A DNA stretch of 64,000 nucleotides from a plasmid. Shown one piece after another: positions 1-64,000 of this stretch. The notes under the pieces were generated by a model, which was not told the origin of the DNA, searched no databases, and was given only the letters and a program-made list of their open reading frames with translations. The DNA lies in the sequence record NZ_CP049149.1; one strand, written 5' to 3'. Position numbers and translations under genes: made by a program. Position 1 is the stretch's first letter, and each line of letters starts with the position of its first letter.

Positions 1-1
1 T

Positions 2-541
2 TTCGCAGCTGGCTACACACAGGGCGTCTTCCAGCTGGAATCTGGCCCAATGCGCAAGCTGCTTAAAGATCTGGGTAGCGGTATCGAGCCAATGAGCTTT
101 AAAACGGTTGTCGCGACCACCGCGCTCTTCCGCCCCGGCCCCATCCAGTCAGGCATGTTGGATGACTACGTTTCTGTGGCCAAAGGCTTCATGCCACCAC
201 ATTCCTTGCACCCAATGCTAGACGATATATCTCGCGATACAAACGGCGTACTGATTTATCAGGAGCAAATCATGGCTGCTACGCGAATCCTGGCGGGGTT
301 CTCAATGGCGGAAGCAGACTCGGTCAGGAAAGCGATCGGGAAAAAAGATATGGAAAAAATGAAATCCATTGGTGGCGACTTCATTAAGCGAGCGGAGAAA
401 GGCTGGGTGACAGTGTCACTTGATGATGGTTCTACGCGGAAAATTCATAAAACGGCACGTTTGCTTTGCGCTGATGGTGAGCGTCGTACTTACGCCGAAG
501 CAATGGCTGTAAATGCCGACATAACGAGCTTCGATATTTGA
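2..541 (+). CDS. dnaE: DNA polymerase III alpha (DnaE-type) fragment, 5' partial. It ends shortly after the LIYQEQIM...GKKDMEKM region.
   Basis: FQLESGPM, ALFRPGPIQSGM and LIYQEQIMAA motifs match the E. coli DnaE core. The frame is open to the window start. A stop 43 codons after AEKG does not match DnaE. Confidence 0.8.
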   Translation, partial: FAAGYTQGVFQLESGPMRKLLKDLGSGIEPMSFKTVVATTALFRPGPIQSGMLDDYVSVAKGFMPPHSLHPMLDDISRDTNGVLIYQEQIMAATRILAGFSMAEADSVRKAIGKKDMEKMKSIGGDFIKRAEKGWVTVSLDDGSTRKIHKTARLLCADGERRTYAEAMAVNADITSFDI

Positions 542-589
542 TATTTAATTTATAAGATAAGAAAACAATTTGTTTAGTGAGTTTAAGTA

Positions 590-1324
590 ATGCCGGGTAC
601 GAAGTACAAAATCACAGAAGAATGGTTACGTCAGCGTTACATGGTTGACCTGATGAGAAAAGAAGACATTGCAGCCGAAGCTGGTTGCAGCAAGGCAAAT
701 ATTGACCGCCTATTGGCCAAGTGGGGGATTAGACGCGGGAGCGCTCGGATATCCGCTACCCCAGCTTGGAACCAAGGCAAAAATAAAAACAACGACGAAC
801 GCATGAAGCGACTCTCCGAAGCCCGGACTGGCGCTGGCAACCCTATGTATGGGAAGACCGCGTGGAATACTGGTCTGCGTGCTGATACCGATGAGCGAGT
901 GTCCGCCGTATCGAAAAAACTGCTCGGCAAAACAATCAGTGCGGATACGAAGGAAAAGCTTGCGGCTGCCAAACGCGGAAAGTTGGGTGATGAAGCGAAC
1001 AACTATAAAGGTGGCGTCATCTTAAAAACTAACGGCTATCTGATGCGGCTGGTTGGTAACAACGGCGTTTCGCAATACGAATACGTTCATCGGTTGATAG
1101 CGAAAGAACGGCTCGGCCGAGCGCTACGTGACAATGAACATGTACACCACATTAACCGCAATACGGTAGACAACGCTCCTGGGAATCTGGTGGCACTTCC
1201 AGAAGACGCCCACATTCGCCTGCATCATGACATGCGTGATGAGGTATGGAGCTGGGAGCGTCAGCGAGAATGGCTCATCGCCAATGGGTATGAGTTCGTG
1301 AAGATTGATGAGGTGACTGCATGA
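590..1324 (+). CDS. Free-standing HNH homing endonuclease with NUMOD-like repeats, inserted inside dnaE.
   Basis: HHINRNTVDNAPGNLVALPEDAHIRLHH is an HNH motif. GKTAWNTG/TPAWNQG repeats are present. It has its own RBS and an upstream AAACAATTTGTTT promoter element. Its stop overlaps the restart of DnaE. Confidence 0.8.
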   Translation: MPGTKYKITEEWLRQRYMVDLMRKEDIAAEAGCSKANIDRLLAKWGIRRGSARISATPAWNQGKNKNNDERMKRLSEARTGAGNPMYGKTAWNTGLRADTDERVSAVSKKLLGKTISADTKEKLAAAKRGKLGDEANNYKGGVILKTNGYLMRLVGNNGVSQYEYVHRLIAKERLGRALRDNEHVHHINRNTVDNAPGNLVALPEDAHIRLHHDMRDEVWSWERQREWLIANGYEFVKIDEVTA

Positions 1325-2490
1325 AAATTACCGGTGTTGTTGAAGAGAGTAATGGCCTGACGCATGAACGAGCCGAAGAAATCTGGAATATGTTTGAAAA
1401 ATCCGGCGCGTATGCCTTTAACAAATCGCACTCTGTTGCTTATTCTTTAATCAGCTATCAGTCCATGTGGCTAAAAACGCACTACCCGGCTGAGTTTTTT
1501 GCTGCTGCGCTCACCATTCTGGGCGAGGACAAACATCAGGGGCTTGTGAAGGATGCGCTGACCTATGGCATTCGCGTACTGCCACCAGATGTGAACATAT
1601 CGTCTAATCGCATTGAGATCCGCACGCTGGAAGATGGCAGCCAGGTTCTTTACGCGCCCTTCTCTGCCATCAAAGGATGCTCTGAGAATGGTTGCCAGGC
1701 CATCATGCGAGCACGAGAAAAGGTCGGTGGCGCATTCGAGTCACTGGCGCAGTTTGAAGAAGCGGTAGAGAAGCGTGCCTGCAATAGCCGAGTACGTGAA
1801 TCGCTGGACAAAGTTGGGGCGTTTGCATCCATTGATCCGGGCAGCTTGCCAGCCACCGCTCCGGAACGTCTGCGCGACCAGGCGGAGCTGATGGGCAATC
1901 TGGTAATCGACGCAGTGAAAGCCTCACGTCCGTTTGAAATGAACCCCAAGCGCTCTGCTGAGGTCAATTTGCTTATGACGCGCATGGCGGCCGAAATGGG
2001 CTTAGGAGATGAGCTGATCCGCCCAAGCATCGGCATTAAACCGAAAATCATGGTCATTCTGGATAACGCGAACGGCAATGATGGGCGTACCGGTTACTTC
2101 ATGGAGAACGGCTATGACGACTTCAAGGCCAAACTGCTTACTGCAGGCGACTTACGCATGGGCGATCTGTATGTCACCGGCGTATGTAAAAAGGTGAAGG
2201 ACAAAGAGAAAGACTACACCAAAGATGAAATCGGCCAGTTCACCGACTTCATGCGTGAAGAGATAAACCTGGTACGTCCGACTTATGTGCTGACGTGTGG
2301 CAGCCGGGCGACATCACTCTTCAATAACAAGAGCAAACCGTCAGATCTGGTTGGTCGTAAAGAGTATCTGCCGGAGCTGGATGTCACCGTCTTCTACGGG
2401 TTTAACCCGAACATTTTGTACTTCCGTCCAGAGGAAGGAGAAAAGCTGGAAGCGATTCTGGCAGAGGTAGCGGAGACTATTAACAAATGA
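1321..2490 (+). CDS. dnaE: DnaE C-terminal part (GAYAFNKSHSVAY finger region onward) fused to a C-terminal uracil-DNA-glycosylase (family 4)-like domain.
   Basis: ERAEEIWNMFEKSGAYAFNKSHSVAYSLISYQSMWLKTHYPAEFFAA matches DnaE residues about 790-830. The last roughly 170 aa (IMVILDNANGNDGRTGYF...YVTGVCK...VLTCGSRA) follow the UDG-superfamily pattern. Confidence 0.75.
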   Translation: MKITGVVEESNGLTHERAEEIWNMFEKSGAYAFNKSHSVAYSLISYQSMWLKTHYPAEFFAAALTILGEDKHQGLVKDALTYGIRVLPPDVNISSNRIEIRTLEDGSQVLYAPFSAIKGCSENGCQAIMRAREKVGGAFESLAQFEEAVEKRACNSRVRESLDKVGAFASIDPGSLPATAPERLRDQAELMGNLVIDAVKASRPFEMNPKRSAEVNLLMTRMAAEMGLGDELIRPSIGIKPKIMVILDNANGNDGRTGYFMENGYDDFKAKLLTAGDLRMGDLYVTGVCKKVKDKEKDYTKDEIGQFTDFMREEINLVRPTYVLTCGSRATSLFNNKSKPSDLVGRKEYLPELDVTVFYGFNPNILYFRPEEGEKLEAILAEVAETINK

Positions 2491-2930
2491 GCAAAGACAC
2501 CACCATGAACGAGGCACAGAAGATTGCACAAGAGCTGGCGAGCATCCCAGATGAGTTTCGAGATAAAGCAGTGGCGGCCACGCTGAAGTCGCAGTTCTGG
2601 GAAATTATTGATTGCCCGGTCACGTTAGATCTGGCGCTCGCGTTCGCCAGACTGGATGGGGTCGACAACACCAGCCGCTTGCGTAAATGCGCCAGAGCTT
2701 TGGCGCTAAAAACACAAGATCCCAAAGCGTGCGGTTATCTGCTGGCGATATACGAAGCTGACGATCCGCAGACGCAGCTGGAAGCATTCAAAACGTTCCG
2801 CGACCGCCTGGTACTTAAGGTGGCCAAAGAGTTTAAGGAGGTGAACAAGATTGGAGATGTACGGCAGTACAGATTAAAACGCCAAACTAGGGTAACTCTG
2901 TCGAATATTTTCGGTAGGAAAGTAGCATAA
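2487..2930 (+). CDS. hypothetical protein (147 aa)
   Basis: ORF is translationally coupled to dnaE (ATGA overlap) and is followed by a rho-independent terminator. Confidence 0.45.
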   Translation: MSKDTTMNEAQKIAQELASIPDEFRDKAVAATLKSQFWEIIDCPVTLDLALAFARLDGVDNTSRLRKCARALALKTQDPKACGYLLAIYEADDPQTQLEAFKTFRDRLVLKVAKEFKEVNKIGDVRQYRLKRQTRVTLSNIFGRKVA

Positions 2931-2931
2931 A

Positions 2932-2960
2932 GAAAAACCCGCCAAATGGCGGGTTCTTTA
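2932..2960. terminator. bidirectional rho-independent terminator (aaaaacccgcc aaat ggcgggttcttt)
   Basis: GC stem flanked by an A-run and a T-run, between convergent genes. Confidence 0.6.
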
Positions 2961-3539
2961 TGCGTAAACTTCTTCTTCGTGGTCATGCGGGCGAAGGAGT
3001 GAGTGCGCGATTGACTCCACTTCCTGAATGTCGCCAAATGCTCTTAAACGCAGGGCAAGGTTCCACTTGTTCAATGTGTACGCGTTACGCACCAGCTCTT
3101 CCCGCGCTTTTGCGTCTTTGCTGTCGAGACGACCGCAATCATTCAACCATTTAGCGACGTCTGACCAGTCCCAGAGTGGAGACTGACCGCTGATGCGCTG
3201 AATTGGGCAAGGGAAATCACCTTTGCCACGTAAACCGTCTTTAAGCAGAGTGATAGCCTGGCGAGTTAAGCCGGAGAGTTGAGCAATATCACTCAAGCCT
3301 ACCAGTGCTGAATCTACTGATTCAACCACTGCGCCGATACCTGCTGTTTCAATATTATCGATCGCCGATTTAATTGCCTCATCTAAAGATTCGGCTTCTC
3401 GGTCAAATTCTACATACACTGAGCTGCCGTAATAACAGATGAGCGCGTCATCGCAACCGTTGGTGTACAGCGCGTCTGCAAGACCTTCAGTCTCCATCTG
3501 CACACCCGATAATGTCAGTGTAAAATTATAGAGTTCCAT
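2958..3539 (-). CDS. hypothetical protein (193 aa)
   Basis: Long ORF with a downstream hairpin. No recognisable motif. Confidence 0.45.
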   Translation of the reverse strand: MELYNFTLTLSGVQMETEGLADALYTNGCDDALICYYGSSVYVEFDREAESLDEAIKSAIDNIETAGIGAVVESVDSALVGLSDIAQLSGLTRQAITLLKDGLRGKGDFPCPIQRISGQSPLWDWSDVAKWLNDCGRLDSKDAKAREELVRNAYTLNKWNLALRLRAFGDIQEVESIAHSLLRPHDHEEEVYA

Positions 3540-3591
3540 TTGGATCTCCTCGTCAAAAAGGCGGTTGCCCGCCTTGGCTAAAACTCCCGAA

Positions 3592-3828
3592 TCAGTCCTT
3601 TCTTGATTTCGGGTTACAGCGGTCGACCAGTCTGCGGATCTGCTTTGCGTGCGTCCCCGGGTCTTTAGGCGTGCTGTTTACGCTCATGGCGTGAGTACGT
3701 CCATGTTCGGCAATTCCGCATTTGATGGTACAGAATGGATGCCCTGTCGCTTCTTCAACGATCCAGCCTTTTTCTTCTGCATAGCGGAGTGCTTCACGTA
3801 CTTCTTTATTAGGGTGCTTCTTGCTCAT
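3592..3828 (-). CDS. hypothetical small basic protein (78 aa)
   Basis: ORF with an RBS. No motif recognised. Confidence 0.35.
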   Translation of the reverse strand: MSKKHPNKEVREALRYAEEKGWIVEEATGHPFCTIKCGIAEHGRTHAMSVNSTPKDPGTHAKQIRRLVDRCNPKSRKD

Positions 3829-4083
3829 CAGCCTCCTAGTGCGCTAATAATAGACAGGGTGTTAACACGAGTCAACACTCTTTGACGATGCCGAGTGTGA
3901 CGGATTAACACCCCCATACAGGCGCATCTACGGCTACGCAGTACTGACATTAGGTTATCAGATTAATCCTCGTTTTTTGTCACTTGCCACCCGACAAACC
4001 TTGTTTTTCTTGTGTCATAAATTTCTGCGCCTGAACGCTTCATGGTAAAATTGATACAAAATAGTAAGCAGGCAATTAACACT

Positions 4084-4515
4084 ATGAGCACCGAAATCTA
4101 CGAAAAAATCATGTCCGATCTGGAGTTTGACCGGGACAATCTTGAAGACGTCTGGCGTCAGCAACCACGCCTTTTAATGGAGTACGGCTCCAGACTCGCC
4201 CAGGCAGAGCGAGAGGTGGCTGATGCGAAGCTGTCACTGGACGCTATTGAGGCAAAGATTTACGACAACGAGCGTAAGAACCTGAGTATGAACGGCATTA
4301 AGTTTAATGAGTCCGTGCTGGAGGCGAAGGTCAGAACCAACCCACAGTATCTTTCCAAACGTCAGAAACTGGATGATGCGCGGTATAAAGCAGACCTTTA
4401 TAAGCACGCTGTGGCCGCCTTTTCACACCGCCGTGACATGATCATCCAGGCATCGAAAATGGCCATCATGGAAATTGAGCGGCTGGGTGCCGAACGCTTC
4501 CACTCTCCCCGTTAA
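4084..4515 (+). CDS. possible UvsY-like recombination mediator
   Basis: Size, helical heptad pattern and position immediately upstream of the gp32-like SSB and near the UvsX/RecA gene resemble T4 UvsY. The similarity is weak and pattern-level only. Confidence 0.3.
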   Translation: MSTEIYEKIMSDLEFDRDNLEDVWRQQPRLLMEYGSRLAQAEREVADAKLSLDAIEAKIYDNERKNLSMNGIKFNESVLEAKVRTNPQYLSKRQKLDDARYKADLYKHAVAAFSHRRDMIIQASKMAIMEIERLGAERFHSPR

Positions 4516-4634
4516 TTTATGCTGGATCGTAAGTAAGTACCGATCTATCATTCATCTCGCTCGAAAGAGCCACGAACAAACGAACGCCCAAAGCGCACAG
4601 CGCCAATGGCCACATAAACAACAAGGAGAAATAC

Positions 4635-5645
4635 ATGTCTAAGTCATTACTTGATCTGCTTAACAAGACTCGTGGCGATATTGCTTCCAAACGTGGCAAT
4701 AACGTTGACCTGACCCGTCTGAAAGACGGCAACAACTTTCTGCGCATTTTTCCGAACAAGGATGACCCGAACGGGGTGTTCTTCCAGACTTTCGGTATGC
4801 ACTACGTTAAGCATCAGAATGAGGAAGGCAAAGAAGTTACCACTGCTTATGTCTGCGAACAGCACACCCACGGCCGCGCTTGCCAACTGTGTGAGATGGT
4901 GATGGAAGGTCGTGTCCGCCACAAAGGCAACAAGGCGATGGAAGAGCGCATTAACTCCATGCGTGCTACCCCGCGTTATCTGGTGAATGGTGTACTGTCT
5001 GCCCGCGAAGACTTTGGCGATGCAGAGAAATGCCAGCTGATCGAGCTGCCGTCCACCGTCTTCGATGACATCTGCAAAGTCATGTCCGAAGACATTGCAG
5101 ACGACATCGGCAACCCGCTGAGCAAGGAAGAAGGCTACGCGTTCCTGATTAAGCGCACCGGCTCTGGTCGTGATACCAAATATGACGTATCGCCGAAGCG
5201 CAAAGTCTACAAAGGCGACATCGCTGAGAAACTCTGGACTACCCAGCATGATCTGATCGCATACGCGAACCAGGCCGACGAGACCCGTCTGCTCTCTACC
5301 GCGCGCACGATGGGTCGCCTGATTGGCATCGCAGCGCCAGCTGCCACCATGTCTGCACCGGCGATTTCGTCTTCTGCTAAATCCGCTGCCGCCGCCCTGC
5401 CGGGTTTCGGCTCCATCACTGGCCATACGGAAGGCGCCGCTGCTGTCGCTACAGCACACACCCCAGCGCCGGAATCCTCCAGCCTGGTTGATGAAGAAAT
5501 TCTGCGTGCCGCGGAAGCTGAGTTTAAGCCAGAACCCGAAGCGGCTAAGGCACCGGAAGCAGCGATCGAACCGACTGCTTCCGCCACCGCTGCTCCGGCC
5601 GAAGAAGGTCTCGATGACCTGCTGGCTGAACTGGACGCTCTGTAA
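4635..5645 (+). CDS. single-stranded DNA-binding protein, T4 gp32-like
   Basis: A His/Cys cluster (CEQHTHGRACQLCEM) is compatible with the gp32 Zn site. There is an Ala/Pro-rich linker and an acidic C-terminal tail (EEGLDDLLAELDAL). A terminator follows. Confidence 0.55.
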   Translation: MSKSLLDLLNKTRGDIASKRGNNVDLTRLKDGNNFLRIFPNKDDPNGVFFQTFGMHYVKHQNEEGKEVTTAYVCEQHTHGRACQLCEMVMEGRVRHKGNKAMEERINSMRATPRYLVNGVLSAREDFGDAEKCQLIELPSTVFDDICKVMSEDIADDIGNPLSKEEGYAFLIKRTGSGRDTKYDVSPKRKVYKGDIAEKLWTTQHDLIAYANQADETRLLSTARTMGRLIGIAAPAATMSAPAISSSAKSAAAALPGFGSITGHTEGAAAVATAHTPAPESSSLVDEEILRAAEAEFKPEPEAAKAPEAAIEPTASATAAPAEEGLDDLLAELDAL

Positions 5646-5663
5646 TCCCATCTCGTAACCAAT

Positions 5664-5690
5664 AAGGCGTCTACGGACGCCTTACTTTTT
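5664..5690 (+). terminator. rho-independent terminator after the SSB gene
   Basis: aaggcgtc tacg gacgcctt followed by a T-run. Confidence 0.6.
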
Positions 5691-5705
5691 GGAAGGAGTG
5701 TACCG

Positions 5706-6650
5706 GTGAATTATCTCTTAGTGGACGGTAACAGCCTGGGCTATTACCACCAACAATCAGACAAGTTGCACAACGGCGAAATGGAAGTTCAGGCAGCGTT
5801 TGGCTTCGTGAAAAACGTTCGTCGTTACGCATCCATCCTACATGCCAGACCGATGATTCTGTGGGATGGCTTTAGCGACAAGCGTCGTGATTTTTATCCG
5901 GAATACAAAGCGAACCGCGATGACGATCCGGATATGAAGAAGATGAAAGAGGGCTTCGCTCTCCAGAAGCCTTACATCATGAAAATGATGACCGCGCTGG
6001 GCGTTAACCAGCTCGTTGCGAAAGACGCAGAAGCGGATGACCTGGCTGGAATGCTGGTCTCGCGCCTGGCTCCGCAGCCCACTGTCGACCACATCTACTT
6101 ACTGACAGGTGATGGCGACTGGCTCCAGCTGGTGCGCGAAAACGTGAGCTGGGTAAGCCTTCGTGAAGACGCCAAGCACAAACAGGTGAACTTCGAACAA
6201 TTCGCAGAGCTAACCGGTCTGCCAACGCCTCGCGCATTTCTGGAAGCGAAAGCGTTACAGGGTGACACATCGGACAACATCAAGGGTGTCGGTGGTATTG
6301 GCGACGGCGGCGCTAAAGAGTTGCTGCATGAATGGGGAAGCGTGGCCGCAATGGTACGCGGTATCAATGACGGCTCCATCGTCATCGACAAAGGCCGCTA
6401 TAAGACCGCATTCAACAAGCTGGCAAAGAACGCGTTTAACGAAAAGACGGGCTGCCGAATGCTGGAGGCGTTCAAACGCAACATGACACTGATGAACCTC
6501 ATCGAAACGAAATTTCCGCCCAGCGAAATCGAGTCCATTAAAGGCGCGCGCGATGTTAAGGCGTTCGAACAGCTTTGCTACGAACTGAACTTCCGCTCGT
6601 TTCTGGAAGACCTGGACGTGTTCATCCTGCCATTTGAAAGGTACTGCTGA
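5706..6650 (+). CDS. 5'-3' exonuclease / flap endonuclease (T4 RNase H / T5 D15 family)
   Basis: N-terminal LVDGNSL, then EADD and GDGD acidic clusters. Length about 314 aa. Confidence 0.75.
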   Translation: MNYLLVDGNSLGYYHQQSDKLHNGEMEVQAAFGFVKNVRRYASILHARPMILWDGFSDKRRDFYPEYKANRDDDPDMKKMKEGFALQKPYIMKMMTALGVNQLVAKDAEADDLAGMLVSRLAPQPTVDHIYLLTGDGDWLQLVRENVSWVSLREDAKHKQVNFEQFAELTGLPTPRAFLEAKALQGDTSDNIKGVGGIGDGGAKELLHEWGSVAAMVRGINDGSIVIDKGRYKTAFNKLAKNAFNEKTGCRMLEAFKRNMTLMNLIETKFPPSEIESIKGARDVKAFEQLCYELNFRSFLEDLDVFILPFERYC

Positions 6651-6916
6651 TGCTGAAATCCATTATCAACGGTGGCGCTACCACCCCAACCATGCTGGCT
6701 AAAGAGATCGTGTTTTGCCACGGCGAGCACGCTGTTGTAGCGCTGCGCAGCATTCTGGGTACTGCCGGTATTTCTGCCACTGAACGTGAGTATGCGTTGT
6801 TGAGTGAGCAGGTTGTGAAAATCCTTGCTCGTATCGCAAAGCACCTCAACCACGACGTAATCAATTTTGACGAAGCCGCTGCTTCGAAGCGTATTAACGA
6901 AACTAAAGGAATCTGA
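6650..6916 (+). CDS. hypothetical protein (88 aa)
   Basis: ORF coupled by ATGA overlap to the exonuclease gene. Confidence 0.35.
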   Translation: MLKSIINGGATTPTMLAKEIVFCHGEHAVVALRSILGTAGISATEREYALLSEQVVKILARIAKHLNHDVINFDEAAASKRINETKGI

Positions 6917-6918
6917 TC

Positions 6919-9264
6919 ATGGCAAAAGGAAAATCCGCTCTTGCGCTGGCACTGAAAAAGAAAATTGGCAGCAACGACGAAATTCAGAAGGTCACGCACT
7001 GGATTGACAGTGGCTACCCTCCGCTGAATAAAGCGATCTCCGGACGTTTCGACGGCGGCTTCCCATGTGGGCGCATCGTTGAGGTATTTGGGCCACCAAG
7101 CGCGGGGAAATGTGTTACCGCAGACACCATGCTGCTGACGGAGCGTGGAATGGTAACAGTGAAAGAACTGTTTGAGATTGAGGGGCACAAAGCAACATGC
7201 ACTACTCGCGATGTAGAGCATAACGTTGGACTCATCAATGAAAATGGCGTGATAGAGAAGACCTCACACCTGACATGGAACAACCGTCGCAAATTCAAGC
7301 GCATTAAGCTGGCATCAGGGGGTTACATCGAGGCTACGTTCCGTCACCCAATTCGTGTGGTTGACGACTTAGGCAATATCGTCTGGCGGTATGCTGAAAA
7401 AATCAGTGTAGGCGACACGATTCCTTCAATGGTTGGCACACATCAATTCGGCGATCAGCACTTGGACGCCAATATCGCAAAACTGATGGGCTATTTAATT
7501 GCTGACGGATACGTGGCCTCTGAAAATTCTGTGCATTTTTCTAACACAGATCCATTCATCAAGGATGAGTACTACCGCCTCATTTCGCTGGTATCAGACA
7601 AGATGCCAGTTACGAGAAAACATAACGGCTCGGAAGACCATGTGCTGTTTAGCAAAGAGGTGCGTTCGCTGCTTTTTAAAGAATATGGTCTGGAGTATGA
7701 GAAAGCTGCTGGCAAGCAGGTTCCGTTGAGTGTGCGTCGCGCCAATAGCGAGGCTCAAATTGCATTCCTTCGCGGCTACTTTGAGCTGGAATGCCACGTC
7801 AATGATGGTCGCTGCATTGAGGTTGTGAGCGCGAGTGGGCTGCTGCTACAGCAAATTCGCCTCATGCTCCTGAATCTGGGGATTACGTCAACTATCTCTG
7901 AAAAACACGTCGCAGGTTATAAAAACATATATTACCGGCTGTCATTCAGTGGCTCTAACTACGACCTTTTCCTGTCAACGATTGGGTTCGAGTCTCCGGC
8001 TCGTTTAGCAGTGGCAACCAAACGGGACATTAGTTTTGACCGCACTTATTTAGGCTACGTTCCGCACATCAGCGGCTTAGTGAAATCACTCTACGAGTCA
8101 CTCACCAAGACCTCTCGTAAAGACTACGTTCTGGTAGATCACGTTATTGGCCGCGGCGATCGTGTCGGAATAGACAAACTACGAGAAATCTATGTCTCCT
8201 TCATTGGCAGAAAGAATCGTTTTAACGAGCATCTGTTTGCACAACTGGCAGCGGTAATTGACTCTAACTTGTTCTACGACGAAGTCGTGGCTATTGAGGA
8301 AGGTGAAGCACCAACGTTCGACGTAGCGATGCCGGAAACACACTCTTTCTGGTCTAACGGGATTATCAGCCACAACACATTCCTCGCGACGGCTGCAATG
8401 GTGTCAGCACAGAAACAGGATGGTCTGGCCGTATTCCTCGACCACGAAAACAGTTTTGACGTTGGCCTGGCAGTGGCTAACGGTCTGAACGCAGATGAAG
8501 ATGACGGCCAGTGGGTCTACAAACAGCCTGACACCTTCGAAGATTCGGTTGAGCTTATTGGCACCATCCTCAAGCTGGTGCGCGATGAAGAGTTAATTCC
8601 GGAAGACGCACCAATTTGTATCGTGGCCGACTCGCTGGCGTCTATGGTGCCGAACTCCAAAGCCGAGAAGTTCGACAAGATGGCGGATGGCACCGCGAAG
8701 GACAAAGACCAGCTGAATATGAACGACAATACGGCGCTGGCGCGCGCGACGAGTGCGAACTTCCCTACTCTGGCGCTCTGGGCGAGAAAATATAACGCCT
8801 GCATCATTTTCTTGAATCAGGTGCGTACAAAGATTGGTGTGATGTTTGGCGATCCGACAACGTCTCCGGGCGGCGACTCGCCAAAGTTTTACGCGTCAGT
8901 GCGCATCCGTCTGGGTGCATCTGTCATGAAGGACGGCAAAGACAAGATTGGGCAAGACGTGGGTGCCGAGTGCATCAAAAACAAAGTGGCGACGCCATAC
9001 GGCAAATGCTCATGGAAGTTTTACTTCGACCCGAGCCGCGGTCTCGACGTCATCGAGTCTTTAGTTGAGTACATGCTGGAAGAAGGATACCTGCCAAAGA
9101 ACGCCAGCGGCCGAGTAGAGATTGGCGACAAGAAGTTCACCAAATCGCAGATCGTCGACATGTACCGCGAGAAGCCCCTTTCGGAGATCATCGCAGCGCT
9201 GCAAGCGATTGACGAAAGACGTGCCAAAGAAACGGCACCAGAAATCGAAGAAGAAGTTGAGTAA
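6919..9264 (+). CDS. recA: RecA/UvsX-family recombinase interrupted by an intein in the Walker A motif
   Basis: Exteins GRIVEVFGPPSAGK|TFLATAAM, FLDHENSFD, KQPDTFEDSVELI and VADSLASMV align with RecA GRIVEIYGPESSGKTTL, FIDAEHALD, SQPDTGEQALEI and VDSVAAL. The ORF is 781 aa against an expected ~359 aa. Confidence 0.85.
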   Translation: MAKGKSALALALKKKIGSNDEIQKVTHWIDSGYPPLNKAISGRFDGGFPCGRIVEVFGPPSAGKCVTADTMLLTERGMVTVKELFEIEGHKATCTTRDVEHNVGLINENGVIEKTSHLTWNNRRKFKRIKLASGGYIEATFRHPIRVVDDLGNIVWRYAEKISVGDTIPSMVGTHQFGDQHLDANIAKLMGYLIADGYVASENSVHFSNTDPFIKDEYYRLISLVSDKMPVTRKHNGSEDHVLFSKEVRSLLFKEYGLEYEKAAGKQVPLSVRRANSEAQIAFLRGYFELECHVNDGRCIEVVSASGLLLQQIRLMLLNLGITSTISEKHVAGYKNIYYRLSFSGSNYDLFLSTIGFESPARLAVATKRDISFDRTYLGYVPHISGLVKSLYESLTKTSRKDYVLVDHVIGRGDRVGIDKLREIYVSFIGRKNRFNEHLFAQLAAVIDSNLFYDEVVAIEEGEAPTFDVAMPETHSFWSNGIISHNTFLATAAMVSAQKQDGLAVFLDHENSFDVGLAVANGLNADEDDGQWVYKQPDTFEDSVELIGTILKLVRDEELIPEDAPICIVADSLASMVPNSKAEKFDKMADGTAKDKDQLNMNDNTALARATSANFPTLALWARKYNACIIFLNQVRTKIGVMFGDPTTSPGGDSPKFYASVRIRLGASVMKDGKDKIGQDVGAECIKNKVATPYGKCSWKFYFDPSRGLDVIESLVEYMLEEGYLPKNASGRVEIGDKKFTKSQIVDMYREKPLSEIIAALQAIDERRAKETAPEIEEEVE
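7111..8376 (+). mobile_element. intein (422 aa) with a LAGLIDADG homing-endonuclease domain, inserted after the P-loop Lys
   Basis: Starts with Cys (CVTADTMLL, block A). TFRH is block B. Two LAGLIDADG motifs (LMGYLIADGY, FLRGYFELE). Ends ...IISHN followed by Thr at +1. Confidence 0.85.
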
Positions 9265-9268
9265 ACAA

Positions 9269-9293
9269 AGGGCGTCCAATGGACGCCTTTTTA
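9269..9293 (+). terminator. rho-independent terminator after recA
   Basis: agggcgtcc aat ggacgcc followed by ttttt. Confidence 0.65.
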
Positions 9294-9400
9294 TTTTCAT
9301 TATTATCACCATTAAGAAAACAATTTGTTTTCTAACTCAAAAGACAAAGTGACAGTGCAACGCCACCAGTGGCGACCCGCTGTAAATCAGGACAAAAGCA

Positions 9401-9820
9401 ATGAAGAACGTGAAAAAGCTATATATCGCGGCAAACGCTGCGCTGGACGTAGTTGATAAGGAGATTGCAGAGGGTTATGCGCAGCCAGATTGGGCGCATC
9501 AGTTAAGAGAGGCGATAGCGGAAATGAATACGCCGGAGCCAGCGGAAGATGAAGCTGACTGGCAGCGATTTATTCGAATGTATGCAGAAGAGATTGGCCC
9601 GACTCCTACAGCGGAGCAGGCGATGTTGCTTAAGTACTTTAAAGAAGCTGGCGACGAACTGCCGGTGGACGATACCCCGTACTGGTTTCACGCCGCCTGG
9701 CGAAAAACAGACGTGCTCTTCAGCCGGTCGCTGGGCAGCAAAGACATGGTTGTCTGGCACCTGATGCACATCGATGAGGCCATTGACCGCACGCTGGAGA
9801 AGTTCTTTCAACCAACCTGA
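9401..9820 (+). CDS. hypothetical protein (139 aa)
   Basis: ORF preceded by the AAACAATTTGTTT promoter element. Confidence 0.4.
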   Translation: MKNVKKLYIAANAALDVVDKEIAEGYAQPDWAHQLREAIAEMNTPEPAEDEADWQRFIRMYAEEIGPTPTAEQAMLLKYFKEAGDELPVDDTPYWFHAAWRKTDVLFSRSLGSKDMVVWHLMHIDEAIDRTLEKFFQPT

Positions 9821-9886
9821 ACAGGATGTTGTGCGCCGCATGGCGCACGTTAAAATAGATAATCACTTACCAACAAGGAGGAGCAC

Positions 9887-10162
9887 ATGAGAATTTTGGT
9901 TCGCATCTCAGCCAGTACTGACTATGACGTTTATCCTTTGTTTATGGTTAGGTGCGACGGTTTGAACGACGAAGAGATTCAGGCGGCTATACAGCGAAAC
10001 CTTGTCGAATATACCGGTCAGTCAGCGGAAACTGTGTTTGTGGATGAAGATGGGATCTGCTGGCATGACGGCTGCTGCTGGTACATCGATGAGACAAGAG
10101 CCATCAGCGACGACGATGCTGCCCACCTTGAGCGCATATTGGGCATCAGCACGTTTGACTAA
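9887..10162 (+). CDS. hypothetical protein (91 aa)
   Basis: ORF with a strong RBS (aaggagg). Confidence 0.4.
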   Translation: MRILVRISASTDYDVYPLFMVRCDGLNDEEIQAAIQRNLVEYTGQSAETVFVDEDGICWHDGCCWYIDETRAISDDDAAHLERILGISTFD

Positions 10163-10202
10163 TATTTACAGGTTCATTTGTATAAGTTAGCATTTACCTA
10201 TT

Positions 10203-10382
10203 ATGAGCAATTTAACAAACACCCTTTTACTTATCGTGTCGGTCTCTTTTTTGGTCGACTGTCTTTTCATCGGAGCCATCAGAAAGGCATTAGCCCCTGT
10301 TAATGGCACGGTGGTTAAAATGCTGGCGATCATGCTTGCCTTTGACTCGGCGCTTGATGTAATCAGTGGAGTGGCAGCATGA
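10203..10382 (+). CDS. small hydrophobic membrane peptide (59 aa), not in the ORF track
   Basis: MSNLTNTLLLIVSVSFLVDCLFIGAI... The stop overlaps the start of the next gene (ATGA). Confidence 0.3.
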   Translation: MSNLTNTLLLIVSVSFLVDCLFIGAIRKALAPVNGTVVKMLAIMLAFDSALDVISGVAA

Positions 10383-10717
10383 AAACACGGCTTGCTCTGG
10401 CTGTTTTGCTCTTATCCCATTCCATTTCTGCTGACACTCGCATTTATGAGTGCGAGATGTCTGTGGCCGAAACAAAAAAAGACACGCTGACAAACGTCGT
10501 TAAAGCGCCCTATGGAGCGATGGTTGTGGATAGCGGGGAGCAATTTTACATCGTTCGCGATGACCGCGTTTTGTCCTCTCCTTACCTTACAAGACGCGAC
10601 AACAAACTGACCGGCGTCGGTGAGGACAAGCTTGTTTACAACAAATCAGGTGATAGCTACGGCGTTCACGCAAAGGACGCCAGTTACCTTTTCGATGACT
10701 GCAAGGAGGTTGGTTAA
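10379..10717 (+). CDS. secreted protein with a signal peptide (112 aa)
   Basis: MKTRLALAVLLLSHSISA looks like a signal sequence. Confidence 0.4.
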   Translation: MKTRLALAVLLLSHSISADTRIYECEMSVAETKKDTLTNVVKAPYGAMVVDSGEQFYIVRDDRVLSSPYLTRRDNKLTGVGEDKLVYNKSGDSYGVHAKDASYLFDDCKEVG

Positions 10718-10929
10718 TGGCGATGACACTGACAGGTCTGGAAATCGAAAAAACGAGCGGCTACTGGCGCGCCAAAGGATTCAGAAAGTCCGATGTGATG
10801 GAGCGCCTGGAGCGTGAAGACGGCTTTATAGTCCACCAGCGTCGCGAATGGCGCATGTACGATCCGGAAAGCGGAAAGCTCACATCCAAAGCACAAACCC
10901 TCTGGGGGCTGCTGAAAAAAATCATCTGA
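10717..10929 (+). CDS. hypothetical protein (70 aa)
   Basis: Translationally coupled ORF. Confidence 0.3.
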   Translation: MAMTLTGLEIEKTSGYWRAKGFRKSDVMERLEREDGFIVHQRREWRMYDPESGKLTSKAQTLWGLLKKII

Positions 10930-10989
10930 TCCATTATCCACTATGGGAAGAACCACTTCCCATAGTGGTTATCTTGCCCGTAATAGCAA

Positions 10990-11475
10990 CATCATAGCGC
11001 CTACCGCTGACAGCATACGTTTGTCTAAATTCGCCCCATTTTTACCGCTGACAGCATATCTTTTAGTCGCTCAATTTACCGCTGACAGCATACGTTATGA
11101 CCACAAGACAAGGTTTACCGCTCACAGCATATCCAAACATCACCTCATACCGCTGGCAGCATATCGACGTTTTTCGCCTCTGTGGGCGCTCTATCAGGAC
11201 GAGAAAAACAATCAAGTTAGTGAGTGCAAACCCTTATTTCATGCGGCTTGCGGGGTTAGTGACCACTGGGGAAGTTGTCGCGGGAAATGGGATCGAAGAG
11301 GCGCGCAGACCAGATAACGGCGGGCTAATGAGCAAAATCGCCCGCTGATATCATACATTTTCTAAAAATTACCGCTCACAGCATATCTTTTTGCCGCTGA
11401 CAGCATACTTAATGTGAAAAATACCGCTGACAGCATATCTTGTACCGCTGGTAGCATACGTTTTACCGCTGACAG
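10990..11475. repeat. iteron array downstream of repA (incA-like). Ten copies of a ~19-bp repeat TTACCGCTGACAGCATAYS in two clusters.
   Basis: Repeats read directly at about 10993, 11043, 11078, 11113, 11148, 11367, 11389, 11421, 11443 and 11463. Confidence 0.85.
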
Positions 11476-11479
11476 CATA

Positions 11480-12583
11480 TCAAAGGAGTTTCAGGCTGTT
11501 GGAGAGAATCTCGATCAGCTTGATGTTTTCGGGCGTCAGGTTCTGCGATAACTCGGTGATTTTGTTCACGAGGTTTTGTTTTGCATCGACACCAGAAGAC
11601 GTGCTCTCGACCGGCTTATCCGGAAGCGCGGGCATTTCCTCTTTGACCGAAGAGGCTTTGAGCTTGGGATTGCGGCTGTGGATCTGAATGTAAATCGAGC
11701 GGCCACGCTTAATCTCGCTGTATTCGAGATAGCCCAATTCCTCCAGCGTTTTTAAGCCGTTGCGGATGGTCTGATTCTGCGAGCTGACGTTACGACTACT
11801 CAAATTAAGTCTGGCTCGAAGCCTTGCCAGCGATACTGGTGCCGGTTTGGCTGGAAGACTTTCGATGAACGTATACAGCGCCTGGGCGGTCTCTTTGCGC
11901 GGCAGCTTGTTAATGACTTTTAGCTGGAGCAGCACTTTGTGGTCGAAGCGATAGAGTTCGGCCAGCTTCGGCTCTGCGTGAAAGATGATGGAGTCTTTTT
12001 GCTCGTTGTAATCGACGCTGTTCACCAGGTGAACCATCAGGAGCGAGATTTTGTTCGAGCCGTCGACGTTCTTTTCTTCATACGTGCGCTGGAAAGAGAG
12101 CGTGGTGCGCATGATCTTCAGGAGGCTGTTGGTGAGCCTGTCACGCAGCGTCTTGCGGATCTGCGACGACGGATAGCCGCAGAATTTGGCGAACTTGGTA
12201 ATGCTCAACTCGACGCGGCCACTCGGCTCCCCGTACTCGGCCAGAGAGCGAACGACGCCGACCCACGTTTTAAAATCGTGATCCATATCCAGGCGTGGAC
12301 CTGTTATCTTGATGTCGGAATACCCTTCTGAACGAGCAACCTCCAGCTGAACCAGTTCTTTTGAGGCGTCGATCTCATTAGGTCTGTTCCGCTTGCTGTT
12401 CTTTGTTCCCTTTAGCGTGGGCACGAACAAACCAAGCCTCATCAACGCTATAGGCTGAACAGTATTGTTGCTGTTTGGAACAAGATCGCCTGTGTATAGT
12501 TCGAGGGATTCTTCTTCAAAATTATCTATACTGTCGTCTAACACATTGTTTTTGGTTTCTTTTTTCTTTCGAGTGGGCATGTT
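11480..12583 (-). CDS. repA: plasmid-type replication initiator RepA (iteron-binding)
   Basis: Flanked on both sides by iterons. Size about 367 aa. Genomic architecture is identical to the P1/F-type replicon. The start is taken at MPTRKKKE. Confidence 0.7.
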   Translation of the reverse strand, partial: NMPTRKKKETKNNVLDDSIDNFEEESLELYTGDLVPNSNNTVQPIALMRLGLFVPTLKGTKNSKRNRPNEIDASKELVQLEVARSEGYSDIKITGPRLDMDHDFKTWVGVVRSLAEYGEPSGRVELSITKFAKFCGYPSSQIRKTLRDRLTNSLLKIMRTTLSFQRTYEEKNVDGSNKISLLMVHLVNSVDYNEQKDSIIFHAEPKLAELYRFDHKVLLQLKVINKLPRKETAQALYTFIESLPAKPAPVSLARLRARLNLSSRNVSSQNQTIRNGLKTLEELGYLEYSEIKRGRSIYIQIHSRNPKLKASSVKEEMPALPDKPVESTSSGVDAKQNLVNKITELSQNLTPENIKLIEILSNSLKLL

Positions 12584-12595
12584 GACACCTTTCCG

Positions 12596-12705
12596 CTTCC
12601 AACCGCTGACAGCATACGTTATTTGCCGTTGGCAGCATACCAAAAACAGATGGCAGCATATCGCTTACCGCTGACAGCATATCGCTTACCGCTGACAGCA
12701 TACGC
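12596..12705. repeat. iteron array upstream of repA (incC/origin-like), five copies
   Basis: Same CCGCTGACAGCATA core at 12601, 12624, 12644 (partial), 12664 and 12685. Confidence 0.85.
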
Positions 12706-12740
12706 GAATACCCGTTGAGGCCAGGCGTGGCGCGGTCTGC

Positions 12741-12815
12741 GAGGATCGGGGATCTCTTTTGATCTATATAGGGATCTATACGGGATCTAATTAATAGGAT
12801 CTACCCTGTGGATAA
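12741..12815. promoter_or_regulatory. origin-associated GATC cluster (6 GATC, GGATCTA heptamers) plus a DnaA box TGTGGATAA (12807-12815)
   Basis: gaggatcggggatctcttttgatctatatagggatctatacgggatctaattaataggatctaccctgtggataa read directly. Confidence 0.7.
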
Positions 12816-12902
12816 TGTGAATAACTAAAACAGGCGTTTGCGAACATTGCCGTACTTCATGCGCTATGTTTGCGGCGAGCAACAATAACGTGAATTAAGA
12901 AT

Positions 12903-13547
12903 ATGGATCTAAAACGCACACGCTGGGTACGCCGCCTTGAGGATGGCTCCTACACCATTGAGTCAAACACCAACCTGAACAAGCAGAAGCTCCTCTGTGA
13001 ACTGTGTGGCATTGCTTCCAAATGTCCGATTAACGAAGCGCGCATAAAACTACATGAGGCAGGCGCCCACTTTCACCTGAATAGCTGCATCAGATACGTG
13101 CCTCTGCTGGCATTTCGCAAACCGATCATCGGATTAGACGCGCCCTACTTCAACACGCTGCGCTCTGGCGTGACATGGCGAGACCGCGTCGAACCAGGAA
13201 AGCTTGTTTGTCTGGTGGAGGCTGATACTGGAAAGATCATCCGGTTTGGCAAAGTGGACAAGGTCTATTCCGGGCCGGTGGATGAGATGCTGCGTAAACA
13301 CAGCCGGTTCAACCATCTGTGTATGGGCGGAGAGAAGATCGAGAAGGTGAGCGAAGTTATCCGCAAATCTTACGGACACTTTCTCAAAGACGACAGCCTG
13401 CTGACGGCCATTTACGTCAAACACCTCGACCGGGAGTTCGACACCGAATATCACAGCGAGGAAGAGCTACATCTCGTTGACCCACGTCCAAAAGCAGGGG
13501 TGATCGACATCAACATAGCGCGTCAGAAGCCCTCAGAGACGATTTAA
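12903..13547 (+). CDS. hypothetical protein (214 aa)
   Basis: ORF. No motif recognised. Confidence 0.4.
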   Translation: MDLKRTRWVRRLEDGSYTIESNTNLNKQKLLCELCGIASKCPINEARIKLHEAGAHFHLNSCIRYVPLLAFRKPIIGLDAPYFNTLRSGVTWRDRVEPGKLVCLVEADTGKIIRFGKVDKVYSGPVDEMLRKHSRFNHLCMGGEKIEKVSEVIRKSYGHFLKDDSLLTAIYVKHLDREFDTEYHSEEELHLVDPRPKAGVIDINIARQKPSETI

Positions 13548-14178
13548 TTACAAAGCCATGTCTTTGGGTGGCAAGAAAACATCGCGTCTCACAGAAGCGT
13601 TTAGCGCTACGGGAATTTGAAACGGGAGCAACCCATACGGGTTGCCCTGAAACTTTAATCGCAGGTGGTTTTGCCAGTTCCATCGGGATAGGTGATGGCT
13701 TCACAAGATTTGCCATTAAAAAGCTGTAGCTCCGAATCGTTCCGTCAGGGTCTCTTTCCGTATAGGACTCCAGTTTTTTCGGATCAGCGTTCCTGCGGCG
13801 CGCTTCTTTCAGTCTGTATTGTGCCTTGTACATCTCCTTGTAGGCTTGTTCTGTGCGCTTCATCTTGATCTCATATGCCTCTTTACTGCCGAGATAAGCG
13901 GCCATTTCGAGGTCACAGTTGAAGCTAATTTTTGGATCTGGTGAGGCATATTTGCCCAGCACTTCCTTTAAGTCATTGTCGTTAGAGACAAAGTAGGCAT
14001 GGCTTCCACACAATTTGTCGGCTCTGTCCTGGGCAATGGCGACGCTTGAAGTGGAATAAATATCGACATTGCCACCAATGTACTTCTGATCTTTCGGTGG
14101 TGTGGACGCGCACCCAGCCAACCCGATTGCCAGTGTCGCCAAAATCACGCGTTTCATTGTTCTTCTCCTTGTTTCCAT
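13510..14178 (-). CDS. lipoprotein (signal peptide with lipobox LAGC)
   Basis: MKRVILATLAIGLAGCAS... The 3' end overlaps a neighbouring ORF and is uncertain. Confidence 0.5.
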   Translation of the reverse strand: METRRRTMKRVILATLAIGLAGCASTPPKDQKYIGGNVDIYSTSSVAIAQDRADKLCGSHAYFVSNDNDLKEVLGKYASPDPKISFNCDLEMAAYLGSKEAYEIKMKRTEQAYKEMYKAQYRLKEARRRNADPKKLESYTERDPDGTIRSYSFLMANLVKPSPIPMELAKPPAIKVSGQPVWVAPVSNSRSAKRFCETRCFLATQRHGFVIKSSLRASDALC

Positions 14179-14382
14179 CAGCTTTGCTGAATGGCTGCGA
14201 TTATAGAGTGCGCTTTAACGGATATGAATGTTTGATACCATGTAAAAATAGGTATGTAATTACTTATATCTTTTGCGATAATCATGCGCCTATACATTTC
14301 CTTATGTGCCGTGCTGACCAGATTGTTCGCCTCTCAAGCACGCTTAGAATTTGTATCAAAACAACCACAAAGGAAAAGACAC

Positions 14383-15468
14383 ATGACTGTTCCATACGGG
14401 GTGATTTCAGATCCCCATTATCATCGTTGGGATGCTTTTGCGACAACTAACTCTGACGGTCTGAACTCCAGACTGGAGATTCAACTCGACGCAACCAAAG
14501 AAGCGGCGAGAGCCATGAAAGCGGCAGGATGCCAGTACATGCTGGTGGCTGGCGACACGTTCCATGTACGAGGCGCAGTATCACCTTCCGTTCTGCACTT
14601 TGTCACAGAAACCTACGAGTGGATCATCAAAGAGCTTGGCCTTGAAGTGGCTATGCTGGCCGGGAACCACGACCTCGAAACTAACGACTCTGTCTACAGC
14701 GCCAACGCTGCGGCGTCGTTGCGCTCGATTGGCGTGGAGATCGTCTGCGGCAAGCGTGCCCACTCCATCAAAATGGGTGACGTTACCGTTCATATGATGA
14801 GCTGGCGCAACAACCACGCGGAGCTTATCAGCGACCTCAAGACACTGCGTTCCGGGCTGTCTGGCGACAAGCATGACGTTGTAGTGCATACCTCGATCAA
14901 CAAAGCAATCCCAACGATGCCAGATGTGGGCATCGATGCGCAGGAGCTGAAAGACATTGGCTTCCGCCTGCTCTTGTCTGGCCATTACCACAATCACAAA
15001 GAAGTGCTGCCGGGTGTGGTGAGCATCGGCGCTCTGACACATCAGAATTGGGGCGATGTGGGGTCGCTGGCCGGTTTCATGATCGTGAACCCAGACGGCA
15101 CTTTCACCCACCACGAAACCTCGGCGCCCAAGTTCGTGAACCTGGAAGACGACGTCGACGATTCGCTGATCCGCGGCAACTACGTGCGCTTCCGCGCCGT
15201 CGTCGAAAGTGATGAAGAAGGCATCAAAATCCAGAACGTCCTTAAAACGATGGGAGCCAAAGGCGTCGTATGCAACTTCATCCGCAAGGCCTCAATGATG
15301 GAAGGCACTGCCAGCACCGCAGAGACCAGCAAGATTGACAGCCTGGGCGAGTCCGTTGCGGCCTACTGCAAGATCGTCCACGACACAGACGGCGGCTTCG
15401 ACCTGAGCAAACTGGACATGTTGTGTCAGGAAATCCTGACCGAAGCAGAGAGTGCGGAGGCAGTGTGA
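14383..15468 (+). CDS. sbcD: SbcD/Mre11-family nuclease (T4 gp47-like)
   Basis: Calcineurin-like phosphoesterase motifs DPHYH, GDTFH and GNHD. Followed by a Rad50-like gene. Confidence 0.75.
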   Translation: MTVPYGVISDPHYHRWDAFATTNSDGLNSRLEIQLDATKEAARAMKAAGCQYMLVAGDTFHVRGAVSPSVLHFVTETYEWIIKELGLEVAMLAGNHDLETNDSVYSANAAASLRSIGVEIVCGKRAHSIKMGDVTVHMMSWRNNHAELISDLKTLRSGLSGDKHDVVVHTSINKAIPTMPDVGIDAQELKDIGFRLLLSGHYHNHKEVLPGVVSIGALTHQNWGDVGSLAGFMIVNPDGTFTHHETSAPKFVNLEDDVDDSLIRGNYVRFRAVVESDEEGIKIQNVLKTMGAKGVVCNFIRKASMMEGTASTAETSKIDSLGESVAAYCKIVHDTDGGFDLSKLDMLCQEILTEAESAEAV

Positions 15469-15701
15469 TGACGACCGGTTCTGCGGGCTTTTACGACTAT
15501 GCGAGCGCAATGGAGAGGCTTGCTCGTGGGCAGACCGTGATGGTTCACAAGCCCTACCCGTCTGGTGGGAATCCCCTGGCGTTTTATCTGGGAAGACTGA
15601 CAGAACAAGGTGTGTTGAAGCGCCAGTCTTTTCCGGCTCACACAGAGTTCAGATTACAAAAAGGTCAAAAACTGACGCGTAAGATCAGAGGCGTTAAATG
15701 A
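15469..15701 (+). CDS. hypothetical protein (77 aa) between sbcD and sbcC
   Basis: ATGA-coupled at both ends. Confidence 0.35.
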
Positions 15702-17614
15702 AATTTTTAAAGCTCACCGTTGAGAATTTTATGGCGCTGGCCATCGCCGAAGTCGAACTGGATCAGCGCGGGCTGGTGCTCATCCAGGGCGTTAACAGCG
15801 GCGACTCTTCCGCAGCCAGCAATGGCGCGGGCAAATCGACCCTGATGAACAGCTTGATGTGGTGTCTTTATGGCGAAACAGCGCATGGCGTAAAGGGTGA
15901 CGATGTGCTGTCGACGGGGCATGAGAAAAACTGTCGAGTCATGGTCACAATCGAAGACGAGGGTAAGCGTTACGCCATCATTCGTCATCGCAAACACAAA
16001 GAGTTCAAAAACCGGCTGATCGTGCGTGGCGAAGACGGCGACATGACCAAAGGCAAGGATACGCTGACGCAGGAGTTTGTAGAGCGTCTGATTGGCGCGT
16101 CAAAAGAGGTCTTCATGGCTTCCATATACGCCAGTCAGGAAGCCATGCCAGATCTGCCAGGCATGTCCGATAAAAACCTCAAAACCATCGTGGAGGAAGC
16201 TGCTGGTGTCGACCGCCTGACTCGGGCCTATGCCATCGCTCGCGAACGTGCCAACGCGGCCGCAGCGCGCATGGACGTCACCAAATCCAAAATGGATGCC
16301 TGTCTCACACTTATTGAGACGGCGCAGGCGGAAATTGAATCTGCCAAAACCTCATCTGAAAGCTGGGAGCGTGAGCGTGGCGAACGTCTGGATAAGGCTC
16401 GCGTCGACTTGGCCGGTGCGGAAGTCACGCTGGCCGAGGTCGTGATGGAAATGCGCACGCTGCCAGAGCAAATTCGCGATACAGAAAACGCTATCGCCAC
16501 CGAACGAGAGAAGCTGGCCTCTAAAGAAGAGCATGATGCGAAGCTACTGAAGGTGCGTGGCGCTGTCACTGAGATCCGCGCCAATATCCGCACAGCAGAG
16601 GCCGCACAAAATGACGCCATGAGTCGTGCTCGTGCATTCAAAACCAAAGCGGAGGAGGTTAACACCAAAGTTGGAGCGCCCTGCTCTACGTGTGGCAAAC
16701 CTTACTGCGAAGAAGATTTATCAACCGTGAAGGAGGGGTTAATTGAACAGGCTCGCAATGAGATCAGCCAGGCGCAGGCATTTGCAACGGCAGTGGCTCA
16801 ACACAAAACGCGTCTTGAAAAGGCGCTCGGAATCGAATCCGCTCTTGTCGCAGCAACCCCCGACGTGTCTGCCATCATTGCCAAAATCGAACGACTGACA
16901 AATGAGCTGAGTGCATTACGCCATCGCGAACGCGAACTGTCGGCTGTTGAAGCGCTGGTCGCGAGAGCGCGCAATGAGGTCAATCGCATTATCGCTGAAG
17001 CCAACCCATTCATTGCGGTCATTAAACGCCATGAAGAGAACCTGGCTGCCAATAAATCTAATTATGCAGTACTTAAAACTGAGTTAAATAATATTCAGGA
17101 GCAGGCTTTGCTGTTAGAGAAAGCTCGCCAGGTTTACTCACCAGCTGGCGTTCGCTCTCACATCCTGACCTCCGTCACGCCTTTCCTGAACGTCAGGACA
17201 GCGGAATACCTCAACACGCTTTCAGACGGCAATATCGTGGCTGAATGGTCAACGATGGAGACAACCAAGAAAGGTGAATATCGCGACAAGTTCAATATCA
17301 GCGTGACGAAAACAGGTTCCAGCAAATCCTTCCAGACACTATCAGGTGGCGAAAAACGTAAGGTGCGCATTGCGTGCTCGCTGGCTCTGCAAGATCTGGT
17401 TGCCAGTCGCGCGAGCAAGAGCATAGAGCTGTTTATCGGCGACGAGATCGACGACGCGCTCGATACAGCGGGGCTGGAGCGTCTCATGGGGATTCTGGAG
17501 TCCAAAGCGCGCGAGCGCGGCACAGTCATGATTATCTCGCACAAAGAGATGAAGTCCTGGTTCCGGGAAACCATTACTGTCGAAGTGAAAGAGGGGCGCA
17601 GCTATGTCGTTTAA
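15698..17614 (+). CDS. sbcC: SbcC/Rad50-family ATPase (T4 gp46-like)
   Basis: Walker A GAGKSTL. Long coiled coil with a CxxC zinc hook (GAPCSTCGKPYC). Signature LSGGEKRKV. Walker B LFIGDEIDDALD. Confidence 0.8.
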   Translation: MKFLKLTVENFMALAIAEVELDQRGLVLIQGVNSGDSSAASNGAGKSTLMNSLMWCLYGETAHGVKGDDVLSTGHEKNCRVMVTIEDEGKRYAIIRHRKHKEFKNRLIVRGEDGDMTKGKDTLTQEFVERLIGASKEVFMASIYASQEAMPDLPGMSDKNLKTIVEEAAGVDRLTRAYAIARERANAAAARMDVTKSKMDACLTLIETAQAEIESAKTSSESWERERGERLDKARVDLAGAEVTLAEVVMEMRTLPEQIRDTENAIATEREKLASKEEHDAKLLKVRGAVTEIRANIRTAEAAQNDAMSRARAFKTKAEEVNTKVGAPCSTCGKPYCEEDLSTVKEGLIEQARNEISQAQAFATAVAQHKTRLEKALGIESALVAATPDVSAIIAKIERLTNELSALRHRERELSAVEALVARARNEVNRIIAEANPFIAVIKRHEENLAANKSNYAVLKTELNNIQEQALLLEKARQVYSPAGVRSHILTSVTPFLNVRTAEYLNTLSDGNIVAEWSTMETTKKGEYRDKFNISVTKTGSSKSFQTLSGGEKRKVRIACSLALQDLVASRASKSIELFIGDEIDDALDTAGLERLMGILESKARERGTVMIISHKEMKSWFRETITVEVKEGRSYVV

Positions 17615-18350
17615 TCTGAGCCGCTCGCAGTTCCTGCAAATGTTCGCTGTGATGCAGTCGATTAAGCTGATAAACAGCCACACCGCGATAAACAGGCCGC
17701 TGGGGCTTTGCTGGCAAAACAGCAATATCAGTGAAGAGCAGTTCTCGGCACTGGTAGATCTGCTGTCGAGAACGCCGGTGATGCCAAATCTTGATGAGCT
17801 GCCGTCAGGAAGCACAGCCCCAATCCTCATCAACCCATTCGCGGAAGGTGGATACCTTCCGCACACAGGGCCAGGTTTTGTGGTTATCCCTGAAACTGAT
17901 GGTCTGAACATCACAGAGAATGCGCTCTTCGGGGCGATAGCGGCGCACATTAGCACTGCCTTCGCCAACATGACACGTTACGTCAATATGCGCGCAACGC
18001 ACATCACCATGCCTGGTGAGGCGTTTTCCAGCTTCGACATTGAGCTGGACACCTCTCACCCTGTAGTGGGGAGCGCCAGGCTATGTTTTGGCTGTGAGGA
18101 TGGCAGTGTCGCAGCGGTGGAAGTTGTGCTGCCCTATGTGTTTCAAGCGAACAAAGAGGATGCGCGCCAGCTCATCGATATCATGCGCCATTTTATCGGG
18201 CAGAGCATGATCGACTCTGATATTGCTGCCGGTGTGCTGACCAGTGACAGCGTTAGTGTGATGGGTGGTGTTTATGAGCCTGTTCGTCGTGAACCGGTAA
18301 AGACTCTTGAGCAGAAGTTAATGGAATGCCCTATGTGGGCAACATGGTAA
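17604..18350 (+). CDS. hypothetical protein (248 aa)
   Basis: ORF overlapping the sbcC stop. Confidence 0.4.
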   Translation: MSFNLSRSQFLQMFAVMQSIKLINSHTAINRPLGLCWQNSNISEEQFSALVDLLSRTPVMPNLDELPSGSTAPILINPFAEGGYLPHTGPGFVVIPETDGLNITENALFGAIAAHISTAFANMTRYVNMRATHITMPGEAFSSFDIELDTSHPVVGSARLCFGCEDGSVAAVEVVLPYVFQANKEDARQLIDIMRHFIGQSMIDSDIAAGVLTSDSVSVMGGVYEPVRREPVKTLEQKLMECPMWATW

Positions 18351-18359
18351 GGAGACTAA

Positions 18360-18929
18360 ATGAGTAAAGTGATTCGCGTGGTCGGTGTCGACCCGTCAAT
18401 GAGCAACTTCGGCCTGGCGGTTGGCACGCTGGATCTGGAAACAGACAAGCTCAACATTCACGGCCTGACGCTGGTAGAAACCAAAGCTGGCGGCAACAAA
18501 AAGACCGTTCGCGTTAACAGTGACGATCTGCGCCGCGCCAATGAAATCTGGCGCACAGCCAAGCCCATCATTGAGCAGGCGCATATGGTGTTCTGTGAGC
18601 TGCCGGTTGGCAGTCAATCCTCGCGCGCCCAGACCTCATACGGTGTCTGTATTGGCGTGCTGGCGTGCGTGGATAAGCCGCTGATTCAGGTTACGCCAAA
18701 CGAGATCAAGCACTACGTGGGCAACAAGCTGACCACGTCTAAAGAGGAAATCATTCAGTGGGCGGTTCAGCAGCAGCCAGACGCCCCGTGGCTCCGCAGA
18801 AAGCAATCTGGCAGGGATGTCATGGTCGCCAAAAACGAACATCTTGCGGATGCCGTCGCTGCGATCTACACCGGTATGCAGACCGATCAGTTTCGTCAGG
18901 TTCGTGATGTTCTCTCCGGCATTTTATAA
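18360..18929 (+). CDS. RuvC-like Holliday junction resolvase (RNase H fold)
   Basis: N-terminal VIRVVGVDPSMSNFGLAV resembles RuvC ILGIDPGSRVTGYGV. Size 189 aa. Confidence 0.5.
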   Translation: MSKVIRVVGVDPSMSNFGLAVGTLDLETDKLNIHGLTLVETKAGGNKKTVRVNSDDLRRANEIWRTAKPIIEQAHMVFCELPVGSQSSRAQTSYGVCIGVLACVDKPLIQVTPNEIKHYVGNKLTTSKEEIIQWAVQQQPDAPWLRRKQSGRDVMVAKNEHLADAVAAIYTGMQTDQFRQVRDVLSGIL

Positions 18930-18966
18930 GTCCGATATTGATAGATAAGTGCTTATCTAATAACAT

Positions 18967-18998
18967 TAAGCCACTACATATAGTGGCTTTTTTTTTTG
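18967..18998 (+). terminator. rho-independent terminator (gccactacatatagtggc followed by T10)
   Basis: Perfect hairpin plus T-run. Confidence 0.7.
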
Positions 18999-19006
18999 GA
19001 GGACAC

Positions 19007-21355
19007 ATGATAACCATCGTTAAACGTAACGGTTCAACTGAGCCGCTGTCAGAGGAAAAATATAATCGCGTTGTGATGTGGGGCGTAGAGAACATTCGCA
19101 ACGTTAGCGCGTCTGCCATCGCTATGGGCGCAGCCGCAAGCATTTTTGATGGTATGACCACCAGCCAGCTGCATGAGGCTCTGGTGAAGTCAGCTGCCGA
19201 TTTAATCTCTAAAGAGACTCCGAACTATTCCCAGGTTGCGGCGCGTCTGAGCCTGTTCAAGATCCGCAAAGATGCGTTCGGCCAGTACGCTTACCCACAC
19301 TTCTATCACCACATTGTGAGCAACGTTAGCCGCAGTGTTTATGATGAAGAGCTGCTGAAATCCTACACTCGTGAGGAAATCGACGAGCTGGGTGCCTACA
19401 TCAAGCCTATGCGCGACGAGTTTTTCAGCTATGCCGCCACCGTTCAGCTGGCCAGCAAGTACCTTGTTCAGAACCGCGTTACTGGTCAGGTTTATGAGGC
19501 GCCGCAGCAGCTCTATATGCTGGTGGCCATGTGCCTGTTCCAGAATTGGGAAGATGGCTGTGCGGGCAAATCTCGACTGGAGATGGTCAAAGGCTTCTAT
19601 GACGTCACCAGTACCTTCAAACTCTCTCTGCCAACACCCATCATGGCCGGTGCTCGTACTCCGACTCGCCAGTTCTCCAGCTGTGTGCTGATTGAGGCAG
19701 AAGACAGCCTGAAAGGGGTTAGCGCTGCATCTGCTGCGATTATTGACTATGTATCGCGCCGTGCAGGTATTGGCATCGGCTTTGGTCGTCTGCGTGCGCT
19801 GGGCAGTGAGATCCGCAATGGCGAAGCTATCCACACTGGCGTTATCCCGTTCCTGAAACATTTCCAGACCGCAGTGAAGTCTTGCTCCCAGGGCGGCGTT
19901 CGTGGCGGCGCGGCGACAGCGTACTACCCAATCTGGCACCTCGAAGTTGAGAGCCTTTTGGTAGTGAAAAACAACCGGGGTGTTGAGGAAAACCGCGTCC
20001 GTCACCTGGACTATGGCGTGATGATAAACCGTCTGATGTATCGCCGTCTGGTACGCAACGAAAACATCACTCTTTTCAGCCCACATGATGTACCGGACCT
20101 GTACGATGCGTTTTTTGCCGATCAGGACAAATTTGAAGAGCTGTATGCACAGTACGAAGCAGATGAGAGCATTCGTAAGAAGTCGATTCCGGCTGTGGAA
20201 CTGTTCTCTACGCTGTTGCAGGAACGTGCTTCTACTGGCCGCGTGTATATCGCCAACGTTGACCATATGAACGAGCACGGGTCTTTCGATCCGGAAGTTG
20301 CGCCGGTTCGCCAGTCCAACCTCTGCGCGGAGATCACGCTGCCAACCAAACCGCTGGCTTACACTGACGATCCGAATGGTGAAATCGCGCTTTGCACCCT
20401 GTCTGCCTTTAACCTCGGGGCAATCGACTCTCTGGACAGCCTGAAAGATGTCGCGTTCTATGCGGTTGCGGCTCTGGATTCACTGCTGGACTATCAGGAC
20501 TACCCGCTGGCTGCTGCCGAAGTTCCGGCAAAAGCACGTCGTAGCCTCGGCATCGGCGTAACCAACTTCGCCTACTATCTGGCCAAGAACGGCTTCAACT
20601 ACTCCGACGCCGCTGGCAACCAGCTGGTGCATGAGACGTTTGAAGCGATCCAGTATTACCTCCTCGATGCAAGCTGCCGCCTGGCTGAAGCCAAAGGCGC
20701 GTGTGAGTGGTTCTCCCACACCAAGTATGCGAAGGGGCTGCTGCCTGTAGACCATTACCGCAAGACGCTGGACGCCAATCCAGAAACGTCCTTCGAACTG
20801 AAAATGCCGTGGGAAGAGCTGCGTGGCCGCATTCTCAAGCATGGTCTGCGTAACTCGACGCTGTCTGCCCAGATGCCTTGCGAGACTTCCAGCCAGATCA
20901 CCAACTCCACCAATGGCATCGAGCCGCCGCGCGGTCCGGTTTCCGTCAAGTCTTCAAAAGACGGCATTGTGAAGATGGTTGTTCCGGATTTCGAGCAGCT
21001 GAAAGACCAGTACGAGTACCTCTGGGATATGCCGGACAACCACGGCTATCTGACGAAGGTGGCAATCATCCAGAAGTTCTTCGATCAGTCTATCTCGGCC
21101 AACACCAACTATGACCCGACTCGCTTCCCTGGCGACAAGGTTCCAATGATGAAGCTGCTTGAAGACTTGCTCTACGCGTACCAGCAGGGCGTCAAGTCCC
21201 TCTACTACCACAATACGCGTGATGGCGCTGGCAAGCGCGACGATGAAGAGTCTGCCTCTCCGGAGCCGACTGTGGTGGTCAAGCCCGAACCAGTGGCTGA
21301 ACCAGAACCCGTTGTTGAGCGAGAAGAAGAATACGACTGCGGTTGCAAGATCTGA
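19007..21355 (+). CDS. nrdA: ribonucleoside-diphosphate reductase alpha subunit (class Ia)
   Basis: ATP-cone start MITIVKRNGSTEPL after GGAGG. SNLCAEI and catalytic regions match. Length about 782 aa. Confidence 0.85.
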   Translation: MITIVKRNGSTEPLSEEKYNRVVMWGVENIRNVSASAIAMGAAASIFDGMTTSQLHEALVKSAADLISKETPNYSQVAARLSLFKIRKDAFGQYAYPHFYHHIVSNVSRSVYDEELLKSYTREEIDELGAYIKPMRDEFFSYAATVQLASKYLVQNRVTGQVYEAPQQLYMLVAMCLFQNWEDGCAGKSRLEMVKGFYDVTSTFKLSLPTPIMAGARTPTRQFSSCVLIEAEDSLKGVSAASAAIIDYVSRRAGIGIGFGRLRALGSEIRNGEAIHTGVIPFLKHFQTAVKSCSQGGVRGGAATAYYPIWHLEVESLLVVKNNRGVEENRVRHLDYGVMINRLMYRRLVRNENITLFSPHDVPDLYDAFFADQDKFEELYAQYEADESIRKKSIPAVELFSTLLQERASTGRVYIANVDHMNEHGSFDPEVAPVRQSNLCAEITLPTKPLAYTDDPNGEIALCTLSAFNLGAIDSLDSLKDVAFYAVAALDSLLDYQDYPLAAAEVPAKARRSLGIGVTNFAYYLAKNGFNYSDAAGNQLVHETFEAIQYYLLDASCRLAEAKGACEWFSHTKYAKGLLPVDHYRKTLDANPETSFELKMPWEELRGRILKHGLRNSTLSAQMPCETSSQITNSTNGIEPPRGPVSVKSSKDGIVKMVVPDFEQLKDQYEYLWDMPDNHGYLTKVAIIQKFFDQSISANTNYDPTRFPGDKVPMMKLLEDLLYAYQQGVKSLYYHNTRDGAGKRDDEESASPEPTVVVKPEPVAEPEPVVEREEEYDCGCKI

Positions 21356-21486
21356 TAAGCGTGGGGAGAAATCCCCACTTTTTCATTTTGTTGCACGCCT
21401 TATTTTCACCAATAAGATAACAACTTGTTTTGATAGTCATTAAAACAAATTGTTAAAACCATTCGATAACATTCAAAGGGAAACAC

Positions 21487-22629
21487 ATGAGCTATTCCAC
21501 TTTCCGTTTGGGCGCTAACGACGCAACAAAAGAGCCAATGTTCCTCGGGCAGTCCGTGAACGTGGCGCGCTACGATCAGCAGAAATACCGTGACTTCGAA
21601 AAGCTGATTGAAAAACAGCTCTCTTTCTTCTGGCGTCCTGAAGAGGTCGATATCACCACTGACCGCATCGACTTCAACAATAAGCTGCAAGAGCACGAGC
21701 GTCATATTTTTCTGAGCAACCTGCGTTACCAAACGCTTCTGGACTCCGTTCAGGGTCGCAGCCCAAACGCGACTCTGCTGCCGCTGATCTCCATTCCTGA
21801 GCTGGAAACGTGGGTTGAGACCTGGTCGTTCTCTGAAACTATTCACAGCCGTAGCTATACGCACATCATCCGCGGCATGGTGGACGATCCGAGCACCGTC
21901 TTCGATGGCATAGTGGCTGATGAAGAGATTATCAGCCGGGCTATCAGCATCTCTTCCGAGTATGACAAGCTCTATGACATGACCTGCGCGCGCCAGCATC
22001 TCGGCGAGGATGAGTTCGAGCGCCTGTATGCTGCGGATTTCGACGGAAAGCCCTACCCTCTTCACCGTCAGCTGTTCCGTACACTGGTCTCCATCAATTC
22101 GCTTGAGGCGATCCGCTTCTATGTGAGCTTCGCGTGTACGTTCGCTTTTGGCGAGCGAAAACTGCTGGAAGGTAACACCAAAATCATGCGCTTCATTGCG
22201 CGCGATGAGGCACTTCACTGTGAAGGTACTGAGCGTATGCTCCGCTTCATGCGCACCGGCCGTGAGGGGCTGCTGTGGAAGCAAATCGCTGCTGAGGAGG
22301 AGAATTACATCTATCAGACCATGATGGATGTGGCAGGACAGGAAATGCGCTGGGCTGACTATCTGTTCAAAGATGGTTCGATGATTGGTCTGAACGCGGA
22401 AATCCTCAAGACCTATGTAAAATACCGCACCAACCTGGCAATGCGTCGCCTGGGTCTGAACCCACTGTTCCCGGAAATCAAAGACGATCCGCTGGTGTGG
22501 ATGAACAAATGGCTGTTCTCCGACACGCTGCAAATTGCCCCGCAGGAAGCAGAGCAAAGCACCTATCTCGTTGGTCAGATTGACTCGACTGTCGACCGCG
22601 CAGGTCTGAACCAGTTCGCTGACCTTTAA
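21487..22629 (+). CDS. nrdB: ribonucleoside-diphosphate reductase beta subunit
   Basis: Di-iron/tyrosyl radical protein pattern ([21 protein letters not shown]). Ends ...[20 protein letters not shown], the R1-binding tail. Follows nrdA. Confidence 0.85.
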
Positions 22630-22710
22630 AATCCGCTCTCATCGTTTTGTGGCCTGGCTGAGCTGGGTCACAATCCATGCATCAAATGAAGTTCTAAGGA
22701 AAGAAAAGAC

Positions 22711-23586
22711 ATGACATTCACGAATCTGACCGATCATCTTAAGCTTGCTGCCGACAAACTGGTCGGCTTCAAACCTGAGCCTTATGAATTGAATCCGGGC
22801 TACGCTATGGCGACAGAAAGCATCTACAAGATGGTTGACCAGTTCCACGAGCTGTTTCAGCACCCGCGTCGTGCCATGCCGGAGCCGTCGTTACTGCGTC
22901 TGCGCGCCAAGCTGATCCACGAAGAAGCTGTCACTGAAGGCATCCCAGCTGCCAGGAACGGCGACATGACTGCTCTGCTGGATGCGATGGCTGACTTTCT
23001 GTATGTGGGCATCGGCTCAATGGTGGCGATCAAAGGCGGCATTTCTACCGGGATGAGCTATTACACCCAGGAACAAAGCGTAGATCGCTTCTTCGAAACC
23101 ATCATGGTTCCGGGCAACACCGTCTTTGACGATATGGCCATTCCGTTCCGGGAAGCAGAAGAAGCGGTCGACATGCTGAATGCGCTGGCAGACAGACTGG
23201 TAAAAACGAAAGTCAGTGATGCCGAACTCATTCAGGCGCTGCGCCGCGTAATGAACAAAATTTATGTGGCCTGCATGATGACCTACCGCCTTGCAGACTT
23301 TCTGGGTATCGATGTCGTCGAGCTGGTGGCTGAGATCCACCGTTCAAATATGACGAAGCTGTGGCCAGCTGATGCCGAGGAGCGTCGTGTAGCGGTAGAG
23401 AACTGCAAGTACGACAAAAATGATCTGGGCTTCCGTCATGCAGACGGCACCGAGATGATGATCGGCTTCCGTTTGTCCGATGGGAAGATCCTCAAATCCC
23501 CCACCTACAGCGATGTTGACCTGACTCCCTTCGTTGAAAAGGCAAAAACTTCTGCATTGTACGAAGTGGTTAAAAATCATTTGTAA
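22711..23586 (+). CDS. MazG-like all-alpha NTP pyrophosphohydrolase, putative
   Basis: LIHEEAVTEG ... ALLDAMADFLYV pattern resembles the MazG EExxE/D helix pair. Sits in the nucleotide metabolism cluster. Confidence 0.4.
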   Translation: MTFTNLTDHLKLAADKLVGFKPEPYELNPGYAMATESIYKMVDQFHELFQHPRRAMPEPSLLRLRAKLIHEEAVTEGIPAARNGDMTALLDAMADFLYVGIGSMVAIKGGISTGMSYYTQEQSVDRFFETIMVPGNTVFDDMAIPFREAEEAVDMLNALADRLVKTKVSDAELIQALRRVMNKIYVACMMTYRLADFLGIDVVELVAEIHRSNMTKLWPADAEERRVAVENCKYDKNDLGFRHADGTEMMIGFRLSDGKILKSPTYSDVDLTPFVEKAKTSALYEVVKNHL

Positions 23587-23652
23587 GTACAAGCTTATCA
23601 AGTTATATTGACTGGGCGTGTTTTATTGTCCAAGTTCTTAATATCTTTTCCT

Positions 23653-23682
23653 GTGGTGGCCTCTGTGCCACCATTTTTTTTG
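23653..23682 (+). terminator. rho-independent terminator (gtggtggcctctgtgccacc followed by T8)
   Basis: Hairpin plus T-run. Confidence 0.65.
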
Positions 23683-23767
23683 CCCCAATTTCTAGCGTTG
23701 AAGGCTTCTGCCGGATAAACTTGCATAAGTAGATATGTATGTACTTACCTATTAATGCGAGGTTGAT

Positions 23768-24871
23768 TTGTCTCTTTTACTGAATCGTGAGCATACCAAC
23801 GGTCAACTTACCAGTACGTCGTATGCCAAAATTGTTGAAACCGTACTCAAAACTGGCGTCCATGCGGGTGATCGCACCGGCACCGGCACGATGAGTGTCT
23901 CTTATGTCCCGTCTTACTACATGCTGACGGGTGGCTCTGTGCCGCTGATCTCCGGCAAGTCCGTTAATCTCAAACCGCTGCTGGTAGAGCTGGAGTGGTA
24001 TCTGAAAGGAACCGGCAACATCCAGTTCCTGAAAGACCACGGTGTAAAAATCTGGGATGCATGGGCTGATGAAAATGGCGATTTAGGCCCGGTGTATGGC
24101 AAGCAGTGGCGTCGCTGGAACGACACCCGCATCGTTGCGCACAGCGACTATCTGCGCCAAATCGACACCTTTCGCGAACGAGGCTACAAGGTTGAGGGCT
24201 ATCTGGGCGTTGAAGAAGATCGGGTGGTTTTATCCCGCGAAATTGACCAGCTACAGCGCATTGTCGACAAGCTCCGCACCAACCCTACCGATCGTCGAAT
24301 CCTGCTGAATGCCTGGAACGTCGGCGAGCTGGAGGACATGAAGCTTCCACCCTGCCACTTTGTCTTCTCACTATGGAGTCGCGAGCTGGACTTTGAAACC
24401 CGTCTGGCAATGGCAACCGAGATTGGCGTGCAGCATAACCGTCACGGCCATGAGTCTGTTTACACACAGATGCTCTGCATTCTGGAACAAGATGGCGGCA
24501 TTACCGAAAGCGTGCTGGACGCGTTGGGCATCCCGAAACGCATCCTGAACTCTTGTCTGGTGCAGCGCAGCGTGGACACCTTCGTTGGGCTTCCCTTCAA
24601 CATTGCAGGCTACGGCATCCTCACCCATTTCCTCGCGAAGATCACCGGCCATATGGCTGGCGCCTTTGTGCATTTTGGCTTTGACGTTCACCTCTACGAC
24701 AACCACATGGACGGCGTTAATGAGCTGATGGGGCGTGAAGTGCCGGCACATTCCGATCCTGTCGTCATTTTCCCGCATGAGTGGGCAGAGCTGGATGATT
24801 TTAAGTGGGAAGGGGTGCAGGTCTGCGGCTATGACCCGCTTCCGTGGATCAAGGTTCCAGTGGCGGTGTGA
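23768..24871 (+). CDS. thyA: thymidylate synthase with two internal insertions (367 aa against ~264)
   Basis: DRTGTGT, IWDAWADENGDLGPVYGKQWRRW, RRILLNAWNVGELEDMKLPPCH, DTFVGLPFNIAGY, DVHLYDNHM and GYDPLPWIKVPVAV align with E. coli ThyA. Start is probably TTG. Confidence 0.85.
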   Translation: MSLLLNREHTNGQLTSTSYAKIVETVLKTGVHAGDRTGTGTMSVSYVPSYYMLTGGSVPLISGKSVNLKPLLVELEWYLKGTGNIQFLKDHGVKIWDAWADENGDLGPVYGKQWRRWNDTRIVAHSDYLRQIDTFRERGYKVEGYLGVEEDRVVLSREIDQLQRIVDKLRTNPTDRRILLNAWNVGELEDMKLPPCHFVFSLWSRELDFETRLAMATEIGVQHNRHGHESVYTQMLCILEQDGGITESVLDALGIPKRILNSCLVQRSVDTFVGLPFNIAGYGILTHFLAKITGHMAGAFVHFGFDVHLYDNHMDGVNELMGREVPAHSDPVVIFPHEWAELDDFKWEGVQVCGYDPLPWIKVPVAV

Positions 24872-24872
24872 T

Positions 24873-25286
24873 ATGGCCAGAGGAATGTATGTGCTGTGTG
24901 AAATCGAAGGTGTGCTGGCGCGGGCCAGCCATCGTGAATCGGTGTCTGATGCAGATGCAGGCGCTCTCATTGCAGGTGACGAACTCATCTTTTCCACCAG
25001 CCGCATGTTGCGCGGTTTTGCTCGCTCCGGCGCTGAAGTGGTGCTTATCAGCAGCCGCCCGGAGACGCTTGAAGAGCCGACCAAACGCTGGTTGATAGAT
25101 TTTGGGATTGATTACGACTGGCTGCACCTGGCTCCGCGGGGTGTCAGCTTCGATACCCACGTCAAACGCACGTTGGCGGCGCACAAAGGCGACTTACTCA
25201 TCGCCGCGCTGATACACGACCCAAGATTGCGTGCCGTTCTGGCAGAGTCCCATCAGCGACCGACGATTTATGAGGTGAGCCAATGA
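24873..25286 (+). CDS. hypothetical protein (137 aa) between thyA and frd
   Basis: ATG directly after the thyA stop. Its stop overlaps the frd start. Confidence 0.4.
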   Translation: MARGMYVLCEIEGVLARASHRESVSDADAGALIAGDELIFSTSRMLRGFARSGAEVVLISSRPETLEEPTKRWLIDFGIDYDWLHLAPRGVSFDTHVKRTLAAHKGDLLIAALIHDPRLRAVLAESHQRPTIYEVSQ

Positions 25287-25759
25287 AGATGATTGCAGCT
25301 GTCGGCCGCAATTATGAGATCGGCATTGGCAATGATCTCCCCTGGCGCTGCCCGGCCGATTTGAAGCTGTTCAAACAGCTCACCAGAAACGCCACCGTCG
25401 TGATGGGGCGTAAGACGATGGAAAGTCTCAAGCGCCCGCTTCCGGAGCGCCACAATCTCGTTTTGACGCGTTCTCGTGGCTATATGCCCAATGGGTTTTA
25501 CCCCGCGAGCGTGGAGGATGTGCTGGCGTTGCCAGATCCGGTGTGGGTTATTGGCGGCGGCCAGATTTACTCCGTGATGATGCCGCATGTGGAAGAAATT
25601 TGGCTCTCACACATTGGCGTGGACGTGCCAGAGGCTGACGCGTTCTTCCCGGCGCAGATGATGCGCGCTTTAGGCTTTGTGCCCGTGGATACGGCTTATA
25701 CCCAACGTGCGAGTGAGGATGAGCCTGGCTTTTTGCAGATCGTTTACAGAAGGTCGTAA
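25283..25759 (+). CDS. folA: dihydrofolate reductase
   Basis: MKMIAAVGRNYEIGIGNDLPWRCPADLKLFKQLT and VMGRKT are the DHFR signature. Confidence 0.85.
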   Translation: MKMIAAVGRNYEIGIGNDLPWRCPADLKLFKQLTRNATVVMGRKTMESLKRPLPERHNLVLTRSRGYMPNGFYPASVEDVLALPDPVWVIGGGQIYSVMMPHVEEIWLSHIGVDVPEADAFFPAQMMRALGFVPVDTAYTQRASEDEPGFLQIVYRRS

Positions 25760-26403
25760 TGGATTACCGGATTGGGATCACTGGTGCCCAGGGCAGTGGA
25801 AAAACAACCTTGGCCAATTTTATCGATCGGCATTACGGCATCCCCTATGTGGATGCCGGTGTCGGCAAGCTGATGAGCGAGCTTGGCGTAAAAGTGGGAG
25901 AGCAGCTGCCGCTTTACGAACGCCTGCAAGTGCAAATGGAGATTGCCAAACATATCGAGCTGATTACCCGCGGCATGGAAGGCTTCGTGATTGACCGCAC
26001 ACCGCTGGATGTCGTGGCTTACACGTTAGATCTGGCAGGCCAGACCAATGAAGAGCGCTGCATCGAGCTGGCACTTGAAATCGAGCGGTTTTGCCACCGT
26101 GCTGCCGTCAGCAACTTCAACGCGATTGTCGGGCTTCGACCCGGCGTGGCATTGAGCAATGCCGATCGAAGCCGGGAGCAGCGTGCTTCTCTTGACCGAC
26201 TCTATGTTGCGCGTATCGATGCGCTGATGTGTGGCGAACTCACCAAGATTAACGCCATGCCCAGAATTGGCGACCTGCAAGTCTTCGTCATCTCAGAGAA
26301 ATGCAAAACGATAGATGCTCGGGCCAGGTCTGTTATGCGCGTGCTGGATGGTGCCGTCGAGCGGATCGAGCGCCGTGCTATTGGGCGAGTTACCTATCAC
26401 TGA
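25759..26403 (+). CDS. P-loop kinase, putative (deoxy)nucleoside monophosphate kinase
   Basis: Walker A GITGAQGSGKTTLA. Sits in the nucleotide metabolism operon. Confidence 0.45.
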   Translation: MDYRIGITGAQGSGKTTLANFIDRHYGIPYVDAGVGKLMSELGVKVGEQLPLYERLQVQMEIAKHIELITRGMEGFVIDRTPLDVVAYTLDLAGQTNEERCIELALEIERFCHRAAVSNFNAIVGLRPGVALSNADRSREQRASLDRLYVARIDALMCGELTKINAMPRIGDLQVFVISEKCKTIDARARSVMRVLDGAVERIERRAIGRVTYH

Positions 26404-26466
26404 AACTTGCTCGCCTGTTACGCGATGCGACAATCCACCACGCAGAATCATTTCAGGAAAAACAGC

Positions 26467-26886
26467 ATGATAGATGAACTACCCCTGACTGATGAGTTAG
26501 ATCGCAAAGTTGTCGAAGCGCTGATCCGCATTGCGGATGAACAGGATCGCTCACTCATGACAGAGCGCGAAGCGCGGCTGGCAATCCGCGCTATTTTCGA
26601 GTCAGCGCAGGGTCTTGTTGGGGAGGAAGTTGGCGAGGCCATTAACGTGGCCATGTCGCAATTTAACCACGGCACCAAACGCCCGCTCTTTCCTCTGCAT
26701 CTCCAGTTGGCTGGCGGATCGGTGCTCTATGTCTCCGTCTGCCTCGAAACGAACCAGATTAACGTCCTCAATACCACGACGGGTGAATGGCGAGCGCCAG
26801 TCGTCTGTGAAAGTGGTGAGGAAGCCTTGAAGAAGGCCGCTCAGTTTGTGCGTGGCGCACTGCTGAAAGGCGCGAAGAAGCTGTAA
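26467..26886 (+). CDS. hypothetical protein (139 aa)
   Basis: ORF with an RBS (aggaaa). Confidence 0.35.
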   Translation: MIDELPLTDELDRKVVEALIRIADEQDRSLMTEREARLAIRAIFESAQGLVGEEVGEAINVAMSQFNHGTKRPLFPLHLQLAGGSVLYVSVCLETNQINVLNTTTGEWRAPVVCESGEEALKKAAQFVRGALLKGAKKL

Positions 26887-26895
26887 GGAGTAGCA

Positions 26896-27453
26896 ATGAC
26901 CACGATTGTCGGTGGTATCGATATCGAGTCCACAGGGCTGGATTTCACATCCGGCCATAAAATCATTGAAATCGCCATTACGCGTTACGATCTGGACACC
27001 CAGACCCACATCGACAGCCTTGAAATGCGTTTCAATCCACGCCGCAGTATCGACCCAAAAGCCCAGGCGGTGCATGGCATTTCGCTGGAGGCGCTGGCCG
27101 CGGAGCCGCTGTTGTCTGACCATGCCAAAGAGATTGCTGCCTACATGGGCGCGTGCAGTGTATGGGTGGCGCACAACGGCGAAGCTTTCGATATTCCGTT
27201 CATCCGCCACGAGTTCGCCGGGTATGGGGTGACACTGCCAGATGTGCCGCTGGTGGATTCCATGTTATCAGGCCTCTGGGCGACCGAAGACGGCAAACGC
27301 CCACGTCTGGAAGAGCTGGCGTTCTCTCTGGGCTTCGTATATGACCGAGAGAAGGCGCACAGCGCGCTCTACGATACAGAACTCATGATGCAATGCTTCT
27401 TCAAAGCGCGTGAAAAATACGGCTTCTTTAAACTCCCCTTCGAAAGCGCCTGA
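26896..27453 (+). CDS. DnaQ-like 3'-5' exonuclease (DEDDh, epsilon-like proofreading subunit)
   Basis: Exo I GIDIESTG, Exo II WVAHNGEAFDIPF, Exo III HSALYD. Confidence 0.75.
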   Translation: MTTIVGGIDIESTGLDFTSGHKIIEIAITRYDLDTQTHIDSLEMRFNPRRSIDPKAQAVHGISLEALAAEPLLSDHAKEIAAYMGACSVWVAHNGEAFDIPFIRHEFAGYGVTLPDVPLVDSMLSGLWATEDGKRPRLEELAFSLGFVYDREKAHSALYDTELMMQCFFKAREKYGFFKLPFESA

Positions 27454-27574
27454 TGGCGCTTTCTTTTTCCCTCAAGTCATTCTAACTGCCTGCATTTATC
27501 TCTTTTCCGCCTAATAGGTCTTGTCAAAATACGCTCATCAAAACGCAGTACGCGATTAACGAAAGGAGATAAAC

Positions 27575-28378
27575 ATGAGCACTATTAATAACGCAGTTAA
27601 GAACGATGACCTGGACGAACTGACCGCCATGCTCCAGTCACTGGATGAGCCAGTGGCAAAAGCGGCGAAGTCGAGCGGCAGCGATGACATTGACGATCTG
27701 CTGGCTGGTCTGGATGACCATATCACTCGTCCGGTTGAAGCTGTTGCGGATGAGGTTATGCATAGCGTGGCAAATGACGACATGAGCAGCGTCTTTGAAG
27801 AGCTGGAGGTAGAGCACGAGTCCGTAAAGGTTGTTGAGACGGCGCACGATATGGCATCCGAGCCAGCAACTGAAAACGAACCTGTGATTGAAGCGCACAA
27901 CAATGAGTTTAAAGGGACCGATCCAACTCCTGCGCCTGAAGTGCAAACGGCCAAAACAGAGCGGGCGCCAGCCAAGCCTCGCTTCACTCTGGAAGGCAAG
28001 GGTGAAGAGTTCTTTAGCAGTGCGGGTCTGGATCGCGAGGCTTTTACCAGTGCCTTCGAGAAGGCGCCTGTGAAAGCGAAGGATAAGATCTTAAACCTTC
28101 TCAACTGGTTCAGTGGCGGTCCGGAAATTAGCGTTTATACGGTGATTGCTGTGCGCCACATTCTTGAAACCAAGACGGTGACCAGTAACAGCATCAAGCT
28201 GGCACTGATGAGCAATCCGGAAAAGCCGTATCCGCTGAACACTGCCTCAACACAGGCTGGTCAGATGATGGCGCTGTTTCCTGCTGTCGGCATCGCGACG
28301 CGTGATGGTGGAACGCTGACGCTGAACGAAGCGTCCCCGATCATCAAGAAATTTGTAACGGAGTACACTATTGGATGA
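27575..28378 (+). CDS. acidic hypothetical protein (267 aa)
   Basis: ORF. The N-terminal half is strongly acidic. Confidence 0.4.
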   Translation: MSTINNAVKNDDLDELTAMLQSLDEPVAKAAKSSGSDDIDDLLAGLDDHITRPVEAVADEVMHSVANDDMSSVFEELEVEHESVKVVETAHDMASEPATENEPVIEAHNNEFKGTDPTPAPEVQTAKTERAPAKPRFTLEGKGEEFFSSAGLDREAFTSAFEKAPVKAKDKILNLLNWFSGGPEISVYTVIAVRHILETKTVTSNSIKLALMSNPEKPYPLNTASTQAGQMMALFPAVGIATRDGGTLTLNEASPIIKKFVTEYTIG

Positions 28379-28498
28379 CCTCTTCCAGCCTAAAGAAGAG
28401 TCCTTTCTAAGATTAAACTGTATACCGCTGTTGATTTGGGCGATTTTAGCCATATCGCCCAAATCGTTGTGCAGGCCTGTCTTGGAGTTCACGCGGAT

Positions 28499-28777
28499 TT
28501 AGATATTCCGATCCTGTTTCGCGCTATTCCCCTTCACAAGGTCGGCCGCCCAGGCGACGAGGTAAGCCAGAGCAAAAAAACCGACGAAACCGGCTAGTTT
28601 CATCAACCATCCATCGAGGATAAAAAGGCAACCAAAAGCCGCAAAAGCGCATAGACAGGTTGAAACCGCTTCGACCATATTTGCCGAATAAACCCTCAGG
28701 GATTTGAAAATACTATTTCGCGAGGAGTTTGCAGATTTCATTTTCAATCCCTTTGCACTGAACCGGATGGCTTTCAA
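28499..28777 (-). CDS. small membrane protein (two predicted TM helices)
   Basis: Hydrophobic stretches CLCAFAAFGCLFILDGWL and GFVGFFALAYLVAWA. Confidence 0.35.
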   Translation of the reverse strand: MKAIRFSAKGLKMKSANSSRNSIFKSLRVYSANMVEAVSTCLCAFAAFGCLFILDGWLMKLAGFVGFFALAYLVAWAADLVKGNSAKQDRNI

Positions 28778-29357
28778 TATACATTAGATAAGGTTCAAGT
28801 TCACTTTCAACGAGAAAGTAAACCATATCCAGATTCATGTAGACGACCTTATAATAGGTAATCGGGTATTTTTGCTGCATACGTCGAGATGCTCTTGCAG
28901 CTTCTTCGATCAGGCCTTGTATCATAACGATGTTGAGAGTAAAGGCTGACGCTACGCGAGTGACACGCATCATGATGTCGCTCATTTTTACCCGATTTAT
29001 TATACGTTTAGCAATATACTGGGAGATGAACGCGTTTGCGCCCATACGGCTGCCCAACTTTGCATCTGAGTAATGAAGCTTATCGTTAATCGCTTTCTTA
29101 CCCGCATCATCTAGTTTCTCATAGAAATCACTGATCACCATCGTAACCAGTTTCCTGACCGGTTCTTCATTCGATGCAAGATCTTTGAACGCTCTCATAA
29201 ATCGCTCGGTTTCATACTCATTACGTACTTTCATCTCGCGACCAAAGGCGCCTGACCCTTCAGCCGTTCTTACAATGGTTAAATAAAGCCCTTGTGGAAC
29301 AGCCGCCAGCCCGTCAACAATTCCTTTAGCTACTAGTTTTGCATCCATAAAATCCAT
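28713..29357 (-). CDS. hypothetical protein (214 aa), minus-strand island
   Basis: ORF opposite to the surrounding transcription. Confidence 0.4.
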   Translation of the reverse strand: MDFMDAKLVAKGIVDGLAAVPQGLYLTIVRTAEGSGAFGREMKVRNEYETERFMRAFKDLASNEEPVRKLVTMVISDFYEKLDDAGKKAINDKLHYSDAKLGSRMGANAFISQYIAKRIINRVKMSDIMMRVTRVASAFTLNIVMIQGLIEEAARASRRMQQKYPITYYKVVYMNLDMVYFLVESELEPYLMYIESHPVQCKGIENEICKLLAK

Positions 29358-29619
29358 CTCACGAAATATGCCGATTTTGTAGGTTATCAAAACTGTATTG
29401 CTGAATAGCTAACCATCATTCTATTTCAGAAAATTCCCAGATCGTTGAACTAAGCAGTGTAGATTTTAATGACTCTGAGTGTTTAATACGCTACATAAGA
29501 CCATCCATAACCAGCACCCAAAAAACGCGTCAGAATGCATTTCCTTTGCAAATTCTGGCGCGTTTTCTTTTGTTTGCGATTTGCTGTGCCAAATGAAACA
29601 ATAGGTAAGCAGTTACCTA

Positions 29620-30225
29620 ATGGAAAGAGCAATGATTGCAGCTGAAAAAATCAAAAAGCGAGAGCGAGATGCCTCTCTTCGAGACCTTTGGCGCACTCCC
29701 AAATGGTTGTTTATCGCCATCCAACGATATATAGGCGCCGAGTTCGATGTGGACGTCGCCTGCAACAAGGATAACGCGTTACTGCCCAACTACATCGGCG
29801 TTGAACGTGATGCCCTGAAAAGCAGCTGGGGTGAGCCTGGCACCGTGGCATTTCTAAACCCGCCCTACTCCCGGATATCTCCTTGGATCGACGCGGCCAT
29901 TCGGGAGCAGGCGCGTGGCGTAACGACAGTCATGCTGATCCCACAGTCCCTCGATACCCAATGGTATGAACGCGCCACTGAGTGCGCCAACGAGACCGTT
30001 ATTCTGTCTGGCGGCCGTGTGGCGTTTGTGGAGCCGGATGTCGAGCTGGGGCTGGTGGAGGTCAACGTGAATCCCGGTGGCAGTATGCTGGTCATCTTCC
30101 GTGGGTTTTGTCAGGAAGCTGGGCATGTCATCAGCAAGATACCGCTGGCGGTGATGAAAAAGCTGGGTGGTTATGATCCTGCCAATGTCATCAGAAAGAA
30201 AAGACCAGTTAAGAAGGCAGCTTGA
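29620..30225 (+). CDS. dam: phage-type DNA N6-adenine methyltransferase (Dam family)
   Basis: FLNPPYS catalytic motif. Architecture of the phage Dam_MT family. Confidence 0.75.
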   Translation: MERAMIAAEKIKKRERDASLRDLWRTPKWLFIAIQRYIGAEFDVDVACNKDNALLPNYIGVERDALKSSWGEPGTVAFLNPPYSRISPWIDAAIREQARGVTTVMLIPQSLDTQWYERATECANETVILSGGRVAFVEPDVELGLVEVNVNPGGSMLVIFRGFCQEAGHVISKIPLAVMKKLGGYDPANVIRKKRPVKKAA

Positions 30226-30249
30226 TACCAGTCTGAGAGTGTTTCAGAA

Positions 30250-30308
30250 CCTGCTTCCGTATATATAAATAACTAAGTACTAATTATTAATATATACAGA
30301 AACAGGCT
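30250..30308. repeat. long inverted-repeat hairpin element, copy 1 (degenerate)
   Basis: cctgcttccgtatatataaataactaagtactaattattaatatatacagaaacagg. Homologous to 58318-58372, with similar flanks extending to about 130 bp. Confidence 0.7.
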
Positions 30309-30424
30309 TTTAAAGTCTGTGTTTCTGAACCCACTCCCAGACCGATTTACACCTCCAGAACTCTCTGGAACCCCTCTCCAGACGCTCTAGAATCGTTTTT
30401 AAAGACACAGTAAGGAAAACTATC

Positions 30425-30655
30425 ATGGCATACCCGACGAACGTCGTAGCGCTCGTTGAGAGCGATTTTCTGGCCAAAGCCCGTGACATGATGAAAGATC
30501 GCGAAAAGGCTTTCAGTCTGTACGAATGGTCACTCAAATGCCTGCACGCAGGCGAGCATCGCGAGTTGCTGGAGCAGCTCTTAGGCGAACTTATCAATGA
30601 GGTGTTTGCACTCAATGTCCAGCTTCATGGGCGAGATAATAACCAAACAGTTTAA
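30425..30655 (+). CDS. hypothetical protein (76 aa)
   Basis: ORF. Confidence 0.3.
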   Translation: MAYPTNVVALVESDFLAKARDMMKDREKAFSLYEWSLKCLHAGEHRELLEQLLGELINEVFALNVQLHGRDNNQTV

Positions 30656-31240
30656 TAGGTAAGTACAAACTATTTTAAGCCGTGATCGCCAGTGATAAAA
30701 TCTCCGCGCTGGCAGATGTATCTGCCAGCTCGACCTGATGGGTGGGGGATAGCGTCACTGGCGTCAGGTTTAAAAAAGCCCACTACCAGCGTAGAACCGG
30801 CACCGTTTAGGGGTTGGGGAAGGGGGAACCAAAGTGGGCAGAGACAAGGGTCACTTTATGATTGTCGAGTCTGGGATGTTTCGAGAGGTTGAATCCAGTA
30901 CTCCCCTTCATAGAGTGTGGGAAGATCTCGGTTCTGGGGTGCTGTCATCCATAACTTCCCAAGCCTAAGCTGGCAGTAGACTTAGGTCATAACTTTTCAG
31001 GTTATGTAACGACCAGGTTGGTGAGGAATTTTTGTACTCACCTCCCTGGGAGAGTATTACCTGAAAAGACAACCTCTCACTTCGTTCGAGGTGAACTTCA
31101 CTCACTTCGTTCGTTCAGTTCAGGGGATTTAACCCCTGTTCTGGGAAGTAAGTTTTTTTATTAATTTAAATACTTTACACGCACGCGTGCGCACACGCGC
31201 GAGGAAAAAAATCGTCGCGGCGCGCGTTTCTGGAGCCACC

Positions 31241-31834
31241 ATGACGACGAAGACACCAGCCCGACAAAAAACTGGCTGCCGGCCAAAGTCCAAACGAAAC
31301 CATCCCCAGACCCGATTCAAAACTCCCGCAGTCGACTTCAATCCCCAGCTTAAAACCGTAAAAGTGTTCAGTGACGGCTCCTGCCTCAAAAATCCGGGCG
31401 GGCCTGGTGGCTACGGCATTGTTCTCCAGTATCGCGATGAAGAGCGCGAGCTTTCTGATGGCTTCCACAGCACCACCAACAACCGCATGGAAATGATGGG
31501 CGCGCTGATGGCTCTGGAGCGGCTCAAGTACCCCTGTAACGTCATTCTGTATTCGGACAGCCAGTATCTCAAAAACGGCATGACGCTCTGGATGAAAGGC
31601 TGGAAGCGCAACGGCTGGGTGACGTCAGAGAAGAAGCCAGTGAAGAATGTTGATTTGTGGAAACGACTCGATGCAGCGGCCAGTCGACATAACGTTCGCT
31701 GGCAATGGGTCAAAGGCCATGCCGGACATCGCGAGAATGAGATCTGCGACCGGCTGGCAAAGATAGCTGCTTTCGCCGCAGCGGATACCCCACACAAACG
31801 AGATATCGGTTTTTTGGCTCAAAATGATAAGTAG
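31241..31834 (+). CDS. rnhA: ribonuclease HI
   Basis: [21 protein letters not shown] ... SDSQYL ... [12 protein letters not shown] match RNase HI catalytic motifs. Confidence 0.8.
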
Positions 31835-31977
31835 GTATTTACCTATCATATTAAATCAGGTATCTTATCCATCGTCAGGATGACGAAGCGTCGGTAAGGC
31901 GCTGTTCCACGGATGGAACGCCCAAAGGCGGCTGGCAATGCCAGCCGCAACTCTTTCTGACATTGAATGGATTTCAC

Positions 31978-32454
31978 ATGGCACACCAAACGCCTCTCAC
32001 TTCTTTCAAAAAGCGCCCCCGTTCAATACGCCTTGCTTTGGCTGAGTTGTTTAGCGGCCGTGTTTCCGCACGTCTTGCGCAGCTTGAAGAGCGGGTGTTT
32101 GACCTGGAGGTGCGGGCTAATGCCCAGGCCACCACGATTGCCAATCTGGGGACGATTATCGCCGTCGATAAGGCAGGCGATTCCGCCAAATCCCGGAAGC
32201 ACACAGGGAAAAGCAATGGAAAATTTTCAAAGAAAGCGTCTGATGCCAATGGCCTACGCGCTAATTTTGGTTTCTCTGGCCGCGGCAGCAGTTCCAGCCG
32301 GTCAGAGCCTGTTGATACCGGATTCAACCACTACCACCACACCATCGTCGACGACACGCCTTCCAGAGAAAGCGTCTGCCACTCTGGATGGGATGTCTCT
32401 GGACACGATTCCGGGTCGTCCTGCGATTTCGGATCTTCCTCCTGCTGCGACTGA
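31978..32454 (+). CDS. hypothetical coiled-coil protein. An alternative-frame ORF (31967..32467) encoding a signal peptide plus Thr-rich segment overlaps it.
   Basis: Two almost coextensive ORFs in frames 1 and 2. Which one is real is unresolved. Confidence 0.3.
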   Translation: MAHQTPLTSFKKRPRSIRLALAELFSGRVSARLAQLEERVFDLEVRANAQATTIANLGTIIAVDKAGDSAKSRKHTGKSNGKFSKKASDANGLRANFGFSGRGSSSSRSEPVDTGFNHYHHTIVDDTPSRESVCHSGWDVSGHDSGSSCDFGSSSCCD

Positions 32455-32463
32455 GATGACGGC

Positions 32464-32661
32464 ATGAGATTTAGTTTTCAGAAGACTTTCACGCTGATGG
32501 TTGGACTTTGTGTCCTTCTGCTCGGCGGTTGGGTCATGAATCTGTTGAAGCTGATCGCCAGCGGAGATCTGCATTCTCACGCCGGGATAACACTGGCCCG
32601 CGTCGTGGGGGTCTTTCTGGTGCCGGTTGGCGGCATCCTCGGCTTTTTTAACGCTGAATGA
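32464..32661 (+). CDS. small membrane protein (65 aa, two TM helices)
   Basis: LMVGLCVLLLGGWVM and VVGVFLVPVGGILGFF. Confidence 0.35.
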   Translation: MRFSFQKTFTLMVGLCVLLLGGWVMNLLKLIASGDLHSHAGITLARVVGVFLVPVGGILGFFNAE

Positions 32662-32715
32662 TTTTCAGGGTTGCTTAAACAATTTGTTAAATCACTTAAC
32701 TAATAGGGAAAACAC

Positions 32716-33141
32716 ATGTTAGGTTTTTTAAAAAAGAAAACGCGTAAAGCGGTTGTTGAAGTGAAAAAGATGGAGAACCGCGACGCTGTAGAGGCGACCG
32801 TCTGGGGTGCCTACATGATCGCATACGCTGACGGCAACTGTGATGCCAAAGAGATCGCCATTCTTGAAAAAACCATCGCGGCGCTGCCAGCATTCTCTCC
32901 GTTCGCAGGCGAAATCGCGCAGATGAGCAGCAACATTCGCGCGCGTTATGAGGCATCTCCGCGCTCTGCCAATGCCCAGGCTCTGCGTGAGCTGGGTGAC
33001 GTAGCCGGTACGCCGGAAGCTGTAGATGTGCTGTGCCTGTGCATCGACATTGCAGATCAGGATGGCATCGGCGAAGAAGAAGAGATTGTGCTTAAGAAAA
33101 TCGCACAGGCGCTCCAGCTCTCTCTGGATGCGTACATCTAA
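32716..33141 (+). CDS. TerB-like domain protein (tellurite-resistance TerB fold), putative
   Basis: Helical pattern YMIAYADGNCDAKEIAILEK...LCLCIDIADQDGIGEEEEIVLKKIA resembles the TerB DG..E motif pair. Confidence 0.35.
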   Translation: MLGFLKKKTRKAVVEVKKMENRDAVEATVWGAYMIAYADGNCDAKEIAILEKTIAALPAFSPFAGEIAQMSSNIRARYEASPRSANAQALRELGDVAGTPEAVDVLCLCIDIADQDGIGEEEEIVLKKIAQALQLSLDAYI

Positions 33142-33423
33142 TGGCAGAGAAATTAAGGCTGGCCGTCGTCGCCATTCTTCTCGTGCTGGTCGTGCTGGTG
33201 GACTTCACTGGCAAACTGATGTCTATCGCGGCAGATGGCGTGTTGGTTGGATTGGCTATCTACTTTGCCCAACCTCTACTTAAAAAATCGAAGTGATCGC
33301 CGAGGGCCACCTGGCCCTCGATTCTTCTGGTTTAACCGTTATGACGCGTTTGCCCCCCTCTTCTGAATTGTCAGAATAAAGCCACCAAGAAAACAAATTA
33401 TTTTAACAATTAAGGAAAAACAC

Positions 33424-34002
33424 ATGTGTGATAAATGCACCGCCGCTAACGCTGAAGTAAAGAAGATCATTAATGAAGTCGGGGCTAAAAAACTCGTAGG
33501 GATGCTTGATTCTATAACTGGTCATGGTGACGCTCATCCGCTGGAACGCATCATGGCCATCGTCCAGGTCATGGACTTATTTGATGAACCAATGAAAATC
33601 CTGATGCTTGCTCGTCACTTTGGCGGGGCGTATGTGGAAGAGCATGAACGTGCCAATAAACTGCAGGCAACTCTGGACATGATGAGCGAACCAAAATGCG
33701 CGCCGGCGCCAGAGCTCTCCGGAGACAATATGGGCATTGAAAGCAAAGAGCGGGAGATCGCCAGCCTTAAGTCTTCTTTAGGCATGTTAATTACCGCCTT
33801 TAAACTAATGGCAACCCATAACGGTTTCAAAATGCCAGAGCTAACCGGCGATGAACATCCCGCTGCTATTCGCCAGCTACTTGGTGCCATGACGGATAAT
33901 ATGGATGAAGCGAAGAGCCCTATCGAAGATATGATGCGAGAACTTGCCCACCGCCACGATCTAAATGACCAGCCGCACAAGATGCAGCAAGTCAGCCACT
34001 GA
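33424..34002 (+). CDS. hypothetical protein, paralog A1 of 42062..42631
   Basis: About 45% identical along its length to the ORF at 42062 (MC..C start, KCAP, REIA.LKSS, FKMPE, DMMREL.HRHDL..QPHK). Confidence 0.55.
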   Translation: MCDKCTAANAEVKKIINEVGAKKLVGMLDSITGHGDAHPLERIMAIVQVMDLFDEPMKILMLARHFGGAYVEEHERANKLQATLDMMSEPKCAPAPELSGDNMGIESKEREIASLKSSLGMLITAFKLMATHNGFKMPELTGDEHPAAIRQLLGAMTDNMDEAKSPIEDMMRELAHRHDLNDQPHKMQQVSH

Positions 34003-34130
34003 ACCTGAAATAGCAAGGGGGCGAGAGCCCCCTTCCCCTCCTCCGTAGCCCTCTGTATAGATCTTTTACGCCTTTTCTTATCTGAGATAATAAAACCAAT
34101 AGGAAAACAAATTGTTTATATGGTGGGATT

Positions 34131-34346
34131 ATGAGTGCTGCGCTTTCTGTCCTTGAGTCTTTTGCTTCGAACACCGGTATCGACCACAGCAAAGAGATGA
34201 ACGTCATCCATGCAATCGTGGCCGAGTGCGAGAAAGGGATCGCGTTCATGCACCAGGTTCACGACTTCACTTATGGCGACGAACGTCACTGGAATAAGTG
34301 TTTAAGATTTGTACTACGTACATTGGAAGTGGAAATTATTTGGTAG
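34131..34346 (+). CDS. small hypothetical protein, paralog B1 (71 aa)
   Basis: The N-terminus MSAALSVLESFASNTGIDHSKEM matches the truncated ORF at 42751. Confidence 0.4.
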   Translation: MSAALSVLESFASNTGIDHSKEMNVIHAIVAECEKGIAFMHQVHDFTYGDERHWNKCLRFVLRTLEVEIIW

Positions 34347-34407
34347 GGATATAAGATCATATCCCTAAGCTCTTTTAAGAAAAAATTTCTTAATAACCTA
34401 ATGTAAT

Positions 34408-37400
34408 TTAAATCCTTCCTCCAACCCCTTTAAATTTTTCGATAAACGCCCCAATTTTTTGGAATACGGTCTGCTTTTTCGTTTTGTACTGAGGATTCAG
34501 TGGACTGAGTTTTGGTAGCGTCTCATTTAACTCCGTCCCATTTTCGGTAGCATATTCCCGTTTGAGTGATGTACGGATATAGCGCCTTGCCGCCTCTTCA
34601 TTGAGGTTTTCTTCCTTAATCAACGCTTCCGCTTCCTGTTGCTGTTCACGCTGAGCATAGGTAAAGAATGCATCAATGATACTGGCCTTATCCGGCATGT
34701 CATCAAGGTTAGTTTGCTGAATAAAGTCAACAATCAGACCTTCTTTGGCACGGTTGCCCAGACTTGACCGGATTAAGCGTCGGACCTCTTCAGTCAGGGC
34801 TTCTTTACCCTTTTTCTGACGGTTGTGGTCAAAAATCAGGCCCAGAATGTAGTCCAGGTTAATCTCTTGCGACTTGAGCAGGTCAATTTCAAACACCACG
34901 TCATCCCAGTCCGTGGTTGATGTATCCCTGTCGTTTGCTGCTTTTTCACGTCGCTGCCAGTCCCGGATATCATTGTAAGCTGAGCGGTAGTCCTGAACTT
35001 TACGTTCGGCAGGGAGGCGAATGGTTTGTAATTCAGCAAATTTTTCATCATCCACGTAGTGCTCTGCTTTAAAGGTTTCTACCGCTTCCGGGTCACTAAT
35101 ATCAACCTTCTGCAGGGCTTTCAGCGTGGCAAATTCATCGTAGTTTTGCAGGATGTTTTCTGCCCGCAGATATTCACCAAACAGTTTGACGAAGGCTTTT
35201 TTCTCTTTTTCACTGTCGATACTGGCAGGGTCAGGGAAGCGCTGCTCCAGCTCCGAAACAATAGACATAAAACCTCGTTTAGCTTCGCCGGTTGCCGCAT
35301 CGCTAAAGCCCTGCATGTACTCTTCGTAGCTTTTTTCCAGTACCACATTCTTGGTGTTTTTGTCGCCAAAAAGTGTAATGGCATCAATGGTGGGACGCTC
35401 CAGGTCCCTGAAAGTCACGATATTGCCGAAGGTTTTGGTTGCATCATAGATACGGTTGGTGCGTGAGAATGCCTGCATCAGACCGTGATAACGCAGGTTT
35501 TTGTCAACGAACAGAGTATTGAGAGTCGGAGCATCAAAGCCAGTCAAGAACATTCCCACCACGATGAGAAGGTCAATATCCTGATTTTTCACTCGTTGAG
35601 CTAAATCGCGGTAGTAGTTCTGGAAACCGTTACTGTCGGTGCTGAAATTGGTTTTAAAGTGATTGTTATAGTCATCAATGGCTGAATCCAGGAATTCCTT
35701 TGCGCTGCTGTTCATTGCACTGGTATCAAAACTTTCGTCGGTAATATCACCAATGGCGCTTTGCTCTTCATTAGCAGCAAAAGAGAAGATAGTTGCAACC
35801 CGAAGGCGTTTATAGCTGCCTGATTTTTTTGCTGCTTCTTCCTGTAGTACTTTAAACGTCGAGTAATAAGCTTTTGCCGCTTCCACACTGCTAACTGCTA
35901 ACATGGCGTTAAAGCCCTTAGCTCCCGGGAAGGTTCGGTGCGTTTTCTGACGGAAGTTATTGAGAATGTATTGCGTTATTTCCTGGATACGCAGTGGGTG
36001 TAAAAATGCCTGTTGGTTTTCAGCCGCGCTGAGTTTTTTCTCATCAGTTTCCGTTTCAAGAGACTTAAACTGTGGGCGGACATCGTTATAGTCCACCTTA
36101 AACTTCAGCACTTTTTCATCACGAATCGCATCAGTAATGACGTAAGAATGTAATTCACGCCCGAAGACGCTGGCGGTGGTTTCTGCCCCCAGTGCATTTT
36201 CCGGGAAAATAGGCGTACCAGTAAAACCAAACTGATAAAAGCGTCTGAATTTCTTTTTGAGGTTTTTCTGGGCCTCACCAAACTGGCTGCGGTGACACTC
36301 ATCAAAGATAAACACCACCTGCTGCTGATAGACGGGCAGGTCAGCTTCGGCTTTCATCAGATTATTGAGTTTCTGAATGGTTGTGACGATAATTTTGTTA
36401 TCGTCCTTATCCAGGTTTCTTCTGAGGCCTGCTGTATTATCCGAACCATTGACACTGTCCGGAGAGAAGCGCTGATACTCCTTCATGGTCTGGTAATCGA
36501 GGTCTTTCCTGTCGACCACGAAGAAGACTTTATCGATAAAGTCCAGCTCAGTAGCCAGACGTGCGGCCTTAAAGCTGGTCAGGGTTTTTCCTGACCCTGT
36601 GGTATGCCAGATAAATCCACCGCTTTCGGGTTTTGACCAGTTCTTCGCTTTAAAAGAGCTGTTGATTTTCCAGAGAATGCGCTCGGTGGCGGCAATCTGA
36701 TAGGGGCGCATGACGAGCAGCGTCTGGCTGCTGTCAAACACGCTGTAATTAAACAGAACATTCAGCAGAGTATGCTTCTGGAAGAAAGTGGCGGTAAAGT
36801 CCTTCAGGTCCTTAATCAGAGTGTTATCCGACTTCGCCCAGTTCATGGTGAAATCAAAGCTGTTTTTATCCCGCTTAGTGGTACTGGCAAAGTACCGGGT
36901 ATCGGTTCCGTTAGATATCACAAACAGTTGCAGGTATTTAAACAGAGAGTTGTCGCTGTTAAAGCTTTCCTTACTGTAACGGTGTATCTGGTTAAAGGCT
37001 TCACGAATCGCCACGCCGCGCTTTTTGAGTTCGATTTGCACCAGCGGCAGGCCGTTGACCAGAATCGTAACATCATAACGGTTAGCGTGTGAGCCGGTCT
37101 GTTCAAACTGCTGAATGACCTGCACCTTATTGCGCAGCAGGTTCTTTTTATCTATCAAATAGATGTTTTCCAGACGACCATCATCAAACGTAAAATCACA
37201 GATATAGTCGATATGGATTTTACGGGTTTTGTCCAGGCTGCTGTCACTGGGGCTGTCCAGATATTGCTCTGCGAAGCGCCGCCATTCACTTTCGTTAAAC
37301 ACCACACCATTAAGACGCTGAAGCTGGTCCCGCACATTCGCCAGCATCGCAGTCGGTGACTTAACGGAGATAAACTCATAACCCTGATTAAGAAGATCCT

Positions 37401-37524
37401 GAATCAGCGCCCGCTCAAGGTCCGATTCGCTCTGGTAGCTGTCACCGGTATCCATAACTTTTGTGTATTTATCAAGGACGATAAAGTTATTGGATTCAGC
37501 AATAGTGTGTGTTTGATGAGTCAT
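34408..37524 (-). CDS. hsdR: Type I restriction enzyme R subunit (Type IC, EcoR124-like; 1038 aa)
   Basis: SF2 motifs TGSGKTLTS and [10 protein letters not shown]. The ~1038-aa length is what I recall for EcoR124 HsdR (from memory). Downstream of hsdM-hsdS on the same strand. Confidence 0.85.
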
Positions 37525-37645
37525 AGCGCATCCTTTGTGCCGCCTGGCAAGGGCCGGAAGGGAGTTAAGAGTGACTTCCGGCGTGTAAAAAATAGTCTAT
37601 ATACTGACCGGGTGTTAAGGTGGCCCGATCGGTAGCAATGGTCAA

Positions 37646-38914
37646 TTAATTACTGACAGTTTCAGGTTTCGGGAAACTGAAAAGTAAATCACGGTAGTAT
37701 TCGTATTGTTTCTGGCGCAACTCGATTTCACGCGGGAGACCTTCAGTGATGGAGTTGGTCAGTGTGTCGAATTTATCCAGAATCCGAACGATTTCAGACT
37801 GGATGGCAAGGGATTTTTCCGGATTGTCCGGGCAGGGGATTGGGATTTTCAGTTTGTTTAAAACGGATTGTGTTTGGCTTGGTACTCCTCCTGCTTGGTT
37901 CATTTCGCCAAGGCCAACCGTCGTTAAGAAGTAGTAAAGATACTTTGGCCTAATTTGTGCTTCATCAATTTCCGTATAAAAAATGGTGTCAACGGTCCAG
38001 AATGGAACATCGATGAAAAATAAATTACCAAGCGAGCCTTTTCTCGGAATTAAGACTGAAGGCTTATTATAGGCATAGGTATCTACATATCGCATGATTC
38101 CACCTGAACCGTAAACAGGGAACTCGCCTTCGCTGAGAGATTTATGATCCTTGCCATTTCTGATGCGAGCCAAATCACTCAATGGCAACCACTCAACCTC
38201 AACCCCATCCAGCAATTTTTCCAGATAAATAGGTTTTTCCTGCTCCTCATCAAAACTCAGCAACTGGTCGCGATAGTAGTTGTACTGCTTTTTGCGCATG
38301 GTAAGTTCAGCTGTAAGTTCAGCTGTAAGTTCAGCTGTAAGTGCAGTAAACTTATCCAGAATCCGGACGATTTCAGACTGGATAGCAAGGGACTTGTCCG
38401 GTTTATTCGGACAAGGTATAGGGATTTTGAATCCTCCCATTACTGCTGAGTTCAAGTTGTTGATGGTTGAGCTATTCAACATTTCATCGAGATATTTTTG
38501 AAAAATATCACTTGTTAAAACGTGAAATAAATAACGCGGATTTAATTTTTCATCGCATCTGACAACACCCATAAATCCGCCAAAGTAGTAGTCAATATCT
38601 GATTCAATGTAAGCAACTTTTCCAACATGTTCACGGCTACCACTTGCTGCGCTTATCAGTATGTCGTCCTTATATAGTTTTTGCGAATCCTTTACTTTGG
38701 TGTCAAACTTCACCAGTTTGACATCATTTAAATTTAAACAATTACTAGACAAAGTGATATTGTTAGCACGAAGGACCCTGTAACCTTGACCATCTGCGCT
38801 TTCATTCGATTTGCTGTAAGTTAAACCACGTATATATTTCGCGACTTCTCCCAGAGTCTTCCACTCAACAACAACTCCATCTAGCAATTTGTCTAGATAA
38901 CTCAGCTTGCTCAT
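37646..38914 (-). CDS. hsdS: Type I restriction specificity subunit with central TAEL x3 repeat
   Basis: Duplicated conserved regions ([14 protein letters not shown] twice). Two TRDs. Central [13 protein letters not shown] encoded by 12-bp tandem repeats at about 38290-38340. Confidence 0.85.
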
Positions 38915-40467
38915 GACTGCACCTCACGGCCTTCAATTTCAGCCACAATTACATCGATATCCTTACGTAACTGATCGATTTTGCCGACGGTGATTTTCAG
39001 TTCAGTATTCAGTTCGGAGATATCAATTATTTCTCGGGTATTCATGGCTTCGACGTAGCTGCTGACTGACAGGTTATAGTTATTGGCGGCAACTGTTTCA
39101 TGAGGGATAGTTTTAGCGAGGTGGTCAATATCCGCTTTGCTGGCAAAGGCCTGCATAATCTGTTCGATATGACCATCAGTCAGGATATTGTTATTGGTTT
39201 CTTTCTTGAACAAACCGCTGGCATCAATAAACTGAACACTGGTGTCAGTTTTATGTTTAGACAGCACCAGAATGTTAACGGCAATGGTGGTGCCGAAGAA
39301 CAGGTTTGGCGCGAGTGAAATCACCGTTTCAACATAGTTGTTGTCGACCAGGTACTGGCGGATTTTCTGCTCTGCACCGCCACGGTAGAAAATACCGGGG
39401 AAGCAGACTATTGCTGCACGTCCTTTAGCAGACAGGTAGTTCAGCGCATGTAGTACAAACGCAAAGTCAGCTTTTGATTTCGGGGCCAGTACGCCAGCTG
39501 GAGCAAAGCGCTCATCGTTAATCAGGGTCGGGTCGTCACTGCCAATCCACTTAACCGAGTACGGAGGGTTAGAGACAATCGCATCGAACGGTTTTTCATC
39601 GCCAAAGTGAGGCTCAGTCAGGGTATTCCCCAGTCTGATATCAAATTTGTCGTAGTTGATGTTATGTAGGAACATGTTCATACGCGCCAGGTTAAAGGTT
39701 GTATGATTTATCTCCTGACCATAAAAACCTTCTTCAATGATATGGTTATCAAAGTGTTTTTTCGCCTGAAGCAGCAGTGAACCGGAGCCAGCTGCAGGGT
39801 CATAGATTTTGTTGACGTGAGTCTGACCGTGCATCGCAAGCTGAGCAATCAGCTTAGAGACGTGCTGAGGTGTGAAGAACTCCCCGCCAGACTTACCGGC
39901 ATTTGCCGCATAGTTAGAAATCAGGAACTCGTAGGCATCACCAAACAGGTCAATCTGGTGCTCGTTAAAATTCCCCAGTTTTAGCCCCTCAACGCCTTTG
40001 AGAACGGCGGCAAGACGGGTGTTTTTGTCTTTGACTGTGTTACCCAGTCGATTGCTGGTCGTATCGAAATCGGCGAACAGGCCTTTGATGTCGGCCTCCG
40101 ACGGGTAGCCGTAGGCAGAGCTTTCTATAGCGACGAAGATACTGTTTAAATCAGCATTTAGCCTGTCGTTGGTGTTCGCTTTAGCGGCAACGTTGCAGAA
40201 CAGCTGGCTCGGGTAGATGAAATAGCCTTTAGTCCTGATGGCATCGTCTTTGATGTCATCGGTAATGATGCTGTCATCAAGTGCTGCATAATGTATGCTC
40301 TCATCCCCTGCTTCCATGTAGCTGGAAAAATTCTCACTGATGAAGCGGTAGAAAAGGGCACCGAGTACATACTGTTTAAAATCCCATCCATCTACGGAGC
40401 CTCTGACATCATTGGCAATGGCCCAGATTTGGCGGTGTAGCTCTGCACGCTGCTGAAGGCTTGTCAT
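38911..40467 (-). CDS. hsdM: Type I restriction-modification N6-adenine methyltransferase subunit
   Basis: [11 protein letters not shown] motif IV and an AdoMet motif ([10 protein letters not shown]). Stop overlaps the hsdS start. Confidence 0.85.
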
Positions 40468-40699
40468 TTTGTATCCTGTTGTATGATTCTTAAGTACTGT
40501 TATTGGCCCGATTTTATCGCAATTTCATATTGATGACAGGCTTTGTATGTCATACGTTGCACTGAGAGTTCGTTTGCCCGGTTGTGTAGCCAACACTCTT
40601 TCAGTCAGGCCAGTAGAAACGTTGTGCTGACGATAAATACTGAAGCCCCAATACTATCGGGGCTGAACGTTCAGTCGGTGAGAATTTCTTCATCCGTAT

Positions 40700-41900
40700 C
40701 CATTGTGGATGGTGATCAGGGCGAGAGCGTGAACAAATTGTTAAATTGACTTCAATTCAGCCAGCCCTGCGTCCAGTACCTTTTCCAGATATGGGCTGCT
40801 CATGCCCGCAAATTGCTGCTTCTTCCGTAAGCTTGCCTTACGGCTGGTTTCGGCTCGCAGCATGTTTTGCGCCATGTGTCGTGCACAGGCCAATATTTGA
40901 GGGGCATCACCTCGATATATCTGGCAGGCATCCTCATTCATCACGACATCCAGTACCCAATGCAGTTGGTTTTCGATGCCCCAATGACTGCGCACCCCGT
41001 TGGCAAATTGCTCTTCGGTTAGTTCAGCCGAGCTGATGTAGTAACGGTACTCTAGCGATTCATGCCCCTTGCTGTCGCACCGATAACCGATGGCAACCCC
41101 CAAGCTGGATAAACCTTTCCAGGCCGGGAACTGCTCGGCTATCGCCCCAACTGGCATGACATGGTACTCACGGATCTCTATTCGCCCCCGTGAGCGCTCT
41201 ATCTTGGCCTGATGGCTACCTTCTCGGGCCTGCAGCGCCATGGCCTCACGTACTGCGCGATATAGGGTTTCTTGGTTGCCTTTGACTGCCAGTAGATAGT
41301 CGCCTCCCTTATCGACTATCTTGGCAGCAATCTCGGTTTGGCAACCCATAGCATCAATGGACACCAAACAACCACGGACATCCAGCAACACCAGTAATTC
41401 CGGAATAGCAGTGATTTCATTGGACTTAGTGTCTGTCTTGACCTGTCCCAGCACCACGCCATTGGCGCTGGCAAACGCGCTGACCATGTGGATGGTGGAT
41501 TGCCGATCCTCACGGTTATATGAACTACGTAGAACCTTGCCATCAATAGCAATCAATTCACCACTGACGCGTTTGTGGACGACTTTCATCCATTTGAGGA
41601 AACAAGCCTGAAATTCGTCTGGCGCCAGCCGGGATATCACTCTGGCAATGGTGTCGTGCACAGGAAGTCCGTTGGGAAACAAGCCTTTATCCTGGAGCCA
41701 GCGGCAATGGGCCTGACCGAAGTCTTCAATATCTTCCCAGCCTTCACATCCACCAATGACGGCGCATACCGTCAGGAACACGATGTCGAACAAGGGGTAA
41801 GCAATTTTTGCCGACTGACGCGGGTCCTGAAGATCAGCAAAAATTTCAGCAAAGGCATCCAGTTGCATTGATGTACTCCCAGAAAAGGAAGTATCAGATC
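40700..41900 (-). mobile_element. ISAs1-family insertion sequence (H-repeat-associated transposase type). Boundaries approximate.
   Basis: The transposase ORF 40741..41868 aligns closely with E. coli H-repeat/ISAs1 transposases (CAVIGGCEGWEDIEDFGQAHCRWLQ..., IPVHDTIARVISRLAP, SNEITAIPELL, DAMGCQ, GGDYLLAVKGNQ). Confidence 0.75.
40741..41868 (-). CDS. ISAs1-family DDE transposase (375 aa)
   Basis: See the mobile element entry. Confidence 0.8.
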   Translation of the reverse strand: MQLDAFAEIFADLQDPRQSAKIAYPLFDIVFLTVCAVIGGCEGWEDIEDFGQAHCRWLQDKGLFPNGLPVHDTIARVISRLAPDEFQACFLKWMKVVHKRVSGELIAIDGKVLRSSYNREDRQSTIHMVSAFASANGVVLGQVKTDTKSNEITAIPELLVLLDVRGCLVSIDAMGCQTEIAAKIVDKGGDYLLAVKGNQETLYRAVREAMALQAREGSHQAKIERSRGRIEIREYHVMPVGAIAEQFPAWKGLSSLGVAIGYRCDSKGHESLEYRYYISSAELTEEQFANGVRSHWGIENQLHWVLDVVMNEDACQIYRGDAPQILACARHMAQNMLRAETSRKASLRKKQQFAGMSSPYLEKVLDAGLAELKSI

Positions 41901-42061
41901 ACAACTGATCCCCAGGTCAAAATGTACTGTGCTCGGTTAAAAAACGTTCATGATCTTGCCCTGCCCTGCTCTCCCTTAAACACAAACTTTCTTGTCATTA
42001 CGTATAATGTGATAATAAGACATATAAGAAAACATTTTGTTTAAACTAATAAGTAAATGAC

Positions 42062-42631
42062 ATGTGTCTGAATTGCAAAGATAAATACGCAGAGATGAAT
42101 GCAAAATTTGAAGAAATGGAAGTCGTGGATCTGGTAAAAATGCTTGGTATAGTGCGCGGCACAGAGCAGTCTTCAGTGCCTGAAAGACTGATTACTGTCG
42201 TTAAATTCGCTTCAATTTTTGATGACCCAATGGAAATCATTGGCCTGGCGCACCAACTAGGTGTTCACTATCTGGCAGAGAAAGATCGCGCCGATAAAAT
42301 GCAATCCACACTGAATATGGTCAGCGAGCAGAAATGCGCACCGAGCGCCAGCAAAACTGACGAAACTGTCGCCAGTAAAGACCGCGAAATTGCCGGTCTG
42401 AAATCTTCGATGGCCATACTTATTTCTGCCTTTAAGTTGATGACCACCCAGACAGGTTTCAAAATGCCTGAGATGAACAATGAAGATCCGATGGCTGTGC
42501 GTGAACTGTTGGGCGCGCTGGCCGACCAGCTGGACACCAAGAAAAGCCGCCTGGAAGACATGATGCGCGAGCTAACCCACCGACACGATCTGACTAAACA
42601 GCCGCACAAAGCGCAGCACGCGAATCACTAA
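42062..42631 (+). CDS. hypothetical protein, paralog A2 of 33424..34002
   Basis: See paralog A1. Same promoter element and terminator architecture. Confidence 0.55.
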   Translation: MCLNCKDKYAEMNAKFEEMEVVDLVKMLGIVRGTEQSSVPERLITVVKFASIFDDPMEIIGLAHQLGVHYLAEKDRADKMQSTLNMVSEQKCAPSASKTDETVASKDREIAGLKSSMAILISAFKLMTTQTGFKMPEMNNEDPMAVRELLGALADQLDTKKSRLEDMMRELTHRHDLTKQPHKAQHANH

Positions 42632-42750
42632 TCGCTTGACTCAATGACGGGGGCGAAGCCCCCTTTTCATGCCTGTAAATCCTCCTACTATGCCTTTTGA
42701 GCTCTGAAAAATAACACCAATAAGAAAACAAATTGTTTAATGCTTTTATT

Positions 42751-42840
42751 ATGAATACAGCCCTTTCTATTGTTGATGACATTAGTCTGAACACTGAAAT
42801 CGACTATCGGCAGGAGATGGGTGTTATGGAGCCAGTCTAG
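42751..42840 (+). pseudogene. truncated copy (29 codons) of small paralog B
   Basis: MNTALSIVDDISLNTEIDYRQEMGVMEPV then stop, against the 71-aa 34131 ORF. Confidence 0.4.
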
Positions 42841-43005
42841 ACGACGATACCATTCTGCTATTCTTCAAACACGGAAACATCCACTTTCTGGTTGGCTCTC
42901 AAGCTACTAGGTTATTCATGTCCGTAGGTGGAAATAAGTGTGCCAACAGATGTTATGGTAAATAAGAGTGATGTGAAGCTATGAATCATGGGGAGAAATA
43001 CACGG

Positions 43006-43491
43006 ATGGAAGTCGAGATATGTGGTGTTGCAAATGTGCCGGAACTAGCCCATCTTTTTGTTGAAATGGAGGATTATTACTTCGGTCGCGGCGTTGTCAG
43101 CTATGAGGATATGAGCGCTTATCTTGCTGACAAAGTATTCTCTACTTATTCAGGCGTTACGGTTGTTGGTGCTCGTAAAAAAGGAGAGCTTGTTGGATTT
43201 GCCACTTTTTCGCTGATGTTCCCCGCGCCGCTTTGTTCCGGTCAGGCATTTATGAAGGAGATCTTTATATCAGAAGCGGTACGAGGCCAAGGTGTCGGTA
43301 AATCGCTAATTAGGTTTATCGCAAACTTTGCCCTCAAACACGGTTGTTCACGCCTTGACTGGACTGCGGAGAAGTCCAATCCGAAAGCCGGAGAGTTTTA
43401 CTTGTCCATTGGTGCCACTCTAATTGAAGAAAAACAGTACTTTAGGCTGGAGGGGAAGGATCTCGAGACGTTTTCTTCACTCGCTGAGTGA
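43006..43491 (+). CDS. GNAT-family N-acetyltransferase
   Basis: Motif A RGQGVGKSLIRF. Size about 161 aa. Confidence 0.6.
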   Translation: MEVEICGVANVPELAHLFVEMEDYYFGRGVVSYEDMSAYLADKVFSTYSGVTVVGARKKGELVGFATFSLMFPAPLCSGQAFMKEIFISEAVRGQGVGKSLIRFIANFALKHGCSRLDWTAEKSNPKAGEFYLSIGATLIEEKQYFRLEGKDLETFSSLAE

Positions 43492-43582
43492 GTATCAGAA
43501 TAGGGCGCACTTTTGATGTTATGATTATTTCTCGTCAATTTGTTAATAGTTAACGTAAAGATACGGAGAGTGGAATAAACAA

Positions 43583-43987
43583 ATGACAATTTTAGTGACG
43601 ATACAGAGCCAACTTGTTGTTGGTGAGGCGCAGGTGATAAAGAGCTTGGCTCCTGAAGGGATGTTGGCAGCCGTTTTCGAGGACGATGGTGAAACCGGGT
43701 ATTTCTACGCTCTTGATGAGTCTGTCGACGGCAACGCCATTCAAGACGCAGTACATATTTACAACGTAGAAGATATTGCGGATGGAGATATCCCTTCTGA
43801 CGTTAAAATCGGCTGGTCTCAAGATAGTCAGAAGTGCGTGCTTCTGATCAACGGTTATCCCTACGGGGTGTTCGATTTCGTGGGCAAAAACGGGTATTGC
43901 AGAAGTGGCTTTCCTCCACCGATTAATGATACATGGTCGGCATCCGGTCATGAGTGGAGCGACGCAGTGGATGATTTTTTTCGATGA
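43583..43987 (+). CDS. hypothetical protein (134 aa)
   Basis: ORF with an RBS. Confidence 0.4.
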   Translation: MTILVTIQSQLVVGEAQVIKSLAPEGMLAAVFEDDGETGYFYALDESVDGNAIQDAVHIYNVEDIADGDIPSDVKIGWSQDSQKCVLLINGYPYGVFDFVGKNGYCRSGFPPPINDTWSASGHEWSDAVDDFFR

Positions 43988-44277
43988 ATCCAAGCAAGCC
44001 TAGCATCTGCCGTTATGCTTCTAATATTAAGCACTTATATGGGAGGTCGCTTCTTGCATCGATATATCTATACTGTTTGCGACATTTCGGTTGAGTGTTT
44101 GATAAGGTTCCATTGATAATAAAACCCAAATGGTAAAGACCGTTCGTAAAGTAAGGCCAATCTTGTGGCCTTAAACAAATTGTTTTCACCCACTAGTTAT
44201 TATCCCATCATTTAAAATTGCCCTTTTCTGAACGCACGGATACTGTTTGTATATACAGTATTCAGGGTGGAAAAAAG

Positions 44278-44544
44278 ATGGGCGGCAAAGACAGCAACTA
44301 CCAGATCGTTTATCGCGGCGAGACGCTTCAGTGCCTCAAGCCTGGGCAATATGTCTTCTTTCAGCGGCTGAAAGAGTATGGCGGAGGATTCTGGTTGGGA
44401 AAAACCTACGAAGATGGCTTTGAGTTTGTGCTGGAGTGGCCAACCTCTCTGAGTGAGGGGCTGCTGTATCTGATGTCACTTGAGCGCATGGAGGCGAACT
44501 ATCTTGAGTTTGTTAATGACATCGATGATTTTAAGCTGACCTGA
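44278..44544 (+). CDS. hypothetical protein (about 88 aa)
   Basis: Start taken at the ATG after ggtggaaaaaag. Confidence 0.35.
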   Translation: MGGKDSNYQIVYRGETLQCLKPGQYVFFQRLKEYGGGFWLGKTYEDGFEFVLEWPTSLSEGLLYLMSLERMEANYLEFVNDIDDFKLT

Positions 44545-44611
44545 CAACCTCAGGCATCTTTTTAATGCCGTATGTGATTTGAGATAATAACACACACAAG
44601 AAAACAATTTG

Positions 44612-44863
44612 TTTAAGGAGGTTCCCCTGTTCGGAACCACGGGCGAAATCATTGAGAAGCTGGAGAACTATCCGGAAAACAATTTTCTTCTGATGGTCAT
44701 GTGGCACAAGTAAGGCGTAAGCTAGGTTCGACCGGATCTGACAGACGAGCAGTGCGTACAGGTGATGCGTAAAATCAAGGACTTCCATGATGGGAATGTG
44801 GGCGTGAATTGGGATGTTATCGCTAACACGGCCGATATCCTGTTTCTGAAGGAGAAGGCGTGA
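44612..44863 (+). pseudogene. ORF interrupted by in-frame TAA and TAG codons four codons apart
   Basis: The frame reads ...NNFLLMVMWHK stop GVS stop VRPDLTDEQCVQVMRKIKDFHDG...FLKEKA. Follows a promoter element and AAGGAGG but has no ATG. Confidence 0.35.
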
Positions 44864-45180
44864 TGCTGACATTCAACGAATCCTATAAGACGGCTGTGAT
44901 CGGCACCGCCCATGTCACGGGCAAAGACTTTTAGCTGCTGCCTGTCGTGTGCTTTGACCCATTGACCGATCGCGGACTGAATTGGGTACACGGCACACAG
45001 TACGGCTGGATTGTTCGTGCGGGAATTCGAGGGAATGACTGGAGGGAAGAATTGCATGAGTACGGCATTTCGAAAGAGACGATCTCAAACACACAGACCA
45101 TACTAGATGCCGGATATGACGCGGTACATTTTGACAGTGATGTGGAGCTGGTGGATGGGATACCGGCATGGGATTGGTAA
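44864..45180 (+). pseudogene. ORF with an in-frame TAG at codon 24 (MLTFNESYKTAVIGTAHVTGKDF stop LLPVVCFDPLTDRG...)
   Basis: Read directly. ATG overlaps the upstream stop. 23 codons, amber, then 81 codons in the same frame. Confidence 0.35.
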
Positions 45181-45193
45181 GGGAGAGAAAAAG

Positions 45194-45388
45194 ATGACGG
45201 CAGAAGACGTGATTAATGATGTGCTGGTGGAGCTGGGTAAGCTACCTGATCATCTCCTCATAGCCACCGTATTTGACAACATACCTGCTGAGTTAAAGGC
45301 CCTGGCCAATGAGTGGGGATGGATGGATACGGAAGTTAGAGAGCAGCTATATGCGATAGCCTGGCGGATTGTTAACGCGCAACAATAG
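45194..45388 (+). CDS. hypothetical protein (64 aa)
   Basis: ORF with an RBS (gggagagaaaaag). Confidence 0.3.
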   Translation: MTAEDVINDVLVELGKLPDHLLIATVFDNIPAELKALANEWGWMDTEVREQLYAIAWRIVNAQQ

Positions 45389-45749
45389 CCTGCAACGCGT
45401 TGACATTGGTGGTCACTAATTGAGGATTTCTATAAGAACTCGTTGATCGCCCTCTTCCCTACTCTCCAACTTCATACACTCCAGGCGCGGCAAGGCTTTT
45501 ACGCACATAACACCCACAAGAAAACAAATAAATAATACATCAATGAAAAGTCAACGCTTTACCCTGATTTGGTCCAAAAAGTTGACGTTTTGCCATGTCA
45601 CTTCTTATATCCGTTAAGCAGCGTACCAGAGACCAACACCCTGCGACGAAAACGCCAAAAACGACTCCTGATACCACCACAAAACAGACATGCTCAGAAT
45701 GGCTCTCGTTGCGTTTAATGAGCATATAAACAAATTGTTTTAGGCATTA

Positions 45750-46340
45750 AGAAAACAACAAAACAAGATAACGAAGAAAAGGAACTGCCATTACCCACAC
45801 CCAGGCAATACCCACCTCTTCCTGCCAGGCTACCGAAAAGACCAACCTCATTGCCCTAGGCTACCGACCCCATGAAGCAAACCTCGAGCACTACCAAAAA
45901 GCGACAAGAGAAAGGCAATTTCTCTGAACGCCATTCCCCCAATACACGGAAGAGATACCCGGGAAGAAACTCCAGACCAGAACAGTCCCCGGCGTCATAT
46001 CGTTTACCCACTCTTACCCCGAAAGATAACGCAAATTCCTGATTAGCAGGGAACGCCATTACTTCACATAAGGAGAACTACAACAGACCAGAAATCACAT
46101 CACCCACACTTCCACCTCTCAAGGTAAACGAAAGGAAAAGCGCACACGCCATTACTCCATACACAGAGAAGAACTATCCCCAAAACGAAGAATACAGACC
46201 AGAGGAAAACCACAAGAAAACCATCTCTACAACATCTGCAAAACCACTTACCGGCAGAGAGAAGAAAGTCGCCTTTTCTCCCATACGAATGGTCACCGTA
46301 TAGAGCGCTAATAAGAGAGATACGAGTCCCCATAAGAGAG
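45750..46340. repeat. ORF-free C+A-rich segment with degenerate ~100-150 bp tandem repeats (GCCATTMCYYC...AGACCAGAA units)
   Basis: Units starting near 45777, 45931, 46053 and 46149. No ORF of 60 aa or more on the + strand across 45390-46910. Confidence 0.5.
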
Positions 46341-46913
46341 GTTATTCGAGTCAGGAAAGAGCACAGATATAAGAGAGAGGGGATGGCGGGGGATCGCTCC
46401 CTTTCCCGTATTTATTCAAGTCATGATTTTATCCCCCGTAACATCCCTGCGGTCGAACGAGTGAAAGGGCTACCGCGAAAATCAATCGGGAGCGTCCCCG
46501 CAGGGGAAAGGCTGGCTGCCTGAGTGGAAACGGCTGGAGGTTTTTCGGGAAACGGCTGGGTTCCCGTCATGGAAAGGGGGCGTGTCGGTATAGAGACAAA
46601 ATGCCGCGGGGACGGCTGATTCTCTGGCGGTACACCGTTTGGTGCGCGGGTGGCTTTCTTCCCGCTGCGCGCAGCTGCTGATACGTATTCTGCCAGAGCG
46701 TTCGAGGGTCACAAGCTGTTTCAGTAGGTTTTAGGGAAGAGGAAAATACTGCTCACCAGCCCTGCGGTGCGCGTTGAGAAGAATAATGTAAAAAGCGCTC
46801 CCGATACGCTCCCGGATACTCACTACTTTTCCAGTTCTCCCCGATACAAAATGCTTTTTAGCCTATGTCTTATTGCGATAATAACACCAACGAGAAAACA
46901 ACGTGTTTAGACA

Positions 46914-47144
46914 ATGGAGAAAAACATGTACAAGCATTTGAACATCAGCATCACCCTTTGCGGAGAAGAGACATGTACTGACGAACTCCAGATCTCTCTG
47001 GATGACGTTATCCGCTCTGCGGATGTCGCTGGGCGCATTGGTACGTTGATTGGCGAAGGGTATCGCGAGGGCACGTTTGATTTTCATATCGAGGACAACG
47101 CAATGTCCGTCGCGTGGAACTGCACAACGTCAGAGTCCAGATAA
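46914..47144 (+). CDS. hypothetical protein (76 aa)
   Basis: Preceded by a perfect promoter-element copy. Confidence 0.4.
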   Translation: MEKNMYKHLNISITLCGEETCTDELQISLDDVIRSADVAGRIGTLIGEGYREGTFDFHIEDNAMSVAWNCTTSESR

Positions 47145-47156
47145 AGGAGGAAGACA

Positions 47157-47369
47157 ATGAATATGCCTGTGATTGTGGAAGTATGGAGCGTGGACTCGCT
47201 GGCCGAATGTCTTGATGGCGTAGGGCCAGCACTGACCCGTAAATTATGGTCGTTTGTACCAGCTAAGGGAGAGTCACCCAAAGGGAAGGATGTTTGGCAC
47301 CTGCTGACTGATGAAGAGAAGCGGGAGCTGGTGGCCGCAGTGAAAGAGGAGTTCCCTGACGAAGATTAA
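47157..47369 (+). CDS. hypothetical protein (70 aa)
   Basis: RBS aggaggaag. A terminator follows. Confidence 0.4.
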   Translation: MNMPVIVEVWSVDSLAECLDGVGPALTRKLWSFVPAKGESPKGKDVWHLLTDEEKRELVAAVKEEFPDED

Positions 47370-47505
47370 CAACGGCCACCAGCAGGTGGCTTTTGAGTGA
47401 TTGTGGCCTGCGGCCAGCTGAATGCCGGAACGCTTCGCTTGGTGGCCGTTTTCACACTGGTATTATTTACACCAACAAGAAAACAAATTGTTTACGGAGT
47501 GTGCA

Positions 47506-47817
47506 ATGAATACCGAGATGATTTTGAAACTGGATAAGCTCCAGCCTCGCAAAGACAAACCTGCAGTACTCGGTTCGATCACTTTACTGGACATAGTGGC
47601 CAACGGCACAGCCATCCGACTTTTCAAAGAGACCGTTGTCGTCTTCGGCGAAACTTCTCGCAAGCGCATTGTAATGAACGTCCGGCGCTATAGTGCGAAA
47701 GGGTGGGTAGCTAAACAAGTTATCTGGCCTGAGTCAGATCTGGAGTTGGCTTTACTGGAAGTTAACAAGGTCGCCCAGCAGGAAATTCAACGCGCAACAA
47801 CCCTCGCCATAGCATAG
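47506..47817 (+). CDS. hypothetical protein (103 aa)
   Basis: Promoter element and RBS upstream. Terminator downstream. Confidence 0.4.
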   Translation: MNTEMILKLDKLQPRKDKPAVLGSITLLDIVANGTAIRLFKETVVVFGETSRKRIVMNVRRYSAKGWVAKQVIWPESDLELALLEVNKVAQQEIQRATTLAIA

Positions 47818-47936
47818 TCATGTGCAACACAGATTAGTCGAATTTACGACAGCCCCGTCGATCCTTCGGGGCTTTTTTGTATTGTAAGTACTTACCTATG
47901 GCGATAGTATTACGACGCATTTACATGGAGGTAAAA

Positions 47937-48344
47937 ATGAGTTTGACCAAAGAAGATTTAGTATTTGACCTTTACTACGCATCCAGCACTGACGAAGAAG
48001 GCAATAAACTGGCCCAGCTGACCGTTCAGTTCCGTGATGCATCGGCTGTTCCGCATGTGACTACCCAGCTGGCCCGCACAACTCTTAAGCGTGATCGCTC
48101 GAAGGTTTATGCCGTCGGCGAGCAATCCGTGAAAAATGGTTCGGACACTCTGCTGGCCGCCATTGAAGCCTATTATCGAACAGACCCGAAGACCATTTTC
48201 GAAAACCTGATGGCACAGGTTCAGGATATGATCGAGGGCAACCTGGGCGCCAACAATACCTGGGTTGGTTCATACGGCATAACCATTGTGTCTGGCGGCT
48301 CTCTGGAAGAGTATCTGCCTGAGTCCGTCTACAACGTCCAGTAA
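47937..48344 (+). CDS. hypothetical protein (135 aa)
   Basis: RBS ggaggtaaaa. Terminator downstream. Confidence 0.4.
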   Translation: MSLTKEDLVFDLYYASSTDEEGNKLAQLTVQFRDASAVPHVTTQLARTTLKRDRSKVYAVGEQSVKNGSDTLLAAIEAYYRTDPKTIFENLMAQVQDMIEGNLGANNTWVGSYGITIVSGGSLEEYLPESVYNVQ

Positions 48345-48472
48345 ACCAGCCAATGGCGCGTAACCCGCGCCATTTTTCCCCAACCCGTAAACAAGTTGTT
48401 TTATACCTTTTCTGAGTTGCGATAATAACACCAATAAGAAAACAAGTTATTAACGAAGTGGAGGAAATGTTC

Positions 48473-48847
48473 ATGGGACTTGATATCTATATTGAGACGC
48501 AGCCAAAAAACGATCTGAATAACGAGGCATCCAGAAAGCAAGTTGGCTACTTCCGTAAGTTCAATGCTCTCGTTGGGTGGATGAACCGTAACGTAGGTGA
48601 AGTTGTAAATTGTGAACTTTTAGAAGTTACGATGAATGATATTTGTGCTCTCAAGGCTGATTTGATTCGTCTAAACGAAAGCAATTGTGAAGAGTATCTG
48701 CCTACCCAGGAAGGGTTTTTCTTCGGTAGTCAGGAGTACGATGAAGGGTACTGGAATGACGTGGAAGAGCTGAAAGAGCTTGTGGATGAGCTGATTAAAA
48801 ATCACGACTTCTACAATAACAGACTGACATTTTGCGCCTGGTGGTAA
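48473..48847 (+). CDS. hypothetical protein (about 124 aa)
   Basis: Promoter element and RBS upstream. Confidence 0.4.
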   Translation: MGLDIYIETQPKNDLNNEASRKQVGYFRKFNALVGWMNRNVGEVVNCELLEVTMNDICALKADLIRLNESNCEEYLPTQEGFFFGSQEYDEGYWNDVEELKELVDELIKNHDFYNNRLTFCAWW

Positions 48848-48849
48848 AT

Positions 48850-49131
48850 ATGACTGATTTCACCATCTCCCCGAAAGCAGAAAACGTATGGCTGGAATCC
48901 TGGCTTGACCTGTCGCCGGCCGAGCAAAAAGAAATGGATTACGTCGAACCGGACGAACAAACCAGCTCCCGCTTCTTCCATTATCAGGATAGCGTTTATG
49001 ACATTGCCGATTTCATGCGCGATGACCGCTTCCCGGAATGGCACGCCGGCTATCCACTGAATGCCTTCGCTATGCTGATGATCCGCGTGACAGATTCAGA
49101 CGACACCATCGACATCGGATTACTTCATTGA
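48850..49131 (+). CDS. hypothetical protein (93 aa)
   Basis: Coupled to the preceding ORF. Confidence 0.4.
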   Translation: MTDFTISPKAENVWLESWLDLSPAEQKEMDYVEPDEQTSSRFFHYQDSVYDIADFMRDDRFPEWHAGYPLNAFAMLMIRVTDSDDTIDIGLLH

Positions 49132-49335
49132 GAGAGGAGAGTCACCGATGCTGGTGGCTCTTAATTACCACCTACTTTCCCCAGGCTAAAAACACCCACC
49201 TCTTACCGCCAGGCTACCGAACCACCCACCGACTTCCCGACGGCCACCAGCTGCCGAAACAGAACGCTTGGACGCCTCACACCCACTGCGATAATTAAAC
49301 CAACGAGAAAACAAGTTGTTTAAAGGATTATCACA

Positions 49336-49818
49336 ATGAACTATATCGCCACTGTAAACACTCCCGCGCATGGCACCATCTCTGTCACATACTCCGACAT
49401 TGAAAAGAACATCCTGGGCGCCTGGCGCGAAGAAGAGACCATCCAGCTGTCCGGGAAAGAGAAGCAGCAGATCGCCAAAGACATCATTTGCAACCGTCGA
49501 TTCACGCGGGTATTTGAGAAAGCGTATGTGGTAAATTCTGGGTTTGGAACATTTGTCTTCCCGGTGCGCTCCGGGAGATTCTGTCAGTCCAAGCTGACTG
49601 AGTTTGCCTCGCAGATCGCTATCTGGATTAAGACTCAATCGTCGTTCGATTTTAGCGATGATGAAGCAATAGCGCAGGGTATGCGGATCGCCAACAATGC
49701 AATTAAATACAAAAACATCACGTATGCCGCTGGCGTTGACTCATGGAAACTGTTTTGCGCTAACTTTATGCTGAATGTATTCGCCAGCAATCGGATTCAC
49801 ATACTGGCTGGCAAGTAA
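49336..49818 (+). CDS. hypothetical protein (160 aa)
   Basis: Promoter element upstream. Confidence 0.4.
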   Translation: MNYIATVNTPAHGTISVTYSDIEKNILGAWREEETIQLSGKEKQQIAKDIICNRRFTRVFEKAYVVNSGFGTFVFPVRSGRFCQSKLTEFASQIAIWIKTQSSFDFSDDEAIAQGMRIANNAIKYKNITYAAGVDSWKLFCANFMLNVFASNRIHILAGK

Positions 49819-50477
49819 GAGGGGAGGGGGCTGGAAATGCCCCTTTCTTTCCGTCCACCAGCTCCCGCAGGGAAGATTTTCAGAAACGGCCAGAAGTCCA
49901 TCAGGACAACCGAAGGAAACGGCCAGGGAATTTTAGGGAAACGGCTGGGGTCGCCTTCAGGTAGAAACAGAGCGGGAGATGCCCAGAATCGTATCAGCCA
50001 TCACGCGGAAAGAATCAGCGGAAGCTGGTGGGCGCTTTAACCCCTGAGCCATACAGACAGCTTTCGCTACGTGATTATGTGCATCAGTGGGTAAGCCACC
50101 GCCAGCGCGCAGACGTCGCGCCAACGTGATAATCATATGCCAGCGCCAGCACGTCATGCCAGTATTGCCGACACGCCCCGAAAGAAAGCGCATCGCCACC
50201 AGCAGACACCAGCAGCACCCATCACCAGACAATCACATCCACAACCACACCAGAAAAGCCATGCGCTAAAACGCAACACCTCGCACTGTGAGCGCTCGTT
50301 ATTGTGGGTAATGTGTATGTATTGGGAAGGAATAAAACGCGTCACAGTGGCGCTTTTTAATGGGTTTATTTTCGTGATAGCTGGTGGAGAAAAGACAATA
50401 AAAAATGCGCCATTATGGCGCGCTTGATGTGATAAGCAGAAACAAAAAAGCGCCCATAGTGGGCGCTCCTTCGTTAG

Positions 50478-51128
50478 TTATGCTTTGAATGCTTCAGCAA
50501 GGTAGTTGTAGAAATCATTTTTGATAAAGCGATATTGCTGTGATCCGTTTTTCGCTGCGCCCATTCCTTTAATCTTCTCAACCAGTCCGAGACGTTCACA
50601 CAGGTTGATAAGCTGGTTGGCTTGCGTATAGCCAGCGTCTGGTTTCAGCTCGTTAACTTTTTTCGCTTCGTTCATCAAATCGTATACAGCACCATTTGTG
50701 AACGTGTCGATCTCATCATTAATCATTTCAATAAGAGCAAACACGCGAGAGCCAGACATATCTGCAACACTGTAAACGCATTTGCCAGACTTGATAGACT
50801 TCACCAGGTAGACAAGTTTTTCCAATGAATAGCTGTTAGCCATTGCTTCGCGGAAAAAGACTTCTGGCGCTTGTTTGCTTGCTTTAATAGCGTAGTAGAA
50901 CACACCAGCTAATTTCTCATCGTTTACAGCGTTCAGCACGTTGTTGGTGAAGTATGCAAGCTTAGTAGTAGCAGCCAACATGTTAGCTTTATCTGCTTTG
51001 GTGTGGGTGCCATTCTGATAATGATTGTTATAAGTCTGTGTAGCGTTATCAGCGTTAATCTGTAATTCGTTAGCGATAACTACAGCAGCGTCGATGATAG
51101 CTTTTTTAGAGATAGATACGTTAGACAT
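50478..51128 (-). CDS. hypothetical protein (216 aa), minus-strand accessory gene
   Basis: ORF with a downstream terminator (50444-50467) and an AT-rich upstream region. Confidence 0.45.
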   Translation of the reverse strand: MSNVSISKKAIIDAAVVIANELQINADNATQTYNNHYQNGTHTKADKANMLAATTKLAYFTNNVLNAVNDEKLAGVFYYAIKASKQAPEVFFREAMANSYSLEKLVYLVKSIKSGKCVYSVADMSGSRVFALIEMINDEIDTFTNGAVYDLMNEAKKVNELKPDAGYTQANQLINLCERLGLVEKIKGMGAAKNGSQQYRFIKNDFYNYLAEAFKA

Positions 51129-51437
51129 GATTTTAATCCTTATGTAATATTGAAAACTTAATTATTTATTTATCGTTAGCGTGTTTGCTTTCGATGGGTG
51201 TAATTATCGATATTCGGTTTTTTAATGCAAGTACTTTTTCAAAAAAATATAAAAAATTTTCTTCAATAAAAATCAAAGTCTTAGAAATAAATCGCATTTG
51301 GTCGAAGGTGTTCCCTAAATAAATTCCCTGTTCGGTGTTTCGCCCTTATATATTTAATCGGGATGCGGGAAATAAATATAAAGGGGAGTGACACATAAAA
51401 TAATAACCGGACTTAGCCGGTTATTACCCTTATAGAT

Positions 51438-51998
51438 TTAAAACGGGATAATGCGTTCGACCCAATCGAACATAACGACCATCTTCCGACCGCCGCCAAT
51501 GTTGAGCGTGACCTGACAAGCGTCAACGCCTGACGACACACCTTCAATTTCACGGCCGTCCGCCATGTAGACCCTTATAGATTTCTGCGCTTCATGAGCC
51601 TGACGACAAATCTTGAAGAAGTCACGGCGGGATGGCCGATTGTCCACATAGTCCGGGTGTACAGCGATGCGACCGGTGAAGTCGTGCGCTATGCCTTCTG
51701 TCACACCTGATTCAATGGTACTGATTCGCTCAAGTGGCAGCCTTATACGATTTTCTTTGTCGAACGGGGCAGGGCAAAGGTCGACTTTATTGCGAGACGA
51801 CATTAACCCCTGAACGTACATGCAGAACACCTGACCATCATCCAGAGTGACCCTTACAGGAATAAGGGATTTGCGCCAGAACATCAGCGCTTTCTCCACG
51901 AAGGAGTAATCGCGTGGCCAGACCTCTGCGGGTATTCCATATGTGATGTCTGTAACCATAGCCTTCTGCTTATTAATTACTGGTGCCTTATTATACAA
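51438..51998 (-). CDS. hypothetical protein with two tandem ~90-aa repeats loosely resembling Rof/YaeO-type small beta domains
   Basis: Internal repeat KSLIPVRVTLDDGQVF... and KSIRVYMADGREIEGV... The Rof-like similarity is weak. Confidence 0.3.
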   Translation of the reverse strand: MYNKAPVINKQKAMVTDITYGIPAEVWPRDYSFVEKALMFWRKSLIPVRVTLDDGQVFCMYVQGLMSSRNKVDLCPAPFDKENRIRLPLERISTIESGVTEGIAHDFTGRIAVHPDYVDNRPSRRDFFKICRQAHEAQKSIRVYMADGREIEGVSSGVDACQVTLNIGGGRKMVVMFDWVERIIPF

Positions 51999-52101
51999 AC
52001 CTGGCAGTCTTTTTCACTTGAAGGGACAGGCAAAAGCCTCATATTTGGCGGTCTTGACACAAAAATAGCGATAAGAATAATAGCACGCGCCAGGAGGGGA
52101 T

Positions 52102-52881
52102 ATGAATAAAAAATATACATTACCGCTACTAATTATCGCATCACTTTTATCTGGCTGTAAGCCCAATGAAGAAAAGGCCATTGAGGCCATTAAGAAAGAC
52201 ATACGCACAAGCTTAATAGATCCGGAGTCTGCCAGATTTTCCAATATCCGAGCCTTAAGATTAGGCGAGGGCAGCGCCAGTTATATGGTGTGCGGTGAGG
52301 TAAACGGCAAAAATGCGTTAGGGGCATATACGGGAGCAACGCGCTTTAATGGTTTGATATTAGATATCGACCATATCGTTCCCATCGTATATATGGATGT
52401 TCCCAACTCAAGCTTGGATGAAAAGCTCGGCTTTAAAGAGCAGAACATCGCCTGTGGACCCGATGGCGTGTCGCGATATTTGCAGCGAAAGTCCATGAGG
52501 AACAGCATCCATAAAAAGGTTTCTGAGCTTGAACAAACCGCGTTAGGGAAGGCAGTTGTTGCGGCCGCCAGCGAGCTGACGTATATGTCGCGTGAGATGG
52601 GCGATGACGCCGAGGTGAAGGATGTCTACGCTCGGGAGACCGACGATTACGCGTTTGTGAGCGTCGGTGGCGAATACAGAAAGACGCAGTATTACAAGTT
52701 CAGGAAAAACGGGAAGGGCGAACTGGAGCCGGTCAGGGGGCTATCCTATAACCAACTGCCCGAGGCTGTTTATGAATGTTATTCAGGAAACAGGGATGAA
52801 ACCTGTATTACGAAGCTGGAAATTGCAGAGCTAAGAAAAAGAGAAAACAAAATAGACGACTTTGTCGTACCTGCCCGCTGA
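52102..52881 (+). CDS. lipoprotein (lipobox LLSGC), 259 aa
   Basis: MNKKYTLPLLIIASLLSGCKPNEEK. Confidence 0.55.
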   Translation: MNKKYTLPLLIIASLLSGCKPNEEKAIEAIKKDIRTSLIDPESARFSNIRALRLGEGSASYMVCGEVNGKNALGAYTGATRFNGLILDIDHIVPIVYMDVPNSSLDEKLGFKEQNIACGPDGVSRYLQRKSMRNSIHKKVSELEQTALGKAVVAAASELTYMSREMGDDAEVKDVYARETDDYAFVSVGGEYRKTQYYKFRKNGKGELEPVRGLSYNQLPEAVYECYSGNRDETCITKLEIAELRKRENKIDDFVVPAR

Positions 52882-52966
52882 AGCTGCAATGAGAGAGTGA
52901 CCTCTCTCATTGCACAGCTAGCAACCGCACAGCGTGCTCATGATTCTAATCAGAGCACGCTGTGGT

Positions 52967-53245
52967 TCACGGTAACCGTTTAAGGATATCTTCCAAATCC
53001 TCTTTGGTCATGCCCGAGTTTTCATAAATCTTCATGACTTTTTCGCGCGCTTTTGCTGACGCTTCAAGCGCCGTTGCGCTCTTGTCGAAATCGGCCATCG
53101 TCATGTTGCTCAACACCAGATTAATGATGTCGGCCTTTGACAGCCTTATGTTGCGATCTCGCAGACGTCCCTGAAAAGACTCCAGTTTGTCGTTCGCCTT
53201 CTCGGTCAGTTGAACCTGACAGTGTATAGCGCGTTTGTCACCCAT
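52967..53245 (-). CDS. hypothetical protein (92 aa), coupled to the helicase
   Basis: Its start overlaps the helicase stop. Confidence 0.4.
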   Translation of the reverse strand: MGDKRAIHCQVQLTEKANDKLESFQGRLRDRNIRLSKADIINLVLSNMTMADFDKSATALEASAKAREKVMKIYENSGMTKEDLEDILKRLP

Positions 53246-53247
53246 GC

Positions 53248-54807
53248 TTAATCTCTATTCAAAACAGTAAAATCAAAATTGCCACCTACCGGCAACACCC
53301 CCTCAGCGAATCCGGGCGTTGTGTCTATTATGTTCTTCCGCTCATAGGAGTGTGACATAAGATATTTATTACTTATATCAATGAAGTCGGTAATGAAACA
53401 CACATTTGCCTTATTTTTCTTGGCTCGAAGACCACGCCCAACCCGCTGACGCATTTCGACTTCGGCCTTGCCGCCTCCAGCCAAAATGACAGCACCCACG
53501 CTCGGAACGTCTACGCCGACGTCCAGTATGGTTGAGCCGATGAGGACATCTATCTTGCCCGTGGCCAGACTGTTTAACTTAGTCTGTCTGGTAGCCTGGT
53601 TGGACTCACCATAGATGAAATCGACTTGCAGACCGCTCTCTTTCATCATCTCCATCAGGATCTGCCCATGCCGTTTCAGACGCACCAGCGTCATGCAATT
53701 CAGCCCGTGACGTTTATACATGAGAGCCTCACGTACTATTGCTTCATTGCGTGCCAAATTGTAAACGATGCCCAGCTGATAGGCTTTCTGGTACGACGTA
53801 CCCATGCCGACCCGGAAGTTCAGATGTTTGGATGCAAGCTCCGACCGGATACGGACATTGTCCGGAGTGTAAGCGATTTTATGATACAGGAAGTAAGGTT
53901 TCGCAAGGATGCCTCGATCAATGAGATATTTCTCCGTGACTTTGATCTCTATTCTGCCCGCAACGGCCATCAGGCGCATGTTGGCTTCGGTCGAGTCTTT
54001 CATGAAAGGCGTGGCTGTCAGCGCAAGACGATAGTCGGCGTTTACGCAGAGGCGGGCGATATCGTAGAAGTTCGAGCCGGACGATTCATGCGCCTCTTCC
54101 AGAATGAGTAGCGAGACACTGGAAAGGAATCGTTTTACCAGCTCCCGGCGCTTGAGATGGTGGTTCTTCTTCTCAGGCGTTGCGTCCCGCGGCGGCTCTT
54201 CGAGAAAACTGGCCAGTGTCTGCACGGTTGCCACGTTGATGTGGCGCGAGACCTGAAATTCACCCGAACCGATAACGCCCACCTTCTGACCTTTCAGCCA
54301 CGGCTCTCCATTTTCAGCGCGGTAGTCGATGGATTTCTGGAAATTCTCCGCCATCTGGAACATCAGGACGGAACGTGTGGTTAAAAACAGCGTCATCCGA
54401 CCAATTCGGGCAGCTGCCTTGCACGCGACGTTGGATTTCCCGCCGCCAGTGGCAATCTGCGCAATCATCATCCCTTCGCGCACCAGCGTTTCCACTGTCT
54501 GATCCTGATATGCGTAGTCCGGGTTGTACGGAAATGGGTTAACTACCGGATTGGGTTTGCCAAGCGCCGGCACTTTATCCTTGCGTACATGCACGCATTT
54601 AATGCCCGCTTTGTTCAGGTTTGCAGCCACTGGCTTTGCGAATCCTGCTGGGAACGCATTTTTGCTCCAGTTGAACATCGTACTGGTGCCTTTCCAGTCA
54701 CCTGCCTCCACTTCGTAGCTCAACATCTCCTGAACAAGTCGTTTTACATTGTCATCAGCGCCAGAAATAAGCGCATTGACCGCATTCGATACAATCCGAA
54801 CTGTCAT
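53248..54807 (-). CDS. SF2 DEAD/DEAH-box helicase (UvsW/ResIII-like)
   Basis: Motif I ATGGGKS, motif II LILEEAH, motif III TATP, motif VI QRVGRGLR. Confidence 0.7.
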   Translation of the reverse strand: MTVRIVSNAVNALISGADDNVKRLVQEMLSYEVEAGDWKGTSTMFNWSKNAFPAGFAKPVAANLNKAGIKCVHVRKDKVPALGKPNPVVNPFPYNPDYAYQDQTVETLVREGMMIAQIATGGGKSNVACKAAARIGRMTLFLTTRSVLMFQMAENFQKSIDYRAENGEPWLKGQKVGVIGSGEFQVSRHINVATVQTLASFLEEPPRDATPEKKNHHLKRRELVKRFLSSVSLLILEEAHESSGSNFYDIARLCVNADYRLALTATPFMKDSTEANMRLMAVAGRIEIKVTEKYLIDRGILAKPYFLYHKIAYTPDNVRIRSELASKHLNFRVGMGTSYQKAYQLGIVYNLARNEAIVREALMYKRHGLNCMTLVRLKRHGQILMEMMKESGLQVDFIYGESNQATRQTKLNSLATGKIDVLIGSTILDVGVDVPSVGAVILAGGGKAEVEMRQRVGRGLRAKKNKANVCFITDFIDISNKYLMSHSYERKNIIDTTPGFAEGVLPVGGNFDFTVLNRD

Positions 54808-54871
54808 AAAGCTCTTTCCTTCGTGCCTTTTGTATGTTAATTGGCTATTATAGTAAGTAATTACTTATGCA

Positions 54872-55570
54872 ATGGATTGTATCAGAAATATGGATGTGAA
54901 AATTACCATTATGCAGGTGGAAGTCGCCAACCTGCGTCCGAATCCCTGGAATACCAACTCTGTTGGGGCGCAAAACTTCGAAAAACTGAAAGGCTCTATC
55001 GAGAAATTGGGCTTTTTTAAGCCAATTCTCGCGCGGGAGCTGGACGGCGGCTTTTTTGAGATCCTCGGCGGCGAACACCGCTGGCGGGCAGCGATGGAAC
55101 AGGGCATTTCAACGGTTCCCGTCATCTCCGTGGGCAAAATTAACGACCTGGTGGCCAAACAGATGTCCCTCGTCGATAACGAGCGCTACGGCGAAGACGA
55201 TCAGGTCGCTTTGCAGCGCTTAATCGAAGAAATCCAGTCTGAAATCGACTACCGGTTGTCCGATATCGCCCCGTATGACGACGAAATGGCGGCAACACTC
55301 GCCAAAGCGTCCGTTATCGATCTTGAAGCGCTGGAAGCGCTCTCCCGTGGCGATGACGAGCCGGTCGATGAGGACAAACGCGAGAAAACCGAGCGAGTCG
55401 GCGCTGAACACCAGACGATGCGCTTCAAGGTGACGTTTGATGCGTCAGATCGCGTCGCCGACACCATCAAAACCATCATCAAAGAGCAGGGAATCAATAC
55501 CGGTAACGAAATGGAGAACGCCGGGGAAGCCCTGGTGTGGCTGGTCGACTACTACAAGGAGCGTATGTAA
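54872..55570 (+). CDS. ParB N-terminal (ParB/Srx-fold nuclease-like) domain protein 1
   Basis: ILGGEHRWRAA resembles the ParB GERRxRA box. Size 232 aa. Confidence 0.55.
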   Translation: MDCIRNMDVKITIMQVEVANLRPNPWNTNSVGAQNFEKLKGSIEKLGFFKPILARELDGGFFEILGGEHRWRAAMEQGISTVPVISVGKINDLVAKQMSLVDNERYGEDDQVALQRLIEEIQSEIDYRLSDIAPYDDEMAATLAKASVIDLEALEALSRGDDEPVDEDKREKTERVGAEHQTMRFKVTFDASDRVADTIKTIIKEQGINTGNEMENAGEALVWLVDYYKERM

Positions 55571-56238
55571 TGACCAAAAACTTTGAAATCGTCTATCGAA
55601 ACCCGGCAGAACTCATCCCGTATGAGATGAACGCCAAAAAACATGACGAACAGCAGATCCGCGATCTGGCGGCCGCCATCAAAAAGCGCGGTTTTGACCA
55701 GCCGATCACGGTCGACAAGCACGACGTCATCATTACTGGCCACGGTCGTCGCGAGGCGGCACTTCTGGCTGGTCTGGAGCGTGTGCCGGTCATCGTTCGC
55801 GACGATCTGAGCGAAGAAGAAGTAAAGGCGAAGCGTCTGGAAGACAACCGCCTGGCCAGTATTGACTACGACGCCATCAAATTGCAGCAGGAACTGGAAT
55901 CCCTGGTGCTGGGCGACGTCGAGGTCTTCGGTTTTGAAGAGCGCGAGCTGAACGTGCTTGTCGGCAGCATGACCGAAGAGATGGAAACCGGCTCTCTGGT
56001 GCTCAATCTGGGCGAAGAGACGGAACGCCAGAAAGAAGAGCACACCGAGATCAGTCGCGAAGTGGCCGCTGAAGAAGTCCGCGTCATCGACGTATTGGGC
56101 TTTAAAACGCTCCCTGCTGGCTCTGCCATTGTGGTTGGGGATTTGCTTGCCCACATGGAAGAAATCACGGGAGAGAGCGGGGTAGACGCTTTCGTGGCGT
56201 ATGCGGAGAAAGTTTCTTCTGGGGAGCTGGCTGCATGA
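55570..56238 (+). CDS. ParB N-terminal domain protein 2
   Basis: ITGHGRREAALLAG box. Start overlaps the previous stop. Confidence 0.55.
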   Translation: MTKNFEIVYRNPAELIPYEMNAKKHDEQQIRDLAAAIKKRGFDQPITVDKHDVIITGHGRREAALLAGLERVPVIVRDDLSEEEVKAKRLEDNRLASIDYDAIKLQQELESLVLGDVEVFGFEERELNVLVGSMTEEMETGSLVLNLGEETERQKEEHTEISREVAAEEVRVIDVLGFKTLPAGSAIVVGDLLAHMEEITGESGVDAFVAYAEKVSSGELAA

Positions 56239-56873
56239 GCAAATACACCATCAACGTATCGTTTCAGACCCGCGTGAACAAAACCACGCGCACGCTGGAG
56301 ATTGCCGAATCGTTCGGTCTTGGCCTGGACGAAAAAGAGTGGACGCTTTACGACAATCTGGAGCTGGAAGTGAAGCAGGGCGATGTGGTGTACATCACCG
56401 GCCAATCCGGTTCCGGTAAATCCGTTGTGCTGCGCGAGCTGCAACGCCAGATGAAGGATGAAGGGCTTTCTGTAGCCTCCATCGATGACTTTACCTTCGA
56501 CAATGAGGTTAACGTCATTGACCAGCTGGGCAAAACCACCAGCGAAGCGCTGGGGCTGCTGTCTATGGCGGGATTGAATGACGCCTATCTCTTTGTGCGT
56601 AAGCCATCCGAGATGTCTGACGGTCAGAAATACCGTCTCAAGATCGCCAAGCTGATCGAGTCAGGCGCCAAAGTCTGGGCAGCCGACGAATTTGGCGCTG
56701 TTCTCGACCGCGTAACCGCCCAGGTTGTGGCGTCGAACCTCCAGCGTGCCGCCCGAAAGGTTGGCGCGACGGTAATGGTGGCGACGACCCACGAAGACCT
56801 GAAGAACGCGCTGCGCCCGGATATGCAGATCACCAAGCACTACAAAGAACGCGTGAAGGTGGAATATGCCTGA
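56235..56873 (+). CDS. minimal ABC-type ATPase (212 aa)
   Basis: Walker A GQSGSGKS, signature-like SDGQKYRLKIA, Walker B VWAADEFGAVLD, H-loop ATTHED. Confidence 0.55.
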   Translation: MSKYTINVSFQTRVNKTTRTLEIAESFGLGLDEKEWTLYDNLELEVKQGDVVYITGQSGSGKSVVLRELQRQMKDEGLSVASIDDFTFDNEVNVIDQLGKTTSEALGLLSMAGLNDAYLFVRKPSEMSDGQKYRLKIAKLIESGAKVWAADEFGAVLDRVTAQVVASNLQRAARKVGATVMVATTHEDLKNALRPDMQITKHYKERVKVEYA

Positions 56874-57120
56874 TTTGAAGATCGTAGAGCTGAAGCCATC
56901 GAAAGAGGCTGACAACAACAACGTTGAAGTCATCCGCCTGCTGGAAGAAGCACTCCAGTACGCCAGAGAAGGCAAAAGCCAGAGCCTGGCACTGCTGATG
57001 ATCAACAACGACGGCAGTGTGCTGGATTGCTGGCATAACGGTGGGCGTCCATACGTCATGGTTGGGGCGATGGAATCGCTTCGCCTGGACTTCATCAATG
57101 CCAATATCGAGCGTAGGTGA
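56866..57120 (+). CDS. hypothetical protein (84 aa)
   Basis: Coupled ORF. Confidence 0.35.
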   Translation: MPDLKIVELKPSKEADNNNVEVIRLLEEALQYAREGKSQSLALLMINNDGSVLDCWHNGGRPYVMVGAMESLRLDFINANIERR

Positions 57121-58016
57121 TCGACATGACAGGCATCATCATCAAACGCTACCGCCCGGAAGAGTTCCCGCGTCATCTGGACTTTCTGGAGCGTATGACC
57201 GTAACCAAAGGCACGGTTGAAGACTGGCACGCGCTGAAGTCGCTGCACTACAAGACGGATGGTAAGCCGTTCGCGCCAACGTATTACCGCTGCGAACTGG
57301 ACGACCGGCTGGTGGGCGTCGTGGTTATGGCTTACCCGAAACTGCTGCTGGCGCCTCGCCATCGCATGTTTCCTAAGCTGAAGCCAACCACCAATACCAC
57401 CGTGGCCAACCAGTATTGGGGCCGGTACGTGAACAACAACTTTGCGGTGATCAGCCGTTCCGTTGTTGACACTCAGTACCGCGGTGTCGGCGTCTCCTAT
57501 CGAATGATTAATCTGGTTAGCAGGATGCACGACCGGCCAATCATCGAGATCCAGTCGTCGATGAGCAAATACAACCCGTTCGCCATGAAAGCAGGGTTCC
57601 AGTTCATCCGTCCGGAGCGTCCGAAGAGCTATGAGAGTGCGTTGCGCGTCTTCCAGCGTCATTTCCGTTCTGACCCTGGCGACAACGAAGCGATCGTCAA
57701 AGAGCTGTTCGCCATGAGTGAGTCTCGCCGTCGTCGTGCGCTGCGCGATCTGGTCGCTGACTACCACAAGAACAGTTCCCTGGCCAAAGCCGGGCGTAAT
57801 CGTGGCACGACGATTCAGGACATTGCCGACAGCCTGGTGGACGAGGCCAGCATCGTGAAGCTGCTCAAGGACATTCACAACCTGAGCTTCACGTCTCCGC
57901 TGTATGGCGTGTACCGAAACCCGGACTTTGGTCGTCAGCTGCCGGACACGCTGCCACTGCTGGCATTCGACAAACAGCCTTTGAATAAACCTCTTGAAAT
58001 TGCATTACCGGCATAA
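57117..58016 (+). CDS. hypothetical protein with a GNAT-like motif A (299 aa)
   Basis: YRGVGVSYRMINLV fits the GNAT R-x-x-G-x-G/A pattern. Otherwise unrecognised. Confidence 0.35.
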   Translation: MIDMTGIIIKRYRPEEFPRHLDFLERMTVTKGTVEDWHALKSLHYKTDGKPFAPTYYRCELDDRLVGVVVMAYPKLLLAPRHRMFPKLKPTTNTTVANQYWGRYVNNNFAVISRSVVDTQYRGVGVSYRMINLVSRMHDRPIIEIQSSMSKYNPFAMKAGFQFIRPERPKSYESALRVFQRHFRSDPGDNEAIVKELFAMSESRRRRALRDLVADYHKNSSLAKAGRNRGTTIQDIADSLVDEASIVKLLKDIHNLSFTSPLYGVYRNPDFGRQLPDTLPLLAFDKQPLNKPLEIALPA

Positions 58017-58025
58017 GGATTTGCC

Positions 58026-58292
58026 ATGACGTTGACCGACAAACAAAAAGACATCATCAAAACCATCAATTTAGGCCATGAGCGTGGGCATCTGCTCGAT
58101 CTGGACGAGCTACTGGAAGTGCTGCCGTACAAAACGACCAAACAGAGTATGCAGTTCTCGATCCGCGCACTGGTGAAGAAGGGGCTGGTGGAGAAAGGAA
58201 TGTGCCGCCAGCGCGGTGATTCCGGCTACCACCGTCGCACGCTGGGACTGACCACGTTAGGTCGTGCCAGAGCCAAATTACTGGTGATGTAA
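58026..58292 (+). CDS. hypothetical small protein, possibly winged-helix DNA-binding (88 aa)
   Basis: ORF. Weak HTH-like pattern. Confidence 0.3.
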   Translation: MTLTDKQKDIIKTINLGHERGHLLDLDELLEVLPYKTTKQSMQFSIRALVKKGLVEKGMCRQRGDSGYHRRTLGLTTLGRARAKLLVM

Positions 58293-58317
58293 GTCGGTCT
58301 GGGAGCCAGTTTGAGAG

Positions 58318-58372
58318 CCTGCTTCCGTATATATAAATACTAAGTGACTTATTAAATATATACGGAAGCAGG
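58318..58372. repeat. long perfect inverted-repeat hairpin, copy 2 (17-bp stems CCTGCTTCCGTATATAT / ATATATACGGAAGCAGG)
   Basis: Read directly. The loop contains a nested AAGT/ACTT palindrome. Confidence 0.8.
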
Positions 58373-58487
58373 TTCTGAATACTCCCCAGCCCGGTTTTAA
58401 ACACCCAGAAAACAAATTGGTTAGGCACTGAATTAAACAAGTTGTTTAGGAGCGCAAGGATGCGCTCTGAGTGTTTTAGAGGGATCT

Positions 58488-59129
58488 ATGACTGTAGAAA
58501 AAGACGAGAGCAAAACTCGCCTGACACCAGCTGAGTGGGCAGAAGCCGAAGCGAAGTGGACTTCCGGTGAATACACACTCTCCAAGCTGGAGGAAGAGTA
58601 CGGCATTCGTCGTGAAACGCTCTCCAGACATTTCAAAAAGCGTGGATTAGAGAAAGGCGCGGACTCCGTTGGGAAGATGGTGCGCGAGTCGCTTAAATCC
58701 GACGCAGAGCTGCGTGCGAAGGCGCGTGCAGAGAAAATCGAAGAGCGCCGGACTCGTTACGACGATTGGGCGTTCGCACTCGGTCGTATGGTGATGCATG
58801 AGGTGGCCACAGCTAAGAAGGACGGCAGGCCACTGGCAGCCATCGAAGATGACCTGAAGAGTCTCCAGCGTGCCAGCGGCACACTCGCTAAGTGCTTCGA
58901 AATATCCTCGAAAGCACTTGGTATGGATCGCGTGGAGAACGAGGACGACGAAATCCCGAGCCTGGTATTTGGCGAACTTACGCCTTCCCAGGTGGCGCAG
59001 CTGCGTAAGGAAGATGATGAGCCGGATCTGATTGATGACGATCTGCTTGAGTCACTCGAAGAGGAAGCACTGAGCGAAGCTGAGGGCGATTCTGACGCGT
59101 CTGGTGATGAAAGTGATGGGAGCGTCTAA
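58488..59129 (+). CDS. terminase small subunit, putative
   Basis: Position immediately upstream of terL. N-terminal HTH-like region and an acidic C-terminus. Confidence 0.55.
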   Translation: MTVEKDESKTRLTPAEWAEAEAKWTSGEYTLSKLEEEYGIRRETLSRHFKKRGLEKGADSVGKMVRESLKSDAELRAKARAEKIEERRTRYDDWAFALGRMVMHEVATAKKDGRPLAAIEDDLKSLQRASGTLAKCFEISSKALGMDRVENEDDEIPSLVFGELTPSQVAQLRKEDDEPDLIDDDLLESLEEEALSEAEGDSDASGDESDGSV

Positions 59130-59131
59130 CT

Positions 59132-60388
59132 ATGGCCATCCCGTCGTCTCTGAGTCTCGTACAGCTGCATTCTGGGCAGATGCAAGTCTTCCAGTCGCCA
59201 CATCGTTTCAAAGTGGTGTGTGCGGGTCGACGCTGGGGTAAATCCCGGTTGTCGATCTCCACCATCATCCGCGCGGCAGCCAAAGAGAAGAAGCAACGTG
59301 TCTGGTACGTCGCACCGACGTACCAGATGGCTCGCCAGATCTTGTGGGATGACCTGCAGGAAGTTCTGCCGCGTAAATGGGTTCGTAAGAAAAACGACAC
59401 CACGATGACCATCGTGCTGAAGAACGGCTCTGAAATCGCGCTGAAAGGTGCGGATAAGCCCGATACGCTTCGTGGTGTGGCACTGCACTTTGTGGTGCTC
59501 GATGAATTTCAGGATATGAAGCCGGACACCTGGTACAAGGTACTGCGTCCGACACTGTCCTCTACCCGTGGCGGTGCGCTGATCATCGGTACGCCAAAAG
59601 GCTTCTCCGAGTTCCACAAGCTGTGGACTATCGGTCAGAACAAAGATTTGCAACGCAAGGGGCAGTGGAAGAGCTGGCAGTTCGTTACGGCTGATTCTCC
59701 GTTCGTACCGAGCGCGGAAATCGAAGCAGCGAAGAACGATATGGACCCTAAATCGTTCGCACAGGAATACCTGGCCAGCTTCGAGAACATGTCCGGGCGC
59801 GTCTACTATCCGTTCGACCGCAACGTGCATGTTAAGCCGCTCCAGTTCAATCCGAAGCTGCCGATCTGGGTGGGGCAGGACTTTAACATCGACCCAATGT
59901 CCTCGGTCATCCTCCAGCCACAGCCAAACGGCGAACTCTGGGCTGTCGATGAGCTGGTGCTGTTTTCATCCAACACCGCGGAAGTGTGTGACGAACTGGA
60001 GCGCCGTTACTGGCGCTGGAAGTCACAGGTCACGATCTTCCCTGACCCGGCTGGCGCCTACCGCCAGCACGCGCGCGGTGAATCGGACGTGGACATCTTC
60101 AAGGAAAAGGGCTTCCTGCGCGTCGATTATCCGAAGAAGCACCCGCCCATTGCAGACCGTGTGAACGCTGTGAACCGTATGCTGATGAGCGCTTCTGGTG
60201 AAACCCGACTGTATATCGACCCGAAGTGCAAACACCTGATCGACTCGCTTGAGAAGGTTATCTATAAACCCGGCTCCCGCGATATGGATAAGACGGGTGG
60301 CATCGAGCACAGCGCAGACGCATTGGGTTATCCAGTTCATCGTAGGTATCCGGTGAAAAATCGTGTTATTCTTGGCGGTTCAAGGTAA
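59132..60388 (+). CDS. terminase large subunit
   Basis: Walker A VVCAGRRWGKS, Walker B VVLDEFQDM, C-terminal nuclease-domain acidic residues. Confidence 0.8.
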   Translation: MAIPSSLSLVQLHSGQMQVFQSPHRFKVVCAGRRWGKSRLSISTIIRAAAKEKKQRVWYVAPTYQMARQILWDDLQEVLPRKWVRKKNDTTMTIVLKNGSEIALKGADKPDTLRGVALHFVVLDEFQDMKPDTWYKVLRPTLSSTRGGALIIGTPKGFSEFHKLWTIGQNKDLQRKGQWKSWQFVTADSPFVPSAEIEAAKNDMDPKSFAQEYLASFENMSGRVYYPFDRNVHVKPLQFNPKLPIWVGQDFNIDPMSSVILQPQPNGELWAVDELVLFSSNTAEVCDELERRYWRWKSQVTIFPDPAGAYRQHARGESDVDIFKEKGFLRVDYPKKHPPIADRVNAVNRMLMSASGETRLYIDPKCKHLIDSLEKVIYKPGSRDMDKTGGIEHSADALGYPVHRRYPVKNRVILGGSR

Positions 60389-60420
60389 GTAAGTGCATAC
60401 CTATAAATGGAATTTAGCAA

Positions 60421-61995
60421 ATGGAATTGACTGACAAGCAAATCAAAGACCTAGTGGAGCGACGCCACCCGGAATACTTGAAGAAAAAAGAACATTGGGA
60501 TTTCCTCGCCAGCACTTACGCTGGCGGGCGTGCCTGGTTCACCGACAACATCTTCCGCTACTTCAAAGAGGGCGATCAGGAGTTCAAGGAGCGTCTGGAG
60601 CGCGCCTACCGCTTCAATCATACCCGCGAAGTGGTCAACCTCATCAACAAGTATCTGTTCAAAGAGGACATTCATCGCAACACCGATGAGGCACCGGAGC
60701 AGATCCGCCATTTCTGGAGGCGAGCCACACGCCAGAATGCTTCAATTGACGCATTCATGGCGGCTATCGATCTCCAGTCGTCAATTTATGGCCGTATCTG
60801 GGTTGTCGTTGACAGCACCATGAATGGCGATGTGGAGTCCGTTGCTGACGAGAAAAACAAGGACGCGCGTGCCTACGCCTACTGGATTTCTCCGCAGCAG
60901 ATGCTCGATGTCGCCTGGGATGACGATGGGAACATGCTTTGGGCGCTGATTGTGGAAGTGGCGCGTGACGATGCCGATCCGTTCACCTCAACCGGTCAGG
61001 AGTATCAGCGTTACCGCCTGTGGACACAGAACGAATGGTATCTCTTCCGTGAGGAAGTCAAAAGGGGATCTGGTGGCGCAGGCCGTCGCCAGTCAAAGGT
61101 CGTGCTGGAGGATTCTGGCGAGCATAAATTGGGCATGGTGCCGGTCTTCCCGGTTGATTGCATTGGTGAAAGCGAATCGCCTTATTTCAGCCCATCTCTC
61201 ATCGACGATATCGCCTATCTCGATCGTGCTGTTGCCAACTACCTGTCGAACCTTGATGCCATTATTCAGGATCAGACGTTCAGCCAGCTGGCCATTCCGG
61301 TGCAGTCACTGCTGCCAGGCGATGAAAACCATACCAAAGTCCTTGAAATGGGCACCAAGCGCGTCTTTACCTTCGATTCCGAGAGTGGCAACCAGCCGTT
61401 CTACCTGTCGCCAGACCCGAAACAGGCACAGATGATCATCACCACCATTAAGACGGTGATTAACGAGATCTACCATTCCGTTGGGGTGGCTGGTGAGCGC
61501 ACCAAACAGGACAACGCCCAGGGTATCGACAACTCTTCCGGCGCAGCCAAGATGTATGACTTCCAGCGCGTTAACAGTCTGCTGGTGACAAAAGCGGAAC
61601 GTCTCGAAAGGGCGGAGCGCCAGATGATGCAGTTGGTAGCGAAATGGATGGGGATCAGTCTGGATGAAGATAACTCTCTCATCTCCTACCCGGAAAGCTT
61701 TGATATTCGTGGTCTGACAGACGAATTTGCGGTTGCTGAAAAACTCGCGCTTCTGCAAGCGCCTGATTCTGTACGTCGGCACCAGATGGAAATGCTCATT
61801 GAGAAGGTGTTCCCGAACATTTCCGAGGCGATGAAAAAGGAATTTGATAAAGACCTCTTGAATTTTCCGCCAAAAAATGATCTAAACACCCTTGAAAATA
61901 AGTCAGTACTTACTTATGATCGAGGGGCAGCCCAAGCAAGCGGGCAAGATCAACCCCGAGGGAATGGGGACTCATCTACTCAAGAGACCGAGTGA
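60421..61995 (+). CDS. portal protein, putative (524 aa)
   Basis: Size and position between terL and the scaffold/capsid genes. Confidence 0.55.
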   Translation: MELTDKQIKDLVERRHPEYLKKKEHWDFLASTYAGGRAWFTDNIFRYFKEGDQEFKERLERAYRFNHTREVVNLINKYLFKEDIHRNTDEAPEQIRHFWRRATRQNASIDAFMAAIDLQSSIYGRIWVVVDSTMNGDVESVADEKNKDARAYAYWISPQQMLDVAWDDDGNMLWALIVEVARDDADPFTSTGQEYQRYRLWTQNEWYLFREEVKRGSGGAGRRQSKVVLEDSGEHKLGMVPVFPVDCIGESESPYFSPSLIDDIAYLDRAVANYLSNLDAIIQDQTFSQLAIPVQSLLPGDENHTKVLEMGTKRVFTFDSESGNQPFYLSPDPKQAQMIITTIKTVINEIYHSVGVAGERTKQDNAQGIDNSSGAAKMYDFQRVNSLLVTKAERLERAERQMMQLVAKWMGISLDEDNSLISYPESFDIRGLTDEFAVAEKLALLQAPDSVRRHQMEMLIEKVFPNISEAMKKEFDKDLLNFPPKNDLNTLENKSVLTYDRGAAQASGQDQPRGNGDSSTQETE

Positions 61996-62017
61996 TAAGT
62001 AACGAAAAGGAATTTCT

Positions 62018-62911
62018 ATGAATCTGTGGCAAATGCTAATGGCCCGACGCGGGCTGATGGATGTAGCTGAAGGGCATGAGCGCGGTGGCGCTGGTGGCGG
62101 TGCTCCTGCTGATCAAGAAGAGCATGGTGCGCAAGACCCAGGCAGTCAGGGCGAGCAGAAAGATCAGCCCAAAGGTGACGACGAGTTTGCAGGCATGACT
62201 CAAGAAGAGCTGCTGGCAGAACTCCGCAAGTCCCGGAAGACCAGCGCTGACCTGCTGAAAGAGAACATGAAGCGCAAGGAGAAAGAGCGCTCTCTGGCCG
62301 ATCAGCTGGCGCAGTATGGTGACATTGATCCGGCGCGCGCACGTCAGCTTCTGGAAGCTGAACAGGCCGCAGAAGAGGAACGCCGTAAGGCGGAGCAGGC
62401 TGAACTGGAACGTCGTGGCGAGTTCGACGCTGTGAAAAAACAGATGATCGAAGCTCACCAGGCTGAACTCGCGAAGCGTGACGAACGCTACTCCGCACTG
62501 GAGAGCGAAAACGCGGCGCTGCGAGCGCAGCTGGTTGAAATGACGGTCGGCGCTTCATTCAGCGGCTCTGCCTTCCTGCGTGAAAAAGTTCTGATGACTC
62601 CGGCTAAGGCTCGCGTTATCTACGGCTCTCATTTCGAAGTGGGTGAAGACGGTAGCGTTGTTGGTTATGACAAGCCGGTAGGTCAGAAGGAACGTGCTGT
62701 TCTGGTTGACGGCGAGGGCAAGCCGTTACCGTTCGAATCCGCGATTGAACGCATTCTGCGTGCAGATCCGGAAGCTGACGCACTGTTGCGCAGCGAAGCC
62801 AAGCAGGGTGCAGGTTCAAACAGCAAACCGACCCACAAAGTAAACCAGCCGAAGAGCAAGTCGACTATGGATAAGTTGACCTCCGGTCTGGGGAAAATTG
62901 GACTCAAGTAA
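62018..62911 (+). CDS. scaffolding protein, putative (coiled coil)
   Basis: Glu/Ala/Arg-rich coiled coil (AEQAAEEERRKAEQAELERR) directly upstream of the capsid gene. Confidence 0.45.
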   Translation: MNLWQMLMARRGLMDVAEGHERGGAGGGAPADQEEHGAQDPGSQGEQKDQPKGDDEFAGMTQEELLAELRKSRKTSADLLKENMKRKEKERSLADQLAQYGDIDPARARQLLEAEQAAEEERRKAEQAELERRGEFDAVKKQMIEAHQAELAKRDERYSALESENAALRAQLVEMTVGASFSGSAFLREKVLMTPAKARVIYGSHFEVGEDGSVVGYDKPVGQKERAVLVDGEGKPLPFESAIERILRADPEADALLRSEAKQGAGSNSKPTHKVNQPKSKSTMDKLTSGLGKIGLK

Positions 62912-62936
62912 CATCTTAATCATAGGGAAATGAAAG

Positions 62937-63818
62937 ATGCCGTTACTCCGTGACGAAGCTGAAAAGCTGTCTAACAACGAACTTGAGCAGGGTGTGATCG
63001 AGACAATTATCGATCGCGACGACCTGTTCGCTGTCCTGCCGTTCATGAAGATCGACTCCAAAGCGTATCTTTACAACCGTGAAGCTACCCTGAGCGAAGC
63101 GACCTTCATTGATGTGAACGACACCATCACCGAAGGTGCGGCAACCTTCACCGAGCACGTTGCGAAGCTGCGTATCCTGGCAGGCGACGTAGATGTCGAC
63201 AAATTCCTGGCGACCACTATGTCTGACACCAACAACCAGCTGGCAATCCAGGTTCGTCAGAAGGTTAAAGGTCTGGCGCGCGCATTCCGCCGCAACCTGA
63301 TTCTGGGTGACTCCACCACCAACAGCAAAGCCTTTGACGGCATTCCGAAGCTGATGCACAAAGACCAGAATGTTGACATTGCGAAGGCAGCGATGACCTT
63401 CTCTATGTTCGACGAGCTGGTCGACGCAGTGAAAGATCTGGGCGCTGACTGCATCATGATGCGTTCCGAGCACCTGCGTGCTTACCGCGCGCTGCTGCGC
63501 ACCGTAAACATCGGCCCGTCTGAAATCATGATGGAAAACTTCGGCCGTCCGATGCTGTGCCATAACGGCGTTCCGTTCATCGTTAACGACTTCATTCCGA
63601 AGAACGATGGCGACGACTCCGCAAATATCTACTGTCTGCACCTGTCTGAAGAGAACGGTGTTACCGGTCTGTACGGTGGCGAAAACGCGGGTATCGTGGT
63701 GGAAAACATCGGTACTGTTCAGAACAAAGATGCAACTCGTACCCGCGTGAAGTGGTACTGCTCTCTGGCGAACAAGCACGATAAAGCTATCGCGGCGCTG
63801 ACCAACGTCAAAATTTAA
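62937..63818 (+). CDS. major capsid protein, putative (293 aa)
   Basis: Position after the scaffold. Highly expressed-looking context with a strong terminator downstream. Confidence 0.5.
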   Translation: MPLLRDEAEKLSNNELEQGVIETIIDRDDLFAVLPFMKIDSKAYLYNREATLSEATFIDVNDTITEGAATFTEHVAKLRILAGDVDVDKFLATTMSDTNNQLAIQVRQKVKGLARAFRRNLILGDSTTNSKAFDGIPKLMHKDQNVDIAKAAMTFSMFDELVDAVKDLGADCIMMRSEHLRAYRALLRTVNIGPSEIMMENFGRPMLCHNGVPFIVNDFIPKNDGDDSANIYCLHLSEENGVTGLYGGENAGIVVENIGTVQNKDATRTRVKWYCSLANKHDKAIAALTNVKI

Positions 63819-63854
63819 CAATTTTTGTAGGTAATAACTTACCTATGTGTTAAG

Positions 63855-63880
63855 GGTGGGCTATACGCCCACCTTTTTTG
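63855..63880 (+). terminator. rho-independent terminator after the capsid gene
   Basis: gggtgggc tata cgcccacc followed by ttttttg. Confidence 0.7.
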
Positions 63881-63892
63881 TAGGAGCAAGAG

Positions 63893-64000
63893 TATGAAAC
63901 CAGCGAAGATTCGCATCCTTGAACCGCAATTTTCTGCTTACACGGGTCTGCTTTGCGGCGTCCTTTTCGAAAATGGCGTGTCTGTTGCGGAGCTGCCATT
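63893..64000 (+). CDS. hypothetical head-module protein, 3' partial
   Basis: ORF with an RBS (ggagcaagagt) running off the window end. Confidence 0.35.

Follow-up and report, generated by a model that had tools for sequence, protein, structure and literature searches.

A conserved non-coding locus of SSU5/pHCM2-type phage-plasmids with repeated motifs in a C/A-rich core

The analysed window is a stretch of 64,000 nt from plasmid record NZ_CP049149.1, a 64-kb SSU5/pHCM2-type phage-plasmid. Positions 45389-46913 (region 1) constitute its sole gap of at least 400 nt that lacks an ORF of at least 90 aa and shows a C/A skew. No ORF in 45390-46910 exceeds 77 aa, in agreement with the initial annotation, which had seen no credible ORFs there and had described the segment as rich in C and A. 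That richness is borne out both by the skews across 45400-46300 (GC skew -0.24 to -0.32, AT skew +0.18 to +0.40) and by the base composition of the core in 25 lineages (A 0.37, C 0.32, G 0.17, T 0.14). The region has matches in 911 PLSDB plasmid records, in S. Typhi pHCM2, and in 245 of 5426 complete E. coli genomes, and its carriers are SSU5/pHCM2-type phage-plasmids of Klebsiella, E. coli, Salmonella, and relatives. The truncated copies seen in cointegrate plasmids are due to a mobile-element insertion and are uninformative. None of the matched records has an RNA or regulatory feature annotated at 45389-46913, and PGAP called no genes in the region across the 245 E. coli genomes. Rfam covariance models gave no matches in the window at gathering score and nothing relevant in 45300-50500 at E values up to 10, no tRNA or tmRNA was found at the locus, and the literature searched on SSU5, pHCM2, and phage-plasmids contains no description of it. 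Positions of the individual features are listed in Table 1.

Table 1. Features of region 1 and of the related region 2 (49140-50353), in window coordinates
Feature	Position	Strand	Remarks
Conserved head, TTGACATTGGYGGTCAC...TTTCTATAAGA-N4-GTTGATCGCC	45395..45450	.	Invariant in the first 10 relatives (collected by BLAST)
Early promoter/operator copy 1, degenerate (ATAACACCCACAAGAAAACAAATAAATAAT)	45505..45535	+	Repeat family; alignment to ~12 canonical copies
Inverted repeat AAAAGTCAACG...AGTTGACGTTTT	45547..45612	.	Conservation 0.93-0.94; alifold signal on both strands
Full operator palindrome TAAACAAATTGTTTTA, then degenerate promoter copy 2 (GGCATTAAGAAAACAA)	45727..45760	+	
C/A-rich unstructured core with GCCATTAC...ACGGAGAAGAAC boxes	45757..46365	+	Boxes at 45787, 45930, 46055, 46148
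Tandem 31-nt units, ACCCACCTCTT-N5-CAGGCTACCGA	45807..45899	+	Repeat families, alignment, positions in 25 lineages
G.U-rich hairpin, purine 5' arm, pyrimidine 3' arm	46380..46407	+	10 pairs
Conserved CCCCCGTAAC...CCCT-N-CGG	46432..46455	+	N, any base; flanks invariant
GGRAAAMGG cores, direct, 22-nt period	46504..46582	+	Cores at 46505, 46526, 46548, 46571
Variable tail	46601..46860	.	Substituted in pHCM2-type lineages by other sequence that contains a minus-strand CDS of 80 aa
Canonical early promoter/operator of the next gene (TGCGATAAT...GAGAAAACAACGTGTTT)	46864..46913	+	
Three tandem 31-nt units	49163..49248	+	Between terminator-like hairpin 49142-49163 and promoter 49277-49322
13-bp G.U-rich hairpin	49819..49851	+	Begins directly past the phrog_1641 stop codon
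GRAAACGGC array	49865..49975	+	Cores at 49882, 49915, 49937; 87% identical to pMT1
Variable C/A-rich tract	49976..50353	+	Ends at the first canonical + strand terminator (50339-50353)

The head motif at the left end of region 1 also served as the search pattern for the 25-cluster set, and its conservation within that set is partly biased for this reason. Readings of the head as nut boxA/boxB-like or RfaH ops-like sites were discarded by eye, the matches being poor and unconserved. Further to the right are the two promoter-element copies recognized in the initial annotation (45518 and 45749), both of which are degenerate. Copy 1 lacks the right half of the operator and is the sole sigma-70-like site in the scan, which returned one weak site where 5.9 were expected; a canonical promoter was not detected. 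The inverted repeat between the two copies overlaps a promoter-like, non-canonical TTGACG-17-TTATAT. The palindrome at copy 2 also precedes many other operons of the element, and this position is a candidate start for a transcript of the CA-rich segment.

Region 1 is non-coding in every lineage and on both strands. Substitutions in nine lineage pairs lack the 3-nt periodicity that is seen in a control gene (p = 6e-4 and 2e-5), and indels divisible by three number 0/12, 0/17, and 3/16. Stop-free stretches on the + strand extend up to 227 codons in two lineages, but they have no start codons and their frame differs between lineages. On the minus strand each GCCATTAC box reads ATGGC and is followed by a short hydrophobic ORF; these mini-ORFs have anywhere between 7 and 104 aa, with no conservation between lineages. 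A 61-aa ORF is disrupted in most lineages, outside Klebsiella. Decayed genes, one of the candidates initially put forward, would predict intact coding genes at this position in relatives; no ORF on either strand is conserved across the family, and the aperiodic substitutions, the indels that are not multiples of three, the unconserved frames, and the broken ORFs refute decay at family depth.

Related elements, in which the initial annotation had proposed to check conservation, do conserve the locus between lineages (25 clusters). Segment identity between lineages is 58-82%, compared with 35-38% at the third codon positions of the neighbouring gene, which are saturated, and invariant islands are maintained over the 25 clusters. 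The alignments show that the locus is under purifying selection and that it is a real, unannotated functional element, better conserved than the protein-coding gene beside it.

Several families of repeats are present in the core. One is a near-invariant GCCATTAC...ACGGAGAAGAAC box in four to five copies, with GCCATT(AC) boxes spaced 143, 125, and 93 nt apart. The degenerate units of 100-150 bp that had been described here are real, but in each of them only a box of ~25-30 nt can be aligned; Tandem Repeats Finder detected nothing because the units are too diverged. Allowing at most one mismatch, ACGCCATTAC has nine matches against 3.07 expected (0/100 shuffles), and its exact copies occur at this locus only. 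Unit D (46126-46190) is nearly invariant and holds the hairpin CUCC[AUACAC]GGAG, which belongs to a 27-nt motif (GCCAUUAC-CUCC[AUACAC]GGAG-AAGAAC). The tandem 31-nt units comprise two clear copies and one degenerate copy in the window, and three copies in most other lineages. The 31-nt unit was considered as a long-range pairing partner of 46719-46742, but this was rejected, since the target is not conserved between lineages. The boxes, the 31-nt units, and the cores of the array further downstream are all direct and in + orientation, and the boxes are confined to regions 1 and 2, with none close to the genes for Rep, the ParA-like protein, or terminase.

The alifold consensus energy of the core is ~0 to -4 kcal/mol per 120 nt, and its + strand has a minimum free energy of -104 kcal/mol (z -0.8), the - strand one of -176 kcal/mol. 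A+C amounts to 61% in variable core columns versus 75% in conserved ones, and because it is weaker in the variable columns, selection may not be for unstructured RNA as such.

The G.U-rich hairpin that follows the core has 95.2% of its cells paired, versus 68-84% in slid controls; the slid registers still pair to this extent because the two arms are purine-rich and pyrimidine-rich, respectively. GC<->GU switches are found at five pairs and one pair appears as AU, GC, or GU, so that covariation is modest, with a single pair changed on both sides. On the - strand, alifold gives E = 0. Elements of the Klebsiella and E. coli types have GUAUUUAUU after the hairpin and those of the pHCM2 type GUAGAAAUU, so that a U tract follows in some lineages only, and the hairpin is a candidate terminator, stabiliser, or protein-binding site.

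Beyond it lie the GGAAACGGCYRG direct repeats reported in the initial annotation, for which there are five matches against 1.0 expected (0/100 shuffles), all at 46526-46559 and 49882-49948. Together with looser cores, they form an array with a 22-nt period in every relative, and the spacings of the region-1 cores (22, 22, 31/33, and 44 bp) are the same in all lineages. In the array units the core alone is conserved, and the 'spacers' stay complementary to the core through differing sequences, including G.U changes. The stem potential of the units is 5.30, compared with 4.70 +/- 0.16 in spacer shuffles (0/200 shuffles), and 28 of 40 units are more stable on the + strand. The most conserved structural features of the locus are hairpins that can form in + strand RNA only.

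The initial annotation had also reported a partial copy of the locus at 49140-50300. Three short modules of region 2 are indeed homologous and in the same order, namely the 31-nt units (45807-45837 versus 49191-49221, 90% identical), the hairpin, and the array (46526-46582 versus 49915-49974, 75% identical), but the remainder is not, and the modules are split by a real gene at 49336-49818 (phrog_1641; ~160 aa). For instance, the CA-rich tract at 50050-50300 has no homology to region 1 and varies even between close relatives. The 31-nt units of region 2 are 89% identical to those of Yersinia pMT1, versus 51% when third codon positions in the adjoining gene are compared. Similarly, the hairpin past phrog_1641 is 95% identical to its pMT1 counterpart; it has no U tract, and its energy is -25 to -30 kcal/mol over 11 variants, with stem changes that are mainly C<->U opposite G. 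The spacings of the region-2 array are less regular (46-48, 33-34, and 22). Plasmid pMT1, which is plasmid-maintained, has lost region 1 and retained the region-2 modules; therefore, region 1 is dispensable for plasmid maintenance.

In region 2, tandem 31-nt units precede a 160-aa gene. An arrangement in which such short direct repeats in tandem (31 nt, 2-3 copies) are placed ahead of a gene of about that size resembles ToxI. Together with the stop-free + strand stretches and the hydrophobic mini-ORFs of the GCCATTAC boxes, it could indicate hidden or decayed genes or a toxin-antitoxin repeat, that is, pseudogenes, type I peptides with antisense RNAs, or ToxI-like type III repeats. This is the least probable of the explanations considered here. 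In addition to the evidence against coding given above, including the absence of PGAP calls, the 160-aa protein and its neighbours have no match to ToxN, AbiQ, defence models, or solved toxins (Pfam, PHROGs, PADLOC, PDB). Unlike in ToxI loci, moreover, a promoter rather than a terminator separates the repeats from the gene, and the copy in region 1 is not followed by an ORF. A type III system was rejected since the repeats are present but no toxin gene of the ToxN/AbiQ family was matched, and a type I system (ibs/sib-like) since no small hydrophobic ORF is conserved per unit.

We tentatively favour, as a plausible though far from certain reading, that region 1 is specific to SSU5/pHCM2-type phage-plasmids and that its rightward, + strand, non-coding transcript is a multivalent RNA platform. 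Transcription would enter via the upstream operon, via the degenerate operator-controlled early promoters, or via both, and would yield a C/A-rich RNA of ~0.65-1 kb almost without secondary structure. Such an RNA may display two to three of the 31-nt motifs and four to five of the 27-nt motifs, followed in its 3' part by the G.U-rich hairpin, as an end or stabiliser, and by the small 22-nt GGRAAAMGG hairpin units; the phrog_1641 mRNA would bear the same 3' module at 49819-49975. Acting as a decoy or scaffold, the RNA might bind several copies of one factor, which could be an RNA-binding protein, encoded by the phage or by the host, or else a complementary RNA. A multivalent platform is suggested because the motifs are repeated, invariant, and single-stranded, and the adjoining promoter/operator elements suggest that expression would be early in lytic growth. 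Also in favour of an RNA are the non-coding character of the locus and its conservation, the shared + orientation of its boxes, units, and cores, the lack of structure in the core, and the stem potential of the array units. The initial proposal that the segment is probably transcribed gains indirect support from the G.U-rich hairpins that pair on the + strand only and from the promoter-element copies upstream. Several observations nevertheless count against an RNA. As described above, there is no canonical promoter and the sigma-70 scan gave fewer sites than expected; Rho should terminate a long untranslated C-rich RNA, so that full-length product may be rare; and the modest covariation of the hairpin and the weaker C/A skew in variable columns apply here as well. 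Additionally, the region-2 31-nt units, with a terminator-like hairpin on one side and a promoter on the other, are placed in a way that also suits sites acting at the DNA level, the array repeats with an iteron-like period of 22 nt, GGA and ARN motifs show no enrichment, and no candidate for a binding partner was matched.

The proposed RNA is comparable to CsrB and RsmZ, which bind CsrA, and to Pseudomonas CrcZ, which acts on Hfq/Crc, in that short motifs are repeated in a single-stranded or small-hairpin context. These decoy RNAs are ~350-400 nt long, and CrcZ is also C/A-rich. A decoy for CsrA with CsrB-like GGA hairpins, or for Hfq with CrcZ-like A-rich motifs, would agree with the multi-unit architecture, with purine tracts such as GAGAAGAAC in the conserved boxes, and with array cores that in some cases read CAGGGA or CAGGAA. 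It is nonetheless very unlikely. The 21 GGA in 1525 nt equal the density of the whole window and, in the array units, GGA falls in the predicted stems rather than the loops; across 25 lineages, (ARN)3 was observed 6.7 times versus 5.9 expected and AAnAAnAA 1.8 times versus 1.5; and Rfam gave no match to CsrB, CsrC, or CrcZ. The protein-titrating RNA that the initial annotation had deduced from the many GGA motifs is consequently not supported. Unlike the known decoys, the RNA proposed here would be 0.65-1 kb long and its 27- and 31-nt motifs are unrelated to theirs. A GcvB-type sponge was also dismissed by eye, as the conserved boxes are not ACAACA-like.

A rut region is expected to have at least 80 nt of RNA that is untranslated, richer in C than in G, and unstructured, and the core, which shows these properties, resembles rut regions such as lambda tR1. 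Region 1 could accordingly be a Rho-dependent insulator or attenuator, in which an extended rut region stops transcription from the upstream nucleotide-metabolism operon or from local promoters before it reaches the operator-controlled early genes, while RNA synthesis pauses or terminates at the hairpin and the array. The low G and high C content (0.17 and 0.32) over ~600 nt in all lineages would fit such a role, as would the lack of an ORF to shield the RNA, the absence of a terminator from the upstream stop codon to the region, and the joining of the same modules to a CA-rich tract in region 2 ahead of convergent genes, among them the repressor. Rut sites are ~60-100 nt long and poorly conserved in sequence. 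The locus departs from them in its length of ~600 nt, its invariant boxes, and its own upstream promoter-like elements: Rho would require composition and not sequence, whereas the 27-nt boxes are invariant across lineages that are 60% identical overall; the 31-nt units would be unexplained, as would conserved promoter-like elements that fire into the region; 600-900 nt is far in excess of the need; and conservation does not extend to the CA-rich tract of region 2. We consider a Rho-dependent insulator or attenuator an unlikely function of the locus.

A DNA-level function, with the arrays, the 31-bp units, and the GCCATTAC boxes serving as a lytic origin or enhancer, as a packaging- or partition-type nucleoprotein site, or as a transcription-factor array, is possible, albeit with a rather limited likelihood. 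Arrays bound by a packaging or partition protein had been among the candidates initially put forward; no such partner protein was matched. The region-1 array consists of at least three direct repeats of ~17-22 bp with regular, helically phased spacing, as iterons do, and the cores lie in two clusters 3.4 kb apart, each immediately downstream of a strong hairpin. The 31-nt units of region 2 occupy positions about -40 to -125 relative to a promoter, past a terminator-like hairpin. Moreover, true ori iterons of the lambda-O type in unrelated phages (viral contigs L160, L116, and L135) likewise have a GGAAACGGC core and a 22-bp period, with three to six copies and some dyad symmetry. Those arrays, however, are located within a gene for an O-like initiator (PHROG 9773/345), with an AT/GATC-rich unwinding region after them, and neither such a gene nor such a region is found here; their second half-site (GCCGAAT) is missing from the phage-plasmid array, which differs further in following an RNA hairpin, in being present twice, and in having variable, core-complementary spacers. 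No O-like initiator was detected by tblastn or, among 10 candidates, by PHROG profiles, nor was a DnaD-like protein; no AT-rich or GATC-rich unwinding region adjoins the array, where GC is 0.51-0.58; and the cumulative GC skew has no extreme at this locus and reaches its minimum at the Rep locus. An origin of the lambda-O type was rejected on these three grounds, namely initiator, unwinding element, and skew signal.

The two separated clusters (46504-46582 and 49865-49975) also recall the phage P4 ori and crr and the iteron/inc loci of plasmids, in which the same direct repeat occurs in two clusters a few kb apart. In the P4 and plasmid systems a known cognate initiator binds both clusters; here no initiator was found for them, and the plasmid Rep uses other iterons (TTACCGCTGACAGCATA, 11001-12715, ~34 kb away), so that an assignment to Rep iterons or a centromere was rejected on both sequence and location. 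Further points against DNA sites are the absence of the boxes near the Rep, ParA-like, and terminase genes, the region-2 spacings of 46-48 and 80 bp, which are out of helical phase, and the complementarity to the core that the spacers keep through different sequences with G.U changes; the strong strand asymmetry in the composition of the core would also be left unexplained.

Overall, no known family fits the locus. Returning to the tentatively favoured multivalent RNA, a more specific proposal, which we regard as doubtful, is that an unstructured C/A-rich RNA of ~1 kb, through its 27-nt and 31-nt motifs, captures a host factor in several copies at once, for example Rho, a different RNA-binding protein, or a G/U-rich RNA, and thereby reprograms the cell early in lytic growth, while the 3' module of hairpin and mini-hairpin array, shared with one mRNA, provides stability or recruitment. 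SSU5/pHCM2-type phage-plasmids are common in clinical Enterobacteriaceae, and phage-plasmids are known from the literature to carry resistance genes. Here, a 1.5-kb locus shows stronger conservation than the protein gene beside it but figures neither in annotation nor in Rfam, which points to an unrecognised layer of phage-plasmid biology. If it does encode a long decoy or scaffold RNA, this would represent a new class, far longer than the small phage regulatory RNAs found in the literature searched; should it instead function as DNA, it may represent the family's unmapped lytic origin or a nucleoprotein control site.

The window is part of a Klebsiella phage-plasmid of the SSU5/pHCM2 type. 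Region 1 (45389-46913), which the initial annotation had described as C+A-rich and free of credible ORFs, is the sole large ORF-poor gap in the window, with no ORF longer than 77 aa, and its + strand is strongly rich in C and A. The interval matches six Klebsiella phage records at approximately 95% identity, and 491 (megablast) or 911 (blastn) plasmids from Klebsiella, Escherichia, Enterobacter, Salmonella (including S. Typhi pHCM2), Citrobacter, Cronobacter, and Yersinia. Of 5426 complete E. coli genomes, 245 contain the E. coli version, which is plasmid-borne in every case and carries no annotation in any of them. A literature search on SSU5, pHCM2, and phage-plasmids returned no mention of the locus. 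In a 110-kb relative, region 1 lies between a nucleotide-metabolism/early cluster and a series of small genes, each with its own promoter, and is distant from the plasmid Rep gene, the ParA-like module, and the terminase. SSU5-type sequence is also present in assemblies (L037, L038, and L040) labelled Halomonas sulfidaeris, a Bacillota MAG, and Catenulispora yoronensis, probably through contamination or misassembly. Additionally, cointegrate Klebsiella plasmids of 160-305 kb (L111:4001-4746 and L112:4001-4758) carry region 1 copies that end at approximately window position 46140, at the end of a mobile element, and adjoin type I R-M and DUF262 genes; these copies are phage-plasmid remnants within larger plasmids.

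Region 1 is non-coding. A gap of 1.5-2.0 kb is kept at this position in every relative examined, despite a differing upstream gene. Three-nucleotide substitution periodicity is absent from region 1 in nine lineage pairs, and indels in multiples of three account for 0/12, 0/17, and 3/16 cases; a neighbouring control gene has periodic substitutions (p = 6e-4 and 2e-5). Stop-free + strand stretches of up to 227 codons arise as artefacts of a composition poor in T and G; they have no start codons, and their frame differs between lineages. Read on the - strand, every GCCATTAC box gives ATGGC, and the short hydrophobic ORFs behind it vary in length between 7 and 104 aa, depending on the lineage. A 61-aa ORF (45540-45725) is open in the Klebsiella lineage only. 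Gene decay, which the initial annotation had proposed to recognize by intact genes in relatives, is therefore refuted, that comparison also being negative, and decayed or TA genes are each very improbable explanations.

Despite its lack of coding capacity, the locus is under purifying selection. The comparison set comprised 62 distinct versions, gathered via an invariant motif and forming 25 clusters below 96% identity, in which conservation is clustered in islands. Between-lineage identity is 64-80% in the head, 58-67% in the C/A-rich core, 69-82% in the hairpin, and 63-81% in the array. In the neighbouring 135-aa gene, third codon positions are saturated (35-38% identity) and first and second positions are only 49-68% identical. 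For TTTCTATAAGA...GTTGATCGCC, the conservation seen in the 25 clusters is partly biased, since this motif served as the search pattern; it was invariant already in the first ten relatives, collected by BLAST.

The locus is modular, and its parts are listed in the table. The repeats are real and commoner than chance: GGAAACGGCYRG has 5 hits against 1.0 expected, all within the two blocks originally named, and ACGCCATTAC with at most one mismatch has 9 hits against 3.07 expected, with exact copies in region 1 only. The supposed 100-150-bp units are recognizable by a box of approximately 27 nt, GCCATTAC-N8-ACGGAGAAGAAC, often followed by CAGACCAGAA, but by nothing beyond it, and Tandem Repeats Finder detected no repeats in region 1. 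Four boxes are present in the window (spacings of 143, 125, and 93 nt) and five in pHCM2-type relatives; in a 109-kb relative all of the boxes are confined to region 1 and to region 2, described below.

Features of region 1 and related elements (window coordinates, except for contigs designated by L numbers)
Feature	Position	Strand	Remarks
Conserved head	45395-45760	+	GTTGAC-type boxes, inverted repeat, promoter/operator copies
Degenerate early promoter/operator copies (two)	45518 and 45749	+	In head
Complete operator palindrome (one)	45727-45742	+	In head
Tandem 31-nt units	45807-45899	+	
C/A-rich core with boxes	45757-46365	+	
Hairpin of region 1	46380-46407	+	
Conserved segment	46432-46455	+	CCCCCGTAAC...CCCT-N-CGG
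Array of region 1	46504-46582	+	
Variable tail	46601-46860	+	
Promoter of next gene	46864-46913	+	
Standard promoter/operator copies	559, 9314, 33387, 42026, 42722, 44598, 46892, 47477, 48436, 49305	+	
Lambdoid-type iteron contigs	L160:886-1000; also L116, L132, L135, L141, L165, L167, L175		

The standard early promoter/operator, with approximately 12 canonical copies in the window, consists of an extended -10 (TGCGATAAT), AACACCAAY, and AAGAAAACAA-nTTGTTT, each copy being followed by a ribosome-binding site and ATG. Many of the element's operons have the operator palindrome in front of them. In the 109-kb relative, AAACAA-N-TTGTTT occurs at 11 sites, some of them before parA-like, dnaB-like, and terS-like genes, and a global regulator probably uses it as its operator. 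Within CCCT-N-CGG (46446-46453), N is U, A, G, or C by lineage between invariant flanks; the motif resembles a UNCG-type loop, and a search for a convincing closing stem was negative. In pHCM2-type lineages (L005-L008), a segment of approximately 300 bp replaces the variable tail (46600-46860 equivalent) and carries an annotated 80-aa minus-strand CDS (e.g. WP_000104663.1), a putative gene.

What had been described as a partial copy (49140-50300) comes down, in region 2 (49163-49975), to three short modules (units, hairpin, array) that follow the order of region 1 and surround a real gene (49336-49818). The 31-nt units 45807-45837 and 49191-49221 are 90% identical. The CA-rich tract at 50050-50300, originally counted in the copy, has no homology to region 1 and differs among close relatives. 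Past the array (49957-50448), the window and a close relative share no homology; the relative annotates a 67-aa minus-strand CDS there, and the window has a 63-aa ORF (50154-50345, -) with a hydrophobic C-terminus that overlaps the CA-rich tract. Yersinia pMT1 has lost region 1 through a large IS1541-associated deletion, and yet keeps the region 2 modules, which share 87-95% identity with those of the window (third codon positions, 51%). In this plasmid (L220, Y. pestis pMT, locus 4222-5089), the nrd/thy cluster of nucleotide metabolism is missing as well, as are the small early genes, with IS1541 at the junction; the modules retained are the 31-nt units, the hairpin, and the array of region 2. 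A terminator-like hairpin directly after a 93-aa gene (49142-49163; GAGTCACC-GATGCT-GGTGGCTC, then TTAATTA) is kept in pMT1 as GGCCACC-CATGCT-GGTGGCC.

Several features favour action of the locus as + strand RNA. Pairing of the region 1 hairpin is specific to the + strand. Across 27 distinct sequences, 95.2% of cells are paired, versus 68-84% with slid partners; G-C alternates with G-U at five pairs, and one pair is seen as A-U, G-C, and G-U. On the opposite strand, G.U pairs become A.C mismatches and the alifold energy is zero. The paralogous hairpin of region 2 (49819-49851) starts directly after a stop codon and is very stable (-25 to -30 kcal/mol) and G.U-rich, with C<->U changes opposite G as its main variation. 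Neither hairpin is followed by a consistent U tract, and the first canonical + strand terminator past region 2 is at 50339-50353; therefore, hairpin and array probably belong to a long transcribed 3' region. On the + strand, the C/A-rich core is almost devoid of structure, whether conserved or thermodynamic. Each array unit can form a 4-7 bp stem of conserved core with variable spacer; stem potential is 5.30 versus 4.70 +/- 0.16 in spacer shuffles (0/200 reach it), and the + strand is more stable in 28/40 units, although this is only suggestive as the units are interrelated. An 880-nt long-range pairing suggested by an inverted repeat is not conserved. That the locus is transcribed, how far the transcript extends, that it acts in trans, and when it is expressed are inferences.

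A Rho-dependent insulator is one reading of the locus, and we consider it improbable. Decoys for known proteins are each far less probable: GGA is not enriched in region 1, which takes away the ground for proposing CsrA, and motifs of the ARN and AAnAAnAA types equal the composition expectation and thus give no specific support to an Hfq decoy. No ToxN/AbiQ or defence protein lies near the locus, nor any Rfam family or tRNA at it.

Alternatively, the repeats could be DNA-level binding arrays, e.g. of a lytic origin or nucleoprotein site. The array period is strictly 22 nt (variants 31/33 and 44) in all lineages, and scanning a viral collection for two cores in phase led to unrelated lambdoid-type phages. 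There, (A)ATGGAAACGGC-N6-GCCGAAT units of 22-bp period lie within O-like initiator genes (PHROG 9773/345, E about 1e-35) and are ori iterons; a GATC-rich unwinding region (CTCTATACAGATC...) comes after them. In the SSU5-type element, however, no O-like or DnaD-like protein was found, the plasmid Rep has different iterons (11001-12715), no AT/GATC-rich flank lies beside the array, and region 1 has no GC-skew extreme; a lambda-O-type origin was rejected on these grounds. The 31-nt units of region 2 have the terminator-like hairpin on one side and the next promoter on the other, a placement that transcription-factor sites could equally have. DNA-level arrays in general are unlikely, if somewhat less so than the insulator. 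At least 12 Rep iterons (TTACCGCTGACAGCATA) lie on either side of the Rep gene (11483-12701, -), at 11001-11492 and 12600-12715. The RefSeq Rep N-terminus in a relative ('MLSAVNDMLSAV...') resembles translated iterons, and the annotated Rep start is probably too far upstream.

Overall, the finding is real: the locus is no ordinary intergenic DNA, and none of the families tested explains it. Some probability falls to mixed or unforeseen functions and, as the locus is modular, the readings are not mutually exclusive. The one that we tentatively place first is that region 1 may give rise to a + strand non-coding transcript with a shared 3' module of hairpin and array, which would serve as a multivalent RNA platform.
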